Shown here piece after piece: positions 1 through 64,000 of a DNA stretch of 64,000 nucleotides. Under the pieces are notes generated by a model. That model worked only from the letters and a program-made list of their open reading frames with translations, was not told the origin of the DNA and did no database searches. How positions within the stretch are numbered: position 1 is the first letter of the stretch; each line of letters starts with the position of its first letter. The DNA comes from an uncultured Fibrobacterota bacterium. Its GTDB lineage: Bacteria > Fibrobacterota > Chitinivibrionia > Chitinivibrionales > FEN-1185. A program made the position numbers and the translations under genes. Where the stretch lies: assembly GCA_963753345.1 (NCBI GenBank), contig CAVWBU010000027.1, positions 224,001 through 288,000 on the forward strand, read 5' to 3'.

Positions 1-31
1 TCTCGATATCGACCCTTCAGATCTGCTCTCG

Positions 32-796
32 ATGAAACACCCCATTGCGTCAATGATCCACAACGGGTTGCTTGTTGCGCAAGGCAACTATAGAGACCAG
101 AATAACCTAAGGGATTTTCTCAAGTCCGAAATGGGGCTGTCTCTCGAGGAGGGGCTTGAGGATTTTCTCGACAAGCTCGGAGGTCTTGAGTCCGCGCTCG
201 ATCCGGATAAACTCCGGGAACGCATCGACAATATCGACGAACTGGAAGATTTTATTCCCACGCCGGCCAAGATCGTTCCATTTCCTTCCGAAACCGATGT
301 GCTCGAGCAGGAGGGGGATGTCTATTTCGCGGGGACATTCAAAAATGTAGGAAACGCCATTCTCAGCGTCAACTCGCTGCCGATACTGTACCAGGCAAGG
401 TTCAGGGAACAGGAAATCCAGAAAGTTCGGTGCGAGATAGAACGGCTCGTTGCCCAAATCGAAAAGAACGCACCGCCGCGCGAAGTGCCTTCTCCCGGAG
501 GTTCGAAAGTCGAAGAAAGGATCATGAAGGATTTTATCCCGAACATGCTTTATTGCCGCAAGGAAAAAAAAATCTTCAGTGCGGCGGAGAAACAGTTCCG
601 CGACTTTCTGCACGATTATAGGCGGCCCGAAGACGTGAATGCGGTGGTGGGCATCATTGCCGAGGAGCATGAACTCACCTCGCGCCACTTCAAACTGCTT
701 GAGCTGTACGCAAAAAAGATATCCCGTGTGACCGAGGAGAACTTTACCGAGGCGGAGAGACTCCAGAAGGATATTTCCGCGCTCGAAAACCAGTAA
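32..796 (+). CDS. Hypothetical protein with possible C-terminal UVR-like coiled-coil motif (true start may lie upstream)
   Basis: 254-aa ORF; C-terminus EENFTEAERLQKDISALE resembles the UvrB/UvrC interaction motif; co-oriented with the downstream kinase. Confidence 0.6.
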   Translation: MKHPIASMIHNGLLVAQGNYRDQNNLRDFLKSEMGLSLEEGLEDFLDKLGGLESALDPDKLRERIDNIDELEDFIPTPAKIVPFPSETDVLEQEGDVYFAGTFKNVGNAILSVNSLPILYQARFREQEIQKVRCEIERLVAQIEKNAPPREVPSPGGSKVEERIMKDFIPNMLYCRKEKKIFSAAEKQFRDFLHDYRRPEDVNAVVGIIAEEHELTSRHFKLLELYAKKISRVTEENFTEAERLQKDISALENQ

Positions 797-826
797 ATCA
801 ATCGCCGCACAACGGAAACCTCCGCA

Positions 827-2530
827 ATGCTTTTCGGCAGGCGCAACCAGTCGGGCAACATTCAAAGCGACATCACGCTCATGGCGCGTATCGTGGAACA
901 TACGCCCGTCGACATTCTCGTAACCGATGTGAACGGTTCGATCCTCTATGCCAACGCCTGTGCGGAACGCGATCTGAAGGTGCCCCGCAGCAAACTCAGG
1001 GGAACTCCGCTTGAATCTCTTCTGTCGGACACCAGCGCCGGTTCTTCATGGACCGAGTTGAGGGAACGTCTCGCACGCGAGCATACCTTCGATACCAGTG
1101 TCCATTTGCTCGGGCGGGACGCGTCGGAGATGACCTGCGCGCTGCAGGCTTTTTCCATCGATGACACGGTATCGGGCGGCAACGTGTTCGTGTTTCAGTT
1201 CAAAGACGTGACGGGCGAAGTCGAGTCCGTGGCGGAGATCGAACGCAAGAACATCGAAATGGCGAAAATCAACTCCGAGCTCATCCGTTCGAATGCGGAG
1301 CTCAAACGCGTGAGCGAGCTCAAGTCAAATTTCCTGAGCATTGCGTCGCATGAGCTCAAGACACCGCTCACCTCGATCAAGGGTTATTCCGACATCATTA
1401 TCGACACCATGAAGGGCAAGCTTGAGAGCAGCGTGTTCCGGATGATTGAGAGCATCAACCGGGCCGCAGACAGGCTGCACCGCGTGGTGAACAACATCCT
1501 TGACGTCACGCGCATCGAGCAGAAGCGTCTCAGACTCAAGCCTGAGGCCATGAACCTCGCGGCCGTGGCGTGTGAATGCATCGAGGAACTCTCCCAATTC
1601 TCGTCAAAACGGAACATTCGGTTTGAATGCGTCGCGGCGGACAACCTGCCCTTGTTTATGGGCGATACCATGCGCATGCAGCAGGTGTTCACCAACCTGT
1701 TCTCCAACGCCATCAAATTCTCTCCCGATAATTCCGCGGTGCAGGTGCGCATTGAGTTGCACGCTCCATCGGAATTCCACATCGTGGTGAAGGACCAGGG
1801 CATCGGCATCGACAAGCTGGAGCAGAAGAAGGTGTTCGATCCGTTCTACGAAATCGCCAGCGCCACTCGGCACAGCACCGATGCGTCAAAATTCATGGGG
1901 GGAGGCACGGGACTCGGCTTGTCTATTGTCAAGGGCATCGTGGAGCGCCACGGGGGGAGGATATGGATCGAAAGCGACGGGCCGTCTACGACCGTCAAGT
2001 TCCCCGGGAGCGAGTTCCACGTTGTCCTTCCCGTCAAGGCCAAAATCGAGTGGGACGACGATGAAACCAAGACGATCAGGCTTGCCGATTTGCAGGAAGC
2101 GAAGATAAGGGAACATGATGCCGCCGCCGACAACGTGGACAAAAAACCCGTGATCCTCCTCATCGACAGCGATCATGAGACCATTGAAATTTCGAAGATG
2201 GTTCTGGAAAGCGCATTTGACATTCTGGTGGCGGAGACCGGCGAGATCGGACTTGCCATGGCCTTCAACCACGAGCCGTCGGTTATTCTTGTCGATTCGT
2301 TCCTTCCCGGAATAGACGGCTATCGCGTATGCCGGATTCTCCGCAGCCAGGACGAGACCAAGAACATTCCCATCGCATTTTTCTCCGCCGGATCGCAAAG
2401 CAGCGAGATCCAGAAATGCTTTGCCTCTGGCGCGGATGACTTCATTGTCAAGCCCTTCGCGGGGAAGGAGCTGGTTGACAAGATCTGGCGGCTTCTCATG
2501 AAAAAGAAAGAGCAGGAGAACTTCAAGTAG
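827..2530 (+). CDS. PAS-domain hybrid sensor histidine kinase with C-terminal receiver domain
   Basis: PAS-like N-terminus; H-box ASHELKTPLTSI; N-box NLFSNAIKF; G boxes DQGIGI and GTGLGLSI; REC ending GADDFIVKPF. Confidence 0.95.
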   Translation: MLFGRRNQSGNIQSDITLMARIVEHTPVDILVTDVNGSILYANACAERDLKVPRSKLRGTPLESLLSDTSAGSSWTELRERLAREHTFDTSVHLLGRDASEMTCALQAFSIDDTVSGGNVFVFQFKDVTGEVESVAEIERKNIEMAKINSELIRSNAELKRVSELKSNFLSIASHELKTPLTSIKGYSDIIIDTMKGKLESSVFRMIESINRAADRLHRVVNNILDVTRIEQKRLRLKPEAMNLAAVACECIEELSQFSSKRNIRFECVAADNLPLFMGDTMRMQQVFTNLFSNAIKFSPDNSAVQVRIELHAPSEFHIVVKDQGIGIDKLEQKKVFDPFYEIASATRHSTDASKFMGGGTGLGLSIVKGIVERHGGRIWIESDGPSTTVKFPGSEFHVVLPVKAKIEWDDDETKTIRLADLQEAKIREHDAAADNVDKKPVILLIDSDHETIEISKMVLESAFDILVAETGEIGLAMAFNHEPSVILVDSFLPGIDGYRVCRILRSQDETKNIPIAFFSAGSQSSEIQKCFASGADDFIVKPFAGKELVDKIWRLLMKKKEQENFK

Positions 2531-2545
2531 CAGACCTTCCGAAGA

Positions 2546-2589
2546 AAACAAAGGAGGAACCGGCAGCTCTGCCCGTTCCTCCTTTGTTT
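2546..2589. terminator. Probable bidirectional intrinsic terminator
   Basis: Inverted repeat AAACAAAGGAGGAAC..GTTCCTCCTTTGTTT between convergent genes. Confidence 0.7.
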
Positions 2590-2608
2590 CTCCGTTCGCA
2601 ATCAGCAA

Positions 2609-3058
2609 TTACTTGGTTTGGCGTTCAACCGTTTCCCGGTCGACGTTTTCACGAAGTGCGTCGGCAAACGAGCGGTCCAGCTTGATCGGGTCGGCATTCG
2701 GATTGTCGGCGTCTATGATGTAAACCGGCGTCGGGTTATCGAGATACCCGATGACTTCCGCGTCGTCGAACACGAAGGTCTTGCTCTTGCCCGTCGTCAC
2801 CACCATGCGCTTTTCGACCCACCCGGTTTCGCCGTCCGCTTTCTGGATTTTGTAGTGGTTTCTGGCGGTGGAAAGAATGAGGAGACGGTCATTCGTGCCG
2901 ACCGTGAACAGCGGCTTTTCGTACAACTCACGGATTTCGTTCTTGAACACGCCGACATCGTTTGCAGTGGGGGTGACATACTTCTCGGCATTCTTCTGCG
3001 CGAACGCAATGCCGACCGCCATTGTCAGGACAATCAGGACCACGGATTTTAATCGCAT
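2609..3058 (-). CDS. Secreted SH3b-like domain protein
   Basis: ATG at 3058 with AAGGAG RBS; signal peptide MRLKSVVLIVLTMAVGIAFA; SH3b-like HYKIQKADGETGWV. Confidence 0.7.
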   Translation of the reverse strand: MRLKSVVLIVLTMAVGIAFAQKNAEKYVTPTANDVGVFKNEIRELYEKPLFTVGTNDRLLILSTARNHYKIQKADGETGWVEKRMVVTTGKSKTFVFDDAEVIGYLDNPTPVYIIDADNPNADPIKLDRSFADALRENVDRETVERQTK

Positions 3059-3207
3059 AACATTCTCCTTGCTGCTTCGATTGTAAAGAACCCTATCAAT
3101 GGTAATTATAATTCTTTTTTTAAACAGAAGCAAGCGGTAAAAACGAAACGAACACGCCGAATAGCCTCCTTTTCCGCCCAAAAAAAATCGGCAAAATACC
3201 GGCATCA

Positions 3208-4668
3208 TCACTCCCCGCCTTCTGCAAAAGCGAAATCCATGTCGCGAGCCGCCTTGACCTCGTCAAGCCTGCCCACCGGCGTGGAAAGGGGAGCGTCGTG
3301 CAGCAGCGCCGGCTTGTCGCGTGCCTCGACCGCGATGGTTTCCATGGCCGCGATGAACGCGTCCATTGTTTCCTTGCTTTCGGTCTCGGTCGGCTCTATC
3401 ATGAGCGCTTCCTTGACAATGAGCGGGAAGTACACCGTGGGCGGATGAAAACCCATGTCGATAAGCCGCTTCGCTATGTCAAGCGCGCTCACGCCGTTTT
3501 TCGCCTGTCTCGCGGCCGAGATCACGCATTCGTGCATGCAGGCGCGGTCGTAGGGCACATCGAACGATTGTTTGAGACGATTCATGACGTAATTGGCGTT
3601 GAGAACGGCGTTCTCGCTCACTTCGGAAAGCCCGTTGCCGCCCAGCAGCAGGATGTATGCGTATGCCTTGAGACACACGCTGAAATTGCCGTAGAACGGT
3701 GCGATATAACCTATTGATTTCGGGTAATTGTAATTGAGCGAATAGGTGTTGTCGGACCGCTTTACCACGCGGGAAACAGGAAGGAATTCCTCAAGTTTCT
3801 TTTTGACGCCCACCGGCCCGGCACCCGGCCCGCCTCCGCCGTGCGGCGTGCCGAATGTCTTGTGGAGGTTGATGTGCATAACGTCGAAGTCCGCGTCACC
3901 CGGCCTGAACCTGCCCAGAATGGCGTTCAGATTCGCGCCGTCGTAGTAGAGCAGAGCGTCGTGCCGGTGCGCACATTCGGCGATTTTTCCTATTTGTGCA
4001 TTGAAAATCCCTAGCGTATTCGGGTTCGTCATCATGATGGCGGCGGTCTGCGGCCCCACCATCGCCTCAAGCGTGGCACAATCGATGACCCCGGTTTCCG
4101 GGTTCGTGGGCACGGGCCGCACGCGGTACCCTGCAATGGCGGCGCTGGAAGGGTTGGTGCCGTGCGCTTCGTCGGGAATCAGCACTTCGTTCTTCCTGTT
4201 GCCTCTGTCTCTGTGGTACGCCGCCACCAGCATCATGCCGGTGAGTTCGCCGTGCGCGCCCGCCATGGGCTGCAGGGTAAAAGCGTCCATGCCCGATATC
4301 TCGCACAGGAAGTGTTCCAGTTCGTAAAGAACGGCGAGGGCGCCCTGGGTGAGCATGCCGCCGCGCCGGAGCTGGGGGAGCAGGGGATGGAGACCGGCAA
4401 AACCCTCGAGCTGTGCAATCTTTTCGCACACCTTCGGGTTGTATTTCATGGTGCACGAACCGAGAGGATAGAAATTGGTGTCCACGCCGAAGTTACAGCG
4501 CGACAAGGCGGTGAAATGCCTCACCACATCGAGCTCCGAAAGCTCGCACAGCTCCGCGTCGTGTGCGCGCCGGTAGGCGGCATCGATGCTCGTGTTCGTC
4601 GGCACGTCGGGAGCAGGCAGCGAAACGCCTTTTCTGTCCTTTACCGATTTGCTGAAGATTATTTCCAT
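3208..4668 (-). CDS. gcvPB: Glycine dehydrogenase (decarboxylating) subunit 2
   Basis: YPLGSCTMKYNP; PLP-lysine motif HINLHKTFGTPHGGGGPG; operon context. Confidence 0.97.
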   Translation of the reverse strand: MEIIFSKSVKDRKGVSLPAPDVPTNTSIDAAYRRAHDAELCELSELDVVRHFTALSRCNFGVDTNFYPLGSCTMKYNPKVCEKIAQLEGFAGLHPLLPQLRRGGMLTQGALAVLYELEHFLCEISGMDAFTLQPMAGAHGELTGMMLVAAYHRDRGNRKNEVLIPDEAHGTNPSSAAIAGYRVRPVPTNPETGVIDCATLEAMVGPQTAAIMMTNPNTLGIFNAQIGKIAECAHRHDALLYYDGANLNAILGRFRPGDADFDVMHINLHKTFGTPHGGGGPGAGPVGVKKKLEEFLPVSRVVKRSDNTYSLNYNYPKSIGYIAPFYGNFSVCLKAYAYILLLGGNGLSEVSENAVLNANYVMNRLKQSFDVPYDRACMHECVISAARQAKNGVSALDIAKRLIDMGFHPPTVYFPLIVKEALMIEPTETESKETMDAFIAAMETIAVEARDKPALLHDAPLSTPVGRLDEVKAARDMDFAFAEGGE

Positions 4669-4732
4669 GCTTTGTCCCGCGCTTCTATTTCGTATAGTCG
4701 TGATTCTCGGAGCAATGGTTCACCTCGCGCTA

Positions 4733-6076
4733 TTATCTTTTGTGCTTGAGCACGTGTTCAAGCGTTTCGGCAAAGGACCCGATTTCGTATTTGGTGCGTC
4801 TCTCCGTGACGGCAACAAGCAGGTAATTGTCCATGTCGGGGTAGTACCGTCCAAGCGGGAACCCCGGCGCGAACCCCAGTTCTATCATCCCGCCTGCAAC
4901 TTCGGCCGCATCAACGGGAAGGCGAACCGTAAACTCGTTGAAGGTCGGGCTCGATTCCATCACCTTCACGCCGGGAACGGCTTTGAGCCTTTCCTTTGCA
5001 TAATGGGCCTTGTTGAAACACAGCGACGCCACGTCCTTGAGACCCTGTTTTCCGAGAAGGCTCAGGTAGGCGTGCGCCCGGAGCGCGCACAGGGCCTCGT
5101 TGGTGCAGATGTTGGAGGTAGCCTTTTCACGCCGGATGTGCTGCTCGCGCGCCTGCAGCGTGAGAACAAACCCCTGTCTTCCCTTGTTGTCAACCGTGCG
5201 GCCCACCAGCCGGCCGGGCATCTTGCGCACGAGTTTTTTTGACGTCGCCATGAACCCGAGGTACGGGCCGCCGAACGAAAGCGGAAGCCCGAGAGACTGC
5301 CCCTCGCCCGTCGCGATGTCCGCGCCCATTTCGCCGGGAGATTTGAGCAACGCGAGCGCGATCGGATAAACCGATTGGATGACAAGAATGCCCATCGAAT
5401 GACACCGCTCCACCATATCGCTGTGGTCGTCGATGACGCCGAAAAAATTCGGGTTCTGGAGGACGACCGCCGCGGTCCTAGCGTCCAGCGCGTCGAACAC
5501 TTTGTTTCTGTCGCTCTGGCCGTGGGAAACGGGGACCTCGTGGAAGTCAATTGACAGGTTGGCGGTGTAGCAGTACAGCATCCTGCGGTAAATCGGGTTG
5601 ACGCCGCCGTCCACGATTATCCGGGGACGTTCCGTTGCGCGGATTGCCATCTGGCAGGCCTCGTACAGGGCGGTGCCGCCGTCGTAGAGCGACGCGTTCG
5701 ACACTTCCATGCCGGTGAGGCGGCAGATGTCCGATTGATACTCGTAAATAGCCTGGAGCGTCCCCTGCGAAAGCTCGGGCTGATACGGGGTGTAGGCCGT
5801 GTAAAACTCGCTGCGTCCGGCGATGGCGTCCACCGCCGCGGGAATGAAGTGGTCGTAGAAACCGCCGCCGATAAAGTTGATAAGATGCGAATAGTTCTGT
5901 GCCGCGAGTCCGGTCAGGGTCGACAGGACTTCCTGTTCGGACTTTCCGGCAGGCAGAGAGCTTGCGGGCGCCCGCAGCTCAGCCGGAATGTCGGCGAACA
6001 GCGAATCCACCGCGGGCACGCCGCACGCCGCGAGCATTTCCCTGCGCTGGGCTTCGGTGGTGGGTACATAACTCAT
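4733..6076 (-). CDS. gcvPA: Glycine dehydrogenase (decarboxylating) subunit 1
   Basis: Start MSYVPTT at 6076; FYTAYTPYQPELSQG; REQHIRREKATSNICTN. Confidence 0.97.
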   Translation of the reverse strand: MSYVPTTEAQRREMLAACGVPAVDSLFADIPAELRAPASSLPAGKSEQEVLSTLTGLAAQNYSHLINFIGGGFYDHFIPAAVDAIAGRSEFYTAYTPYQPELSQGTLQAIYEYQSDICRLTGMEVSNASLYDGGTALYEACQMAIRATERPRIIVDGGVNPIYRRMLYCYTANLSIDFHEVPVSHGQSDRNKVFDALDARTAAVVLQNPNFFGVIDDHSDMVERCHSMGILVIQSVYPIALALLKSPGEMGADIATGEGQSLGLPLSFGGPYLGFMATSKKLVRKMPGRLVGRTVDNKGRQGFVLTLQAREQHIRREKATSNICTNEALCALRAHAYLSLLGKQGLKDVASLCFNKAHYAKERLKAVPGVKVMESSPTFNEFTVRLPVDAAEVAGGMIELGFAPGFPLGRYYPDMDNYLLVAVTERRTKYEIGSFAETLEHVLKHKR

Positions 6077-6468
6077 TTTTCGGACTCCGCGAACGTTTCG
6101 TAGGCTGCACCGTCCATGAGGTCGGCGAGGTCCGAATCGCCAAAGCCCCGTATCTTGAACAGCCACGCGGAATGATACGGATCCTTGTTGATCTGTTCCG
6201 GCTTTGTATCCAGCGCAGAATTGACTTCGGCTATCTCTCCGGAAACAGGGGCATAGATGTCGCTTGCAGCCTTCACCGATTCGATGACCGAGCAGCTTTG
6301 CCCTTTGATGACCTTCTTCCCGATTGCGGGCAATTCGATAAAGGTGATGTCGCCAAGCGCTTTCTGGGCATGGTCCGATATGCCGACTATCGCGGCACCC
6401 GCGTCGATCTTCACCCATTCATGGGTCCTGGAATATTTTCTGTCTCCTGGTGTGCCCGCTGCAGGCAT
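6073..6468 (-). CDS. gcvH: Glycine cleavage system H protein
   Basis: YSRTHEW; lipoyl motif IESVKAASDIYAPVSG; AGGAGG RBS. Confidence 0.97.
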   Translation of the reverse strand: MPAAGTPGDRKYSRTHEWVKIDAGAAIVGISDHAQKALGDITFIELPAIGKKVIKGQSCSVIESVKAASDIYAPVSGEIAEVNSALDTKPEQINKDPYHSAWLFKIRGFGDSDLADLMDGAAYETFAESEK

Positions 6469-6497
6469 GAGTATCCTCCTTCGATTGAGGTGCAAAA

Positions 6498-7595
6498 TCA
6501 AGATAGAAAATCGCGCATCGGCCGTCGTGCCGTTGCCGATTTGTAAAACGGCATTTCGGTGATTATGCCGGGCAATGTGTTTTTGCCTGCAACAAGCGCA
6601 ACACGATTGCCCGCAGAGGCGTGCGAAACGGGACAATATCCCATGGCGATCGCGCATTCGAGAGAAGGGGAGAAACTCGCGCTGGTGACCCTGCCGATTG
6701 CATTGCCGTTTTCATCGGCCATGACGTCGCCGTTACGGGCCGTGCGCCTGCCGTCAAGTTTTATTCCGCAGAGCGCGTTGCGGGAATTCCGGACATCGCA
6801 CACCGCGTCCGAACCTATAAACCGCTTGTCGGATGCAATTGCCCTGGCAAAACCGGATTCCGCGGCATTGTGGTCGCGGTCGAGTTCGTGCCCGTACAGC
6901 GGGTAACCCATTTCGAGCCTGAGCGTGTCGCGCGCTCCCAGCCCCGCGGGTTTTGCTCCACAATCGAGGCAGTCATCCCAGAATTCGACGGTCCGCTGTT
7001 CGTCAAGATATACCTCAAACCCTATTTCTCCGGTGTAGCCTGTGCGGCTCACCAGCATGCGCCTGCCGTTGTACTCATTGTTCATCCAATGGTAATATTT
7101 CAAGCCATCGATCGGGTCCTTCAAGAGCCTTGCAATTATTTTTGGCGACGTTGGACCCTGAAGATCGATCTTCCCGGTCTCCGCAGAAAGATCGACAAGC
7201 GATGAACCGGATGAGACGTTTTGCCTTATCCATTCAAAATCAGCATCTTGCGTTGAGGCGTTGACCACCATGAAGAAATCTTGTTCGCCGAGCCTGTAGG
7301 TGATCTGATCGTCTTGCACTCCACCGCTCTCGTTGCAGATAAACCCGTATCTGCATTGACCGATGGGAAGCGTTCCGATGTCGCAGGAAACAATCCTGTC
7401 GAGGTCTGCGGCGGAAGATGGTCCCTTGACGGAGAATTCGCCCATGTGGCATGTGTCAAAAACAGCGGCTTCATTACGTGTGCAGAAATGTTCCGCAAGG
7501 ATGCCCTCATACTGAATGGGCATGTCAAACCCGCCGAACGGAGCCATGGAAGCCGAAAGGGAAAGATGTGATTTGTGAAGAAAGGTTTTTTTCAT
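6498..7595 (-). CDS. gcvT: Glycine cleavage system aminomethyltransferase T
   Basis: FDTCHMG; SRTGYTGEIGFE; GLGARDTLRLEMGYPLYGHE. Confidence 0.97.
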   Translation of the reverse strand: MKKTFLHKSHLSLSASMAPFGGFDMPIQYEGILAEHFCTRNEAAVFDTCHMGEFSVKGPSSAADLDRIVSCDIGTLPIGQCRYGFICNESGGVQDDQITYRLGEQDFFMVVNASTQDADFEWIRQNVSSGSSLVDLSAETGKIDLQGPTSPKIIARLLKDPIDGLKYYHWMNNEYNGRRMLVSRTGYTGEIGFEVYLDEQRTVEFWDDCLDCGAKPAGLGARDTLRLEMGYPLYGHELDRDHNAAESGFARAIASDKRFIGSDAVCDVRNSRNALCGIKLDGRRTARNGDVMADENGNAIGRVTSASFSPSLECAIAMGYCPVSHASAGNRVALVAGKNTLPGIITEMPFYKSATARRPMRDFLS

Positions 7596-7695
7596 GGATG
7601 CACGAGGCTGCCTGCCGAGCCGTAAAAAATACATCGGAACACCGATGCGGCAAAGGAAAGAAGATCGTCAATACCGGCAATCAGGTGCCGCCACC

Positions 7696-9513
7696 TTAGT
7701 CGTAGATCCCGAGGAGCCTTATTTCGTTCACGTCGGTTATTCCCTTGCCCCGGGCCCAGGCGCAGGCAAGCCGGAGCGGCTGTGCAGCAGGCATGATGAT
7801 TTCGCCGGATCGGAAAGAGCTCACCCCGTTTGGCGTTTGTTCCAGGAAACGGAAATCGAGCGGGTTTTCGACGAGCCGCACCACCGTATTCTGCCGGCTT
7901 TCTCCTAAATAGCAATCACGGGCCGTCAGCCGGAGCGCGGCGTCGTTCTCCAAGGCAAGCTCTCCCGAAATTTTTATTGGCAACCCATGGCTCAGGATTT
8001 TGATACTGTCGATCCGGTACGCCGAGGCCTCTTTCCACAGAAAGACAACCGTCCAAACAATCGACGTAATCGCCGGTGTGCGGCAGGAATAGACGAACTT
8101 GTTTCCATCAACTTTTGGCCGATGAATGCCCATGGTCTCTGGTTGGGTGATGGGGCATATTCTTTCGCCATTTGCATATAGCGCGAGGCCGACCACATTG
8201 TCAAGTTCGAACCTGCCGAAAGGATGGGCGATTCCGGAACAGCCTCTGTTGAGCACGAAAAACCGTGAAGGGGAAACGGCATTTCCCGCAAAATATGAAT
8301 GTGCAGCATTGCCCGCACTCCACTCAAAATTTGCCACACGGGAAACGCCATCCGCAACGTCTGAGGTGTCAATTCCTTCCGTCTTCTGAGCAAAGACCCA
8401 CGCGCACCACAGGTACCCGAGCGCGGTCCCAAACAGGTACGGTTCGAGGCGATAAAGACTCTTTCTGCATACGATAAAGAAGGCATGTGCAGAGCGTTTT
8501 GTCATTTTCATGGCCGATTCGTCACACCAGCCGGCATTCAACATTGCTTCCAGAAGAAAGCAATCCATGGCGGCCGCGGCAACGTCGTGTGAAAAAACAT
8601 CGGTTGCCTTATCGTTCTGAACGCAGAAGCAAAGCAGCCGACAGACTTCTCTTCCGGCGCTGCGAAATTGGTGCGTACCGGGATTTTTCCCGCTCATTAC
8701 CTCGATCACGGCACCATGGGCAAGCCGGAAAAGGGACGAGAATGCATTGTCGTGAATATCAAGAATGGCCGGGTGCGGCATTGTGGTGGTTTCCGGGGCG
8801 CCGGAAATCATGGCGAGAAAGCGGAGACAATCCACAATGGTGCATTCGGTCAAGCATACCTTTCCTTGAACGAAAGACGCCGGAAGCGCCGAAAATGATT
8901 GGTTCTTCTCTTTTTGAAGGTCCTGAATCAGGTATTTGTAGGCGGTTGAGTCCATGCGGAGGAGCGCTGAGCGATACACAATCGACTTTGCGATGGCCTC
9001 GGCTTTTTCTCTGCCTGAAAGCCAGGCAACGATTTCAAGCGAGAATGGAACTGCGGTTCCAGCGCCGCGGCTCGTAATAATGTTTCCGTCGGCCACAACA
9101 TTGTCTTCGACAAAAATGGCGCCCCCCAGTTTGTCTTCTTCTCCGGGAAAGCATGTTGCCCGTTTATTTGCGAGAATGCCGGCTTTGCCGAACACCAGGG
9201 GCGCGGCGCAGATGGCGGTGCACAGCTTGCCGGCTAAAAACATCTTCTTGACAAACTCAAGAACGACGGCAGATTGCAAAAGGGCCTTGTGTCCGGGGCC
9301 GCCCGGCAGCACCAGCGCGTCGGGAAGGGAAGAAACCTGGCCAACAAGCAGGGTGTCGGCTCGGACCATTATCCCGTGCGAGCCGCGGACTTCAAGCGTG
9401 GACAGCCCGGCAACGGTCACCGTGATGCCGGCCCGTCTGAGAAGGTCAATGGGGGTAACGGCCTCAATCTCTTCGAAACCCTCTGAAAGAACGATCAAAG
9501 CCGTCTTTTCCAT
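7696..9513 (-). CDS. DJ-1/PfpI (YajL/ThiJ-like) domain followed by ~420 aa of unknown sequence
   Basis: GFEEIEA, LVLPGG, AICAAP, ITSRGAGTA in the first ~180 aa; remainder unrecognised. Confidence 0.8.
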   Translation of the reverse strand: MEKTALIVLSEGFEEIEAVTPIDLLRRAGITVTVAGLSTLEVRGSHGIMVRADTLLVGQVSSLPDALVLPGGPGHKALLQSAVVLEFVKKMFLAGKLCTAICAAPLVFGKAGILANKRATCFPGEEDKLGGAIFVEDNVVADGNIITSRGAGTAVPFSLEIVAWLSGREKAEAIAKSIVYRSALLRMDSTAYKYLIQDLQKEKNQSFSALPASFVQGKVCLTECTIVDCLRFLAMISGAPETTTMPHPAILDIHDNAFSSLFRLAHGAVIEVMSGKNPGTHQFRSAGREVCRLLCFCVQNDKATDVFSHDVAAAAMDCFLLEAMLNAGWCDESAMKMTKRSAHAFFIVCRKSLYRLEPYLFGTALGYLWCAWVFAQKTEGIDTSDVADGVSRVANFEWSAGNAAHSYFAGNAVSPSRFFVLNRGCSGIAHPFGRFELDNVVGLALYANGERICPITQPETMGIHRPKVDGNKFVYSCRTPAITSIVWTVVFLWKEASAYRIDSIKILSHGLPIKISGELALENDAALRLTARDCYLGESRQNTVVRLVENPLDFRFLEQTPNGVSSFRSGEIIMPAAQPLRLACAWARGKGITDVNEIRLLGIYD

Positions 9514-9767
9514 GGACGGAACCTCCCCGCCGGTCCGCGATCACCGTTGTCGTGTTCTGAAGAAAGATATATTGTGATCCGGCAATATGTCAGAATCTTG
9601 CTTATATTGTATATGGTGGTCGCTTATCCTTGCTTTTTAACAAAAAATCTACATATTTTACGAATAGGGGACTGGACGTTCTATTGGCAGCTTTTCACAA
9701 GGTGGTTCCGCGTCACGCGGAAACGTGAAAGGTCGCGATCTATTTGAAAATCAACCAGGAGTCACCA

Positions 9768-12038
9768 ATGGTGCCACGTTCCGGATCAACCCGTTTCATG
9801 TACTGCGCCTTGATCCTTGCGGCGATTTTCTCCAGCTCCCTTTTTGCCGACGAACAATGCGCGCTCACGTTTTCCGGCTGCCCGCAGGCCTTCGACGGTG
9901 ATACCCTGCGAGTTCCGAACAACGTGACCAAACTCTATTCCATGGTGCATGCCTGCAATGCGTCGCAAACGATTCACGGTCGGCGGCGGCGGCGGCACCA
10001 GTTCAATTATTTTCGTTATTGACAATACAGGAAGCATGAAGGGAGACAGGCGGAAACGATCCCGACAGGGGCGCGCTTTACCGTAACAAAAGCTCTGCTC
10101 GATACTCTTTTTGCACATGCACCTCAGACCGAAGTCGGGCTTGTTGTATTCAGGGAACACCTGTTTTTCGATACCACCACCACAGAGTACTACACAAAGT
10201 ACTTCAAAACGGTTCACCCGACTTTGGACAACCAACCGGACCAGGCATATCTTCCATTTTTGGTTCTTAACCAAACGTATGACGGCAAGCTTGGGATCGA
10301 CATCATCAAGGATATCCTCGCCACCGACCCCACGGGCGGAGACCTTCTGTATCAACCGAATTGGACTGAGCCGACCGGCGGCGAAACAAACATAAACGGC
10401 GCTTTTATCGGGGTGAAGCAGGCATTCCAGAGCGCAAAGAACCCGCCGGAGAATCAATACGTCATTTTCATGTCCGATGGCGACCCGGAAGGAACCAACC
10501 AGGCAAATCTCGATCCGCACTGGTTTGATACACCTGCCGGTTGCGCCAACATGCCCACCACGTTCACCGTGTTTTTCATCAAAAACAACGGCGCGGCGCC
10601 CGCCGACATCGTCACCATGACGACCAATATAAAAAACAACGGCTATTCCACCTCAAATCCCAATAGCAATTACTGGTCACTGGGAAATGTGAGCTACACA
10701 AATCTCATGGCCCTCCTGATGAACAATGTCATCACGAACATTCTCTTGTCGGGCAACCCGTCAAAAATGGTTCTCAACGGCACCACGTCTACGATATACG
10801 TCGACAGCTCGTTCTTCTTTGCCGACAGCTTTGCCATCACGGACGTTCCGACACCGGTAAACATGGGCATCACCTACCGGTATGTCAATCCGAAGACGCA
10901 GATCCTCTCGGACACCGTTGTTGCGATCAATTTTTATATCCAGCGGACTTCGCAAGCCACTACGCTTCCGGCCGGAGTGGGAGAGGTGTGTCAGCAGATT
11001 ACGGGGCCGGTGGGAAGCATTCCCGTGACGGCGACGCTTCTTGACAACAACCATGACGGTAAACTTGACGAAATAGATATAAAGTGGACGGTCGATTCAA
11101 CCATCACGGGGACGCCTACGGTAGCCCAGCTTATCCAGTCGCTGGTGATCACCACGCTGGACGGAAAGAAGGACACGCTGCACGCTGCGTCCATCCAAAT
11201 GGATCTGGCCAACAATACGATTCATATTATCTTGACGGAGAATACAGGAAGCACGTACGAAACCGCCTGGCAGCCGAATCCCGCAATCAGCCTCACCAAT
11301 TACCCGATGACGGGATCAGGCAGCTGGTTCGTAATCACTGCGGTAATCGACGGCGCGGCGCCGGTGATAAAAGGCGTATGTTTCCTGCCCACGCCCAGCG
11401 GGGACTCGCTGCATGTCGAGTTCAGCGAACCGCTCCTGGGACAATATCCTTCCGTCAATAACGACACTCTCGTGATGGGGGCAGGCAACAAACAGGCGCT
11501 GTCAGCCGCCGGCGTCCCAACTGCCGCCCCGCAGGGCGACATGGCTTCCTACGGGTTTACCAAGGGTACACTTTCCAGTTCGGACACCCTTACCGTAGAG
11601 GGCGGAAGACCGCCTTTCCCCTTGGAACCGTGCGGCAGTGTTACCATCGTGTCGAATTATATCGTAGGGCCAAGTCCGTTTAATCCGCGAATAAACGTCG
11701 TTCCGCCTGCGTTGCGAAATCCAAACAGCACTTCTCCGACAGGCACGGTCATTGTGGTCGAAATCAACCCGGCCCTGGCGGGGCATTTGCAAACGAATGA
11801 TATAACAGCCACGCTGACGATTCTTGACGCGGTTGGAAACGTGGTCGTTGACAAGACACCAATGTACACCGATGTGAAGGTAAACATTCCGCCCAAGAAG
11901 CTTATCTGGTCATGGGACGGCAAAACCAGAAGCGGCTCGTGGGCCGCGCCGGGTACGTATTTGGCAAGGATCGTCATAACGGACAGCAAAACGGGAGCCA
12001 AACAGTCGATTCATCTGAATGTCGGAGTTAGACGTTAG
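9768..12038 (+). CDS. Secreted VWA-domain protein with C-terminal FlgD-Ig-like sorting domain; frameshifted near 9975-10061
   Basis: Signal peptide in the first frame; MIDAS IIFVIDNTGSMKG in a second frame; long ORF 10224-12038 with FMSDG and WDGK...APGTYLARI; three +1 shifts restore one protein. Confidence 0.75.
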
Positions 12039-12083
12039 CCGATTGCGGGTGAAGGCCCGCAGGCATGCCGCGTCCAGGAACGC

Positions 12084-13322
12084 TTACTGCGGAATTTTAA
12101 TGCGGAATACGGCCTGCGGCCTGACGCGGGGAAAAAGCTGGTGAAGGGCAAGAGCCAGAAGCGTTTGCCCGTCCTGTTTTTCGGGCCGCAGCCGCCGCGC
12201 CGGAGACCCATTGACAGACACGAACGCACTTGTCTTTGACATGCCGGAGAAAGCGCAGGTCGCCGCGGCAAGACCTGCGGCGCGGACCTTCAGCGTATCG
12301 CTGTTCCAGTAGGCGTTTATTCCCGCCCTCGAAGCGTTGTTTTGCAGTTCCCAACCGATGCAGTGTGACGGAACGTTCGGAAACCCCTGTGTAAATTCCC
12401 AGGAAACCGAGTTTCTCGCCTCAGGCCTGCTCCATGTTCGAATGATTGCGGCAAGATTCCCGTATTCCCTCTGCCGGTAATCAAAACCGTGTTCCTCGTC
12501 CGGATATTCCCGGTGTTCCACGCTCACGCCGTTCTGTTCGAGCCAGGAGAGAAACTGCAGCACCTGCTGAAGCGGATAGATGCGGTCGCGTCCGGCGTTG
12601 ATGTTGAGAATCGGCCGCTGCATGAGATTCCCTGGATTGAGCGTGATGCCGAGCGACGCCAGCATGCCGCCGTATCCGGATATGGCGATGAATCCCGCAA
12701 ACGGATCGCAGATCGTATTCGCCGCGCAATAGCACCCGGTCGCGCCGTCCGAAACGCCGGCAAGAAAAATCTTGTCCGGGTTGATCGGATAGCAGAGCGT
12801 CATGAACCTTACGGTCTGCAGGATCCGGGACATTCCGGCCGGACTCCACCATGGCGCGTACCTGTTTGCCGACGGGCTTGCCAGAAACAGGTTAAAGGTG
12901 TCCGCGAGGGTGGAGAGCATGGCGTAGGCAAGTTCTCCCTTTGTGGTGAGCTCGGTGCCTGTTCCTCCATGGAGATATACAATGAGGGGATAGACCGTGT
13001 CGTACCGCACCTGTGCCGGCGTCTTCCAGCCCACGGTGTAGGATGCATTGAACTTATCGACGAGCACGGTCGTCTTCGCACCGCAGGCGCCGCGGTATAT
13101 CTGCTGCGCCGCAAGGGCGATTGAATCTTGCTTGTCAACAAAGCCCCTGTACGACAGCAGGGAATCGGCGAGGGCGGGGGAAGGGTTCAAAAACCACCGG
13201 CCGTACAGGTCGGCGGCATGCGGCGGCAGGGCCGTCTGCGCGTGGCAACCCGAAAGCAGAACACACGCCGCAAGAGAAAGAGGCGCTATGCACTGGAAAA
13301 GAAAACGGATATGGAGGATCAT
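12084..13322 (-). CDS. Alpha/beta-hydrolase (esterase-like) lipoprotein
   Basis: Lipobox LLSGC; YLHGG; nucleophile elbow GVSDG; D..YP and EEHGF. Confidence 0.8.
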   Translation of the reverse strand: MILHIRFLFQCIAPLSLAACVLLSGCHAQTALPPHAADLYGRWFLNPSPALADSLLSYRGFVDKQDSIALAAQQIYRGACGAKTTVLVDKFNASYTVGWKTPAQVRYDTVYPLIVYLHGGTGTELTTKGELAYAMLSTLADTFNLFLASPSANRYAPWWSPAGMSRILQTVRFMTLCYPINPDKIFLAGVSDGATGCYCAANTICDPFAGFIAISGYGGMLASLGITLNPGNLMQRPILNINAGRDRIYPLQQVLQFLSWLEQNGVSVEHREYPDEEHGFDYRQREYGNLAAIIRTWSRPEARNSVSWEFTQGFPNVPSHCIGWELQNNASRAGINAYWNSDTLKVRAAGLAAATCAFSGMSKTSAFVSVNGSPARRLRPEKQDGQTLLALALHQLFPRVRPQAVFRIKIPQ

Positions 13323-13347
13323 GGAGGCGCAACTGCGGCAGAAGGCC

Positions 13348-13710
13348 TTACGAAGGGCCGGCAGTCACGCTGCGTTCGAAATCGGCGCGCGAGCGGTGAA
13401 TGGGGACAAAAGAATCAAAGCCCACAATGGTGATAATTCCCATTATGTCTTCGTTGACGCCGAAGACCGCCAATCCGCCCTGCTTTTCCTTGAGCCGATT
13501 CTGGTAGTTGAGCATGAGGGTCATGGCGCTGGAATCGAGGTGCGTTGTTTTGGTTAAGTCGAGAGCGACGTACGGCCTCGGCTTTTCCTTGAGCGGCTCA
13601 AGTTCTTTTCTGATTTCGCCGACGAATTTTATGACGAATTTTCCTTCAACAGTGACGATATTCCAGGAATTCCACGTTTCCACGGAAACTTTGATGGGTG
13701 ATTCTTCCAT
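13348..13710 (-). CDS. STAS-domain anti-sigma factor antagonist
   Basis: LDLTKTTHLDSSAM motif; 120 aa. Confidence 0.9.
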   Translation of the reverse strand: MEESPIKVSVETWNSWNIVTVEGKFVIKFVGEIRKELEPLKEKPRPYVALDLTKTTHLDSSAMTLMLNYQNRLKEKQGGLAVFGVNEDIMGIITIVGFDSFVPIHRSRADFERSVTAGPS

Positions 13711-13913
13711 GTCATCCGCTTTCCCGGCATTAAGCCGCGCGACGATGAAGGTTCCCGATCCGAAGGCAGTCGGTGCGATGCCGCACCTTTATTAAAAATA
13801 ATTGTTGTCCTCTTCAAGGCAAGCGCAAAGTAACGAGCAGGGGAAATGAGCCGGATCGGCACAACGCTGTTCTGTTTGCCGTGCAGGCGTCGCCGCCGCG
13901 CCGGTCTGCTGCG

Positions 13914-15086
13914 TCACGCGGATGCGCGCATTCCCGGGTAAAGCTCGTATTCGTACAGCCTGCATTCTATTGTTCCATTGACAAACGGTGTCTTTCTTCC
14001 CGACTTGAGGCCGATTTTCTTCACAAGGTCGAAATTTCCCGAAAATACATATCCCCTATATCCGGCGCAGCGGCGTTTGAGAAAGTTTCCTATTCCCGCA
14101 TATACCGCGGGAAGCAGATCAGGCGAGCCCAGGCGGTGGCCGTACTCAGGATTGAAGATGACGACGCCTTTTCCCTCCGGCACCTTTGTTTCGTCGAATT
14201 TGCACTCGGCAAATTCTATCCATGAATCCACTGCGGCCCCACGCGCATTTTCTCTGGCGTTTGCAATTGCGGACGGGGCGATGTCGGTGGCGATAATTCT
14301 GCAATCGGGAGCCGGCTTCTCGCGCTCCTTCAGGCCGGCACGAATGTGAGCATAAAAATCCCGATCATACGGCACCAGATGCATGAAACCGAAGTTGTTT
14401 CGCAGCGTGCCGGGTTTGCGGTGAACCGCACGAAGCGCCGCTTCGATGGCAAGCGTTCCGCTGCCGCACATCGGGTTTACAAAGTGCATGGTTTCGTCCC
14501 ATCGCGTGGCGCGAATGACGCCCGCGGCAAGCGTTTCCTGCATCGGAGCGCTGCCGGGACGAAGGCGGTACCCGCGACGTGCGAGTGCCTCGCCGGACGT
14601 GTCGATGTAGAGCATGCAGCGATCGTCGCGCCAGTACAAATGCACCACCGCGCCGTCCCTGCGCGGTCCGCTGTCGCACCGGCTACCGGTTTTGGTCGCA
14701 AGCCTGTCGACGATGGCGTCTTTGCACCTGAGATTGGCAAAGCGCGTGTCGGTGATCGATGCCGTTCGAACCGTGGAGGTCACGGTGAGCGTAGTGTCGA
14801 GCGGGATCAGCCGCTCCCAATCAAGCGAAAAGACCGCGGCATACAGTTCGTCCGGCGTCGCGCACTTTTGAGCAAGAACCTGGTACAGAACATGGTGGGC
14901 CGTGGACAGAACAAGGTTGAGGCGCACGCAGTCGTTGAGCGTTCCGCGCGTCCCGACGCCGGTCGGGAATTGCGCCGCTACGGGCAGGCCGGCCTCTTTT
15001 ATGTCAAGCGCAACAAAATCCGCCAGCCCCTTGGGGCAGGTTACCAGGATGTGCGACTCATCCCGCGTGAAATCGTGTGGTATCAT
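13914..15086 (-). CDS. THUMP-domain class I SAM-dependent RNA methyltransferase (RlmL N-half-like)
   Basis: IDTSGEALARRGYR; APMQETLAAG; NPMCGSGTLAIEAA; NPEYG. Confidence 0.9.
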   Translation of the reverse strand: MIPHDFTRDESHILVTCPKGLADFVALDIKEAGLPVAAQFPTGVGTRGTLNDCVRLNLVLSTAHHVLYQVLAQKCATPDELYAAVFSLDWERLIPLDTTLTVTSTVRTASITDTRFANLRCKDAIVDRLATKTGSRCDSGPRRDGAVVHLYWRDDRCMLYIDTSGEALARRGYRLRPGSAPMQETLAAGVIRATRWDETMHFVNPMCGSGTLAIEAALRAVHRKPGTLRNNFGFMHLVPYDRDFYAHIRAGLKEREKPAPDCRIIATDIAPSAIANARENARGAAVDSWIEFAECKFDETKVPEGKGVVIFNPEYGHRLGSPDLLPAVYAGIGNFLKRRCAGYRGYVFSGNFDLVKKIGLKSGRKTPFVNGTIECRLYEYELYPGMRASA

Positions 15087-15159
15087 GAGACACCGCCTTC
15101 AGAAGGCAACATACCCAACGTGTCCAGCGAAAAAGACGAACCGCCGGAAGTGAGTGAGG

Positions 15160-17409
15160 TCATTGGTTACCGGATATACCTTTCTCGTCGCACATTGCCG
15201 CAACCAGCGGGTGCCACCGGGGAACGGCGTATGTCACGGCGGGTGAGTGCGATGTGCCGAACGTTGCTATCGCAGCGCCCCTGGTTACCGAGGGGGTATC
15301 GAGGAAATCGCCAAACATGATTGATGCATTTTTCATCTTCACTTCAAAACGGCGGAACACGGCGCGCTCTTCCCCGGGGACGCCGGCATCGAGAACCAGT
15401 GAGCATCCCGGTGACGGCGAAAAAGCGCATCGCGGAATTGCCGCGGAACATCGTACGCGATATTCCCGGGCGAACGCGAGAAAGTCCGGACATGATGAAA
15501 GGGTGCTTTCCGGGGCAAAAATTCTCTCAACATGATTGTCAATAAGTAAGGGCTCAACGGCCTGCACCATGGTGCAGGGGTTGTCCGAAAGAGCAATCGC
15601 GCCGATTCCCGGACCGGGCGCCTGTCTGAGCCAGGGTTCAATGACCCTGGCGTACGTTGTTCCGGTGATCGCCTTGCCGTCAAGTCCGGCTATCCACACG
15701 CTGTGGTTGGGCCAGCGGACGGCTGCGCAATGCGACTTTGCTATCTGGAAAAATACCACCTGCGACGGAGCGCTGTGCCATTGCCACAGGACAAGCACGA
15801 CAAGCGCGGCGGCACAAACAATTCCCGCAACGCAAAAGTAACGTTTCACCAAGGCGGGCCGTACGGCGCAGATTCCCAGAAGAAAGACCCCGAAAAGAGC
15901 ATACGCTGCGGGCAACAGGCGAGGCAGCTCGATTGCCGAGAGCTGCGAGTCCGCCGACAACGCCGCTGCGCTGCCTATCATCAATCCGACGCAGCATTCC
16001 GCCGCGGCCATCACCAACGGCACGAGGGGAGGGAACACAATCTGCAGAAGAAATCCCGCCATTGAAAACCACATAGAGACCGACATGAGGAACACCGCGA
16101 ACAGGTTTACAATGATTCCCGAGAGCGAAAGCGTCCCGAAATGGTAGGCAAGAACCGGCGCAGAGGCCAGAAACGCGGCCAGCGAAACAGAGAAAGGCGC
16201 GGCCAGCGGCGAAAAAAGTTTTTTCGTGGGGAAAACCGGAACATCGCGCCAAAGCCTCAGGAAGACAGGAGAAAGCAGTACAATTCCGGCAGTTGCGCAA
16301 AAGGAAAGCTGGTAACCGGGCGTCAGAAGCGACAAAGGTGAAAACAGGAGCCAGACGATTCCCGCGATGCCCAGCGAATTGAGTACCTGCGGCCTTCTTT
16401 GAAAGAGAAACGAAACCATCACCATGGTTGTCATGACGACAGCGCGGAAAAGCGAGGGAATAGACCCTATGAAAAAAAGATACGACCAAACGAAGATAAT
16501 AACAATGCCGGCTTTTGCTTCCCGTGGAATAGGCACCAGCAGAAGAAGCGCGAAAAGCGCGGCGGAAACGATGGCGACATTGAATCCGGACAAGGCAAGC
16601 AGGTGATAAATGCCCGCCTTGAAGAAAACACTTTTCATGCTGTCCGAGATATCGCTTCTGTCATTGAGGAACGAGGCGACAATAATTGCGCGGTAGTCGC
16701 TGTTTCGAATTTGCTCGGAGGCACGGTAGACCGTGCGGCGGGCAAATCCCGTTAGCCGCTGCCACGCCCCGTGTTTTTCCCTGCATGAGACAATGGAGTC
16801 GCAATAGAACCTTCCCCAGACGCCGCGTGACATGCAGTAAAGATAGTCGTCGAATGCGCCCGGGTTGAGCGCGGGGCGCGGAGGCACGAAACGTCCTGCA
16901 AGCAAAACCTTCCCTGCAATGCAGGGCTCTTGCGCGCTTCGGCATTCAATCACCCGGTGCCGGAAAGCAGACCCTGCGTTTCTTGAAAAAAGGGAATCGC
17001 TTCTGACAAGGAATACAAAGCCTCCGCCGGAAGTTTCAGGCGAAGAAATAACCGTTCCGCTCAGCGTTGCATGCGCCACGCCGGACAAAAACGGTCGCGC
17101 CCGGAGGTATTCGGCCTGCTGGCCGCCAACGGACCATCCTGCAGCTGCCGCGCCGGCCAGGAAAAAGGCGACGCACCGCGTCTGCGGACGCGCGCACAAC
17201 AGGCCGCCGCACACCGACAAAAAGATTGCAGAAGGGAAAACGACATCATACAATATCAAGGACAAATGCACGGGCCGGAGCGCATAGTACCCAGCGAGGA
17301 TGCCGGCCGAAAGTCCGGCCCATCCCACAAGACCGGGGAGCAGCAGCCAACCGTTGATGACGGGGAAGATCCCGGCGGCACGAGGCGGATGTTTCGTGGA
17401 ACGGCTCAT
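15160..17409 (-). CDS. comEC: ComEC/Rec2 competence channel protein
   Basis: NPGAFD; AGIYHLLALSGFNV; PSLFRAVVM; GYQLSF; many transmembrane segments. Confidence 0.9.
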   Translation of the reverse strand: MSRSTKHPPRAAGIFPVINGWLLLPGLVGWAGLSAGILAGYYALRPVHLSLILYDVVFPSAIFLSVCGGLLCARPQTRCVAFFLAGAAAAGWSVGGQQAEYLRARPFLSGVAHATLSGTVISSPETSGGGFVFLVRSDSLFSRNAGSAFRHRVIECRSAQEPCIAGKVLLAGRFVPPRPALNPGAFDDYLYCMSRGVWGRFYCDSIVSCREKHGAWQRLTGFARRTVYRASEQIRNSDYRAIIVASFLNDRSDISDSMKSVFFKAGIYHLLALSGFNVAIVSAALFALLLLVPIPREAKAGIVIIFVWSYLFFIGSIPSLFRAVVMTTMVMVSFLFQRRPQVLNSLGIAGIVWLLFSPLSLLTPGYQLSFCATAGIVLLSPVFLRLWRDVPVFPTKKLFSPLAAPFSVSLAAFLASAPVLAYHFGTLSLSGIIVNLFAVFLMSVSMWFSMAGFLLQIVFPPLVPLVMAAAECCVGLMIGSAAALSADSQLSAIELPRLLPAAYALFGVFLLGICAVRPALVKRYFCVAGIVCAAALVVLVLWQWHSAPSQVVFFQIAKSHCAAVRWPNHSVWIAGLDGKAITGTTYARVIEPWLRQAPGPGIGAIALSDNPCTMVQAVEPLLIDNHVERIFAPESTLSSCPDFLAFAREYRVRCSAAIPRCAFSPSPGCSLVLDAGVPGEERAVFRRFEVKMKNASIMFGDFLDTPSVTRGAAIATFGTSHSPAVTYAVPRWHPLVAAMCDEKGISGNQ

Positions 17410-17470
17410 CGGCTATCAAAATACGATTTTGTGCAAACCCTGAACCGATAAAAGGCGTCCGGAGACGGCG

Positions 17471-18406
17471 ATGAGCGCATTTTCAAAGACCGACAAATGC
17501 ATTCTTGTGGTTGACGACGAAAAGGAAATGCGCGAGATGATCGTTGACTACCTGGAGATGGAGGGATATGCCGTGCTGGGGGCCGCAAACGGCCGGGAGG
17601 CGCTCGATACGTTTCTGCCCAATCACGCCATCGACCTTGTTCTCTCGGACATCAACATGCCGGTGATGAAGGGTTTTGAACTGCTCAAGGAGGTGCGCGC
17701 ATTGTATCCGGGCATCAAGCGGGTCCTCATTACCGCATACAATGTTGAAGACTATCTCGAACTTGCCATGAAGCACGACGTGGGAAACATCTTTGTCAAG
17801 TCAACGCCGTTTGACTTCCAAGAACTATCCGCCATCCTCGAAAGCCTTCTTTCCGGCGACATTTTCGGTTTGTCAAAGTACTTTGACAAACCGATACTGG
17901 AGAAGACCTTTGTCATTCGGAAGGGAAACAGGCTCGACGAATACGCCAGGGAAATAGTGTCGCACCTCCCCAACGTCTCCAATGCAAAGAAGATTGAGCT
18001 TGTGCTTGTCGAACTCATCGCCAATGCGGTTTTTTACGGCATCAGGAAAGAAAACTCCGAAGACAAGCAAGAATGGGTGTATAACTTTGAAATGGCGGAA
18101 AACGAAGCTCCGCGCGTCACCCTTATCGCAGATATGGAAAAGTTCGGCATATCCGTGATCGACAGCGGAGGCAGGCTGAGCAAGAACGATGTGCTGTACT
18201 GGCTCAACAGGCAGGTCACGCGCGGCGAAACCGGATTACCGCTCGGCGCGTACGACTCCCATGGAAGGGGATTATTCATCGCCAGGGAATACATCGACAG
18301 ACTTATCATCAACATCGACAAAAACGTGCAAACCGAGGTCATTATCATCAAGTATCTCACCCAGAACTACTCGGGGTATAAGCCCCTGCATATTAATGAA
18401 ATATGA
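17471..18406 (+). CDS. Response regulator with RsbW-like HATPase output domain
   Basis: REC ILVVDDE...SDINMP; ELIANAVFYG; VIDSGG; HGRGLFI. Confidence 0.85.
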   Translation: MSAFSKTDKCILVVDDEKEMREMIVDYLEMEGYAVLGAANGREALDTFLPNHAIDLVLSDINMPVMKGFELLKEVRALYPGIKRVLITAYNVEDYLELAMKHDVGNIFVKSTPFDFQELSAILESLLSGDIFGLSKYFDKPILEKTFVIRKGNRLDEYAREIVSHLPNVSNAKKIELVLVELIANAVFYGIRKENSEDKQEWVYNFEMAENEAPRVTLIADMEKFGISVIDSGGRLSKNDVLYWLNRQVTRGETGLPLGAYDSHGRGLFIAREYIDRLIINIDKNVQTEVIIIKYLTQNYSGYKPLHINEI

Positions 18407-19344
18407 TGCTTTCGTCAAGGGTTGCCGCAGGTCCTGCAAAACTGCCGCTGGTTGAATACCTGGCCGGCCGGTTCACCTATCTTACCAAAGAGGAATGGCG
18501 GGCCAGGATTCTTGATCAACGCGTTTTCGTCAACCAAAATCCGTCGGCGCCCGAGGCTGTTGTGGGCACGGGCGATCGGATCAGCTACATGCTGCAGGAA
18601 CTTTCCGAACCGGAAGCGGATACCAACTACGCGACGTTGTACGAGGACGATTGGATTGTTGCAATCAACAAACCGGGCAATCTTCTGGTTCACCGGGCCG
18701 GCGTATCGATTACCCGGAACCTGGTCTATCTGCTTCGTCATGCGTCGGGGAATCCAGCCTATTCATCAATCCACTCGGTGAGCAGGCTCGATCGCGAAAC
18801 GTCGGGACTCGTGCTGTTCGCAAAGAGCGCAGACTCTCTGCGGACTCTGCACAGGGCCTTTGCGGCGAAAGCCGTTGAAAAGGAATATGTCGCGGTGGTC
18901 CACAACGCACCGGCCGAACAAATCATGTCGGTGAATCTGCCGATCGGTCCCGCCGTGGCTTCGGCCGTGCACTACAAGTTCGCCGTGGATTCGGCGCACG
19001 GGAAGGCCGCGAGCACCGTTATCGAGAAGGTGAGCTGCGCCGGCAATTTTTCCCTGGTGCGTGCAAGACCGCTCACCGGAAGGACACATCAGATCCGGAT
19101 CCACCTTGCCGCCATCGGCAACCCCGTGGTCGGCGACAAGCTGTACGGCATGCCGGAATCGGATTACCTGGCATGGCGCAGCAACCCGAAGGGGCATGTG
19201 CATCTGCTCGAGTTTCCGCGTCAGGCGCTTCATTGCCGCAGGCTTGTCTTTGCGCATCCGGCAACGGGGAAGACGCTGTCGCTTGAGGCGCCGCTGCCCG
19301 AAGACATGCTCGGGCTCATCAGGAGACTTGGATTGACTTTATAG
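18403..19344 (+). CDS. RluA-family pseudouridine synthase
   Basis: NKPGNL; SRLDRETSG; LTGRTHQIRIH; GDKLYG; RQALH. Confidence 0.95.
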   Translation: MMLSSRVAAGPAKLPLVEYLAGRFTYLTKEEWRARILDQRVFVNQNPSAPEAVVGTGDRISYMLQELSEPEADTNYATLYEDDWIVAINKPGNLLVHRAGVSITRNLVYLLRHASGNPAYSSIHSVSRLDRETSGLVLFAKSADSLRTLHRAFAAKAVEKEYVAVVHNAPAEQIMSVNLPIGPAVASAVHYKFAVDSAHGKAASTVIEKVSCAGNFSLVRARPLTGRTHQIRIHLAAIGNPVVGDKLYGMPESDYLAWRSNPKGHVHLLEFPRQALHCRRLVFAHPATGKTLSLEAPLPEDMLGLIRRLGLTL

Positions 19345-20077
19345 AAGTTTGAGGCCGAGGCTGTTCCAAAGCCTGTCCTTCCTTTTCGCTCGCGCCATAG
19401 GGCGGGACCCGCGTGTTAAACATCACCACCATTTCGCCCCGCGGAGGTTTTTGTGCAAAATGCGCAAGCAGGGACGCCGGGGTGCCGCGAAGAAATTCCT
19501 CGTGGATTTTGGTGATCTCCCGCGCGATCACCACCGACACGGCGCCCAGGATTTCCTTCATGTCCTCAAGCACCTTAACAATGCGGAACGGCGCTTCATA
19601 GAAAACAACCGTCCGCGGCTCGCTGCGCATCCCCTCGAAGAAGCGCCGGCGCCTGCCGCTTTTCACGGGGAGAAAGTTTTCAAAAATAAACCTGTCGGTG
19701 GGAAGGCCGCCGCACGCCAGCGCCGCGATGGCCGCGCACGCTCCCGGTACCGGAACAACCGGTATGCCTTCCCGTACGGCCGCGCGCACAAGATAGAACG
19801 CCTCGTCCGCAACACCCGGCGTTCCCGCATCGCAGATGATTGCAACGTCCTGTCCCTCCTTGAGCATGGCAATGATGCGCGGCGTGAGCTTTTCCTTGTT
19901 GAAATCATGGAACGCCAGCACCTGCGGCGCAGCGCCGATATGGTCGAGAAGCACCCGCGATCTCCGCGTGTCTTCGGCAAGAACCACACCCGCGGCGGCA
20001 AGAATTTTCTTCGCCCTGACCGTGATATCGTCAAGGTTTCCGATGGGAGTGGAAACAACGTGAAGGGCGGCCATCAT
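19319..20077 (-). CDS. rsmI: 16S rRNA (cytidine1402-2'-O)-methyltransferase
   Basis: STPIGNLDDIT; AEDTR; DAGTPG; REITKIHEEF. Confidence 0.95.
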   Translation of the reverse strand: MMAALHVVSTPIGNLDDITVRAKKILAAAGVVLAEDTRRSRVLLDHIGAAPQVLAFHDFNKEKLTPRIIAMLKEGQDVAIICDAGTPGVADEAFYLVRAAVREGIPVVPVPGACAAIAALACGGLPTDRFIFENFLPVKSGRRRRFFEGMRSEPRTVVFYEAPFRIVKVLEDMKEILGAVSVVIAREITKIHEEFLRGTPASLLAHFAQKPPRGEMVVMFNTRVPPYGASEKEGQALEQPRPQTSIKSIQVS

Positions 20078-20090
20078 TATCCTTCCGGTT

Positions 20091-20516
20091 TCACGATGCG
20101 GGCGGTGACTGAGTTTCCCTCTGAAATTGCTCAATGATGAGGCATGCGGCAATCCGGTCGATATTCTCTTTTTTCCTGCGCGACTTCCGCTTCCGGTAAA
20201 GCAGGATATCATTGGCCCGCATCGACGTGAAGCTCTCGTCGACAAAATGGACCGGCTCCGGGGTTTTCTGCGCAAGCTGCAAGGCAAATGCGCGGATTTC
20301 CAGGGACATTTTCGTGTCGCCTCCGTCGGCGTCGAGCGGAAGCCCAACCACGATTTGTGAAGCGCGCTCCTCCTTGACAATAGTCACAAGCGCATCCAGA
20401 TAATTGGGGCGTGTCTTTCTGTCAATGGTGGGAAGGCTTCGAATGAACTCACCGTTTTCGTCGGTCGTGGCGATGCCGATCCTGCGGCGCCCGTAATCAA
20501 TGCCGATGAGCTTCAT
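20091..20516 (-). CDS. ruvX: RuvX/YqgF family resolvase-like protein
   Basis: IGIDYGRRRIGIA; VVGLP; VDESFTS; IDRIAACLII. Confidence 0.95.
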   Translation of the reverse strand: MKLIGIDYGRRRIGIATTDENGEFIRSLPTIDRKTRPNYLDALVTIVKEERASQIVVGLPLDADGGDTKMSLEIRAFALQLAQKTPEPVHFVDESFTSMRANDILLYRKRKSRRKKENIDRIAACLIIEQFQRETQSPPAS

Positions 20517-22314
20517 CAACGGTTTTGGTCCATTCCATGAGGATTTCAAGCGTCGACAGGTCGACGTTTTTCGTCTGGCTCGTCTTATCGAGAACGAAAT
20601 GAAAATGTCCCTTCTTGAGATTGAGCATTTCGAACACGGCCTCGCGGCCCTGCTGCGTCTGCGTCGCAGCATAGGAGAGGCGCCCCTGCTCAAAGTAGAT
20701 GAGGCCGAACGGCCTGTCGATCACCACGTACAGGCACCCCGTTTTTCTCCCGATCTCTATGAACTGCATTACCTCGATCAGGCTCCCTTGCCCGATTTCG
20801 CCGCCGAGGGCGGACGTCTCCACGCTCTTGCGAATCGCTTTTGTTCCGCTCTTTGACAAAATGATCGGGGTGACAAGCTTGAAAATATCCCTGTCGGAAA
20901 AGGCAAGGCCCAGAAAATGGGCGTTGGAAAAGGCGTCCGGTTTTCTCATCACCTCGGCGTCCGGAACGTTGTAGAAAATCACCAGGGTGTCCGTCGCGGA
21001 GCGTAGGCCCGTAAATATCGACTCCAGAAGGGGCAGCGCCCTGTTGTCGAGCTGCCAGTCCACCACGATGACGTCCGGTTCGTAATGCCCAAGCAGGTTC
21101 GCCGCGTGCTCGAACGACGACGTGCTTTGAATGTCAAACCCGATTTCCGAAAAGCACTTTGACATCGTGGTCGTGGCGTCGCTCAGCGAATACTGCATCT
21201 GCTTTTCCGATTTCGCAATGATCAGAAGGTCCTTCTTGACCGCGACCTTGCGCGCGGACTTGTTCCTCAGCGAAATGACGACCAGCACGATCACCAGCAC
21301 CAAGAGAATGACCGCCACGCCTCCCACCGAAGCGTACAGCACAATCCGGTGGATGTTCGTCACGGATGTAGGCGCGTCGACGATTCGTCCGTACCGGCGG
21401 TCGATCCAACCCGGGCTGTTTCCAAACTGAATCTTGCACCAGGAGGTTCCCGTGTACAGCAGCGGGTAACACTCGCTGTTGCGTGCGATGCCGAGAATAG
21501 GGGACTCCGGGCTCACCGAGGCCAGCACCTTTGCGGGGCTTTCGGTGATCTCAAAGTATTTTTGCTGCGCCTGCTGCTTCTGTTCTCCGGGCTGCGGCTG
21601 CGCGCCTGCTTTTTCCGCTGAAGATTTGGACGGTGATGCAGGCTTGCCGGAAACGCTCGCTGTCTCCGGCGGATACGCCGAGAGTTCTTTCGTCCCGGTA
21701 ATGGGCATCACGGAGGCTGGAGGAAGATCCACCGTCACATTTTGCTGCTTCCTCTGTTTGTGAGCGACTTTCTTCTGCGCCTGTTCACCGAAAGGTTCCT
21801 GTTTCTCTTCGTAACGCTGGGCGGCCGGCTCTGCTGAAGGTTGCGGCTTGACAATTGCCGGTACCGGATTCTGCTGGACTGCCTGGGGTTTCTGCGGCGT
21901 CGCGCCGGGAGCCTGTTGCGCTGCCAAGGGAGCTGCCGACGCCGGTGCCTGCTGGGATTGGATAGGCGGAGGCGCCGTGAAGGGGGCCTGTTTCGAAGGA
22001 ACTGAAGGTTGCGTCGGCTTTGCCTGCCGTGGCGGCGGGGGAGAACCGGCTGTCTCGGCAGGCTCGACGTTGGCCTGGAATATCCAGCCTATGCTGCCGT
22101 TGAATTCTACGTTGTACCACTCGCCGTTTTTTGAAAGGACTTTGAGATGGTCGCCTTTCCTGGCTATGCCCAGGGTTTTTGCGTCGCCATAGGGCATGAG
22201 AAGGACCCGAGCGACGTCCTTGCTTACCGTCACGGAACCGTTGTCAGCTCCATAGACCGAAAGAGCAAGGAATAAAAAGAGCGCGACTGCGCAGAAAAAG
22301 CGGGCATGCTTCAT
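20497..22314 (-). CDS. Membrane protein: two SH3b domains, Pro/Gln-rich linker, transmembrane helix, receiver-like domain, DUF4388
   Basis: WYNVEFNGSIGWI and WCKIQFGNSPGWI; TM helix; PDVIVVDWQL; LIEVMQFIEIGRKTGCL...GLIYFEQG. Confidence 0.8.
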   Translation of the reverse strand: MKHARFFCAVALFLFLALSVYGADNGSVTVSKDVARVLLMPYGDAKTLGIARKGDHLKVLSKNGEWYNVEFNGSIGWIFQANVEPAETAGSPPPPRQAKPTQPSVPSKQAPFTAPPPIQSQQAPASAAPLAAQQAPGATPQKPQAVQQNPVPAIVKPQPSAEPAAQRYEEKQEPFGEQAQKKVAHKQRKQQNVTVDLPPASVMPITGTKELSAYPPETASVSGKPASPSKSSAEKAGAQPQPGEQKQQAQQKYFEITESPAKVLASVSPESPILGIARNSECYPLLYTGTSWCKIQFGNSPGWIDRRYGRIVDAPTSVTNIHRIVLYASVGGVAVILLVLVIVLVVISLRNKSARKVAVKKDLLIIAKSEKQMQYSLSDATTTMSKCFSEIGFDIQSTSSFEHAANLLGHYEPDVIVVDWQLDNRALPLLESIFTGLRSATDTLVIFYNVPDAEVMRKPDAFSNAHFLGLAFSDRDIFKLVTPIILSKSGTKAIRKSVETSALGGEIGQGSLIEVMQFIEIGRKTGCLYVVIDRPFGLIYFEQGRLSYAATQTQQGREAVFEMLNLKKGHFHFVLDKTSQTKNVDLSTLEILMEWTKTVDEAHRH

Positions 22315-22323
22315 GGCGCGCGG

Positions 22324-22689
22324 TCATACTTCAACGGCTTTTTGTTTGTAAATGTACATCGACACTCCGACAAGCGTGCCCAGCAGCAGAATAACGAAAA
22401 CAAAGAACGTTCCAATCGGCAGATATTGCGGGTTGTTCACGACAACGCCCGCCTTCTCCTCGAGCCAGCCGACCTTGTCCTTTATCTTGATCTGATACCA
22501 TGCCTTTCCTTCGTAGACAAGCTCGAAATGGTCGCCCTTTTTCGCCACGACGATAACGTTTGATTTGGGATCAAGAAATTCATACACGTTGACAAAAGGA
22601 TTCTTTATTTCCACGTATTTCGTTGCGGCGTGGGAAACGGAAACCAGAAGGAAAAGAAAACTCAGAAGAGAAACTGTCAGCTGCTTCAT
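22324..22689 (-). CDS. Small SH3b-domain membrane-anchored protein
   Basis: Signal peptide; WYQIKIKDKVGWL; C-terminal TM helix. Confidence 0.75.
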   Translation of the reverse strand: MKQLTVSLLSFLFLLVSVSHAATKYVEIKNPFVNVYEFLDPKSNVIVVAKKGDHFELVYEGKAWYQIKIKDKVGWLEEKAGVVVNNPQYLPIGTFFVFVILLLGTLVGVSMYIYKQKAVEV

Positions 22690-22694
22690 GAAGG

Positions 22695-23762
22695 TTACCT
22701 CCTCTTTAGGATGGTTGATTGAACCGAATTGTTCAAATCTGCAAAGAAACGTTCTTGCGACGATTGGTCGGCAAAGGACAAACCTATTTTAAGATACCAA
22801 ATATCCCGGCGATTTACAAGCTTTATGGTATTCAATCTGAAGGCATCTTTTTCCGTCGTGATGATGCCGTCAAAGCCGCTCCCGCGCAATCGTTCGACCT
22901 CGTCTTTGGTGAAGGCGTGATGGTCGTCGAAGAATCGGGAAGCGCGGGCGCTTACTCCCATTGCCGCGAGCATGCTGGTGAACCGCTCCGGGCGCGCAAT
23001 CCCGGATAACAGCAGGGGGCTTGTGAGATTGAGTTGCGGGACGGTTTCACCGGTTTCAAGATTGCGCCATTCGGCCGGAACCTGATAGAGGATAACCGTG
23101 GGCTTGCCTGGAAAAATGGAAGAAAGCCGTTCAAGCGTGCGGGCGCATTCATCCGCTTCCTGGCGGGTTCCGATAACGCAAAGGCAATCAGCGCGTTTGC
23201 ACGCTGCAAGCGGCTCGCGAAGCGTGCCTGCCGGCAGCAGCTTGTCGGCAAACGGCGCGGGTGGAAGACAGACAATGTCGAAGGCCCTTTTCACCTGCCG
23301 GTGCTGAAAACCGTCATCGAGCACGAATACGGTATCGGGCGGAACTTCTTCGCAGAGTCGTCGCGCGCTTTCGCGCCTGTCAGGAGAAATTCCAAGCCAC
23401 GACTGCGGCAGCGCATGGTGCAGCAGTGCCGGTTCGTCTCCCACAAACTCCCAGGAAACTTCCGCGCCTGGTTTAGAAATGACCATACGGCTATCCGACC
23501 TTCCGTAGCCCCGGCTCAAAAAGGCAACACAACGCCCCTTCCCGGCGAAATGCCTGCCCACCAGCAGCGACACAGGCGTCTTGCCCGTGCCTCCTGCATG
23601 AATCGCGCCCACGCTTACGACAGGGCGACCGATCTCATGGGAGAGCGCCGGCACGTTGTCGTAGAGGAAGTTTCGCAGCGACACACCGCTTGTGAAGATT
23701 GACGACAGGATTAGTGGAACCATTCCGTCGCCAAGAGGTTGTCGGGGAATTGTGAGTGACAT
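22695..23762 (-). CDS. lpxK: Tetraacyldisaccharide 4'-kinase (start approximate)
   Basis: GGTGKTP; SRGYG; GDEP; LDDGFQH; GTLREP; TTEKDA. Confidence 0.95.
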   Translation of the reverse strand: MSLTIPRQPLGDGMVPLILSSIFTSGVSLRNFLYDNVPALSHEIGRPVVSVGAIHAGGTGKTPVSLLVGRHFAGKGRCVAFLSRGYGRSDSRMVISKPGAEVSWEFVGDEPALLHHALPQSWLGISPDRRESARRLCEEVPPDTVFVLDDGFQHRQVKRAFDIVCLPPAPFADKLLPAGTLREPLAACKRADCLCVIGTRQEADECARTLERLSSIFPGKPTVILYQVPAEWRNLETGETVPQLNLTSPLLLSGIARPERFTSMLAAMGVSARASRFFDDHHAFTKDEVERLRGSGFDGIITTEKDAFRLNTIKLVNRRDIWYLKIGLSFADQSSQERFFADLNNSVQSTILKRR

Positions 23763-23875
23763 ATTCGTTTGGCGCTGTGCAGATGAAAATGTGATCGGCG
23801 TGCAATCATTAAACAATACAAAAATATGTGATGAACAGGTCGGCAGGTCTGTGGACCGCGGAGTGTTTACCCTGT

Positions 23876-24781
23876 TCAGGCTTTGGCCATCACAATTCGC
23901 GTCCTGCCTGCAAGATCAGGGAAAGTCCTGATACTATTCCACCCATGACCGGCCAGGAGCCTGGAAACTTTTTCTTCCTGCGATGCTCCTATCTCGCAAT
24001 AGAACCTGCCTCCGGGAATAAGAACGTTTTTCGCTTGGGTCGCGAGCAATTCGTAAAAATCAAGTCCGTCCTCACCGCCCGCCAGGGCGACAAGGGGCTC
24101 AAAAAGCCTCACGCTTTCATCAAGTTTTTGCATTTCATCGTCGGAAACATACGGAGGATTGCTCACGACAAAATCAAATTTGTGCCTTGATTTGTCATCA
24201 TTACTTGATGTGCCGCCGACCATAGAGCGGGGAGATGCGGTGGTGCTTACCGCACTCAGGTTCTTGACAGCCGAAAACATATCGCAGCACAACATATTCA
24301 CTCGTGCCTTGGGGCAATTATTTCTCGCAATGCGCAATGCCGCTAGGGAACAGTCTGTCGCGATTCCATGCCATTGCGGCCTGCGACTGACAAGTGCCGC
24401 ACTTATTGCCCCGCTGCCCGTGCATAAATCGATAAACCGACATGGTTGTGAATGCTCATGTGCGAGTATTGTTTCGACCAGTATTTCTGTCTCGGCACGC
24501 GGAATCAGGACATCGGGCGTAACCACAAGATCAACTGAATGAAAATGTGTAACACCGAGCACATAGGGGAGCGGTTCGCCGGTGAGCCGTTGCCTGATTA
24601 AATTCTCTATGGAGGCATTTTCCCGTTCGCTCGTTTTTCTTGCCGAAAGGTACAGTTCGCTCCTGGTGCATTGCAGGACATGCTGAAGTATCTCTTCCGC
24701 TTCCGGCAAGGAAGTGTCACCGGCAACAGGTGCAAGCTTGTCCCTTGCGGAACGGAGCAGTGTGAGAAGGTCTGCGGCCAT
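23876..24781 (-). CDS. prmC: Release factor glutamine methyltransferase
   Basis: VLIPRAETE; DLCTGSG; SNPPY; GGEDGLDFY; adjacent to prfA. Confidence 0.95.
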   Translation of the reverse strand: MAADLLTLLRSARDKLAPVAGDTSLPEAEEILQHVLQCTRSELYLSARKTSERENASIENLIRQRLTGEPLPYVLGVTHFHSVDLVVTPDVLIPRAETEILVETILAHEHSQPCRFIDLCTGSGAISAALVSRRPQWHGIATDCSLAALRIARNNCPKARVNMLCCDMFSAVKNLSAVSTTASPRSMVGGTSSNDDKSRHKFDFVVSNPPYVSDDEMQKLDESVRLFEPLVALAGGEDGLDFYELLATQAKNVLIPGGRFYCEIGASQEEKVSRLLAGHGWNSIRTFPDLAGRTRIVMAKA

Positions 24782-24841
24782 TATGTGACAGTGGGTGAGG
24801 CAGGAAACAGTTACGACGTTCCCGATAGTCGAATCCGTTCG

Positions 24842-25885
24842 TCAAGGTCCGCTGCAGCCGAGCGCGTCGACGACCTCCTGCAGGTCGCCGTTCATGACTG
24901 CGTCAAGTTTGTAGAGCGTCAAGTTGATTCTGTGATCGCTCAGGCGGTTCTGCGGGAAGTTATAGGTTCGGATTTTTTCGCTCCTGTCGCCGGAGCCGAC
25001 CATGCTCTTGCGGTTCGCGGATTCCGCGGCCTGTTTTTGAGACGTACGCAAATCAAACAGCCGTGAGGACAGGATCTTCATGGCACGTGCCTTGTTCTTG
25101 TGCTGCGACTTTTCATCCTGGCATATTACGGTAAGGCCCGTCGGAAGGTGCACGATTCTCACCGCGGATTCCGTCTTGTTCACGTGCTGGCCGCCCTTGC
25201 CGCCGGCCCGGAAAACGTCAATCCGGATTTCAGACGGGTCGATATTCACTTCGACGTCGTCCGCCTCGGGGAAAACCGCCACCGAAGCGGCTGAGGTGTG
25301 AATGCGCCCCTGCGCTTCGGTCTGCGGCACGCGCTGAACACGGTGAACGCCGGATTCATACTTGAAAGCGCCGTATGCTTCCTCGCCTTTGACAAGAAAA
25401 ATAATCTCCTTGACTGCGCCGATATCGCCGTAGCTGGAGCTGAAGACTTCAATGGCCCACCCTTTATTTTCAATATAATGAGTGTACATTCTGTAAAGAT
25501 CGGCTGCAAAAATCCCCGCCTCGATTCCCCCCGTGCCGGCCCGGATCTCCACAAGCGCATTCTTGAAATCGTTTGGGTCTTTGGGCACGAGGTAGTACTT
25601 GATTTTCTGCTCGATTTTCGGAATGTCCATTCCGATCCGTTCGTTTTCTTCCTTCGCGAGCTGCCGCAACTCGGGGTCGGTCTCGGTTGCGAGCAATTCA
25701 ATGTTCGCGGCAATGGCCTCCACCAAGGCAAGATACCTCTGGTATTCCGGCATGTTCCGCTTAAGAACATTGTATTCCCTGCCCAGTTTTTCGAGCAGGC
25801 CAGGATTGGACGAAACGGCAGCGGAGGCGAGTTCCTCTTCGAGCGCTTTCTGGCGTGAGATAAGCTCCCGGATTCTTTCGATCAT
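24842..25885 (-). CDS. prfA: Peptide chain release factor 1
   Basis: [22 protein letters not shown] (PxT); [15 protein letters not shown]. Confidence 0.97.
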
Positions 25886-26781
25886 AGGGATGCCTTGAGC
25901 GCGGCGGAAGCAACACCGAGCTGTTCGTCGCTCGGCTGTCTGGTGGTGATCTTCTGAAGCCACAGCCCCGGCATGATAAGCAACTTTACAGGCAAGAAAT
26001 GCTGGAACCGGTCGGAGAATCTGAGGACTTCGTAGGAGGACCCTGCCACAAGGGGCAGAAGCGCCAGGTGAACGCAGAGCCGTGCAAGCACATTTGGGTA
26101 GGGGCCTGCGAACGATACGACAATGGTGTCGATAACGGAAAAGAGAACAATGCAAATCATCGCGACAAGAAGCAGAAAACTGGTGCCGCAACGCGGATGC
26201 AATGTGGAATAACCGCGCATGTTTTCCAATGTCAATTCCTTGCCGTCCTCGAAGGCGAAGATTGCCTTGTGCTCGGCCCCGTGATATTCGAAAACTCGTC
26301 GGATGTCCTTCCAGAGGCTGATAGCAGCCAGATAGGCGAGAAACAGGGCTATGCGAATGGCGCCGGCGGCACCATTGAACGCCAGGGACGAATCTTTGAA
26401 GAATGCCTGCGAAATGAGCATCGGAAGATACATGAACAGACCAAGACAGACAACGAGGGCGATAAAAAGACTTGCAAGGAATGCACCCCGGTCAGAAGGT
26501 TCGATTTTCTGTCCGCTTTCGCGGCGTTCGCCGGAAGCGATTTGGGCCGAACGTGCGAGCGCTGCGTATCCGATTTTTAAAGATTCGTAGACACTTATTG
26601 CACCCCTCACGATGGGCACTGCGAGGAAGCGATGTCTCTTGAGAAGCGAAATAAAAGGCAGCCGCTCGATTATTGTTTCGCCGCTGGGATTTTTAACGGC
26701 CCATGAGATACGATGCTTACTTCGAATCATTACGCCTTCAATAACGGCCTGACCGCCGACCCTGGTTTTCTTTGCGACCAT
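25882..26781 (-). CDS. DUF1385 family membrane protein
   Basis: [26 protein letters not shown]; typical rpmE-DUF1385-prfA-prmC context. Confidence 0.92.
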
Positions 26782-26857
26782 TGAGGCAAGTAAATGGGGA
26801 AGAAGAGCGGTTGCGAAAAGAAAAGGATTTCTTTTCATCGTTAACAGCCTTTGCGGT

Positions 26858-26900
26858 AAAAAGAAACGGGCAGGAAAGGAAAATGCCTTTCTGCCCGTTT
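26858..26900 (-). terminator. Probable intrinsic terminator downstream of rpmE
   Basis: Stem AAACGGGCAG..CTGCCCGTTT followed by a T-run on the minus strand. Confidence 0.6.
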
Positions 26901-26917
26901 GTACACCATGCGAGGAA

Positions 26918-27130
26918 CTACGATTCCTTTTTTACTCCAGCATACCTTTTCTGGAACCGTTCAACACGTCCGGCACTGTCGATAAGCTTCTGTTTGCCGG
27001 TGTAGAATGGATGACACTTATTGCAAATGTCGATGTGCGTGCTCTTAATGGTAGATCTTGTTTCAATTATGTTTCCACATGAGCAGGTGAACGTTGCAGG
27101 CTCGTACTTTGGATGGATTTTTTCCTTCAC
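26918..27130 (-). CDS. rpmE: 50S ribosomal protein L31 (zinc-binding type)
   Basis: GTG start with [30 protein letters not shown]. Confidence 0.97.
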
Positions 27131-27381
27131 GTGATTCCTCCGAAACAAGGTTCGACTATGCTATTTTGACAATAAAATAGTTCAGGGACTGGGAAGCTGT
27201 CAAATAGAGTATTCCGTTCAACACAGTTTCATGGCGAGTGGGGGAAAAGAGGTTGTGATTTTCGAAATCGTGAACGTTGAAAATGAAGTTCAAATCCTAG
27301 ATGGCATAGTTTACATAATATATATTATGCGTCATTAGTTATCATTTTACTTCCTCAGAGCTGTGCCACTCAACATCAACC

Positions 27382-27918
27382 TCAGTATTCAATTCCCCTT
27401 CTTGCGACAACGCCAGAGCTGTAATAGTGCCGAATTTCCTTCATTTCAGTAACCAAATCAGCCATTTTTATAATTGCGGGTGGAGCATTTCGTCCAGTCA
27501 AAACAATTTCAACTTCTTTGGGTTTACCCGCAAGGAGCATTTGCACCAATCTTATGTCTATAATTTTTAGTGAAATAGCACAGCATAACTCATCAAGAAT
27601 AACAAGATCATATTTTCCACTGAGAACAGCCTTTCTTGATGCGTCGAGTCCTTTTGCAGCAAATTCAATATCCTTGCGCGATGGACATTCTTTTACGAAG
27701 CGTCCTGACCCGAACTGTCGTACCGTGATGCATCTGCCTAACCTTGCAAGCGAGCGAAGCTCCGAACATTTGGCGGCCTTGAGAAACTGCGCCATAAAAA
27801 CCCTCAGACCTCCACCGGCAGCTCTTACTGCCAGACCAATGGCCGCAGTGGTCTTACCCTTTCCGTTGCCGGTATAAACGTGCACGAATCCCCTTTCCAG
27901 TCGCCGCTTCTTCCCCAT
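27382..27918 (-). CDS. cobO: Cob(I)alamin adenosyltransferase CobO/BtuR
   Basis: VYTGNGKGKTTAA; QFLK; ILDE; LTGR; ADLVTEM; ARRGIEY. Confidence 0.95.
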   Translation of the reverse strand: MGKKRRLERGFVHVYTGNGKGKTTAAIGLAVRAAGGGLRVFMAQFLKAAKCSELRSLARLGRCITVRQFGSGRFVKECPSRKDIEFAAKGLDASRKAVLSGKYDLVILDELCCAISLKIIDIRLVQMLLAGKPKEVEIVLTGRNAPPAIIKMADLVTEMKEIRHYYSSGVVARRGIEY

Positions 27919-27971
27919 TTATTTCCCCATTGTTAATGCAAGTCTTCCGACCGCCCGCGCCATGCCCCAGA

Positions 27972-29108
27972 TTATCCGCTCGTCTTTCTGATCCGCTTCA
28001 CGACTCTTTCCAGAATGTCAACGGCGGTCCGAACCTCATCAGCCGTATTTTCTCTTCCCAGCGAGAATCGCACGGCGCACACGGCGTCTGCCTTCCTTCT
28101 ACCGATGGCCAACAGTGTCCGTGACGCGCTTATCGAACCTGACGAACAAGCGGCTCCGCCCGAAGCGCAGATTCCTTCCTGGTCAAGCGAGCCCAGCAGC
28201 GATTCTGTTTCAGCTCCCGGAATGCAGAGATTGAGCGTGCCCGGAATTCTCTTGTCAGAATGACCATTTCGCAATACGTTCTCGATTTTTCCCGTGATTT
28301 CCCGGAACATCAGTTCCGTGAGATCGAAGAGTCTTTTTGCCTCTGATTCCATTGTCTGGTGCGAAATCTCAGCTGCCTGGACGAATCCGAGGATAGCAGG
28401 AAGATTTTCGGTACCTGTTCGTAGGTGACGCTCCTGGCTCCCGCCGAATGTTCTCGGATTGATGGTTGTTCCCTGCCGAATAAACAATGCGCCGCACCCT
28501 TTTGGCCCATAGATTTTATGCGATGAAATGGACATGAGCGAAACAAGACTTTTCCGCATGTCCAGCGGCACTTTTCCGAACGCCTGTACTGCATCGCTAT
28601 GGAAAACAATCTTTCGCTCATTCAGAACAGCACCAATTTCCGATATTGGCTGGATGGTTCCGATTTCATTGTTCGCATACATGACAGAGACCAGCCGCGT
28701 ATCCGCGGTCAGCCGCTTTACAAGCTCAGCCTGTTCAATCACTCCATCACTTCCAACAGGAATTTCCCTTACAACGAAACCATGAGGCGCAAGGGAATGC
28801 GCGGCATCATGCACTGCCGGATGCTCAATCGATGAGATAAGTACTTCTCCGCTTTTGTGGCGTTCAATTGCTCCGAGGATTGCAAGATTGTCTGCCTCAG
28901 TGCCGCCCGATGTGAAGAAAATCTCCTTTGCGGATGCGCCAATGAGCGCGGCCAGCCGTTCGCGCGCCTGTTCGAGCAGCGCAAACGCCTTTCTGCCCAT
29001 TGCATGGGTTGATGATGCATTTCCCCAATATTCCTGCATTGCTTTACGGACAACGTCCTGAACCTCGGGAAGGATCGGCGTTGTGGCGTTGTGATCGAGA
29101 TAAATCAT
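27972..29108 (-). CDS. Cysteine desulfurase (IscS/NifS family)
   Basis: IYLDHNATT; FTSGGTE; SSHKIYGPKG; SGGAACSSG. Confidence 0.95.
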   Translation of the reverse strand: MIYLDHNATTPILPEVQDVVRKAMQEYWGNASSTHAMGRKAFALLEQARERLAALIGASAKEIFFTSGGTEADNLAILGAIERHKSGEVLISSIEHPAVHDAAHSLAPHGFVVREIPVGSDGVIEQAELVKRLTADTRLVSVMYANNEIGTIQPISEIGAVLNERKIVFHSDAVQAFGKVPLDMRKSLVSLMSISSHKIYGPKGCGALFIRQGTTINPRTFGGSQERHLRTGTENLPAILGFVQAAEISHQTMESEAKRLFDLTELMFREITGKIENVLRNGHSDKRIPGTLNLCIPGAETESLLGSLDQEGICASGGAACSSGSISASRTLLAIGRRKADAVCAVRFSLGRENTADEVRTAVDILERVVKRIRKTSG

Positions 29109-29150
29109 GAGGGGAAAATAGCAGTTGGGATTGCAGAAACAGCGCAAAAA

Positions 29151-30146
29151 CTAGTCCAGACTTATTCCACGCGCCTTCCTGACAAACAGTAACCACAGGA
29201 AAAACGGTCCACCGAGCATTGCCGTGATGACGCCGACGGGCATTTCGGCAGGGGCAACCACGACCCTTGCAACCGTGTCGCACAAAACCAGAAAAATGCC
29301 GCCCGCCAGAAATGAGGCGGGGCCGAGAATAATGTGCCTTGCCCGAAACAGCATTCTGCAAATGTGCGGAATAATGAGGCCCACAAACCCAATGGGGCCG
29401 CACACGGCCACGATGCTTCCCACAATGAGTGTTGCGGCAAGGAGAAGCAGGTTCTTGGTTCCGGCAACGGCCACGCCCCTGCTTGCCGCCAGATCATCGC
29501 CGGTGAGCAGGTGATCCAGTTCGGGAAGTTTGACGGCCAGAAGAGCAATGCCGGTTCCGGCAAACACCAGCATGGTGAGGACCTGCCTGTACCCGAACAC
29601 TTCGATGCCGCCCATCAGCCACCGCACAATCTGAAAGGAATCCCGGAGCGAACTCAGGTATTGCATGAACATGAGCACGCTGGAGAAAAGGAAGCTGATT
29701 GCAATACCGGCAAGGAGCATGGTAAGGCTTGTAGTCGTGCGCAGCATATTTGACAAGAGGTACACGCATGCGATGGAGGCCGCCGCACCGGCGAATGCCC
29801 CCAGGGATATTAATGGAATCCCTGCGATCGCGCCTGAAAGTCCCAGGAGGATGGTTGCGGCGGCCCCGCAGGATGCGCCGCTTGATATCCCGAGCGTGAA
29901 AGGATCTGCAAGCGCATTGCGGAACATTGCCTGAAACATCATGCCGCACAGGGCAAGGCCCGAACCGGCTATGAATGCCGCCAGGACCCGTGGAACCCTC
30001 AGCGTCCAGAAAACGGTTGCCTGCAAATTCTTTCCAAAGACGTCTGCAGGCGAGATAAACTCCATGCCTGCAAAAGGGGCAGCCGCCACCACGGCAATTG
30101 CAAGAATGAAAAGCAGCGCGATAGAAGCGGCGCCTGATTTACCCAT
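29151..30146 (-). CDS. btuC: Cobalamin/iron-siderophore ABC permease (BtuC/FecCD family)
   Basis: LRVPR; FRNALADPFTLGISSGA; GPIGFVGLIIPH; B12 riboswitch operon. Confidence 0.88.
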   Translation of the reverse strand: MGKSGAASIALLFILAIAVVAAAPFAGMEFISPADVFGKNLQATVFWTLRVPRVLAAFIAGSGLALCGMMFQAMFRNALADPFTLGISSGASCGAAATILLGLSGAIAGIPLISLGAFAGAAASIACVYLLSNMLRTTTSLTMLLAGIAISFLFSSVLMFMQYLSSLRDSFQIVRWLMGGIEVFGYRQVLTMLVFAGTGIALLAVKLPELDHLLTGDDLAASRGVAVAGTKNLLLLAATLIVGSIVAVCGPIGFVGLIIPHICRMLFRARHIILGPASFLAGGIFLVLCDTVARVVVAPAEMPVGVITAMLGGPFFLWLLFVRKARGISLD

Positions 30147-30943
30147 CAGTCAACCTCGCTTGAAATCATGACCGAACGGCCGGAATTTTCCACCGTTGCC
30201 CGTGCGAAGGTAACATTGAAAATTTCATCGAGCAGGTGCGGGCAGCGATTCCGGAAATCCGAAACCGGTCCGGCATAGAAAACCTTTCCTTCAACCAGCG
30301 CCAACACATTGGAAAACCCCGTCATTGCAGCATTGACATCGTGCGTTATGGTAAGTATGGCAGTTCCATGTTCATCGTGAATCCGCGACAGGCTTTTTGC
30401 AACGAGTTGCTGATGCTGTGGGTCGAGAAACGTGGCCGGCTCATCCAGAAGCAGGATTCTTCCTTGCTGCGCCACTGCTCCGGCGAGAAATACCCTTTGC
30501 AATTCGCCGCCCGACAGCGTGGTGAGAAGACGGTCGCGCAAGTCCTGAACATCGGCAAGATCCAGCGCCGCTGAAACGATTCGAATGTCCTCGGAAGTGG
30601 GAATCGCCATGAATCCCTGGTACGGAAAACGGCCGAGCATGACGAACTCTTTTGCCGTGTATGCCGGAACGCCGCGGCTTGCCGCCTGCGGAACGTATGA
30701 AATTATTCTGGCCCGTTCCCGTGGTTTGATCTGCCCCGCATCTTCGCCGTTTATGAGCACGGTCCCGCGAGGGACCGGCAGAAGACCGGCAAGGCATTTC
30801 ACCAGCGTCGACTTGCCCGTGCCGTTTTTGCCGATAACAGACCAGGTGTCGCCGTTGGCAATGGAAAACGAAACGTCTGAAAGAACCGTTTTTTCTCCGT
30901 ACGAAAACGACAGATTGCGAATATCAATAAGTGATGGGCTCAT
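30146..30943 (-). CDS. btuD: Cobalamin/iron ABC transporter ATPase (BtuD-like)
   Basis: GKNGTGKST; LSGGELQR; LLLDEP. Confidence 0.88.
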   Translation of the reverse strand: MSPSLIDIRNLSFSYGEKTVLSDVSFSIANGDTWSVIGKNGTGKSTLVKCLAGLLPVPRGTVLINGEDAGQIKPRERARIISYVPQAASRGVPAYTAKEFVMLGRFPYQGFMAIPTSEDIRIVSAALDLADVQDLRDRLLTTLSGGELQRVFLAGAVAQQGRILLLDEPATFLDPQHQQLVAKSLSRIHDEHGTAILTITHDVNAAMTGFSNVLALVEGKVFYAGPVSDFRNRCPHLLDEIFNVTFARATVENSGRSVMISSEVD

Positions 30944-31854
30944 CGGAAGCTCCGCGCCCGGTACGCTGCCAGGGTTTTCTTGATGCATTCCACAATCAGG
31001 CCGATACGCGGTCCGGGAATCGTCATGAAGTCGTCGCTTGGGCAGAACACAAGGCCGTTCTTCACCGCCGGGACTATGGTGAGGTTCTTCCAGTCTTCTT
31101 TCGCGGCGTCCGGTGCCAGGGCCGAGGCTGAACTCATGAGATCGATAACAATGTCCGGGGCAAGGCGGATGATTCCCTCTGCCGAGATAGAAGGGTACAC
31201 AAATGACGAATCGGAATACGCATTAGTTCCGCCGGCATATCGTATGAGGGAGTTGTAGAAGCTTTTTGGCCCCGCCGCATAGACCTTTGCTATCGCGCCA
31301 GCGCCCGGGTTGTCCCTGCCGATGCAGAGAAGAATGCGCGGACGGTTCTTTTCCGCCACGGTGTCGGACATCGCGGATCGAATTGCCGCTGCCATTGAAT
31401 CGGCCTCTCTTGTCCTGCCGAAAAGTGCGCCGATTATCCTGAACGATGCCAGAATCGCGTCGAGGTCCTCGTTGTCAACCACCTTCATGCCGATGCCGTT
31501 CTTCTGCAGGAATACGGAAAGGGACGAATGCTCCTTAAGCAAAAATACCATGTCCGGCTTCAGCGAAAGAATCATCTCGAAATTGGGGTCGGTGTACCCG
31601 CCGACGCGAGGGAGGTTCCTCACTTGCGGCGGATAGTTGCAGTATCGCGTGACCCCCACTACCCTGTCGCCCACCCCAAGCGCAAAAAGCGTTTCGGTGA
31701 TGCTCGGCGCAAAGGAGATAACGCGCTTCGGCGTTGCGGAAGAAGAGCGTTTTTCAAGACCTCGGCCGCATCCGCCTGCGATTGCAATCAGGATGATGCC
31801 AATGCCCGCCAGCAAGGTTTGCAGGATTCGAGAATCTCCCCTATTGAGATACAT
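30940..31854 (-). CDS. btuF: Cobalamin ABC substrate-binding lipoprotein (BtuF-like)
   Basis: RVISFAPSITETLFALG; VGVTRYCNYP; IPGPR. Confidence 0.88.
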   Translation of the reverse strand: MYLNRGDSRILQTLLAGIGIILIAIAGGCGRGLEKRSSSATPKRVISFAPSITETLFALGVGDRVVGVTRYCNYPPQVRNLPRVGGYTDPNFEMILSLKPDMVFLLKEHSSLSVFLQKNGIGMKVVDNEDLDAILASFRIIGALFGRTREADSMAAAIRSAMSDTVAEKNRPRILLCIGRDNPGAGAIAKVYAAGPKSFYNSLIRYAGGTNAYSDSSFVYPSISAEGIIRLAPDIVIDLMSSASALAPDAAKEDWKNLTIVPAVKNGLVFCPSDDFMTIPGPRIGLIVECIKKTLAAYRARSFR

Positions 31855-31879
31855 TCATCATCCTTGTGTCTGCGCAATC

Positions 31880-33001
31880 CTAGTTCGACGTTTGCAGCAA
31901 TGCCAAGGAATTTGGCGGCAATCCTACGTTCTTGGTTGTACCGATTTTCGTATCCGTCACTGGATCGATGACAACTATTCCTGGATTTGTATTGCTTCGG
32001 TCTCCCACATATACATAGGTGCCGTCAAATGCCATGTGCCCGCTGCATGGCGCGTCGATGCCGGCGATTTTAGCGCCCACTGTTTTTGCCTGGGGATTAA
32101 AGGAGTACAATGATGGTGCGAAGGTGGTCAGGTCCGAAATGACCGCGTATCCCTTTGTGTCGCTCACCACGATAATTGATGCTATGTCGCCTGAAAATGC
32201 CGATTCGGCAACCACCGACCCGGCATTCACCTCTGTCGCCAGATCGATTTGCTCGATACCTGCATCGCTCATGCCCCATATTCCCACGCTGGCGACATAG
32301 AGCTTTCCATTGAAAATGGACAACTCCTGCGGATTTTTGTATAGCAGATTGATGGCCTTTTCCACGCTGTCGTTTGTCGCATTGATCACGACGATTTTGC
32401 TCGTATCGGCCGCCTGAATATATCCACCGGCTGGCGCCTTGAGCCGCTGACAGGCAATATAAACCTTGCCGTTGTAATACAACTCTTTTCCCATGTACGG
32501 AAGAACGTCGGCACTGTCGGTTCCGGCATAGGTGTCAAAAGCGGACAGATCAATTGTTCTGCTTAGTCGTAACCCTGTTCGCGGATCAACAATGGCCACG
32601 TTGGAACTGGCGTACTGGGTGACATAGGCTTTTGTCGGGCTGACAAGAGCTATGTCCTGTATGTTGACGGCTGCGCCGATATTCTTTTCGTAGGCCACGG
32701 TTGATTCCGTAATAATTGATCCGTTGATTTTGAGCAGATTGTCTTTTCCGGAACGTTCAAGGACATAGATGGCCCCGTCATTCGTCCGTATATCATTGTC
32801 GGTCCAGATCGAAAGCAGGTTCTTGTAGGCAACGGTGTCCGAAATACTGTAGAGGCCCATGTTGCCCGCATCGTAGGCATACGACAAACTCACCGCTACA
32901 ATTGACTTGGCCGACGTGGTTTGCAATACCGGATTGCTCTTTGGAGAACAGCCGGCCAGGCAGATGAAGAGGACGCTTGATACTGCAAGAACCTTTTCCA
33001 T
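31880..33001 (-). CDS. Beta-propeller surface lipoprotein (BtuG/YncE-like)
   Basis: Lipobox LAGC; repeated blade motifs KAYVT, KVYIA, KLYVA, KGYAV; lies between the TonB receptor and ABC genes. Confidence 0.7.
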   Translation of the reverse strand: MEKVLAVSSVLFICLAGCSPKSNPVLQTTSAKSIVAVSLSYAYDAGNMGLYSISDTVAYKNLLSIWTDNDIRTNDGAIYVLERSGKDNLLKINGSIITESTVAYEKNIGAAVNIQDIALVSPTKAYVTQYASSNVAIVDPRTGLRLSRTIDLSAFDTYAGTDSADVLPYMGKELYYNGKVYIACQRLKAPAGGYIQAADTSKIVVINATNDSVEKAINLLYKNPQELSIFNGKLYVASVGIWGMSDAGIEQIDLATEVNAGSVVAESAFSGDIASIIVVSDTKGYAVISDLTTFAPSLYSFNPQAKTVGAKIAGIDAPCSGHMAFDGTYVYVGDRSNTNPGIVVIDPVTDTKIGTTKNVGLPPNSLALLQTSN

Positions 33002-33133
33002 TGAATATCTCCTTGCGTGAGGGTTGATTGTTCACGAGCGTCAGTATAAAATCGGTATTCTTGATGGGGCGTTAGCATACGAGTAAACGGGTCATGATAG
33101 ATTCTAAGGCATGACCTTGTGGCGTTACCTCCT

Positions 33134-35249
33134 TCAGAACTTGCATTTCAAGACGACATACTGAGAAAGGCCGGGCAGCGGCCTTTGAAAATCGTAATCC
33201 TTAACGTTAAGGTAATTTTCGATCCTGTAGGAAAGGTCGAAATGCTCCCCTATCGTACAACCGATGCTCGCATTCAATTGAGGCCTGGGTTGCTGTATGG
33301 GCGGCAGGTTGTCAAAGTTGGTAAAATAGCTGGAGACGAGTCGGGCCGAATGACCTGCATACCAATTCCTGTACATGAATTTGATGTTGAGATTATCCGT
33401 GAATCGCGGCTGCAGCGGTTCGTCCTTCCCATTCCATGATGAAAACGTGTCGGAATGCATAATATTTTCCATGTAGGTCATCGAATTGACGACCGACAAC
33501 CATGGAAACGGGCTCAGGGTGGCGTCGTTTTCCAGCCCCCACGCATTGACATCGGACACATTCGTCGGCGTAAACATGGTTGAATGCCCTATGTAAACTA
33601 TTTTGTCTTTTGTTGTGCTCGCGAATACAGCTCCGGATACGGCGATCCATGATTTAACAAAAGAGAACCCCAGGTCGCCTTCCAGCCGGGTCTCGGGACG
33701 GAGGGCCGGATTACTTGTTATATGCGCTCCTTCTGAATACTTTTCGGAAAATCCCGGACTTCGACTACTGTATTGAATACTCGCCAAAATGCCAAGACAA
33801 TCAAACGGCTGGTAACGTAATTCGGAAAAACCACCGGGAAACCCTTTCTTTGTTAACCCGCCCCCCGACACCGGGCCAACCAAAGTCATGCTGTCGTTTG
33901 TTGAATCAATCTCGTATCGGTAAAGACCGCAAAGTCGTGCCGTTACCTCCTTGCAAAAATAGACCTTAGCCTCCATCCCCACCTTCCCGGTAAGGCGGAA
34001 ATAATGCGGTTGTACTTGCCCCGCTGGCGACAGGAGATTGTCGTCGTCAAACCCGTCATAGCTCGCGTCAAGGATTCCCTTAAGGAGCAGATGATTTCCG
34101 ATGCCGTCTTGAAGTATGCCTTCCAATGATCCGTACGGTTGATTGAAATTGTGCAAGTCGGGCGTCGTGAGATAATATTTTTGGAACCTCCGGAATCCCT
34201 CATCCCGGGTTTGCCCTGCTGCCGTTACGGTCATGGAAATGTTTTGAGCAAGCGCCGCAGAATATGATTCCAGCAATGAAACTCTGCTTTCCCTCACCGT
34301 TCCGTCGTTGAGACCCGCCGTTGGGAAGTAATAGATGCCTTCATCCGTAATGAGCATCGAAAATTGCGAAGTAAGTTTGCTGCGGTTGTCAATCTTGAAC
34401 GTGTTTTCGTACATTGAAGACAATGTCGAAAAGAAGTTGTTATCCATGGTTTTCTGAGAATCATCGGTTGCCACGCTCGGCCCAAGCGTCACAACGCGGT
34501 CGGTATACGGATAATTATTGTCCGCCCACCCGTAATTTATGGAAAAGCGATGGGTCATCCGACCCGAAGTTTTGCTGACTATTGCATTGCCTTCGCGATA
34601 CCCGAATGAACCGACTTCCAGGGAGGCGGCCGTTGCATCGCCGGCGCCGTCCGAGGTGAGATTAATGACCCCTGCGGCATTGGCTCCGAAAATCTCAATG
34701 GGTGGGGTGGTTTTGTAAATGGTGATGCTTTGCAAGGCGGAAATCGGAATCTTTGAGATATCAACCGCATTCCCGGTTGAACCATTTAAGGGTATTCCGT
34801 CAAGATAGACCTGCACCTGACTCGGCGAGCTGCCCCGGATCGACACGTCTGAATAATGGCCGAAACCGCCTCTGTCGCAGATGAACACGCCGGAAACGGT
34901 TTCGAGCACCGATTGCAAGTCTACGTATTTGCCCGAAAAGTCCTTTGCATCCACGATCACTGTTGAAGGGGTATACTCCCTGATACTCTTGCCGGTAACA
35001 ACCATTTTGTCAATGACGACGCCGGAATCGGAAGTCCGTGCCGGTCTCGGGATACTGTGGCTTGGAATTGGAGGGCTTAGCATCTTTCGGCGGGGAATTT
35101 ATCGTGTTGGCGTCGGGATTTGAAATCGAACCCGGAGATTGTGCAGGCTGGGCAACACCAGTGCTATCCGTTCCCATGGTCAGCGAATCGGATTTCGCTT
35201 CCGCAAATACACAAGAGCACAAGCAAATCAACACGAATAGGATGCGCAC
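33134..35249 (-). CDS. btuB: TonB-dependent receptor (BtuB-like); one frameshift near 35040
   Basis: Signal peptide from GTG 35249 in one frame; TonB box MVVTG, plug SIRGS..VQVYLDGIP, NPALRPE and terminal Phe in ORF 33134-35083. Confidence 0.85.
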
Positions 35250-35308
35250 AGATCGGAATTCCTTGACCCCATCCCTCGGGGATCGTCGGTACAAACGCGA
35301 AAATGAAT

Positions 35309-35475
35309 GTTCAGGTAGGTCTCCTGGCTTCCCCAAAGATCATGCCGGCCTTCCCATTCCGCTTTCGGAACAGTGGCTGAGGCTACATTGCCCTTTGCTT
35401 TTCGCAACGGGCCGGGGTCACAGTGGCGGGTCCGCTCCCGATTTTAACGGGATTCCCTTGGCACCTGGACATGAG
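35309..35475 (-). promoter_or_regulatory. Cobalamin (B12) riboswitch
   Basis: Minus strand AGGTG..AAGGGAA.CCCG..AAATCGGG..CGG.CCCGCCACTGT..CCACTG..GGGAAGG..AGCCAGGAGACC directly upstream of the btuB-like gene. Confidence 0.95.
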
Positions 35476-35867
35476 AAAGAACTGCAATAGAATTTAATAA
35501 AGATTCGGTGAAGAGGCAAGGAAAAACAGCTGGAAATACCCGGTCAACGAGTCTTCCCCGTCATCAAAAGCCAATTATCTTGATTTCACCATCCAAATGA
35601 TGTTCAAAATCGGTTTCCCATCGGGTGGGATTGTTGCGGATATACCGCCGAATTTGGAACAACGATTTGTCGTCGCGGATGATGTGATCGTAATAATTGC
35701 GTTGCCATATTTTTTCAACCCCGCGTTGTCGGGCGACGTTGATTTGTTTCGTGGATTGGTATTTGAAATATGCAACGATGTTTCCCAACGTCGTGGTTTT
35801 CGTGGTTGGTTTTCCCGTGGTGGTTGCATTCGTGTCCGTTGCATTCGTATCCCCGATTGTTGCATTT

Positions 35868-36106
35868 GTAGGGGCGTGGTCATCACGCCCCATTTTATGG
35901 GCGCGGGTGTCGCGCCCCATATTTTGGTCGCCGCGCCCCGGGAATTCCGTCCGGGGAAATTCCATTGGGCGGGATAACCCCGCCGTTTCGGATTCAATCG
36001 CGCCGGATGATGGCATGATGGGGCGGGATAACCCAATGGGGCGCGATGACCGCGCATACGTGGGCCCGTCGGTTTTCAGAATGGGGCGCGATGACCGCGC
36101 CCCTAC
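35868..36106. repeat. GTAG-tagged REP doublet (REPIN-like) with internal partial copies, inside the RAYT ORF
   Basis: GTAGGGGCGTGGTCATCACGCCCCAT at 35868 and inverted ATGGGGCGCGATGACCGCGCCCCTAC at 36081-36106, with about five degenerate copies between. Confidence 0.85.
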
Positions 36107-36365
36107 GAATGTCGAATCCCGGATGACGATAATGCCGTGAATATGATTCGGCATGATGATGAATTCGTCCAACCGGATATGCGGATAATGCGCCGGCAAA
36201 TCGTTCCAACATTGACGAACAATAATCCCATAATCGTTTTCGACCATTGCGCCGCCAACAACGTCCCCGAATAATTTTTGTTTGCGATCCTGAATGCAAA
36301 CCGTGACAAAATACGCGCCGGGAAGGGAATAATCGTAGCCGGGCAGACGGATGGATTTGCGATTG

Positions 36366-36389
36366 CCTGCCCTGAGCGAGGTCGAAGGG
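36366..36389. repeat. 24-bp palindromic mini-element inserted in-frame in RAYT
   Basis: CCTGCCCTGAGCGAGGTCGAAGGG; its removal restores YHNRKSIRL. Confidence 0.8.
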
Positions 36390-36600
36390 TGATAACCGGT
36401 GTATTTGTTGAAGATGCCAGTGGACATTGTTCCGCCTTAAGCACTAGGATCAGGAAAAAGATAGTACTACGGATTGCCGAGCCCGTGCGGCGTGGGCGTG
36501 CCCGTGCAAGGCCGAACCTTCCGTTGCGCGCACGGTAGAAGCACCCGATTAATAAATTCTTGACGGAACATACCGACGATTGAGCCCACCTGCTGGCATC

Positions 36601-36988
36601 CCCCGTTCGTCTCGATACAGCCCGTGCTCCGCCCAGGCCACTCGACGAACGGTGTACCGTCCCGCCGGTCATCGAGTAGACGCTTTAGGGTCGTATCGAG
36701 ATGCCGGCCACCCCCGTTCGTCTCGATACAGCCCGTGCTCCGCCCGGGCCACTCGACGAACGGTGTACCGTCCCGCCGGTCATCGAGTAGACGCTTTAGG
36801 GTCGTATCGAGATGCCGGCCACCCCCGTTCGTCTCGATACAGCCCGTGCTCCGCCCAGGCCACTCGACGAACGGTGCACCGTCCCGCCGGTCATCGAGTA
36901 GACGCTTTAGGGTCGTATCGAGATGCCGGCCACCCCCGTTCGTCTCGATACAGCCCGTGCTCCGCCCGGGCCACTCGACGAACGGTTA
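36601..36988. repeat. Tandem array, 3.5 x 111 bp, of alternating-orientation hairpins (A-B-A-B-A-B-A)
   Basis: Near-identical units start at 36601, 36712, 36823 and 36934. Confidence 0.97.
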
Positions 36989-37276
36989 CCGCCCCGAGAA
37001 ATCCTTCTTCGCCAGCGAATGCAGCTCATTGTTCCGTTTTTCGATCAGCGCTTTCTTTTTCGCGTGGCTCCAGCCCTGTACCTGCTTCTCACGATAAAAT
37101 GCTTCATCGATTCTCGAATATTCTTCGTTGTACACCAACTTTACAGGGTGCTTCTTTCTCGTGTAATTGGCGCCAAGAAAATTATTGTGTTCCCAAATTC
37201 GTCTTTCGAGATTCTTCGTGCTGCCGGTGTAAAATGTGCCATCGGCACATTGAAGAATGTACATCCACCCTTTCAT
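36986..37276 (-). CDS. Small stand-alone GIY-YIG nuclease (YhbQ/UPF0213-like)
   Basis: WMYILQCADGTFYTGSTKNLERRIWEH..GANYT..EAFYREKQVQGWSHAKK; AAGGA RBS. Confidence 0.93.
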   Translation of the reverse strand: MKGWMYILQCADGTFYTGSTKNLERRIWEHNNFLGANYTRKKHPVKLVYNEEYSRIDEAFYREKQVQGWSHAKKKALIEKRNNELHSLAKKDFSGR

Positions 37277-37331
37277 ACCATTATCCTTCAAGCTGGATTA
37301 TTCAGGAATTACAGTTGCCGCCCGACGAGTG

Positions 37332-37443
37332 CCGCTCGCCTCGATACATTCCTCCGGAACACTCGGCGAGCGGTATTCGACGAACGAGCTACTTCCCCGC
37401 CGGTCATCGAGTAGACGCTTTAGCGTCGTATCGAGATGCCGGC
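37332..37443. repeat. A'+B hairpin pair upstream of the GIY-YIG gene
   Basis: CCGCTCGCCTCGATAC..ACTCGGCGAGCGG and GCCGGTCATCGAGTAG..GTATCGAGATGCCGGC. Confidence 0.9.
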
Positions 37444-38633
37444 ACCCGGCCCAAATCCAATTCGCCTGCAAACGCGCGCTGACTGAGGGAAGAATAGAGG
37501 TTTTCGAGGGAGGTGAGGCTTTGGGTGTAGAGGGATTTGAGGGATTCGAGTTTGAGGACGAGGGAGGAGAAATTTTTCTGGAGCGAGAGAGGGGGAATCG
37601 GAACAAATATTTTTTCCATTGCGTCTGTATCGAATTTCTTTGTTCCATGACCAGCCGTTGTGATTGCCGCAAGAATCTGACGATCCATATTGTCTACACA
37701 GTTCTTTAGATAATGTACTGTGACTTCCTTGACAGGAAGTATGGCCTTCATGTCCTGATTGATGGAAACGTCAACGGTGTTTATTGCAGTTGGAAAGGTA
37801 TGCGCCAAGATCATTCCGCGAACTACAATAAGCAAATGACCTGAACCTATCTTTTTGAGATTTGTTTCGTCAAATACTTTTTCAGAGAGGTAGTCTTGCG
37901 CCTTTGAAATATATGGTACCTTCATATCCTTTGGGCTAATCCAGGGAAACTTTCCAATCCAGAAATCATTTCGTTCTTTACTTGGTGTACCACCGCTGAT
38001 GAATGTGCCAACCTCATGCATTGGAAGTGTCTTCCACCCCTTCTCATTCCTCACCGGGTCCCCAAACATCTCCAGAAACGCGCTCTTCGCCAATTCATCC
38101 AGCGCCTTGATGCTCTCTTTGCGTTTGGCAATCAGCTTTTCCGCGCGGGTGAGAAGGGCGGCGATGCGGATTTGGTCGGCGAGCGATTCAGGAAGGGCAA
38201 TTCTTATTTGGGCCACATCCGAGGGATACAAATGGATGCCTTTTACCTTTGACTTTAGCCATTTCAGGCCTTGCGGTGATTTGATGAACTGGTTAACAAA
38301 ATCCTTATCCGCCTTTATTGGTCTAATTATCAACCATTCTCCTGTGGCAATCACACCGTCTATGGCTTCAGGTACTAGCGCGGTCTTGCTGCCAACGTAA
38401 GCAGAATTATGGGCAGCATTCAATACAATCGTATCACCTGTGCGCAATCTTTTGTTTTCAAATCTCCTATAGAAGTCTGCATCAACGAACGATTCAAACA
38501 AGCCCTTGAAATTACCATTCTCGTCAATGTCACGTATTTTTAAAATTGGAAGCCCCGAAGACCTTTGCTCGTTTTTTGAGGGCGTTTTGCCATTGAAAAC
38601 ATTTGCAACAGTGCTTAGGAGTTCCTTCTTCAT
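37404..38633 (-). CDS. hsdS: Type I R-M specificity subunit
   Basis: Two TRDs (GKTPSK, GGTPSK); conserved QIRIAALL..FLEMFGDP and PPLSLQ..AFAGEL. Confidence 0.95.
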   Translation of the reverse strand: MKKELLSTVANVFNGKTPSKNEQRSSGLPILKIRDIDENGNFKGLFESFVDADFYRRFENKRLRTGDTIVLNAAHNSAYVGSKTALVPEAIDGVIATGEWLIIRPIKADKDFVNQFIKSPQGLKWLKSKVKGIHLYPSDVAQIRIALPESLADQIRIAALLTRAEKLIAKRKESIKALDELAKSAFLEMFGDPVRNEKGWKTLPMHEVGTFISGGTPSKERNDFWIGKFPWISPKDMKVPYISKAQDYLSEKVFDETNLKKIGSGHLLIVVRGMILAHTFPTAINTVDVSINQDMKAILPVKEVTVHYLKNCVDNMDRQILAAITTAGHGTKKFDTDAMEKIFVPIPPLSLQKNFSSLVLKLESLKSLYTQSLTSLENLYSSLSQRAFAGELDLGRVPASRYDAKASTR

Positions 38634-40195
38634 CCCACCATCCCCTCCATCTCCCCCAGCTCCCCCGCAATCTCCTTCTCCATCTTCCTCAATTTTTCCA
38701 GAATCTTCCCCGGCTTCTCATACTCAACCTCTTCAAACACATCCTCTTTATATTTACTCATGCTCAAGTCATAGTTTTCCTTAACGACCTCGGCCTTGGG
38801 CACAAAGAAGAATTTCTCCTTCCTGTCGCTCTTCTTTTTCTGGTCCCGTTTCTTAAATTGCGTCACAATGTCCTGCAAATCTCCGTAGCCTTCCAGCTTT
38901 GTCCGTTTGTCGTCCAGGCTGTACCCGTCGCTTTGCATATCGTAGAACCAGATGTTCTCGGTTTCTCCGCCTTTGGTAAAGACCAGGATTGCGGTGCTTA
39001 CTCCTGCGTAGGGCTTGAACACGCCGCTGGGCATGGTAACGACCGCCTTGAGTTCGCATTTTTCAACGAGGATCTTTCGCGCTTCCACAAAGGCGTTGCC
39101 GCTGCCGAACAACACGCCCTGCGGGACAATAACGCCGGCCGTGCCGCCCATCTTGAGCAGGTTGTAAATGTTCTCCACAAAGAGCAGTTCCGTTTTGGTG
39201 GTCCCCAGCTTGAGCGACTCGTTGATGTCGCCTTTGTCTATGCTGCCCGTAAACGGCGGGTTGGCCATTACAATCTGGTACTTGTTCTGCTCGATAAACG
39301 TTTTGCTCAGGGTGTCTTTGTAGTCCACGTGCGGCGTGTCCACGCCGTGCATCATGAGGTTCATGAGGCCCAGGCGCACCATGGTCACGTCGAAATCGTA
39401 GCCGTTGAGGCCCGCGTTGAGGATGTCGCTCACCTTTTTGTTAAGGCGGCTGCTCACCGAGCTGCGGACAAACCCGTCTTCGTCGGGCCTGGGCTTCTTC
39501 TTGTCTTTGTCGAGCTGCGTCACAATGTACTGGTACGCGCCGAGCAAGAACCCGCCGGTGCCGCACGCCGGGTCGCAAATATGGTTCCCAAGCTGCGGGT
39601 CTACAAGCTCGGTAATAAGCTTGATGATATGACGCGGGGTCCTGAATTGCCCGTTCTTGCCAGCCGTGGCTATTTCGGAGAGCAGCATTTCGTACACGTC
39701 GCCCTGAATGTCCTGGAACGCGTGCCCGCCGGTCTTGGAATCTTTTTCGATCTCCGCGAATATCTCCTCAATGGTGGACATGGCCTCGACAAGCAGACTG
39801 GGCTTGGGAATGATAAAGACCGCGTTCGACATGTGATGGCTGAACGGCGATTCGTTGCCGTTGAGCGTTTTGAGGAACGGGAACACTTTGGTTTGCACAT
39901 GCGAAAGCATTTCTTCCGCCTGCATCCGCTTGAACCGGCTCCATCGAAGCGTCTTCTTGTCCACCTTCTGCTTTGTTCCGGGTATTGTAAACGTGCCGCT
40001 GAACCTGGAGACGTACTTCTCGCCGGTGAATTCGGCGTCCGATGTCCGCTTCAGGTCGAGGTCGTCGAGCCGCTTCATAAAGAGCAGATAGGTTATCTGC
40101 TCGATTGCGGTGAGCGGGTTGGCAATGCCGCCGCTCCAGAACTTGTCCCAGAGCTTGTCGATTTTGCTTTTGAGCGCGGAGTTGTTTTGAAGCAC
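38630..40195 (-). CDS. hsdM: Type I R-M DNA methyltransferase subunit
   Basis: GQFRTPRHII; DPACGTGGFL; NPPF; GTG start overlapping the upstream stop. Confidence 0.97.
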   Translation of the reverse strand: MLQNNSALKSKIDKLWDKFWSGGIANPLTAIEQITYLLFMKRLDDLDLKRTSDAEFTGEKYVSRFSGTFTIPGTKQKVDKKTLRWSRFKRMQAEEMLSHVQTKVFPFLKTLNGNESPFSHHMSNAVFIIPKPSLLVEAMSTIEEIFAEIEKDSKTGGHAFQDIQGDVYEMLLSEIATAGKNGQFRTPRHIIKLITELVDPQLGNHICDPACGTGGFLLGAYQYIVTQLDKDKKKPRPDEDGFVRSSVSSRLNKKVSDILNAGLNGYDFDVTMVRLGLMNLMMHGVDTPHVDYKDTLSKTFIEQNKYQIVMANPPFTGSIDKGDINESLKLGTTKTELLFVENIYNLLKMGGTAGVIVPQGVLFGSGNAFVEARKILVEKCELKAVVTMPSGVFKPYAGVSTAILVFTKGGETENIWFYDMQSDGYSLDDKRTKLEGYGDLQDIVTQFKKRDQKKKSDRKEKFFFVPKAEVVKENYDLSMSKYKEDVFEEVEYEKPGKILEKLRKMEKEIAGELGEMEGMVG

Positions 40196-41532
40196 TATTT
40201 GTCCTTTTCTAATATCTGCCAACGGCCTTTTCTTGTTGCACCAATATGTTTTATTAGGCCTAATTTTGTAAGGTTCCTAAGATGATATTTCACGCCATCC
40301 GGCGTAATAGCCAATTTGTTTGCAAGTTCGTTTCTCGTTATGTGCGGGTCTACACTTATCAGGGAAAGAATTTTTTCTTGGGTAGTTTTCCCCTGTTCTT
40401 GGGTAGTTTCTTGGGTAGTCCGCTTAAACGTAACGGTGAAAAAGGAATCGAATTTAAAAACCGGCTCCGGATCTCCGGCGGCGGCAAGGGCGTTTTTTAT
40501 CCGGTTGATTCCGGTGCCCATTTTCTCGATATAGCCGGTGCGATGTAAAAGCGACGCGATCAACGGGTTTCGCGAAACGCTCAGCGTTCCGAATTTTTCC
40601 GGTGAAAGCCCTTTGGGAAGCCCGCCGGGATTGGAAATGTGTATCCGGTCGTCAAAAATTTCGACCATGATATTGGCGCCTTTTTCAAAATAATCCCGAT
40701 GACAGGCTGCATTAACAATCGCCTCGCGCAAGGCGACTTCGGGTATTTCGAGAATTTCCGCGCGCTGCATTGTCTTGATTTCGTACCGTAGGTTTAAATG
40801 TTTTTTCAAGAAAAGGATGGTATCTTCGATGTTGGAAATTAAATCGGCGGAGAAATCTTTTCTATCAAGAATTGTAATCTTTTCAATGCCTTTGTACAGC
40901 GCGCAGGTTATGGTCGCAAAAAATAGATGGGGCGGCAAGTTCCGGCAGAAAAAAAGGAGTCCTGCATTATTAAGATACAGCTTGTGGCGCCTATGAAGCA
41001 AAACCCCCAAATTTTCAAGGACAGCATGGTCGCCAAGGGTCTTCGTGATTTTTGCGGCGTTTACAAATCGAGTGAGAACCGAGGGATCCAAAACTTTGTT
41101 AAGGTCAACATTCTCGTCGACGATTTCATCAAACCGCACTTTGCCTTCGGATTGGATGAATTCAGTTATTTCCCGAGTGGACATCTTTTGTGAGTTCGCG
41201 CCGCTGCGCAAATAGAACCCTTTTGAACAACGATACGGTTTGTTCAAGCCTTCTTTAACCTGTATAATTAATATGTTTTCGAAATGGGTTATTTCGATTG
41301 GGACCGGAGGATCGCAATGGGTGGCCATGTCTTGTATTTGAGAGAGGATAGTATTGTTCTTTGCAATTCCGGTCTGTACATTGTGGTCATTGATGCCGAT
41401 AAATATTCTTCCGCCAATGGAATTTGCCATGGCGACAAGTTCTTTCGAAAGATCGGAATTCACATTTTCCTTAAATTCAAGGGTGAGGCCTTCGCCTTCC
41501 TCCAAAATGAGAGCCAATTCCTTCTTGTTCAT
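40195..41532 (-). CDS. AlbA_2/Schlafen + HATPase + winged-HTH protein
   Basis: GEGLTLEFKE; AMANSIGG.IFIGIND; ALREAIVNA..HRDY; SNPG; GTGI; C-terminal HTH. Confidence 0.9.
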   Translation of the reverse strand: MNKKELALILEEGEGLTLEFKENVNSDLSKELVAMANSIGGRIFIGINDHNVQTGIAKNNTILSQIQDMATHCDPPVPIEITHFENILIIQVKEGLNKPYRCSKGFYLRSGANSQKMSTREITEFIQSEGKVRFDEIVDENVDLNKVLDPSVLTRFVNAAKITKTLGDHAVLENLGVLLHRRHKLYLNNAGLLFFCRNLPPHLFFATITCALYKGIEKITILDRKDFSADLISNIEDTILFLKKHLNLRYEIKTMQRAEILEIPEVALREAIVNAACHRDYFEKGANIMVEIFDDRIHISNPGGLPKGLSPEKFGTLSVSRNPLIASLLHRTGYIEKMGTGINRIKNALAAAGDPEPVFKFDSFFTVTFKRTTQETTQEQGKTTQEKILSLISVDPHITRNELANKLAITPDGVKYHLRNLTKLGLIKHIGATRKGRWQILEKDK

Positions 41533-44330
41533 TAAGCCGCCAACTTTCTTGTTAATTCGAGAATTTCGTTGATTTCGCGTGGAGTAAACAGGCCGCGAAT
41601 GCCTTCGGGATGCAACACCGTAAAAGGTGATTCTATCAAATCGCGTTTTTCCACCGTTTCTCTTTGCAGTATGAAATCCTTGAGCAGGTCCAGAAAATCC
41701 AATTGCCGTGAGCTGAGGTTCGTGTGGTCGTGGATGAATTGTTCAAACGCCTTGCTCACCGTGTCCGGAAAGCTTTCCAGTTTTTCGATGCCCAGGATAT
41801 GTTTGATAAATTGGATGAACTTTGCCTTCCGGTTCCTGTAAACAGTCTTGAGCAAGTCTTCGGTGATGTGCGGGTGTTCGTTGTTCAGCAGTTCCGCAAG
41901 CTCATGTATCTCTTTTTCGGACACTTGCCTGCCCTCTCTGATCTTCCGCAGTATCGGATTGCTTTCCGTCAATTCCTTGACAAGCTTCTCCACCATTTCC
42001 CGGTATTTGGAAACGCTCACCGCCGAATGTTCCGGCCCAAACTCCACTGTCTCCTTTGTTTTCACCAAATCGGCAAAATCGAACTTTGCGGGTCCAAGAG
42101 GCACGTCACCGCCATCCCGGTATTTCTGGAGCGGCGAGAGCTTTGCGCTAAGCTCGTCGAATGTCTCATCCGTTGCCGTGGCCCAAAAGTGATTTGTCTG
42201 GGCCGCCCTAATCGTTGTTTCTTCCCTGGCGACAATGTTCACCGACAGCGGCAACCCCCCCGCAATCTCAACGATATTGTCTTTGAGCGTCTCGAATTTG
42301 TTTTCTTCGCCCGCAAGCTTGGCCAGGGATGCTTCGAGCAAATCCTTTTCAAACCGCATGGCCTTGAAATCGGTCTGTGAAACGGTCCTGAAAAGCGGCT
42401 TGATGCTCGTGCGCATGAATTCGATCTTATCGTGGGTAAGCTTTGTCCAGAAGTTGTCGTCCTCAATCTTGCGCAGGTCCGTTGCCGCATCGTGAATGGT
42501 GACGGAGTTTTTCGGGAGTTCCGAAATCTGTTTGCGGAGCCGGGCAATTTCCTTTTTGGCAATGCCGTCGTTGTCCAAGTCAATTGCCTTTTCGATCTTG
42601 TCGAGCCGAATGCCCACAAACCGCACGGGAAGCGGAATTTGCGCGGCTGGCTCCTTGCCTCTGGGATTGAGCTTGAAATATTCGAAGTTGTCCCAGCAAT
42701 CCAGAATAAGGAACTTGTCTTTTGCAGGGCACCAGGGCTTTATCTTGTGCGGTTCCAGAAGGCGCGTGCCCCTGCCGATCATCTGCCAGAACTTCGTGTA
42801 GGAATACACCGGCTTGGCAAAGACCAGGTTGACTATTTCCCTTATATCAATTCCCGTGTCGAGCATGTCCACGCTCAAGGCTATGCGCGGCATGTCGTTC
42901 TTGGAAAACTGGTCCAGCAGCCCGCCTTTGCCGTACACGCGCGGATCGTCGGAAACAAGGACCTTGGCAAGCTCGCCGCGATACTCCGGGTACAGAGTGT
43001 CGAAGATCTGCTCAAGCCGTCGCGCATGCGACATGGAAGAACAGAAGAATATCGTTTTGCCCGGAAGAACCCCGTTTGAATCCTTGATGCACTCTTCCAT
43101 GTACTCTCTCACGATGAGAGCGTTTGTGCCTTTGTTGATGACCGTCTTTTCAATCTCCGTGCCCTCAAAATTGATTTCCTCAACGTCCTTGCCTTCGAGG
43201 ATCAATTTCTTCTGGTCTTCAAGGGAAATGGTCCGCTTGCTGATGCCTTCGGCCTGAAACTTTGTATGGATCTTGGTCACCACAAAGTTGCACAAATACG
43301 GCGGAACGTTGGCCACCGCTTCCTCGTAGGTATACGCAAACGTGGGTACGCCGTCGTCGCAGTTGAAAAGCTTGAACGTGTTATGGTCGATAACATCCGT
43401 TGGCGTGGCGGTAAGCCCGATGCTTATGGCCTTGAAATAATCGAGCACCTCTCCGTATGTATTGTAAATGGACCGGTGACTCTCGTCGATTACAACGAGA
43501 TCAAAGAAGTGGGGCGAAAGGTTGTTGCCTTCATCACGAATGATATTCAGCATCGTGGGATAGGTGGAAACGTAGATGCGCCTGTCCTTGGCGATTTCGA
43601 TGTCTCCCTGCCTGGGCCAACGCGGCTCGTTGGGCAGGTGCTCCTTGAAAGCATCCAATGCCTGTTCGCGCAACGCAATCCTGTCAACCAGGAAAAGCAC
43701 CCGCTCCACGTGGCCTGCGCGCATGAGCGCGTCGACAAGGGCAATGCACGTTCTGGTTTTGCCCGTTCCAGTGGCCATAACAAGCAGAAAATTTCGCTGT
43801 TTCTTTTCGATCCCTTCCATTACCGCGCGGATCGCGCGGATCTGGTAGTCTCTTCCGGCGATCTTCGTATTAATAAGCTCGTCGGCAAGCCGCTTCCTGT
43901 TTTCACGAATGTACTGAAACCGCTCCAGGTCGTCCCGCGTTGGGAACCCCACCACTTTTCGCGGCGGGTAATTGTCCAAATCCCAGAAGTGAATTTCAAG
44001 TCCGTTGGTGTAAAAACAAAACGGCAGGGCGCAGCCGTACTGCTTCTTAATGTTATGGCAATACTGCTTTGCCTGTTCCCTCCCTATCTCCGCGTCCTTT
44101 GAAGTCTTCTTGGCTTCCACAACCGCCAGCGGCTTTGCATCCCTGCCAAACAAAACATAGTCGCTGAACTGATGCCCCTCGTACGGCGTTCGCGGCTCGG
44201 AAACGCCATCGGGCAAAGGAACGGAAATATCGAATTCCTGGGAGACCTGGGTAAGGTTGTTTACGTCCCAGCCCGCGGCGAGGAGCTTTTTGTCGATGAG
44301 GTCTTTACGGGTTTGGGATTCGGATGTCAT
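41532..44330 (-). CDS. hsdR: Type I R-M restriction subunit (EcoEI/EcoAI-like)
   Basis: SDYVL..VVEAKK; RDYQIRAI; MATGTGKT; IDESHRS; GLTATP; QMIGRGTR. Confidence 0.97.
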   Translation of the reverse strand: MTSESQTRKDLIDKKLLAAGWDVNNLTQVSQEFDISVPLPDGVSEPRTPYEGHQFSDYVLFGRDAKPLAVVEAKKTSKDAEIGREQAKQYCHNIKKQYGCALPFCFYTNGLEIHFWDLDNYPPRKVVGFPTRDDLERFQYIRENRKRLADELINTKIAGRDYQIRAIRAVMEGIEKKQRNFLLVMATGTGKTRTCIALVDALMRAGHVERVLFLVDRIALREQALDAFKEHLPNEPRWPRQGDIEIAKDRRIYVSTYPTMLNIIRDEGNNLSPHFFDLVVIDESHRSIYNTYGEVLDYFKAISIGLTATPTDVIDHNTFKLFNCDDGVPTFAYTYEEAVANVPPYLCNFVVTKIHTKFQAEGISKRTISLEDQKKLILEGKDVEEINFEGTEIEKTVINKGTNALIVREYMEECIKDSNGVLPGKTIFFCSSMSHARRLEQIFDTLYPEYRGELAKVLVSDDPRVYGKGGLLDQFSKNDMPRIALSVDMLDTGIDIREIVNLVFAKPVYSYTKFWQMIGRGTRLLEPHKIKPWCPAKDKFLILDCWDNFEYFKLNPRGKEPAAQIPLPVRFVGIRLDKIEKAIDLDNDGIAKKEIARLRKQISELPKNSVTIHDAATDLRKIEDDNFWTKLTHDKIEFMRTSIKPLFRTVSQTDFKAMRFEKDLLEASLAKLAGEENKFETLKDNIVEIAGGLPLSVNIVAREETTIRAAQTNHFWATATDETFDELSAKLSPLQKYRDGGDVPLGPAKFDFADLVKTKETVEFGPEHSAVSVSKYREMVEKLVKELTESNPILRKIREGRQVSEKEIHELAELLNNEHPHITEDLLKTVYRNRKAKFIQFIKHILGIEKLESFPDTVSKAFEQFIHDHTNLSSRQLDFLDLLKDFILQRETVEKRDLIESPFTVLHPEGIRGLFTPREINEILELTRKLAA

Positions 44331-44377
44331 GGATTGTTAAGTCTCATGCTTGCCGCCAAGCACAAATCTTGCGCGCC

Positions 44378-44533
44378 CTACCGGGCAAATTGCATGTCGT
44401 CGGGTATGCCCATTTTCCTGTTCTCTTCAATTGCCTTTTGAACGGCCCTATTGGCAAGACGCCTGTTTTCGGTGAACTGCCTCAGGGCCCGATCGCTGAT
44501 CTTCTTTTTTTCTGCCGTCTTCTTCTTGTTCAT
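44378..44533 (-). CDS. Small hypothetical protein (51 aa), not in the ORF track
   Basis: MNKKKTAEKKKISDRALRQFTENRRLANRAVQKAIEENRKMGIPDDMQFAR with GGAG RBS. Confidence 0.5.
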   Translation of the reverse strand: MNKKKTAEKKKISDRALRQFTENRRLANRAVQKAIEENRKMGIPDDMQFAR

Positions 44534-44742
44534 GCGGAAATCTCCCTGAATATCCGGTAAAATTCATCGTCCAGCACCACGGTTTGCCCATCTTCGCTAT
44601 ATGCAACTTCCAACGGTCGACCCTCGTAAGCCGTTTCGGTCCTCTGCGGGAAAGCGAAGGAAACGCCGCATCCTTCAGAATCAAAATAGTATTTACCGTG
44701 AGGTCAAGGCGAGGGCGTGAGAGGTGAGGTCAATGGTCAGGA

Positions 44743-44806
44743 GCACTACCGAGGACGGCAGTGGCACACTATTGTGATTATTGATCACACGGGGCACCCG
44801 TGCGCC
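44743..44806. repeat. REP-like doublet, empty allele
   Basis: GCACTACCGAGGACGGCAGTGGCAC..ATTGTGATT..CACACGGGGCACCCGTGCG; homologues at 52862 and 55874. Confidence 0.75.
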
Positions 44807-44852
44807 AAGATTCTATTAGTTTCCAACTTGGAAATAAATGAAACCGCTCAAA

Positions 44853-46613
44853 TCACTTTTTCAAAACATCCTCAAACGCATTATTGATCGCATCCATCCA
44901 TGTGGTTGGGACCTCACTAAGTGATGCCCACTGTGACACATGGTTGTACGCATGAAAAGGCTTGTCGTTGCCGGGCGGAGAGTATCCAAGAGCTTCTTCG
45001 AGACACTTGTTTAGTACAATCACATTCTTGGGTTCACCAACCGCATCGAAAATAGGTTTGTTAAACTTCTCTGCTCCAGCAACACCATAATCGCCGTCAT
45101 GAACTACAATCGGCTCAATACTCAACGCCCGCAGGTACTTCACAAGCGATATTATTGCTGCCTTCCCCCTTGCTTTTACTAATTGATACCGTGCAGCAAT
45201 CTGCTTTTGTACCGCGTCTGGCAGCAACTTGAGGGTTTGCCTAATTGCCAATACTTCAGAGTCGCCTTCAACTACTATAACCTTCTCCGCAAAGAAGACA
45301 CGCGACAGTTCATCGTCAAATGCCTGTACTATTTTTACCCGCGTCTTGTCCTCCGGAGGCAACTTGGCAAGCGCGGTGGAAACAACGTAATTGCATGCAA
45401 CGACATTATCGGAGTCTTGTATTGCCATCCTGGTAATACTCTGTGGGTTTCGACTCAAATCGATCATCCATGGTGAATGCGTGGTACAAATGATCTGGTC
45501 AGATTCCCCTAAAGCATAGATTGTATCTCTAAGCATATTTGCCGCAGACGGATGGAGAAAAAGTTCAGGTTCCTCGAAGGCAACAAGCACAGGCCGCGTT
45601 TGAAGTTCCTTTTGTATTTTTAACCGTGCGTGGTAGCGAAGCATAGCGAACGCACATGTCCGAATCAGACCAGTCCCCTGCCGAGACACACCGGTTCGAA
45701 TGTTGGAGAAGACTTTGATGTCGTATTTTGGGCGAAGAATCTCAAGCAAATCCTGCAAGGACGGTTCGATAGAAATGCCGCACTTTGGAAATACATCGGC
45801 AATAATAGTATTTATCTCGTTGACCAAACCATGGACAAGTGAGGCCTCATCAGCCGGATCCATTTGTTTTTCGAGTTGTTTAAGTCTACTTGTTATTTCA
45901 CCTGCTATCGGAGTTGTGCCGATTAAGTCCTCAAAAAGCAGTGACAGACACTCACCAAGAGCATATTTTTTCTCGTCTGATTCAATTTCTCGCGCCTCTG
46001 TTAGAGCGGGAATGTGAATTAACCGAGGCAGACGGGACAGAACGTTTTGCGGTATGCCACCTGGGTTCGGCATCCAAGCCGGTTGTGCAGCCGTGTCAAA
46101 GTCAAGTACGTCTGGAATAGACTTCTCCCAGTCCCTTCCCAATTTGGCGTCGACTTCGTTTATGCCCAGCCCGTCTTCTACGATATCCACTGGGATACCC
46201 CCGTCGAGCAAATCCTTCACCTTCTTTGCCTTTTGGAACGCTGGCTTTAAAGTTGAGGGATACTCTTGAGTCTCAATCTTCGGCTTGGTTGTATCAGTTG
46301 TGAGCGTCTTGCGGTAGACGAACCTGTTGTTAACAACCCGTCCTCGAAAGCCGCGACTTGCCGCCACATCAGTCGGAATGTTCCCGAAGTGCGCAGTGAT
46401 GATTGTTTGATCTGCGCGTGAGCCATCCTGCCGCTCTTGTATATCCTGTTGCGACAGTTTCTCTCTCTCAAGAGAAAGAAGGGCTTCTATCGCGGCAACG
46501 ATGGAGCTTTTTGAAGTATTGTTCGGCCCAACAATGAATGTGGAGGGTTCAAAGCAAACGGTTGCTTTCTTAATGCGGCGAAAGTTTTCCAAGTCAAGCT
46601 GCAATAATCTCAT
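44853..46613 (-). CDS. OLD-family ATP-dependent nuclease (ABC ATPase + TOPRIM)
   Basis: LENFRRI; GPNNTSKSS; QGTG; FEEPELFLHP; TTHSP; VIVVEGDSE; HDGD. Confidence 0.92.
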   Translation of the reverse strand: MRLLQLDLENFRRIKKATVCFEPSTFIVGPNNTSKSSIVAAIEALLSLEREKLSQQDIQERQDGSRADQTIITAHFGNIPTDVAASRGFRGRVVNNRFVYRKTLTTDTTKPKIETQEYPSTLKPAFQKAKKVKDLLDGGIPVDIVEDGLGINEVDAKLGRDWEKSIPDVLDFDTAAQPAWMPNPGGIPQNVLSRLPRLIHIPALTEAREIESDEKKYALGECLSLLFEDLIGTTPIAGEITSRLKQLEKQMDPADEASLVHGLVNEINTIIADVFPKCGISIEPSLQDLLEILRPKYDIKVFSNIRTGVSRQGTGLIRTCAFAMLRYHARLKIQKELQTRPVLVAFEEPELFLHPSAANMLRDTIYALGESDQIICTTHSPWMIDLSRNPQSITRMAIQDSDNVVACNYVVSTALAKLPPEDKTRVKIVQAFDDELSRVFFAEKVIVVEGDSEVLAIRQTLKLLPDAVQKQIAARYQLVKARGKAAIISLVKYLRALSIEPIVVHDGDYGVAGAEKFNKPIFDAVGEPKNVIVLNKCLEEALGYSPPGNDKPFHAYNHVSQWASLSEVPTTWMDAINNAFEDVLKK

Positions 46614-46718
46614 TCATGTCTCCAGGTTAATAATCATCATTAAAAACGCGCGCTCTCGCTTAACATTCTTCCTAATCGCCAACACATTAATGACATTCCC
46701 GGCGGCAATCTATTCTGG

Positions 46719-47993
46719 TCATACCGTACTATTCTCGTCGTGGTCCAACTCAAGCAAGGTCAGCCCTTCAATTTCCTGCAGTGTCTTCCCAGCTATTCCC
46801 TGCAAATCCCCATACATTCCTACAGTTGCCTGCATGACGTGCTCTATTTGTTGTTGACGTTTTGCCCATTGTTTTGTAATCGCTTTTTTCTCTTTATCAA
46901 GGTCTTCCTGCATTGAGGTAAACGCTTCTATTATAGCCTGCACACGCTGACGAAAACGGGGACCTGTAAGGTACTGGTAAATCATCTCCGTTTTCGTCTG
47001 CTGACCTTCAGACACACGGCGAGCCGACGAGATTTCAAGTAACATATGTCGAAGTGCAAATGCAACGGGTATTGTTGCTGTTGGGTGCGAAACCCACACC
47101 CCTTCGACAAACCCAAAGGTTTCCACACTTTTCGGGAGAACTTGAGTGATAATAACAGCTATCTCGCCCTTTGCATTTCGCAGATCATCCCGCAACTTGG
47201 CAAGCCAGCCGTCGCTCCAATTCTTCGTTCTTTTTGATTCCCACAATATCGTGCCGCAAATTTGCCCGCTAGAATCATTCACTCGTTGCAACACATCTCC
47301 CCCGAATTCGCCCTTGGGTACCGGTTCTATTGTATCGCGTGGAAAGTTCGTTCTCAATAGCGCTTCAAGCTCAATTTCCTGAACTTCCCCTTGAAGTTGC
47401 TCGGAACCTTGTTCTGCCTTACGTTTGAGTTCTTCAATCTGTCTCTGCATTGACGAAATGGTCTGCTCCTTTTCCATCACTTTGAGCTTCATTTGCTCTT
47501 CAGTTTCTTTGCGAGCCTGTTCGCGTATTGCATCCAGTCCCTCCTGGACGCGCTTTTCAATATTCAAATTCATTTCTCTCTTCGCATCGTCAAGCTCGCG
47601 TTGTTTTCGGATTAACTCAGCTTGCGCTTCCTGGGCTTCGGAAAGCTTCTTGTCGCGCTGCAGAAGAACTTCTTGAAGTTCAGCAAGCTGTTTGTCTTTG
47701 CTCTCCAGGTCGTTGGAGAGAATCGTTCTTGCTTTCTTTAGTTCTTCCGCGGCTATTTTTGAGCGCTCTTGTTCTATTTTCTCTGTGACTTGTTGTTGAA
47801 TAGTCTCTTTTTCCCTGCCGATGGCTTCCTCGCGAGCCTTAAGTGCCTTTTCCTGAGCAGCAATATCCACGTCCTTCTTAGCAATCCGATCCTCATAATC
47901 ACGTTTAGTTGCCTCGATAAGTGGCGCAGCAAGAGATTCGGTAAGCCTTATTTCATTCTTGCATTTCGGACAGATTATGGTCGGTTCATTCAT
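46719..47993 (-). CDS. DUF2130 family coiled-coil protein with PD-(D/E)xK-like C-terminus
   Basis: IICPKC; QGSEQLQGEVQE; GGDVLQ; ILWESKRTKNWSDGWLAKL. Confidence 0.9.
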   Translation of the reverse strand: MNEPTIICPKCKNEIRLTESLAAPLIEATKRDYEDRIAKKDVDIAAQEKALKAREEAIGREKETIQQQVTEKIEQERSKIAAEELKKARTILSNDLESKDKQLAELQEVLLQRDKKLSEAQEAQAELIRKQRELDDAKREMNLNIEKRVQEGLDAIREQARKETEEQMKLKVMEKEQTISSMQRQIEELKRKAEQGSEQLQGEVQEIELEALLRTNFPRDTIEPVPKGEFGGDVLQRVNDSSGQICGTILWESKRTKNWSDGWLAKLRDDLRNAKGEIAVIITQVLPKSVETFGFVEGVWVSHPTATIPVAFALRHMLLEISSARRVSEGQQTKTEMIYQYLTGPRFRQRVQAIIEAFTSMQEDLDKEKKAITKQWAKRQQQIEHVMQATVGMYGDLQGIAGKTLQEIEGLTLLELDHDENSTV

Positions 47994-48075
47994 TGCTTAC
48001 TCCCCACCAGGGCCAGATAAGTTGAATAGATTGCAAGTTCGTGAGCAGATGTTTTTTGTTCTTTGTCCCTAGGTT

Positions 48076-48369
48076 TCATACATGGCAATGAATAATCTTC
48101 ATTGCTTTATCATTTGGATTATAGAAAGGTCTGTCCTGAGCGAATATCTTCTCAGTAATCGAAAGCGAAGATATTTTTGATACATCAAAGAGTTTCCATT
48201 CAACAGGCCTGCCAGATTCACTATAACCCCCTGTTTGGTAACCGCGCAGGACTTCATTGCCAGCGGTACTAATCCCGTGGCAATGTGGTTCAACTGTACG
48301 CATTCCGCCGTCGTAATCAAACTGGATTATCGCTCTTTTAGCTATTGCATCGCAAATTAGTGCGTTCAT
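48076..48369 (-). CDS. Stand-alone WYL-domain protein
   Basis: ICDAI..FDYDGGMRTVEPHCHG..LRGYQ..WKLFDVSKI. Confidence 0.85.
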   Translation of the reverse strand: MNALICDAIAKRAIIQFDYDGGMRTVEPHCHGISTAGNEVLRGYQTGGYSESGRPVEWKLFDVSKISSLSITEKIFAQDRPFYNPNDKAMKIIHCHV

Positions 48370-48467
48370 GATCCCTCCTTATGATAATGCCGGTAAGTAG
48401 TGGAGAATTCCTAACAAGACATGTTTCAAACAACTTGCTTGCACCCGGGGCACATTTATCGATAAAA

Positions 48468-48758
48468 TCATTTGCCGCACGTCTCACTGACATTTGCCGA
48501 CGCGAGTTTGGTGGCATCTCTAATTTGCAGGGTTTTGCCTGTTTCTCCATTATGCGCCTTGCACATCGGAACAATGTACCAACCACTGTCCGTGGTGCCT
48601 TCTTTCTGGACATGCGCTCCAACTTCTGGCTTCTCATAGCAGGTAAGTACTGTGCAATAAGGTGGTAATGATTGACCGCTGTAATTCTCCCAATGCTCAA
48701 GCCAGCTGCCGCATTTGCATGTGTTGTCACTGGTACCATTGATGTTCTTTACCTTCAT
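48468..48758 (-). CDS. Small Cys/His-rich protein, putative His-Me finger (HNH-like)
   Basis: CKCGSWLEHW; CTVLTC; GAHV..WYIVPMCKAHN; AGGAGG RBS. Confidence 0.6.
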   Translation of the reverse strand: MKVKNINGTSDNTCKCGSWLEHWENYSGQSLPPYCTVLTCYEKPEVGAHVQKEGTTDSGWYIVPMCKAHNGETGKTLQIRDATKLASANVSETCGK

Positions 48759-48863
48759 AAAGCCCTCCTTAGGATTGGTTAGACGATTAAATTGTGCCAC
48801 AAATACGATATCAATACAGCCCAGACATAAAAATCCGTGCCCAAGAATACCCAGATAGATAGT

Positions 48864-49235
48864 TCACCCCGCAATCCTCCCCATCTCCTCCTCAATAATC
48901 TTCCCCAGCACTTTCAGCGGCACCGGTTTTCCCAGCACGGTCACGTTGAGCGCCTTCATTTCCTTTTCCGCAATTTCCGGAACAAACCCTGAGAGCAACA
49001 CTTTCCTCACGTGGGCGGGCGCGGCCGCGGCGAGTTGCATGCCGTCAATATATGGCATCCTGTAGTCGGTTACAAGAAGATCGATGGGATTGTTCTGCAC
49101 GAAATCGCGCGCGGTTTGGGCATTGGTGAAGCTATGGACTTGCGCCTGGGGAGCTTCAAGGTTTATGAAGCTTGTCAGGATGTCTGTGATGAACTGTTCG
49201 TCGTCCACGACCACTACTTCGAGTTCGAGTTTCAT
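48864..49235 (-). CDS. Single-domain response regulator, copy 1
   Basis: VVVDDE; TDYRMP; SG; KPV. Confidence 0.92.
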   Translation of the reverse strand: MKLELEVVVVDDEQFITDILTSFINLEAPQAQVHSFTNAQTARDFVQNNPIDLLVTDYRMPYIDGMQLAAAAPAHVRKVLLSGFVPEIAEKEMKALNVTVLGKPVPLKVLGKIIEEEMGRIAG

Positions 49236-49304
49236 AATTCTCCTTGGAGGCGGCTGCCTTTGGCGCCGGAAGCGGACATGTTCATTATACTATAAAGGGG
49301 TTCT

Positions 49305-49333
49305 CAAGAACGGAACCTTATGTTCCGTTCTTG
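49305..49333. promoter_or_regulatory. Palindromic operator-like site upstream of REC copy 1
   Basis: CAAGAACGGAAC-CTTAT-GTTCCGTTCTTG, followed by TATAAT on the minus strand; recurs at ~60798 and ~62425. Confidence 0.65.
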
Positions 49334-49389
49334 CATGTGCAGATAGCAAGAATCTGGGCGTTCCCCCGCTTCGCATGAAGACACAAGAC

Positions 49390-49561
49390 TTGGGCGCCCC
49401 GCCGAGTACGGCGGCGGCCCTCGCTCCGGTCCACCCCTTCGGGTGCTTCCAAGGGTCGTCGGCCTTCGGCCTCCGGCCGCCACGGCCCAATGCCGCGGCA
49501 GCGGCGGGTCCGGGCGTCACCGCGTTCCAACGCGGCCTCCGTTCCGGCCTGGCGCTGGGCA
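49390..49561 (+). repeat. Structured TTGGGCG...CGCTGGGCA element, copy 1
   Basis: Shares termini and internal blocks with 52547-52703, 60884-61055 and 63604-63749. Confidence 0.85.
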
Positions 49562-50221
49562 TAGGACACTACCCAACGTCAATAGTCGCCTGCGCATATT
49601 TGGTTTGTCTTGGCCTTCCTGCCGCCATCAGTGGCGCAGCCGCGCACGGAGTTGTTGAGAACGAGTTGTTTTTGGTTTTTCTTATCGCCATCAGCGCCGC
49701 TCCATGGGACCGGCGGATTGGTCCGCTCGCGTCGTTCAAGGCCGGCATCTTTTGAGGATTGGAAAAATGTCCTGCCGGACGCGTTCGCGAGCGGCCTGCC
49801 GGCCACATGGGTATCGGCGGCGCTGCAGGCGCGGCATGGGGATGCAAGGGGTGCTTGCTGAAGAGCACCCCTTGCTCGGGGTTCGGGGCTGAAGGCCCCG
49901 ACCCGTTTGTACGCGGCCCGCAGGCCGCGGGACCGGGCGGAGCTGCAGGCGCGGCACGGGGGTCCAGGGGGCGCTTGCTGCAGACAAGGCAAACGACACA
50001 ATATCTGGCGCGGAGCGCCAACTACTTCTCCTTGGGGAACGGAAGTGACAACGCCCCTTGGTCGGGGTTCGGGGGCGACCCTCCGACCCCGTTCTACCGC
50101 AGCGCGAGGGTGCCGGGCGCCTCGGATTTATTGAGCCAGTCGAGAAGGGGCATTTGTCCTATTTATTCCTGCTGGTTTGCGAACCTGGATACTTGTTTCC
50201 CTTGCGAGGTCCGCGAAAGAT

Positions 50222-50662
50222 TTACAGATGCTTTACCGTAAGGCCGCTAAATTGCTTTTGCAGGTATTCGGCAGCCAATCGCCTGTGGCATTTGTCGGGC
50301 GTTGACTCGGAGCACAAGAGACATGACATATTAAGTTGTTCAATCGACATCGTTTTGTGTGGAGCCCTCAGGTTAATCAGCGCATTGTACTTCGTTTCGT
50401 ATTCGGCCCAGGAGATCAGCTTCTTATGATAGCCATCCAGCAGTTCTTTTGATGGCGCGAAATCCGGGATATGCCTGTATGAACAATGACAAACGACCTC
50501 AAGGAAAAACTGCAAGTCCTCCCTTTTTGAATATCCTGCAAGTTGAGAGGAGTTGTTAAGCCTTACGTCAATTAATTGAACAACACGATTTTGATTGAGG
50601 ATAGTGAAAAACGTGCGGGCAGGCTTCTTAGTAAACCCTATTGTGTACAGTACTGCTTCCAT
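50222..50662 (-). CDS. DUF488 family protein
   Basis: LYTIGFTKK; LIDVRLNNSSQLAGY; CLLCSE..CHRRL. Confidence 0.92.
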   Translation of the reverse strand: MEAVLYTIGFTKKPARTFFTILNQNRVVQLIDVRLNNSSQLAGYSKREDLQFFLEVVCHCSYRHIPDFAPSKELLDGYHKKLISWAEYETKYNALINLRAPHKTMSIEQLNMSCLLCSESTPDKCHRRLAAEYLQKQFSGLTVKHL

Positions 50663-51266
50663 TGCTTGCTTCCTCGGGATTAGAGAATGATTCATCTACA
50701 TAAGCGATGGAATCGCCTTGAATGCGATACGCCTCCTCAACAAGCTGGGCGTGAGTCCTAAGAAGATCTGGTCCGTCAAGGTGAACCATTGAGAGAAGAC
50801 GTTCTTCAATATGGTCTTGAGGTTCGATATCTCCATCGCACAGTATGTGTTCTATTTCCTTAACATCATTCCGCAAGTTCTTGCAAATCAGAATGGTCCT
50901 ATGGCACATTATAGGGTCTTTCTCGGCGCACATCAGAGCGATGTTATGATTTAAAAGGCCATCCACAATGCGCTTGAGACCTTTTCTGAAGAGCGGGTGT
51001 CTGGAAATAAGAGCATAATCGGCCTTACCATCGATGTAGCATTCAGGTGCACTAATCCTCGCTCCACATTCATTACCGAGGAAAACATAGTAGATTCCGT
51101 TATCGCGCAGAAATGCTTTTATGGTTTCACGATTGTAGTCGGGCTTAAATTTGCTGAATGGTTGTGAGCGGACATCCGCAACAGCTGAAATACCGTATTG
51201 TCTAATCGCATGCAAGAAATCTGCATTGGTGAAGCAGGAATAGCCAATTGTGAAGAGCTTGTGCAT
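50628..51266 (-). CDS. DUF488 family protein
   Basis: LFTIGYS; ADVRSQPFS; ALMCAEKDP..CHR. Confidence 0.92.
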   Translation of the reverse strand: MHKLFTIGYSCFTNADFLHAIRQYGISAVADVRSQPFSKFKPDYNRETIKAFLRDNGIYYVFLGNECGARISAPECYIDGKADYALISRHPLFRKGLKRIVDGLLNHNIALMCAEKDPIMCHRTILICKNLRNDVKEIEHILCDGDIEPQDHIEERLLSMVHLDGPDLLRTHAQLVEEAYRIQGDSIAYVDESFSNPEEASNGSSTVHNRVY

Positions 51267-51275
51267 GCTTGCGGT

Positions 51276-51977
51276 CTATTTCTCTATGATTGTGGCTGCC
51301 AACTTATAGTGATACCCGTTGAAGGGCTTCGTCAAACTGATGCAGAGCAAACAACCCTTTGACTTTAGAAGTACCTTTCGCGCCGGACTACCCGGTCCTG
51401 GAAACGGCTTGAAGTACTTGATGTCAATATCCGGGTCAGTAATGGCAAGATCAAAATCCGACCCGCCATAGGAAAATAGTGCACGCCGTCGTTTCTGGTC
51501 ATGGCCTTCAAATTCGTTGTAAATTGTTGATATTTGCATGCGAAAATTCGCAGGTTCCACGATGCAAAGAGATGACTTTGATTTTTGTGAAAGGAAGAAG
51601 GTTGATGAAACCCTATCGGACATCCTACGCGGTTCAATCCAAAGATTCTGAGGATGTTCAGTAAGAACAGCTAGTGATTCTTTTCGCAAAGTCCCGATTC
51701 TTTCCCAGCGGCCGGGCGAAATCAGCCAGTTCTCCGGCTGGGTTTCGGACGGGGCAGGTTCAATGCAGGGAAGTTTGACGATGTCCAATATGCCGGGAGT
51801 GTTACCGTTTGAATATGAAATGTCATGAAGTGACAGAGCGCCATCATCATGTTGTGAGACCGGTCTTATCCAGACCCCAGCCACAAGACGGCCCGTTTTC
51901 CGGATAATTTCCTTTCCTGCCACGCAGTATTGTCCGTGCTTGACAGACCTTGCAAGAATCACTATTTCCTTTTGCAT
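51276..51977 (-). CDS. Dual OB-fold-containing protein
   Basis: LARSVKHGQYCVAG..WIRPVS; QPENW; DLAITDP; CISLTKPF..YKLAATI; directly upstream of two DUF488 genes. Confidence 0.8.
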   Translation of the reverse strand: MQKEIVILARSVKHGQYCVAGKEIIRKTGRLVAGVWIRPVSQHDDGALSLHDISYSNGNTPGILDIVKLPCIEPAPSETQPENWLISPGRWERIGTLRKESLAVLTEHPQNLWIEPRRMSDRVSSTFFLSQKSKSSLCIVEPANFRMQISTIYNEFEGHDQKRRRALFSYGGSDFDLAITDPDIDIKYFKPFPGPGSPARKVLLKSKGCLLCISLTKPFNGYHYKLAATIIEK

Positions 51978-52082
51978 TTAGCCACCCGCCACGACAGAAG
52001 ATAATGGCGCCTCAGAGAAAAATGCATAATGCAGCTGTCAAAAGCACGATTTTGGTGCAAGGTTTCTACATCCAGTTGCCGC

Positions 52083-52322
52083 TACAGAACATGTAATGTC
52101 TTTCGCCTCGGTTTTTCCGCGCGGGGCTCGTCCACCTGCTCGATAACCTGGAACGGCAATACAATGTTCGTAACTTCGTTGGTCTTGCCGTTCCACACAA
52201 GCTCGACCTCGCGCTTGTCTTCGAACAACAGGAAACGGTACTTGTCCGGAAGCGGCTTGTCCGCTTCGATGCGGCGGCTTTGAGGGCTTCGGATTTATTG
52301 TGAGCCAGTCGAGAAGGGGCAT
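52083..52322 (-). pseudogene. Chimeric remnant of site-specific DNA methyltransferase (type III mod-like) 5' ends
   Basis: MPLLDWL(NKSEALKAA) frameshifted into IEADKPLPDKYRFLLFEDKREVELVWNGKTNEVTNIVLPFQVIEQVDEPR, then stop. Confidence 0.7.
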
Positions 52323-52546
52323 TTGTGAAGAGGTCTCCTATTGCGGCTTCAGAAAGGTGCGACTTTGAACGATCAATCTTAAAATAGGATTTGAGAAGGG
52401 GGGTGGCGTGGGATTTCGGAGAACCAGAGTCGAATGCCGTGGGAATAATGATGCGATAACTAAATAAATCAAATTCAATTTTGGATTGCTGAGCCGGTGC
52501 GGCGCGGATGTACCCGTGGCAAGACCAGCAACAAGATAAGAAAGAA

Positions 52547-52703
52547 TTGGGCGTTCCCCTCCCCCTCGACTTCGCTCGGGGTCGGGTCGGCCGTCCTTAC
52601 GGTCTCGGCTTCGCCTCGGGCTGCCTGCCACATAGGCCCTGCGGGCCGTGGTCAGGCAGCACCGTGCTCCAGCACGGCCTCCAGTCCTGCCTAACGCTGG
52701 GCA
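52547..52703 (+). repeat. Structured TTGGGCG...CGCTGGGCA element, divergent copy
   Basis: GGCCGTCCTT.CGGTCTCGGC and CCTCCAGTCCTGCCT blocks shared with 63604-63749. Confidence 0.85.
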
Positions 52704-52861
52704 GAGGGACATTACCCATCTGTCAATAACTGCTGCGCAAATACAAATGAGGAAATGTCTTTAGCAATCCACATTCCGCATTCCGCAATCTACAATTCTT
52801 CCCATCTCCCCCGCGATCAGTTCCGCCTGCTTCATCCTTGATTGTGCGCCGACGGTAAAGA

Positions 52862-52994
52862 ATACTGTTGAGGCCTGCACTGAGCCCTTCGACAGCGCTT
52901 CGTCAAGCTCAGCACGAGGCTCAGGACAAGCTTCGTCGAAGTGACGACAGTGGCACACGGTTGGGATTCTCGGTGATGCAACTCACCCGTGCGG
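52862..52994. repeat. REP-like doublet with nested mini-element insertions
   Basis: GAGG[CCTGCACTGAGC..GTCGAAGTG]ACGACAGTGGCAC. Confidence 0.75.
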
Positions 52995-52997
52995 ATG

Positions 52998-55730
52998 CTA
53001 GTGTGCATACTGGTTCAGGATGGATTTGAGTCTATGATCCTCACCGGATTCGTTCGTTTTGAATCTATAGAGCGGAATTCCACACAGCGCAAACGCTTTG
53101 TTTTTGATCGTGTCCCGTACCGATTGTTCGATATTTTGCTCGTGATGCCTTATCCCATCCACTTCAAGAGCAAATAATGGTTTCCTGCTTGTGCTGTTAT
53201 AAAACAAAAAGTCCACATGCGTCCACGGATGGGTTATGTACTGCTTTTCCCTCTGATCCAGTCCTGTTAAATCGGTGATGAGTTTCCCCACTCTCGCATG
53301 CATTGTAAATGAAATGTATGGATAGTTCTTAAGCATGGCCGATATGAGTTGGTTCATCAGGAGCTCGGTAAAGTGTTCCCGGCTTTTTTTCCGATATTGC
53401 GCAATCAATTCATCCCTGTGTTCACCATAGAGCTTATCGAATATCGATGTGATTACCGATTCCCTCGTTACCGAATGGCCATACAGATACTCGATGTAAT
53501 CGATAAGGTCTTTTATGGTGTTGTTTGATGAATGATAAACCTTGTCCGATACGACAATGGTGACCTTTTTGATTCCCCTCGATATTGCCACATTCAAAAG
53601 TTCTTTATTGGTTATGAAATCATACAATCGGTTCTCAGTTGCAATATCACTTTTGTCCAATGAGTTAACCACAAACGACAAAACGACTTCTTCCTTCTGC
53701 CGGCCCTGATATTTATGGACGGTGTCGGCTTCGATTCCAGTCTCTTTGAATTTTTTACGAATCATGTCCGCCTGACATCTGAACGGCGTTATCACACCGG
53801 TGTCTTTTAATGGGGCGCCCTGCAACAAAACGCCTATTTCATCAATCTCCCGCTCATTGTATTGACCCCTGCCATTGGGGTTTCTTCTTGCATGATTGCC
53901 TGGAACGGTTTTGATGACGTTTAAATGTATACCATCGTTTTTCGTCATGACAATCAATTCATTATCGTAGAACATTTTATTGCAGAAACCTATGATGTCG
54001 GGAGCACAGCGATAATGTTCTTTGAGCAAAGTCGTCGGTACGTGGGGAATCGCGGTTTTCACGGACCTAAGGATGGAATTGGATTCATACCGGAAGCAGA
54101 AGTCTATACCGAATTTTTTCGACAACTCCCTCGAATGTGGAACCAAACTTTCGTCTTCGATTTCCTGGAGTTGTTTTGAGTCACCGACGACCACAAGGTT
54201 TCTTGCGCAACTGATGGCCAAAATACTGCTCAGCAGGTCACCCTGGGACGCTTCATCGATGATCAGATAGTCGAGCAGAAGTCTTTGCCCGACATTGTTA
54301 AGCAACGAATGCGACGTACTTAAAATGACAGGATAGCGCTTTACAAAGTGAGCGAAATCCGTTTTGTAGTTTTTAGGAGTGAATGATGCCGTATCTTCGT
54401 TCTTATATCGCTGATACAGCAAACCGGAAAAAACCCGGAGGGACAGATTTTGAAGTTCTTCCTTGAGCTCGGCACCTTTGTTCTTGACAATATATTTTTG
54501 ATGTTCTTTAATCAGGTTCCTAATCTCACGCCTTTTCGCAACATAGAACAATCTTTCCGCCGCATCCAGAAGTTTCCCATTGGCTTCCCTCCTGACCCGG
54601 GTTTTGAATTTTCTTTTTATCAGGTAACGTGCAAACACTCCGAGCGGCTTGCCCGATTCGAGTTTGATTTTCAACTTCAGATATTCTTCCGACGCAAGAT
54701 CGGGTTTTATTTGACAACCTTCCGTCATGCCGGCCCTGAGATGTTCCAATTCTTTTTCGAGCTCGGCCAGCTCAACCCTCTTTTTTGCCACCACGTTCTC
54801 GGCTTCATGCACTTGTTTTAAAATGCTTCCGAGTTTGTCGATTCTCGCGCCGATGGTTTCCGGGAGGGGTTTGAAATCGCCGTCAAGGAAGGCGGTCAGT
54901 TCACTCTCGCCCGCCGACGAGAAAAAAGCGTCAACGCGTTCTTTGCTGCCTAACAACGCAACGAAGAACGCGTGCTTTTCCTCGTTGAGTTTGTCATACA
55001 CATTTTGGATCGCAGCGTTATTGTTCGATACAACGGCGCACGTATATCCGTTTGCCACGATATTGGCGATCAGGTTCAATATCGTCTGTGTTTTTCCCGT
55101 TCCGGGTGGGCCTTCGATGACGGATATGTTATTGCCCAATGCATTTTCGATTGCCGCTCTTTGACTTTGATTGAAACTGAACGGGAGTATGATAGAACAC
55201 TGCTTCCCGATGTCCCGGCAACGTCCCTTGAAGTAGTCAAAAAGACACGAATTCTCGCTAAAGGAAATTCTCTTGAAGTTTTTCGAAAGATAATGCAGCG
55301 GAGATTTTTCTTCCGCTATTTCCAATCCCTTTTCCGCGAGCGCGGTATAATATTGCCGGATCTTTCTGTATCTATCGCTTTCGAACCGGACCTGATCGGT
55401 CAGGAAGTCTTTATCTCCGATATATACGCGATAGTATCCTTTTTCAAATTCGTCAACCCGGACCGCATCTACGACTTTATGGTCGACAAGGACCTCAATA
55501 TTTTCAAGCGGGACCGTTCTCAGGCAGTCGAGGACATTAACGCGATCTTGCGTGTAAAAATACTTTTGCTTGCCCCCTCTGAAGTATATGGCATAACCTG
55601 TAAATCTGCCATGCGAAAAGGCCTCATACATTGCCGATATTTGCTTTGTTTTGTCTTCCCATGCACCCGTCTCACATTTACAGAGAAGAATTCTCCTCTT
55701 TTGCGGGTCGATATTGACTCTTTCAGACAA
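52998..55730 (-). CDS. Superfamily 1 (Upf1/DNA2-like) helicase with C-terminal DUF2726/Vsr-like nuclease domain
   Basis: NQSQ; EGPPGTGKT; IIDEASQ; VGDSKQL; HYRC; TVHKYQGRQ; NVAISR; HVDFL..ALEVDGIRHH. Confidence 0.92.
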   Translation of the reverse strand: MSERVNIDPQKRRILLCKCETGAWEDKTKQISAMYEAFSHGRFTGYAIYFRGGKQKYFYTQDRVNVLDCLRTVPLENIEVLVDHKVVDAVRVDEFEKGYYRVYIGDKDFLTDQVRFESDRYRKIRQYYTALAEKGLEIAEEKSPLHYLSKNFKRISFSENSCLFDYFKGRCRDIGKQCSIILPFSFNQSQRAAIENALGNNISVIEGPPGTGKTQTILNLIANIVANGYTCAVVSNNNAAIQNVYDKLNEEKHAFFVALLGSKERVDAFFSSAGESELTAFLDGDFKPLPETIGARIDKLGSILKQVHEAENVVAKKRVELAELEKELEHLRAGMTEGCQIKPDLASEEYLKLKIKLESGKPLGVFARYLIKRKFKTRVRREANGKLLDAAERLFYVAKRREIRNLIKEHQKYIVKNKGAELKEELQNLSLRVFSGLLYQRYKNEDTASFTPKNYKTDFAHFVKRYPVILSTSHSLLNNVGQRLLLDYLIIDEASQGDLLSSILAISCARNLVVVGDSKQLQEIEDESLVPHSRELSKKFGIDFCFRYESNSILRSVKTAIPHVPTTLLKEHYRCAPDIIGFCNKMFYDNELIVMTKNDGIHLNVIKTVPGNHARRNPNGRGQYNEREIDEIGVLLQGAPLKDTGVITPFRCQADMIRKKFKETGIEADTVHKYQGRQKEEVVLSFVVNSLDKSDIATENRLYDFITNKELLNVAISRGIKKVTIVVSDKVYHSSNNTIKDLIDYIEYLYGHSVTRESVITSIFDKLYGEHRDELIAQYRKKSREHFTELLMNQLISAMLKNYPYISFTMHARVGKLITDLTGLDQREKQYITHPWTHVDFLFYNSTSRKPLFALEVDGIRHHEQNIEQSVRDTIKNKAFALCGIPLYRFKTNESGEDHRLKSILNQYAH

Positions 55731-55873
55731 AGATGTATCTCCTCAAAGATCAATAGGCCCAATTTTATTCAGTTTCCATGCAACCGCCCTCCGTGTCCGT
55801 CTATAATCTCGCCATCTGACGCAATGCACAACGGAGTCTTGAAGGCTGCCTGGGCGACAACAAACGGGAAGGG

Positions 55874-55984
55874 GCACTGCCGAGGCCTGCACTGAGCAGC
55901 GCGCTGCACTGAGCTTCGCCGAAGGGTCGAAGTGATGGCAGTGGCAATCGATTGTGATTCATTATAACACGAGGCACCCGTGCG
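55874..55984. repeat. REP-like doublet with nested mini-element insertions
   Basis: GCACTGCCGAGG[CCTGCACTGAGC..GTCGAAGTG]ATGGCAGTGGCA..ATTGTGATT..GGCACCCGTGCG. Confidence 0.8.
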
Positions 55985-55998
55985 ACAAAATCTGGTAG

Positions 55999-56856
55999 CT
56001 ACGCTAACCGCACATTGCCGCCGAACAATTTCTTTGGATCAAAGCCCGGACCCGTTAATTTCTGTCTTGTTGCCATCATGTCATATAGGGGAAACAGATA
56101 GACCAAGTTCTGTTTCATTTCTTCAACGATGTTCTCGACACTGATTCTTGGGTCATCCTGCTCATATAATTTTCTAATTCCGGAATACCCTTCGGTGTGA
56201 CTCTTCTTTATGAACTGAAATAGATCCTTCTTGTCAATTCCGGTATCTAACGGAAAATTCTCATCGTTCACCACGTAATTGAATCCTTGACCAAGAAGCG
56301 GCTGGAGCCTCGTCCAATAACTGTCTCCAAAGTTGGGGTTTTTTCTCAAATTCTTTAAAAACTCCGACTTATCATATCTGTTCTTATCGGTAAAAATGAG
56401 GTAAGCCCCAAAGTCGGCGTTGCTTATGTAGAACTGGATCCTGGTATGAACGTAAAAGGCGTTGTAGTAATCTGCGTCATCTCTTTGACTGAATTGGTAT
56501 ACGCCGGGCAAATCTCTGTAGAAGTTGAGTTGCTCTTTGCTCTTTCCATAATGGAGCCACAACCATCCGATTTGCTTGACAATAGGTTGCCAGCGCCCGA
56601 CGGGTCCTTCTTTGTCGTCGGTTTCTCCGGTATCAACTCTTATCCAAATGAAATGGGTTGAGGAGGTGTAATGCTGTTTTTGATGGTGCCGGTGAAGGTC
56701 CCACCCTTGGGATTCAATAAACTTGAACAGCGGAGCATCTAGCCACAGGAATTCATCGCGGACTCTTTCTCTTTCCAAGCGTATTTGAGGAGTGTCATTC
56801 TCGTCCTTAGGCGGAGTAAAAGCATCGTAGTGTTTTTTGGTAAAGAGTTGAGACAT
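55999..56856 (-). CDS. Hypothetical protein
   Basis: 285-aa AT-richer ORF with AAGGAG RBS; no recognised motif. Confidence 0.75.
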   Translation of the reverse strand: MSQLFTKKHYDAFTPPKDENDTPQIRLERERVRDEFLWLDAPLFKFIESQGWDLHRHHQKQHYTSSTHFIWIRVDTGETDDKEGPVGRWQPIVKQIGWLWLHYGKSKEQLNFYRDLPGVYQFSQRDDADYYNAFYVHTRIQFYISNADFGAYLIFTDKNRYDKSEFLKNLRKNPNFGDSYWTRLQPLLGQGFNYVVNDENFPLDTGIDKKDLFQFIKKSHTEGYSGIRKLYEQDDPRISVENIVEEMKQNLVYLFPLYDMMATRQKLTGPGFDPKKLFGGNVRLA

Positions 56857-57039
56857 ACCCTTGCTCCTTTCGAATGAAATGAACTGAATTACCTTTTACA
56901 AACATTTCCTTTGTCCGCGCGTTTGGGGAACGCAACCACCCCTGCAAATCACCATCGTTTTGTAACAAATTGGCACTGTTATCCGCGTATGCCGCGTTAC
57001 CATGGGCTCATTTCAGATGTGATTGCGACGCCGTGAGCT

Positions 57040-57657
57040 CTACCTCGGTATCCTTGATCGTGTGTGGTCTGTGACAAGCACTGGCTGAACGACAGGCGGC
57101 AGATTGACCGGCTCTTGCAGGCGAAGGTACCATTGAATGCATCTAACCGTCCCCCCGAATTGCAAGCGCGCATATTGAACGACACTGCCTTTTTCCCTGG
57201 CTGAAGCAAGGAGGTCCTTCGCATCGAGTGCATGCGCTTGCCGCGGACCGCCGAAGTGCGGCATGTATCCTTCGTAAAGGATCAAACGGTAATCCGCACC
57301 CGCTTTCAGGAGTTCGTGAAGCAAATTGACCGCAGCGAAAGCCATAGCAATCCCAGCCCCAAGGTACCAATAATGGGTAGGATCCTCAAACGGCAAGCGG
57401 CCAGCCGGGTTGTTCCTTTCATCAAAGACAAAGAACAACGGCGCCTCAACAATCAAATGCAATTCGGGGAGCGACCACTTGGCGAGGAAGGAAACCATGT
57501 CGCCGTAAGTCGAATCCTGGCTCTCGAAAGTATCCCCCTGACGCTTCGAGATACCGCAGGAAGGGTTCTTTCCGGCGGCGAAACCGATGTCAAGAGCGAC
57601 AAGGCTGTCGTCGGGAGCGGAGGTGAGAAGAGGAATGGTGCCGTTAGTGATTTGCAT
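57040..57657 (-). CDS. Hypothetical protein, possible RNase H-like fold nuclease (DUF429-like)
   Basis: VALDIGF..LIVEAPL..LYEGY..HALDA pattern of acidic residues. Confidence 0.55.
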   Translation of the reverse strand: MQITNGTIPLLTSAPDDSLVALDIGFAAGKNPSCGISKRQGDTFESQDSTYGDMVSFLAKWSLPELHLIVEAPLFFVFDERNNPAGRLPFEDPTHYWYLGAGIAMAFAAVNLLHELLKAGADYRLILYEGYMPHFGGPRQAHALDAKDLLASAREKGSVVQYARLQFGGTVRCIQWYLRLQEPVNLPPVVQPVLVTDHTRSRIPR

Positions 57658-57850
57658 GGGATTGAATCTCCGTTACAATGAAAATGGCCCGACCGTAGAA
57701 GGAGCGCTTCGGCTTCCGCGCCTGAGAATTATCCTGAAAAGTAGAATGTCTGGCAACGTTTCGGCCCCGATGCCGATGCTCGTCAAGGGCGCCCCCTGGC
57801 ATGTTGTAGACACTTGGGACCTGCTTCTCGGTCACCTTCTGAACCCCGAG

Positions 57851-58189
57851 CTAACCAGCTGCGTCATGGTCCTCAACTTGAGCGTCTTTTTGCGATGATT
57901 GCTTCCAATATCTTTCGTATTCTGGCAAGTATAGTCGTTCGGATTCGTCTATGAATTCCTTCCTTCTTCCTTTGAGATCTCGTAACTTCTCGTAAATCAT
58001 CTTGTAGACGATTTGATGTGCCTGGTTCTTGATTAAATCATCGGTATACTCGTCGAACTCAACATCCTCGTGCAACGTCAAATCCACAAGCCTAAGCAGA
58101 TCCTCCTTTGAGATCTTGCTGACATCCGCGTATGCACCATGTTCTTTGAGATAGGAACCCAAATTGTTCTCAATCCTTAGTAGCTTCAT
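57851..58189 (-). CDS. Small hypothetical protein coupled to the PHP-ATPase gene
   Basis: MKLLRIENN start with GGAGG RBS, overlapping the 3' end of the upstream gene. Confidence 0.75.
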   Translation of the reverse strand: MKLLRIENNLGSYLKEHGAYADVSKISKEDLLRLVDLTLHEDVEFDEYTDDLIKNQAHQIVYKMIYEKLRDLKGRRKEFIDESERLYLPEYERYWKQSSQKDAQVEDHDAAG

Positions 58190-60194
58190 ATATCCGCCTC
58201 CTGTCATCGTAGGTATCTTGGCCAGCTTCAAGCGAGTTCATCACCACCTCATGATTGCCCTTTGTTTTGCCGTCTGTGGAAAACAGCTTCTTGTCCGTGG
58301 GCCGACCCGAATAGAGCCTGTATACCAAATTGCCACCTTCACGCTCCTTGCTTGCATATAGCAAGTAGTCCGCGCCGATGGAGGCTCCGACCGTGCTGTT
58401 GTGCGTTACAACAACAACTGGCATTGATTTCGAGATGTCTCTAATAAGCTGGTCTACGTCGCTCTTTAGGAACATATTGTCGAATGAGGACTCCGGTTCA
58501 TCAATCAGCAGCATATCGTGGTTCTGCGCGTCCTTTATCTCCTGTAGAAGTCTAAATTCGGACCGCTCGCCGCCGGAGACTTCTGCCCCATCCTTGTTAA
58601 GGATTCTGTAATTGATCTTTGCAAACAGCCTATACAACTCTGATGGAGTCAGACTCTGGTTGGATTTGAGGGCTTGTAAGTATTTGTAAGGATGCTCATA
58701 TTGTTTAAAGGCCTCTTTGAATGTAGTTACAACTCCGCTTGCGTCTTTGATTTCGCCAGCCCCGGCAAAGGATCCTTTTCTCGCCTCTACTCTGAATCCC
58801 TGAACGTTCTCCTCAGAGATTACGGCTTCTTTCCGCAGGAAACGCACTATGTCTGTGAATTTTCTAATCCTTTCCTCGTCCATTCTTGCTCCGTAAAAAT
58901 CCACATCAGCGACCTGAACCGCTGACGTTCGCATTCTAAGGCTTTCCTTGATATCTTTGACCAAAGAGTTCACAAGCCTCTTCCTCTTAATCTCCAGCGC
59001 CTTCCCCCAGAGGAGATCGATCAACTCACATGCTAGGTTTTTCAGGGAAGTAACGTCAAGGTATTTTTCGACTACCGACCTATATTCAACGTTTTCGATC
59101 ACATGACGTACGGATTCAATCAATTCTTGCAACACGCGGCTTTGGCTTATTGGGTATTCCACTTCACTGAAGAGGGCCATCTGTGAATAGGCGTCTCGCC
59201 TTTCTGCATCCTCTGCAGTCTTTAGCAGAGATGTGATATATTGCTCAATAGCCCGATTATTGGAATTCAAGTCAATATCGATGACGTCATCAAGAACTGC
59301 TTTGAACCCGGATAGGTACCCTTTGATAAAGCAACTTCGTTTTCTTTGAACGTCATTTTTGAAATCCCGCTCGCATGCGTCCTCATCTTGCTGAACTAAT
59401 GAGAACTGATGAATGTACTTAACGTTTCTATTTGCTTCATTGATTCGGTTCAGGGTATATGTTTTCCCGGACGACCTGTCGCCAATGAGAACATTAAGGC
59501 CCGTCGACAGCTTCTGGCCATTCTCAAGCACCTGAAACAATCGGTTCCCGTCTGCTTCGGACAGCGCAACCTTTCTCTTGTCTTTAAGGCATATTTTGAA
59601 AGCGTCCAGTGACACCTCCCCGCAATCCATATAGGTTTGCCTTGTTGGGAGCGTAGCCAGATCCTCGCTGATTCTCACGTCACTAAACAGAGCAGGCGTG
59701 AGCTTTGACCCATCCTTCAAGGCACGTATGAATTTCTTAGCGCTATCAACCTCTCCGGCCGATACATAACGCCTAATTCGCTCCAATGTCTCGCCCCTTA
59801 TCGAAGGGTCTTTGTCGTAGTGAGGTATGATTAGGTATTCACCCAAGTTCCCAAATATCTTTTCAAGTTTTTCGACCGCAATGCTACCCCCTACTTGAGG
59901 GATTTCTCGGGATATGGAATCGGTCTTGGCCTCAAAATCTTCTAGATCAGACCCGTCGGCAATCACCAAGATGTGTCCCATTTCTACATGAATCTCTATC
60001 CCCGGGAAGACCGGGGCATTCAGCGATTCCTTAATAGTTCTGAATTGGCTGCCATCAAATAGATTGTGATTGGTTACTGCTATGGCATCCAGTCCAGTAT
60101 TTGAAACGTACCTTCTTAGGTTTTCAAGACTGAAGACGAATGGACTGTCCCAGCACGTTGCCAATGTGTGAACATGGAAATCAATCTTCTTCAA
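58170..60194 (-). CDS. PHP phosphoesterase + ABC/AAA ATPase (Ppl/TrlF-like defence protein)
   Basis: IDFHVHT; AVTNHN; PGIE; FSDV; GDRSSGKT; SGGE; LIDEPE; VTHN; TTG start with GGAGG RBS. Confidence 0.88.
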   Translation of the reverse strand: MKKIDFHVHTLATCWDSPFVFSLENLRRYVSNTGLDAIAVTNHNLFDGSQFRTIKESLNAPVFPGIEIHVEMGHILVIADGSDLEDFEAKTDSISREIPQVGGSIAVEKLEKIFGNLGEYLIIPHYDKDPSIRGETLERIRRYVSAGEVDSAKKFIRALKDGSKLTPALFSDVRISEDLATLPTRQTYMDCGEVSLDAFKICLKDKRKVALSEADGNRLFQVLENGQKLSTGLNVLIGDRSSGKTYTLNRINEANRNVKYIHQFSLVQQDEDACERDFKNDVQRKRSCFIKGYLSGFKAVLDDVIDIDLNSNNRAIEQYITSLLKTAEDAERRDAYSQMALFSEVEYPISQSRVLQELIESVRHVIENVEYRSVVEKYLDVTSLKNLACELIDLLWGKALEIKRKRLVNSLVKDIKESLRMRTSAVQVADVDFYGARMDEERIRKFTDIVRFLRKEAVISEENVQGFRVEARKGSFAGAGEIKDASGVVTTFKEAFKQYEHPYKYLQALKSNQSLTPSELYRLFAKINYRILNKDGAEVSGGERSEFRLLQEIKDAQNHDMLLIDEPESSFDNMFLKSDVDQLIRDISKSMPVVVVTHNSTVGASIGADYLLYASKEREGGNLVYRLYSGRPTDKKLFSTDGKTKGNHEVVMNSLEAGQDTYDDRRRIYEATKD

Positions 60195-60356
60195 GAGCGC
60201 CTCCGGGAGCAAAGGACTTCACCATAGACAATGAAAACGGCAGACGTAACTCCGAATCCCAGGCCTTAGTTTCGTGCCACACACTTGCCCTGGGTGCCCA
60301 CCTTCCTCATCCTTGCCAAATCATATCATTGCATGAAGCCCCACGTGAGTAGCTAT

Positions 60357-61329
60357 TTCACCCCGCCCCTCTCCCCATCTCCTCCGCAATAATCTTCCCC
60401 AGCACTTTCAGCGGCACCGGCTTTCCCAGCACGGTCACGTTGAGCGCTTTCATTTCCTTTTCCGCGATTTCCGGAATAAACCCTGAGAGCAACACTTTTC
60501 TCACGTGGGCGGGCGCGGCCGCGGCGAGTTGCATGCCGTCAACAACGGGCATCCTGTAATCGGTTACCAGAAGATCGATGGGATTGTTCTGCACGAAATC
60601 GCGCGCGGTTTGGGCATTGGTGAAGCTATGGACTTGCGCCTGGGGAGCTTCAAGGTTTATGAAGCTTGTCAGGATGTCTGTGATGAACTGTTCGTCGTCC
60701 ACGACCACTACTTCGAGCTCGAGTTTCATAATTCTCCTTGGAGGCGGCTGCCTTTGGCGCTGGAAGCGGATATATTCATTATACTATAAATTGATTCTCA
60801 AGAACGGAACCTTATGTTCCTTTCTTGAATGTGTAGATAGTAAGAATCTGGGCGTTCCCCCGCTTCGCATGAAGACACAAGACTTGGGCGCCCCGCCGAG
60901 TACGGCGGCGGCCCTCGCTCCGGTCCACCCCTTCGGGTGCTTCCAAGGGTCGTCGGCCTTCGGCCTCCGGCCGCCACGGCCCAATGCCGCGGCAGCGGCG
61001 GGTCCGGGCGTCACCGCGTTCCAACGCGGCCTCCGTTCCGGCCTGGCGCTGGGCATAGGACACTACCCAACGTCAATAGTCGCCTGCGCATATTTGGTTT
61101 GTCTTGGCCTTCCTGCCGCCATCAGTGGCGCAGCCGCGCACGGAGCTGTTGAGAACGAGTTGTTTTTGGTTTTTCTTATCGCCATCAGCGCCGCTCCATG
61201 GGACCGGCGGATTGGTCCGCTCGCGTCGTTCAAGGCCGGCATCTTTTGAGGATTGGAAAAATGTCCTGCCGGACGCGTTCGCGAGCGGCCTGCCGGCCAC
61301 ATGGGTATCGGCGGCGCTGCAGGCGCGGC
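60357..61329. repeat. 973-bp direct repeat, copy 2
   Basis: Colinear with 48863-49835. Confidence 0.97.
60358..60729 (-). CDS. Single-domain response regulator, copy 2
   Basis: Near-identical to 48864-49235 with a few amino-acid differences. Confidence 0.92.
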   Translation of the reverse strand: MKLELEVVVVDDEQFITDILTSFINLEAPQAQVHSFTNAQTARDFVQNNPIDLLVTDYRMPVVDGMQLAAAAPAHVRKVLLSGFIPEIAEKEMKALNVTVLGKPVPLKVLGKIIAEEMGRGAG

Positions 61330-61536
61330 GTCTTTTGCCTACTTTTCTTCGCTGCAGAAGAAAAGTAGGTCTGGGTTCGGGAGTGAAGCTCCCGACCCCG
61401 TTCTACCGCAGCGCGAGGGTGCCGGGCGCCTCGGTCATGTTAGAATTTGAAGAGCGACAGTCTCGCGATAATATTCTTGGAGAAAACCCCGTATTACTTG
61501 AGAGGAGGGGATCACTCTGAAAAAGGGAGTTAAACA

Positions 61537-61788
61537 ATGTCGAAAACGCCATGCAATGTTCTCAGACCCGAGGGTAAAGCCGTCAAAAAAACGTCTTCAG
61601 AGACCTCAGCGAGGGTTGCCATGGAGATGAAAGCCGAACTGCTTGGCGCCTTGCTGGATCTCCGGCAGAAGGTCCGCTTACGGGCATATGAAATTTCTCT
61701 TACATGCGACTCTGCTTCCTGTGCGGCCAATGACAACTGGATCAAAGCTGAGCAAGAAGTGAAAAGGACGCCTGCCGCGACAAGATAA
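61537..61788 (+). CDS. DUF2934-like small protein
   Basis: KVRLRAYEI...NWIKAEQEV; GGAG RBS. Confidence 0.7.
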   Translation: MSKTPCNVLRPEGKAVKKTSSETSARVAMEMKAELLGALLDLRQKVRLRAYEISLTCDSASCAANDNWIKAEQEVKRTPAATR

Positions 61789-61913
61789 TCTCGATACAGC
61801 CGTCGCTCCCCTCGATGCATCCCTCCGGGACACTCGGGGAGCGATGTTCGATGAACGGATTACTGTCCTGCCGGTCATTGAGTAGACGCGTAGCGTCGTA
61901 TCGAAATGCCGGC
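61789..61913. repeat. Distal nested A/A''+B hairpin cluster of the GIY-YIG-associated family
   Basis: TCTCGATACAGC[TCGCTCCCCTCGATGC..ACTCGGGGAGCGA]TGTTCGATGAACGG, then GCCGGTCATTGAGTAG..GTATCGAAATGCCGGC. Confidence 0.9.
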
Positions 61914-61918
61914 CCCCG

Positions 61919-62347
61919 TTAGTCATTGCTTCCTTTGTTCTGCATCCCCTCGGAGTGTGCGGCTGCGCCACAGCATAATGCTGCCACATTCTTCTGTTGC
62001 TCCGCAATCACCTTCGCCAATGCCTTGAGCGGCACCGGTTTCTCGAACACGGTAATGTCCAGGTCGTCCGGTTTTTCCCTCACGAATTCCGGAACGTATC
62101 CGGAGACCAGTATTTTCTTTACGCTGCTTGGGACCGAGCTTAAAAGCTCTATCCCGTGGAGGCCAGGCATCTTGTAGTCCGTGATGATGATATCCACGGG
62201 ATTGTTCATTACGAATTCCTAGGCCGCAAGCGGGTCGGTAAAGGTGTGGACATTCACGTCCGGCGACGTTAGAGAGAGAAACATGGCGAGCAGGCCGGTT
62301 ATCTGTTCCTGATCGTCAACCACGACGACTTTGAGGCCGGATTTCAT
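61919..62347 (-). pseudogene. Third single-domain response regulator paralogue with an internal TAG
   Basis: MKSGLKVVVVDDQEQI..DPLAA*EFVMNNPVDIIITDYKMP; stop at 62219-62221. Confidence 0.8.
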
Positions 62348-62486
62348 CACTGCTCCGTTCATGCGATAAGGTGAGACAGGAAGTGACGCAAACGTAGCAA
62401 TGAAGATAATAGAATCGGACTTTTAAGAACGGAACCCATGTTCCCTTCTTGAATGTTTTATGCGGGTATTAAACGGTTAATCACAT

Positions 62487-63344
62487 CTAATTCCTTGAAG
62501 CTCGGTTTCCCCTCTCTTTTCCCTCTTCAGGGATGCCCGAAGGGGCATAAGAGAGGGGATTAAGGGGTGAGTTGTGGTAGCTGGAAATAAAGTCATCAAT
62601 CAGCGGCTTGTTCTTTTTGTAATACCTGCAGAACCTTGCCTCGCTTGTGTAAAAGTCTGCGGTCTGCGGTTCCTTGCCTTTTTTTACGGGGCCGCCCGCT
62701 GTTCCGTTCTTGCAGAGCTTTCCCACCATGTCGAATGCCATTGCATAGAGATGGAAGATGCACAGCGAGTATTTCGGGTCTATGCCCAGGTACTTGGTCC
62801 ATCCGTTTCTCAGGGTCTTGTCGGTCATGTTGAGGCTTCGGGCCAGTTCATTGACGTACAGGGGCCTCTTTTCCAGCAGAGCCTCCATGCACCTGCACAA
62901 AAACGGCGACGGCTGTTGATGGGACCCGGGGAACACGATGCTCATGAGCGCGAGATCGTTTGCCGTGCGCAGCATTTTATCGTGAAAGTCGGGCGTTCCC
63001 TTGGAGATCACCCTTTTCGCGCCATGCGTGCCGCACTCGAAGCCCTTTTCGGTGTTCTCCCTTCCGGTGATCACGACAAACGGCATCTTGTTCCTGTACG
63101 TGTCGAGGAGATGGAATTCGTTGCCCTGCACGTCGCACATCCCGCGGTCCATGATGCACACGTGAACTCGCGCCCCGCCCTCTTCGAGAATGCTGAGGGC
63201 CTCGGAAGTGCTGTCCGCGGTGCTCACGCGGTAAATCGGGAAGAAAACAAAGTTGTCGCGCGATGTCCTGAGGACCGCCGGCTCATCGTCCACAATAAGG
63301 ACGCGCACCGTGTTTCTGAGAAGGGAGAAAAGGTCGTTGGTCAT
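62487..63344 (-). CDS. Response regulator with AraC-like HTH output
   Basis: VLIVDDE; IMDRGM; ITG; VNELARSLNMTDKTLRNGWTKYLGIDPK; start MTNDLF. Confidence 0.8.
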   Translation of the reverse strand: MTNDLFSLLRNTVRVLIVDDEPAVLRTSRDNFVFFPIYRVSTADSTSEALSILEEGGARVHVCIMDRGMCDVQGNEFHLLDTYRNKMPFVVITGRENTEKGFECGTHGAKRVISKGTPDFHDKMLRTANDLALMSIVFPGSHQQPSPFLCRCMEALLEKRPLYVNELARSLNMTDKTLRNGWTKYLGIDPKYSLCIFHLYAMAFDMVGKLCKNGTAGGPVKKGKEPQTADFYTSEARFCRYYKKNKPLIDDFISSYHNSPLNPLSYAPSGIPEEGKERGNRASRN

Positions 63345-63603
63345 GGGGCGCCATGCCATTTCTGCGGGTTGGAACTTGTGTACGGGAATATAGTAATACT
63401 GGGGAGGATTGGCAAGGAGGTTGTAAGGAGGGAAAGCAAATTGAAGTATGAGCCGTACAGGAAAACCGGGCAGGTGATGGGGAAAGGGCAGCGCCAGGGG
63501 GCAATACTTTAACGCTCTTCCGGCCTCCCCCTCCTGCAACCCGCCTCCGGTGGTGGTACTTGACTTTGTGGAAGCCGTATCAAGGTTTGTGGCAGAAATC
63601 TTC

Positions 63604-63749
63604 TGCCCAGCGCCAGGCAGGACTGGAGGTCCCGCAATAGCGGGATGCCGCCCGGACCCGCCGCTACCGCGGCACTGGGCCGTGGCGGCCCGAGGCCGGA
63701 GGCCGAGACCGGAAGGACGGCCGCCGCTGCGGAGCAGCGGGGCGCCCAA
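63604..63749 (-). repeat. Structured TTGGGCG...CGCTGGGCA element, inverted copy
   Basis: Reverse complement shares GGCCGCCACGGCCCA.TGCCGCGG.AGCGGCGGGTCCGGGCG with copy 1 and other blocks with the 52547 copy. Confidence 0.85.
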
Positions 63750-63781
63750 ATCTTTTCTTTCTTTACCTAGTGATATTTTTG

Positions 63782-64000
63782 CTACGCCAGAAACGCATTC
63801 CGTATATGATCGATCTTCCCTTTGTAAATGGTGATCACATCGAACCTGGATCTCCGGTTGCCGCCGTGTTCGGCGAGATACTGGCGCGCGAGCCGCGCGA
63901 TTTTCATCTGTTTTGGCCGCGTCACCCAGAACGCGGGATTCCCCCGCGCGTCGGAGCGCGCGCATTTTACTTCAATGAACACGAGCGTGTTGTTCGGGTC
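63782..64000 (-). CDS. YraN family protein (5' end outside the window)
   Basis: TLVFIEVK..VTRPKQMKI..RFDVI..HIRNAF. Confidence 0.9.
   Translation of the reverse strand, partial: DPNNTLVFIEVKCARSDARGNPAFWVTRPKQMKIARLARQYLAEHGGNRRSRFDVITIYKGKIDHIRNAFLA

Follow-up and report, generated by a model that had tools for sequence, protein, structure and literature searches.

The locus considered here raises the question of whether a small GIY-YIG nuclease and the DNA hairpins that surround its gene form a single system and, if so, what the enzyme does with these hairpins. The window, that is, the whole stretch of DNA that was analyzed, comprises 64,000 nt of the genome of an uncultured Fibrobacterota bacterium (FEN-1185; GCA_963753345.1, contig CAVWBU010000027.1, positions 224,001-288,000 of the forward strand). 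The original prediction for this locus assigned the hairpins to the GIY-YIG gene, and not to the neighboring RAYT-like gene.

The GIY-YIG gene and its hairpins in the window

Located after hsdM-hsdS, the gene encodes a protein of 96 aa that matches the Pfam GIY-YIG family (PF01541, E 1.7e-17, 63.9 bits, residues 2-74), with no second domain found in Pfam. The features of this module and of the only other site of its hairpin motif in the window are the following.

36600-36996, both strands: tandem array, with the A hairpins forward and the B hairpins reverse, delineated with Tandem Repeats Finder
36603-36652, plus strand: hairpin A1, ssDNA fold -10.3 kcal/mol, z -2.4
36714-36763, 36825-36874 and 36936-36985, plus strand: the other A copies of the array
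36665-36708, minus strand: hairpin B1, the motif of A on the opposite strand, stem with one bulged T
36776-36819 and 36887-36930, minus strand: the other B copies of the array
36986-37276, minus strand: gene of the single-domain GIY-YIG nuclease, 96 aa from the ATG, Ssn-like, tail class LAKKxF
37332-37373, plus strand: hairpin A', on the upstream side of the gene, with stem CCGCTCGC/GCGAGCGG, fold z -3.5
37400-37443, minus strand: hairpin B', also upstream, marking the outer boundary of the module, fold z -3.4
61803-61913, both strands: A''+B'' doublet without a gene, between two convergent genes, 24 kb from the module

The array has a period of 111 bp, 3.6 copies and 97% matches (Tandem Repeats Finder score 759), and each unit consists of two hairpins, A and B. 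The last hairpin of the array ends at 36985, directly adjacent to the stop codon of the minus-strand ORF (36986-36988), and the last 11 bases of the array overlap the 3' end of the gene; on the other side of the module, the hsdS reading frame terminates within hairpin B'. On the plus strand, hairpin A is built of an 8-bp stem, CTCGATAC, a variable inner hairpin, ACTCG and the second strand of the stem. The pattern CTCGATAC-N(5-35)-ACTCG has 10 matches in the window, compared with 0.02 expected and a maximum of one in 100 shuffles: the four A hairpins on the plus strand, the three B hairpins on the minus strand, A', B' and one in the A''+B'' pair. Six of the window hairpins fold as drawn in single-stranded DNA, with z-scores from -1.3 to -3.5.

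Thus far, the original description stands: an array ending at the stop codon of the GIY-YIG gene, another pair upstream, A and B as one motif in opposite orientations, and no GTAG in the hairpins of the window. The three stem pairs quoted in it are correct as written, but one of these, TCGCTCCC/GGGAGCGA, was misplaced: it belongs to the copy at 61803-61844 and not to the region 36601-37443. The bulged T in the B stems had gone without mention.

The A''+B'' doublet is 84% identical to A'+B', and across the entire assembly (4.5 Mb), the stem-bearing motif is confined to two places, the module and 61803-61913. Short contigs from four DNA runs of one study cover small shares of the window, and none of them spans the cassette or joins across it; the listing of runs that contain parts of the window includes no RNA run.

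The hairpins accompany the gene in many bacterial phyla

The association between the gene and the hairpins is general across many bacterial phyla. The search for relatives of the protein, with one genome taken per species, yielded 489 sequences, and the best 80 of these 489, with 66-89% identity, come from Fibrobacterota, Spirochaetota, Nitrospirota, Ignavibacteriota, Bacteroidota, Chloroflexota, Planctomycetota, Desulfobacterota, Pseudomonadota and candidate phyla. At these loci, the common hairpin core is TCGA...CTC inside a stem of variable sequence. Hairpins of any of four types (see below) lie within 500 bp of the gene in 78 of 81 loci, with three lacking them, and a second set, obtained with a different query and consisting of 71 new loci once the 9 of 80 that repeated earlier ones had been removed, gives nearly the same picture (68 with hairpins within 500 bp and three without).

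The hairpins cluster tightly around the gene. Across the 80 homologous genes, the 100 bp immediately downstream contain 6.4 hairpins per kb and the 100 bp immediately upstream 3.9 per kb, and no bin beyond 500 bp exceeds 0.15 per kb. The most frequent layout is forward-reverse, gene, forward-reverse, and the last upstream hairpin is in the reverse orientation in 33 of 42 loci. The more distant UPF0213 paralogs (at most 45% identity), including the second GIY-YIG gene of the window genome, have no such hairpins next to them, except for a single one at one locus (L006). The comparison of homologs that the original prediction had proposed, between relatives of this gene and other YhbQ-like genes, supports the association of the hairpins with the gene.

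The hairpin is a structure and not merely a repeat

For the stems, every distinct core match near the genes was taken, so that the stems themselves were not selected for. Among the 209 distinct short cores near genes, 170 are flanked by at least five of seven possible base pairs. The first and last letters of the core were left free by the detector and nevertheless pair almost throughout: in the short form, T..A is found 192 times, C..G 15 times, T..G twice and C..A never, and in the long form, the respective combinations are T..A 40, C..G 22, C..A two and T..G one. In 44 aligned long hairpins, six of them from the window, the closing pair is UA in 25 and CG in 19, with none broken, and three pairs of the inner stem, which were not selected for either, show 14, 10 and 8 double changes. 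The three loop-proximal positions of the stem take several pair types, and the outer stem tends to GGT...ACC.

In the common build, an outer stem of variable sequence and a closing pair are followed by an invariant TC bulge and a GA/TC mini-helix, beyond which there is either a small loop or, in the type found in the window, a fixed internal loop followed by a variable inner hairpin. The compensatory changes in the stems around a nearly fixed core, originally noticed in the copies of the window, recur as covariation across homologous loci.

Four protein tails match four hairpin types

Four types can be distinguished among the C-terminal tails of the proteins, and likewise four among the hairpins. 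The rules for both were set on the first 81 loci and then fixed. The tail class and the dominant hairpin type agree in 74 of the 76 classified loci of the first set and, out of sample, in 45 of 54, distributed as follows.

LAKKxF (the window protein), long form: first set 17 of 19, with two loci without hairpins; new loci 3 of 3
ECxN, 14-nt loop: first set 36 of 36; new loci 3 of 4
KNYTQ, 13-nt loop: first set 13 of 13; new loci 8 of 9
AYRD, TCGAG..CCTC: first set 8 of 8; new loci 31 of 38

The TCGAG..CCTC type has G..C in place of the C..G of the other short loops. The remaining seven of the 38 new AYRD loci divide 3, 1 and 3 among other types or none. Another 17 tails of the new set were left unclassified by the expressions used and look like variants.

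This correspondence fits direct recognition of the hairpin by the protein. Plain linkage could also produce it because the gene and the hairpins are co-inherited and the protein tree needs few switches of type.

A probable sister or peripheral branch of the Ssn nucleases

The claim in the original prediction that no such system had been characterized biochemically is out of date because the Ssn enzymes, with their NTS/SRM hairpins, were shown in 2025 to be site-specific single-stranded DNA nucleases (Chenal et al., Nat Commun 2025; PMC11893778). According to the available part of that report, ssnA encodes a 94-aa single-domain GIY-YIG protein (CDD cd10448) and, in numerous bacteria, has NTS/SRM hairpins on its flanks; the purified SsnA protein binds the hairpin and cleaves the adjacent single-stranded DNA, being inactive on double-stranded DNA and RNA; Ssn homologs differ in specificity; and the NTS-ssnA-NTS layout is likened to insertion sequences and to IS200/RAYT/REP (PMC11893778).

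For comparison, we used an NTS-flanked gene (L192) with seven relatives, along with SsnA homologs from Neisseria. The latter were drawn from other Neisseria genomes because a PF01541 search of the representative genome of N. lactamica detected no SsnA-type gene, only a YhbQ-type gene and uvrC. In all five Neisseria genomes, the SsnA homolog is the best hit of the window protein, with E-values of 1.0e-12, 1.1e-12, 2.3e-10, 5.8e-7 and 2.0e-6 (residues 5-83), followed by other GIY-YIG-like hits at ~1e-4 or weaker; the identity to one Neisseria SsnA homolog is 38%. Membership among the Ssn homologs is defined, in the available part of the report, by similarity to N. meningitidis SsnA with E <1e-10 and 75% cover (PMC11893778); in the comparison with the SsnA homologs of the five genomes, the E-value is below this threshold in two of them. 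Residues Y6, Y16, G18, R26, H30 and E63, among them the catalytic Tyr, Tyr, Arg, His and Glu, are invariant in the alignment with Ssn homologs and UPF0213 proteins.

In the protein tree (65 rows, 96 columns), the Ssn side is represented by nine rows, eight fetched with the L192 gene, of which four have SRM matches, and L013. The proteins with the hairpins described here form a clade (98/96) that is sister to the Ssn rows (100/99), with a support of 92/67 for the join, or 97/86 with one more row, and that is split from the UPF0213 grade at 97/86. The SRM pattern (HGTCWY...RNCYNB) has no matches in the window or in 80 loci of the clade, compared with matches in four of the eight Ssn control loci. 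Supplementary Data 4 of the Ssn report covers three species that hold the clade, Cloacibacterium rupense, Thermoflavifilum thermophilum and Halomarinibacterium sedimenti; it records for these species no SsnA homolog by tblastn and no CDD score above 100, but a cd10448 hit by psiblast, the table being silent on which protein gave that hit, and an SRM fold enrichment of 0.4 to 1.3 (PMC11893778).

From the tree, the identity, the catalytic residues, the mismatch with SRM and Supplementary Data 4, we therefore place the clade of the window protein beside Ssn or at its edge, with hairpins that differ from those described in the available part of PMC11893778. Since these proteins are closely related to the Ssn nucleases, which cut single-stranded DNA and were described only recently, the gene with its hairpins is not a new kind of system but a new branch of a known one, set apart by the build of its hairpins and by the four tail-hairpin classes. 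In literature searches on GIY-YIG in combination with REP, palindromic repeats, RAYT, YhbQ/UPF0213 and SsnA, nothing relevant besides Chenal et al. was among the papers listed, and searches with the hairpin core strings returned chance hits only.

A proposed cassette with cognate recognition sites

Recognition of the hairpins by the proteins of this clade is well supported by the comparative evidence. The most likely mechanism, by analogy, is of the Ssn type, whereby the nuclease would read the folded, single-stranded hairpin and cut beside it. The folded strand would present to the protein the variable outer stem, the closing T-A or C-G pair, the invariant TC bulge and the GA/TC mini-helix and, next, the fixed internal loop and the variable inner hairpin; the protein would bind this shape on one strand and cut nearby, the C-terminal tail probably helping to set the type of hairpin that is read. 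The forward and reverse copies would provide one readable hairpin on each strand. The gene and the hairpins would move together between genomes as a cassette, of which the gene-less forward-reverse doublets may be REPIN-like derivatives.

Taken as a whole, the explanation that we favor, and hold to be fairly probable, is that this small single-domain GIY-YIG nuclease belongs to a sister or peripheral branch of Ssn, that it recognizes the hairpins on its flanks as cognate sites and that the gene and the hairpins travel as a cassette.

Mobility and genomic distribution

One indication of movement comes from a congener of the window organism (G002). Its protein is 89% identical to the window protein, and its cassette shares homology with that of the window up to the outermost hairpins and not beyond them, lying between an IS5-like transposase gene and a methyltransferase gene and not between hsdS and a RAYT-like gene. 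Relationships in the protein tree cut across taxonomy: the proteins closest to the Fibrobacterota one are from Nitrospirota, Spirochaetota and Desulfobacteraceae.

Direct repeats of host DNA of at least 14 bp just outside the outermost hairpins were found in 4 of the 126 usable loci (28 bp at L060, 26 bp at L048, 20 bp at L101 and 14 bp at L071), compared with none of 116 controls; three further hits of this systematic test consist of hairpin sequence. A broader search adds L043 (24 bp) and L062 (46 bp). No such repeats were found at the window cassette, and direct repeats are too rare to be a general signature of the cassette. Among the relatives, there is no empty site with the RAYT-like gene and hsdS adjacent and no cassette between them, and plasmid and phage collections contain no relative at 60% identity or above.

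Gene-less doublets are present in one other place in the window genome and in several places in the congener, and in one Fibrobacteria genome, the pattern matches are dispersed, often as inverted pairs. The enzyme may be responsible for this spread. More tentatively, the gene with its hairpins could be an autonomous mobile element unlike those described in bacteria, moved by a GIY-YIG nuclease acting on folded single-stranded DNA ends, with the doublets as non-autonomous derivatives, a preference for type I restriction-modification (R-M) operons and four co-evolved specificities; this is possible, but we would not consider it probable.

A different, rather unlikely possibility is that the nuclease recognizes the hairpins but does not spread them, the doublets being an independent repeat family moved by other means and the gene a selfish, homing-type one that has lodged in them. 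The usual layout, forward-reverse, gene, forward-reverse, does look as if the gene sat between two doublets, and the distribution of the hairpins lends this reading some credence. The original prediction proposed to correlate hairpin copy number with the presence of the gene, and the counts speak against a simple dependence: among 14 related genomes with at least six short hairpins, the clade gene was found in four, in one of them with a stop codon, and not in the other 10, all of which are draft metagenome assemblies, where repeat-flanked genes are easily lost. The genomes without a detected clade gene include, all as drafts, those with 85 (G007), 62 (G028), 32 (G025), 30 (G030) and 24 (G021) hairpin matches, and the window genome itself contains ~17 dispersed orphan hairpins with 13-nt loops and no gene of the matching tail class. 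Against this reading, there are three genomes, one of them a 0.7-Mb Dojkabacteria genome, in which the hairpins occur almost only at the gene (8 of 14, 5 of 6 and 3 of 11 pattern matches); the type of hairpin follows the tail of the protein; and no candidate for an alternative mover was found, G021 lacking even a RAYT match.

Restriction-modification neighbors

The position of the window gene downstream of hsdM-hsdS is not unique: of 80 loci, 14 have hsdM and 7 a RhuM-like gene no more than 2.5 kb from the nuclease gene, and at L048, the cassette is located precisely where hsdM meets hsdS, flanked by the 26-bp direct repeats. This proximity could stem from a target preference, from a shared role in dealing with foreign DNA or from the general accumulation of mobile DNA at such loci. 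R-M loci and defense islands gather mobile DNA in general.

In Neisseria, SsnA modulates transformation, and a role in the restriction of single-stranded DNA is proposed in the available part of the report (PMC11893778). Together with the R-M neighbors, this could suggest that the gene is not part of a mobile element at all but has been domesticated for a host function, the single-strand restriction of incoming DNA, linked to type I R-M operons. We deem this improbable because the protein tree does not follow taxonomy, the congener carries the cassette at another site, and mobile DNA would be expected in such neighborhoods in any case.

Alternative sources and roles of the hairpins

Hairpins acting in RNA, as terminators, as stabilizers of the nuclease mRNA or as a repeat-array antitoxin of the type III kind, are a still more doubtful proposition. 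Such roles would fit the start of the array at the stop codon and the presence of hairpins upstream of the start codon, and many REPs have been argued to act as RNA (Di Nocera et al. 2013, available part; PMC3733652). The motif, however, comes in both orientations on one transcript, so that in RNA one of the two would show the complementary loop; the hairpin stems at the array are not followed by a T run; gene-less copies lie between unrelated genes; and Ssn is described, in the available part of the report, as having no interaction with RNA (PMC11893778). Neither was any Rfam family matched: there is no hit to the hairpins in the region 34000-40000 of the window (E up to 10), and the seven related loci searched (E up to 1) gave weak matches only, all below the gathering scores.

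The RAYT-like gene next to the array calls for two further entries.

35564-36427: RAYT-like ORF, matching NCBIfam REP_Tyr_transpos with E 3.8e-16 and 59.3 bits (cut-off 80)
36471-36560: GTAG-containing repeat between the RAYT-like ORF and the array, at least 35 copies in the congener

The RAYT-like ORF contains an insertion of ~120 residues compared with a paralog elsewhere in the genome. That the hairpins are the REPs of this gene, located 170 bp from the array and recognizable by its profile match, with the GIY-YIG gene merely caught among them, is hardly credible given that the RAYT side has its own, GTAG-containing repeat, that the two other RAYT-like loci of the window genome lack TCGA...CTC hairpins, and that RAYT counts do not track hairpin counts across 41 related genomes, 36 of which have RAYT matches (17 matches and no hairpins in G036; no matches and 24 hairpins in G021). 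The distinction between the window hairpins and the repeats of the RAYT was drawn in the original prediction, and the assignment of the hairpins to the GIY-YIG gene is now upheld by their association across phyla and by the match between tail and hairpin types.

Implications

If the hairpins are indeed the cognate sites of the nuclease, as we favor, the clade would be of some practical relevance. No site-specific nucleases restricted to single-stranded DNA were known before the Ssn enzymes, whose usefulness as tools hinges on further enzyme-site pairs. The clade supplies four candidate pairs with a build unlike the published one, a fixed loop with free stems as opposed to the fixed tag and palindrome of NTS, and the link between the protein tail and the hairpin type offers a handle on how a protein of 96 residues reads the shape of DNA. 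The spread across phyla, together with the frequent position in R-M operons, bears on whether such genes are selfish mobile DNA, host defense or both.

Comparison with known systems

The closest known counterpart is Ssn. In both cases, a single-domain GIY-YIG protein of ~95 aa is encoded by a gene flanked on both sides by hairpins in both orientations, some genomes contain scattered copies without a gene, and the hairpins differ between clades. The difference lies in the build: NTS has a conserved 5' CGTCAT tag and a fixed palindrome, whereas the hairpins of the window clade have variable stems and a fixed TCGA...CTC loop or internal loop.

The UPF0213/YhbQ proteins (PDB 1ZG2 and 1YWL) share the size and the fold family and are the best matches by sequence among solved structures (E 6e-13 and 3.4e-11, respectively), but the paralogs of this type in the window genome and its relatives come without flanking hairpins and form a separate grade. 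The split in the tree (97/86) and the scores of the Neisseria SsnA homologs (1e-12), which exceed those of the next GIY-YIG-like hits, led us to reject membership in this family. GIY-YIG homing endonucleases (I-TevI, Seg) join the nuclease to a DNA-binding domain and are intron-borne or free-standing in phage; this assignment was likewise dropped for a protein of 96 aa without a second domain that scores 20 bits against TIGR01453, with a cut-off of 56.

The RAYT/REP systems (REPIN, BIME) are similar in organization, with one gene per genome located within its own inverted hairpin doublets, arrays that alternate in orientation and dispersed gene-less doublets. The enzyme here, however, is a GIY-YIG nuclease and not an HUH tyrosine transposase, the hairpins lack GTAG, copy numbers are mostly low, and the protein tree suggests frequent transfer between phyla. 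The gene-hairpin pair of the window was accordingly not assigned to RAYT/REP: its gene is GIY-YIG and not HUH Y1, GTAG is missing, and the RAYT counts go their own way. Finally, the CGTC-tagged REP superfamily, as described in the available part of PMC3733652, resembles the window hairpins in being palindromic, in often forming pairs of opposite orientation and in having no transposase known at the time, but carries an unpaired CGTC tag, whereas the window hairpins carry neither a CGTC nor a GTAG tag.

Reading frames that run into the hairpins

The outer boundary of the module, hairpin B' upstream of the 96-aa GIY-YIG nuclease gene, overlaps the 3' end of hsdS (at 37404-37443), and the hairpin sequence encodes the last ~13 codons of this gene.

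37400-37443, minus strand: hairpin B'
37404-38633, minus strand: hsdS reading frame, with the 3' end inside hairpin B'

At many of the 80 loci of homologous nuclease genes from other genomes, the nuclease reading frame itself continues through the downstream hairpins, yielding open frames of 120-200 aa with hairpin-encoded ends. One of these loci (L031) carries a degenerate second copy of the nuclease gene downstream of the first, after a reverse hairpin.

Restriction-modification neighbors

A gene for hsdM, hsdS or a RhuM-like protein is found at a distance of 2.5 kb or less from the nuclease gene at 17 of the 80 loci, with hsdM in 14 and the RhuM-like gene in 7. At L048, one of these 80 loci, the cassette of gene and flanking hairpins (L048:2281-2979) sits exactly at the junction between the hsdM stop and the hsdS start, with a direct repeat of 26-29 bp on both sides that leaves both host frames intact.

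Hairpins with a 13-nt loop

Short hairpins of the 13-nt-loop type occur at ~17 places in the genome of the window, for example, C19:15863-15922, C37:37033-37119 and C49:19048-19134, with the stems ttcatgg/ccacgaa or ttcaccc/gggcgaa and, frequently, as inverted pairs spaced by ~60 bp; no gene of the matching C-terminal tail class, KNYTQ, was found in this genome.

The RAYT-like gene and its surroundings

Between the hairpin array with its 111-bp units and the TonB-dependent receptor gene, the window contains these features:

35297-35483, minus strand: cobalamin riboswitch (Rfam RF00174, 80.6 bits, E 2.8e-19)
35564-36427, minus strand: RAYT-like ORF, scoring under the NCBIfam cut-off
36471-36560: separate GTAG-containing repeat of ~90 bp, with the RAYT-like gene on one side and the array on the other

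The receptor gene (33134-35083) lies downstream of the riboswitch. Compared with a paralogue in the same genome (C35:162342-162761), the RAYT-like ORF contains an in-frame, low-complexity insertion of ~120 residues. The GTAG repeat is probably the RAYT's own REP; G002, a congener, has at least 35 copies of it, and genome G004 has a few.
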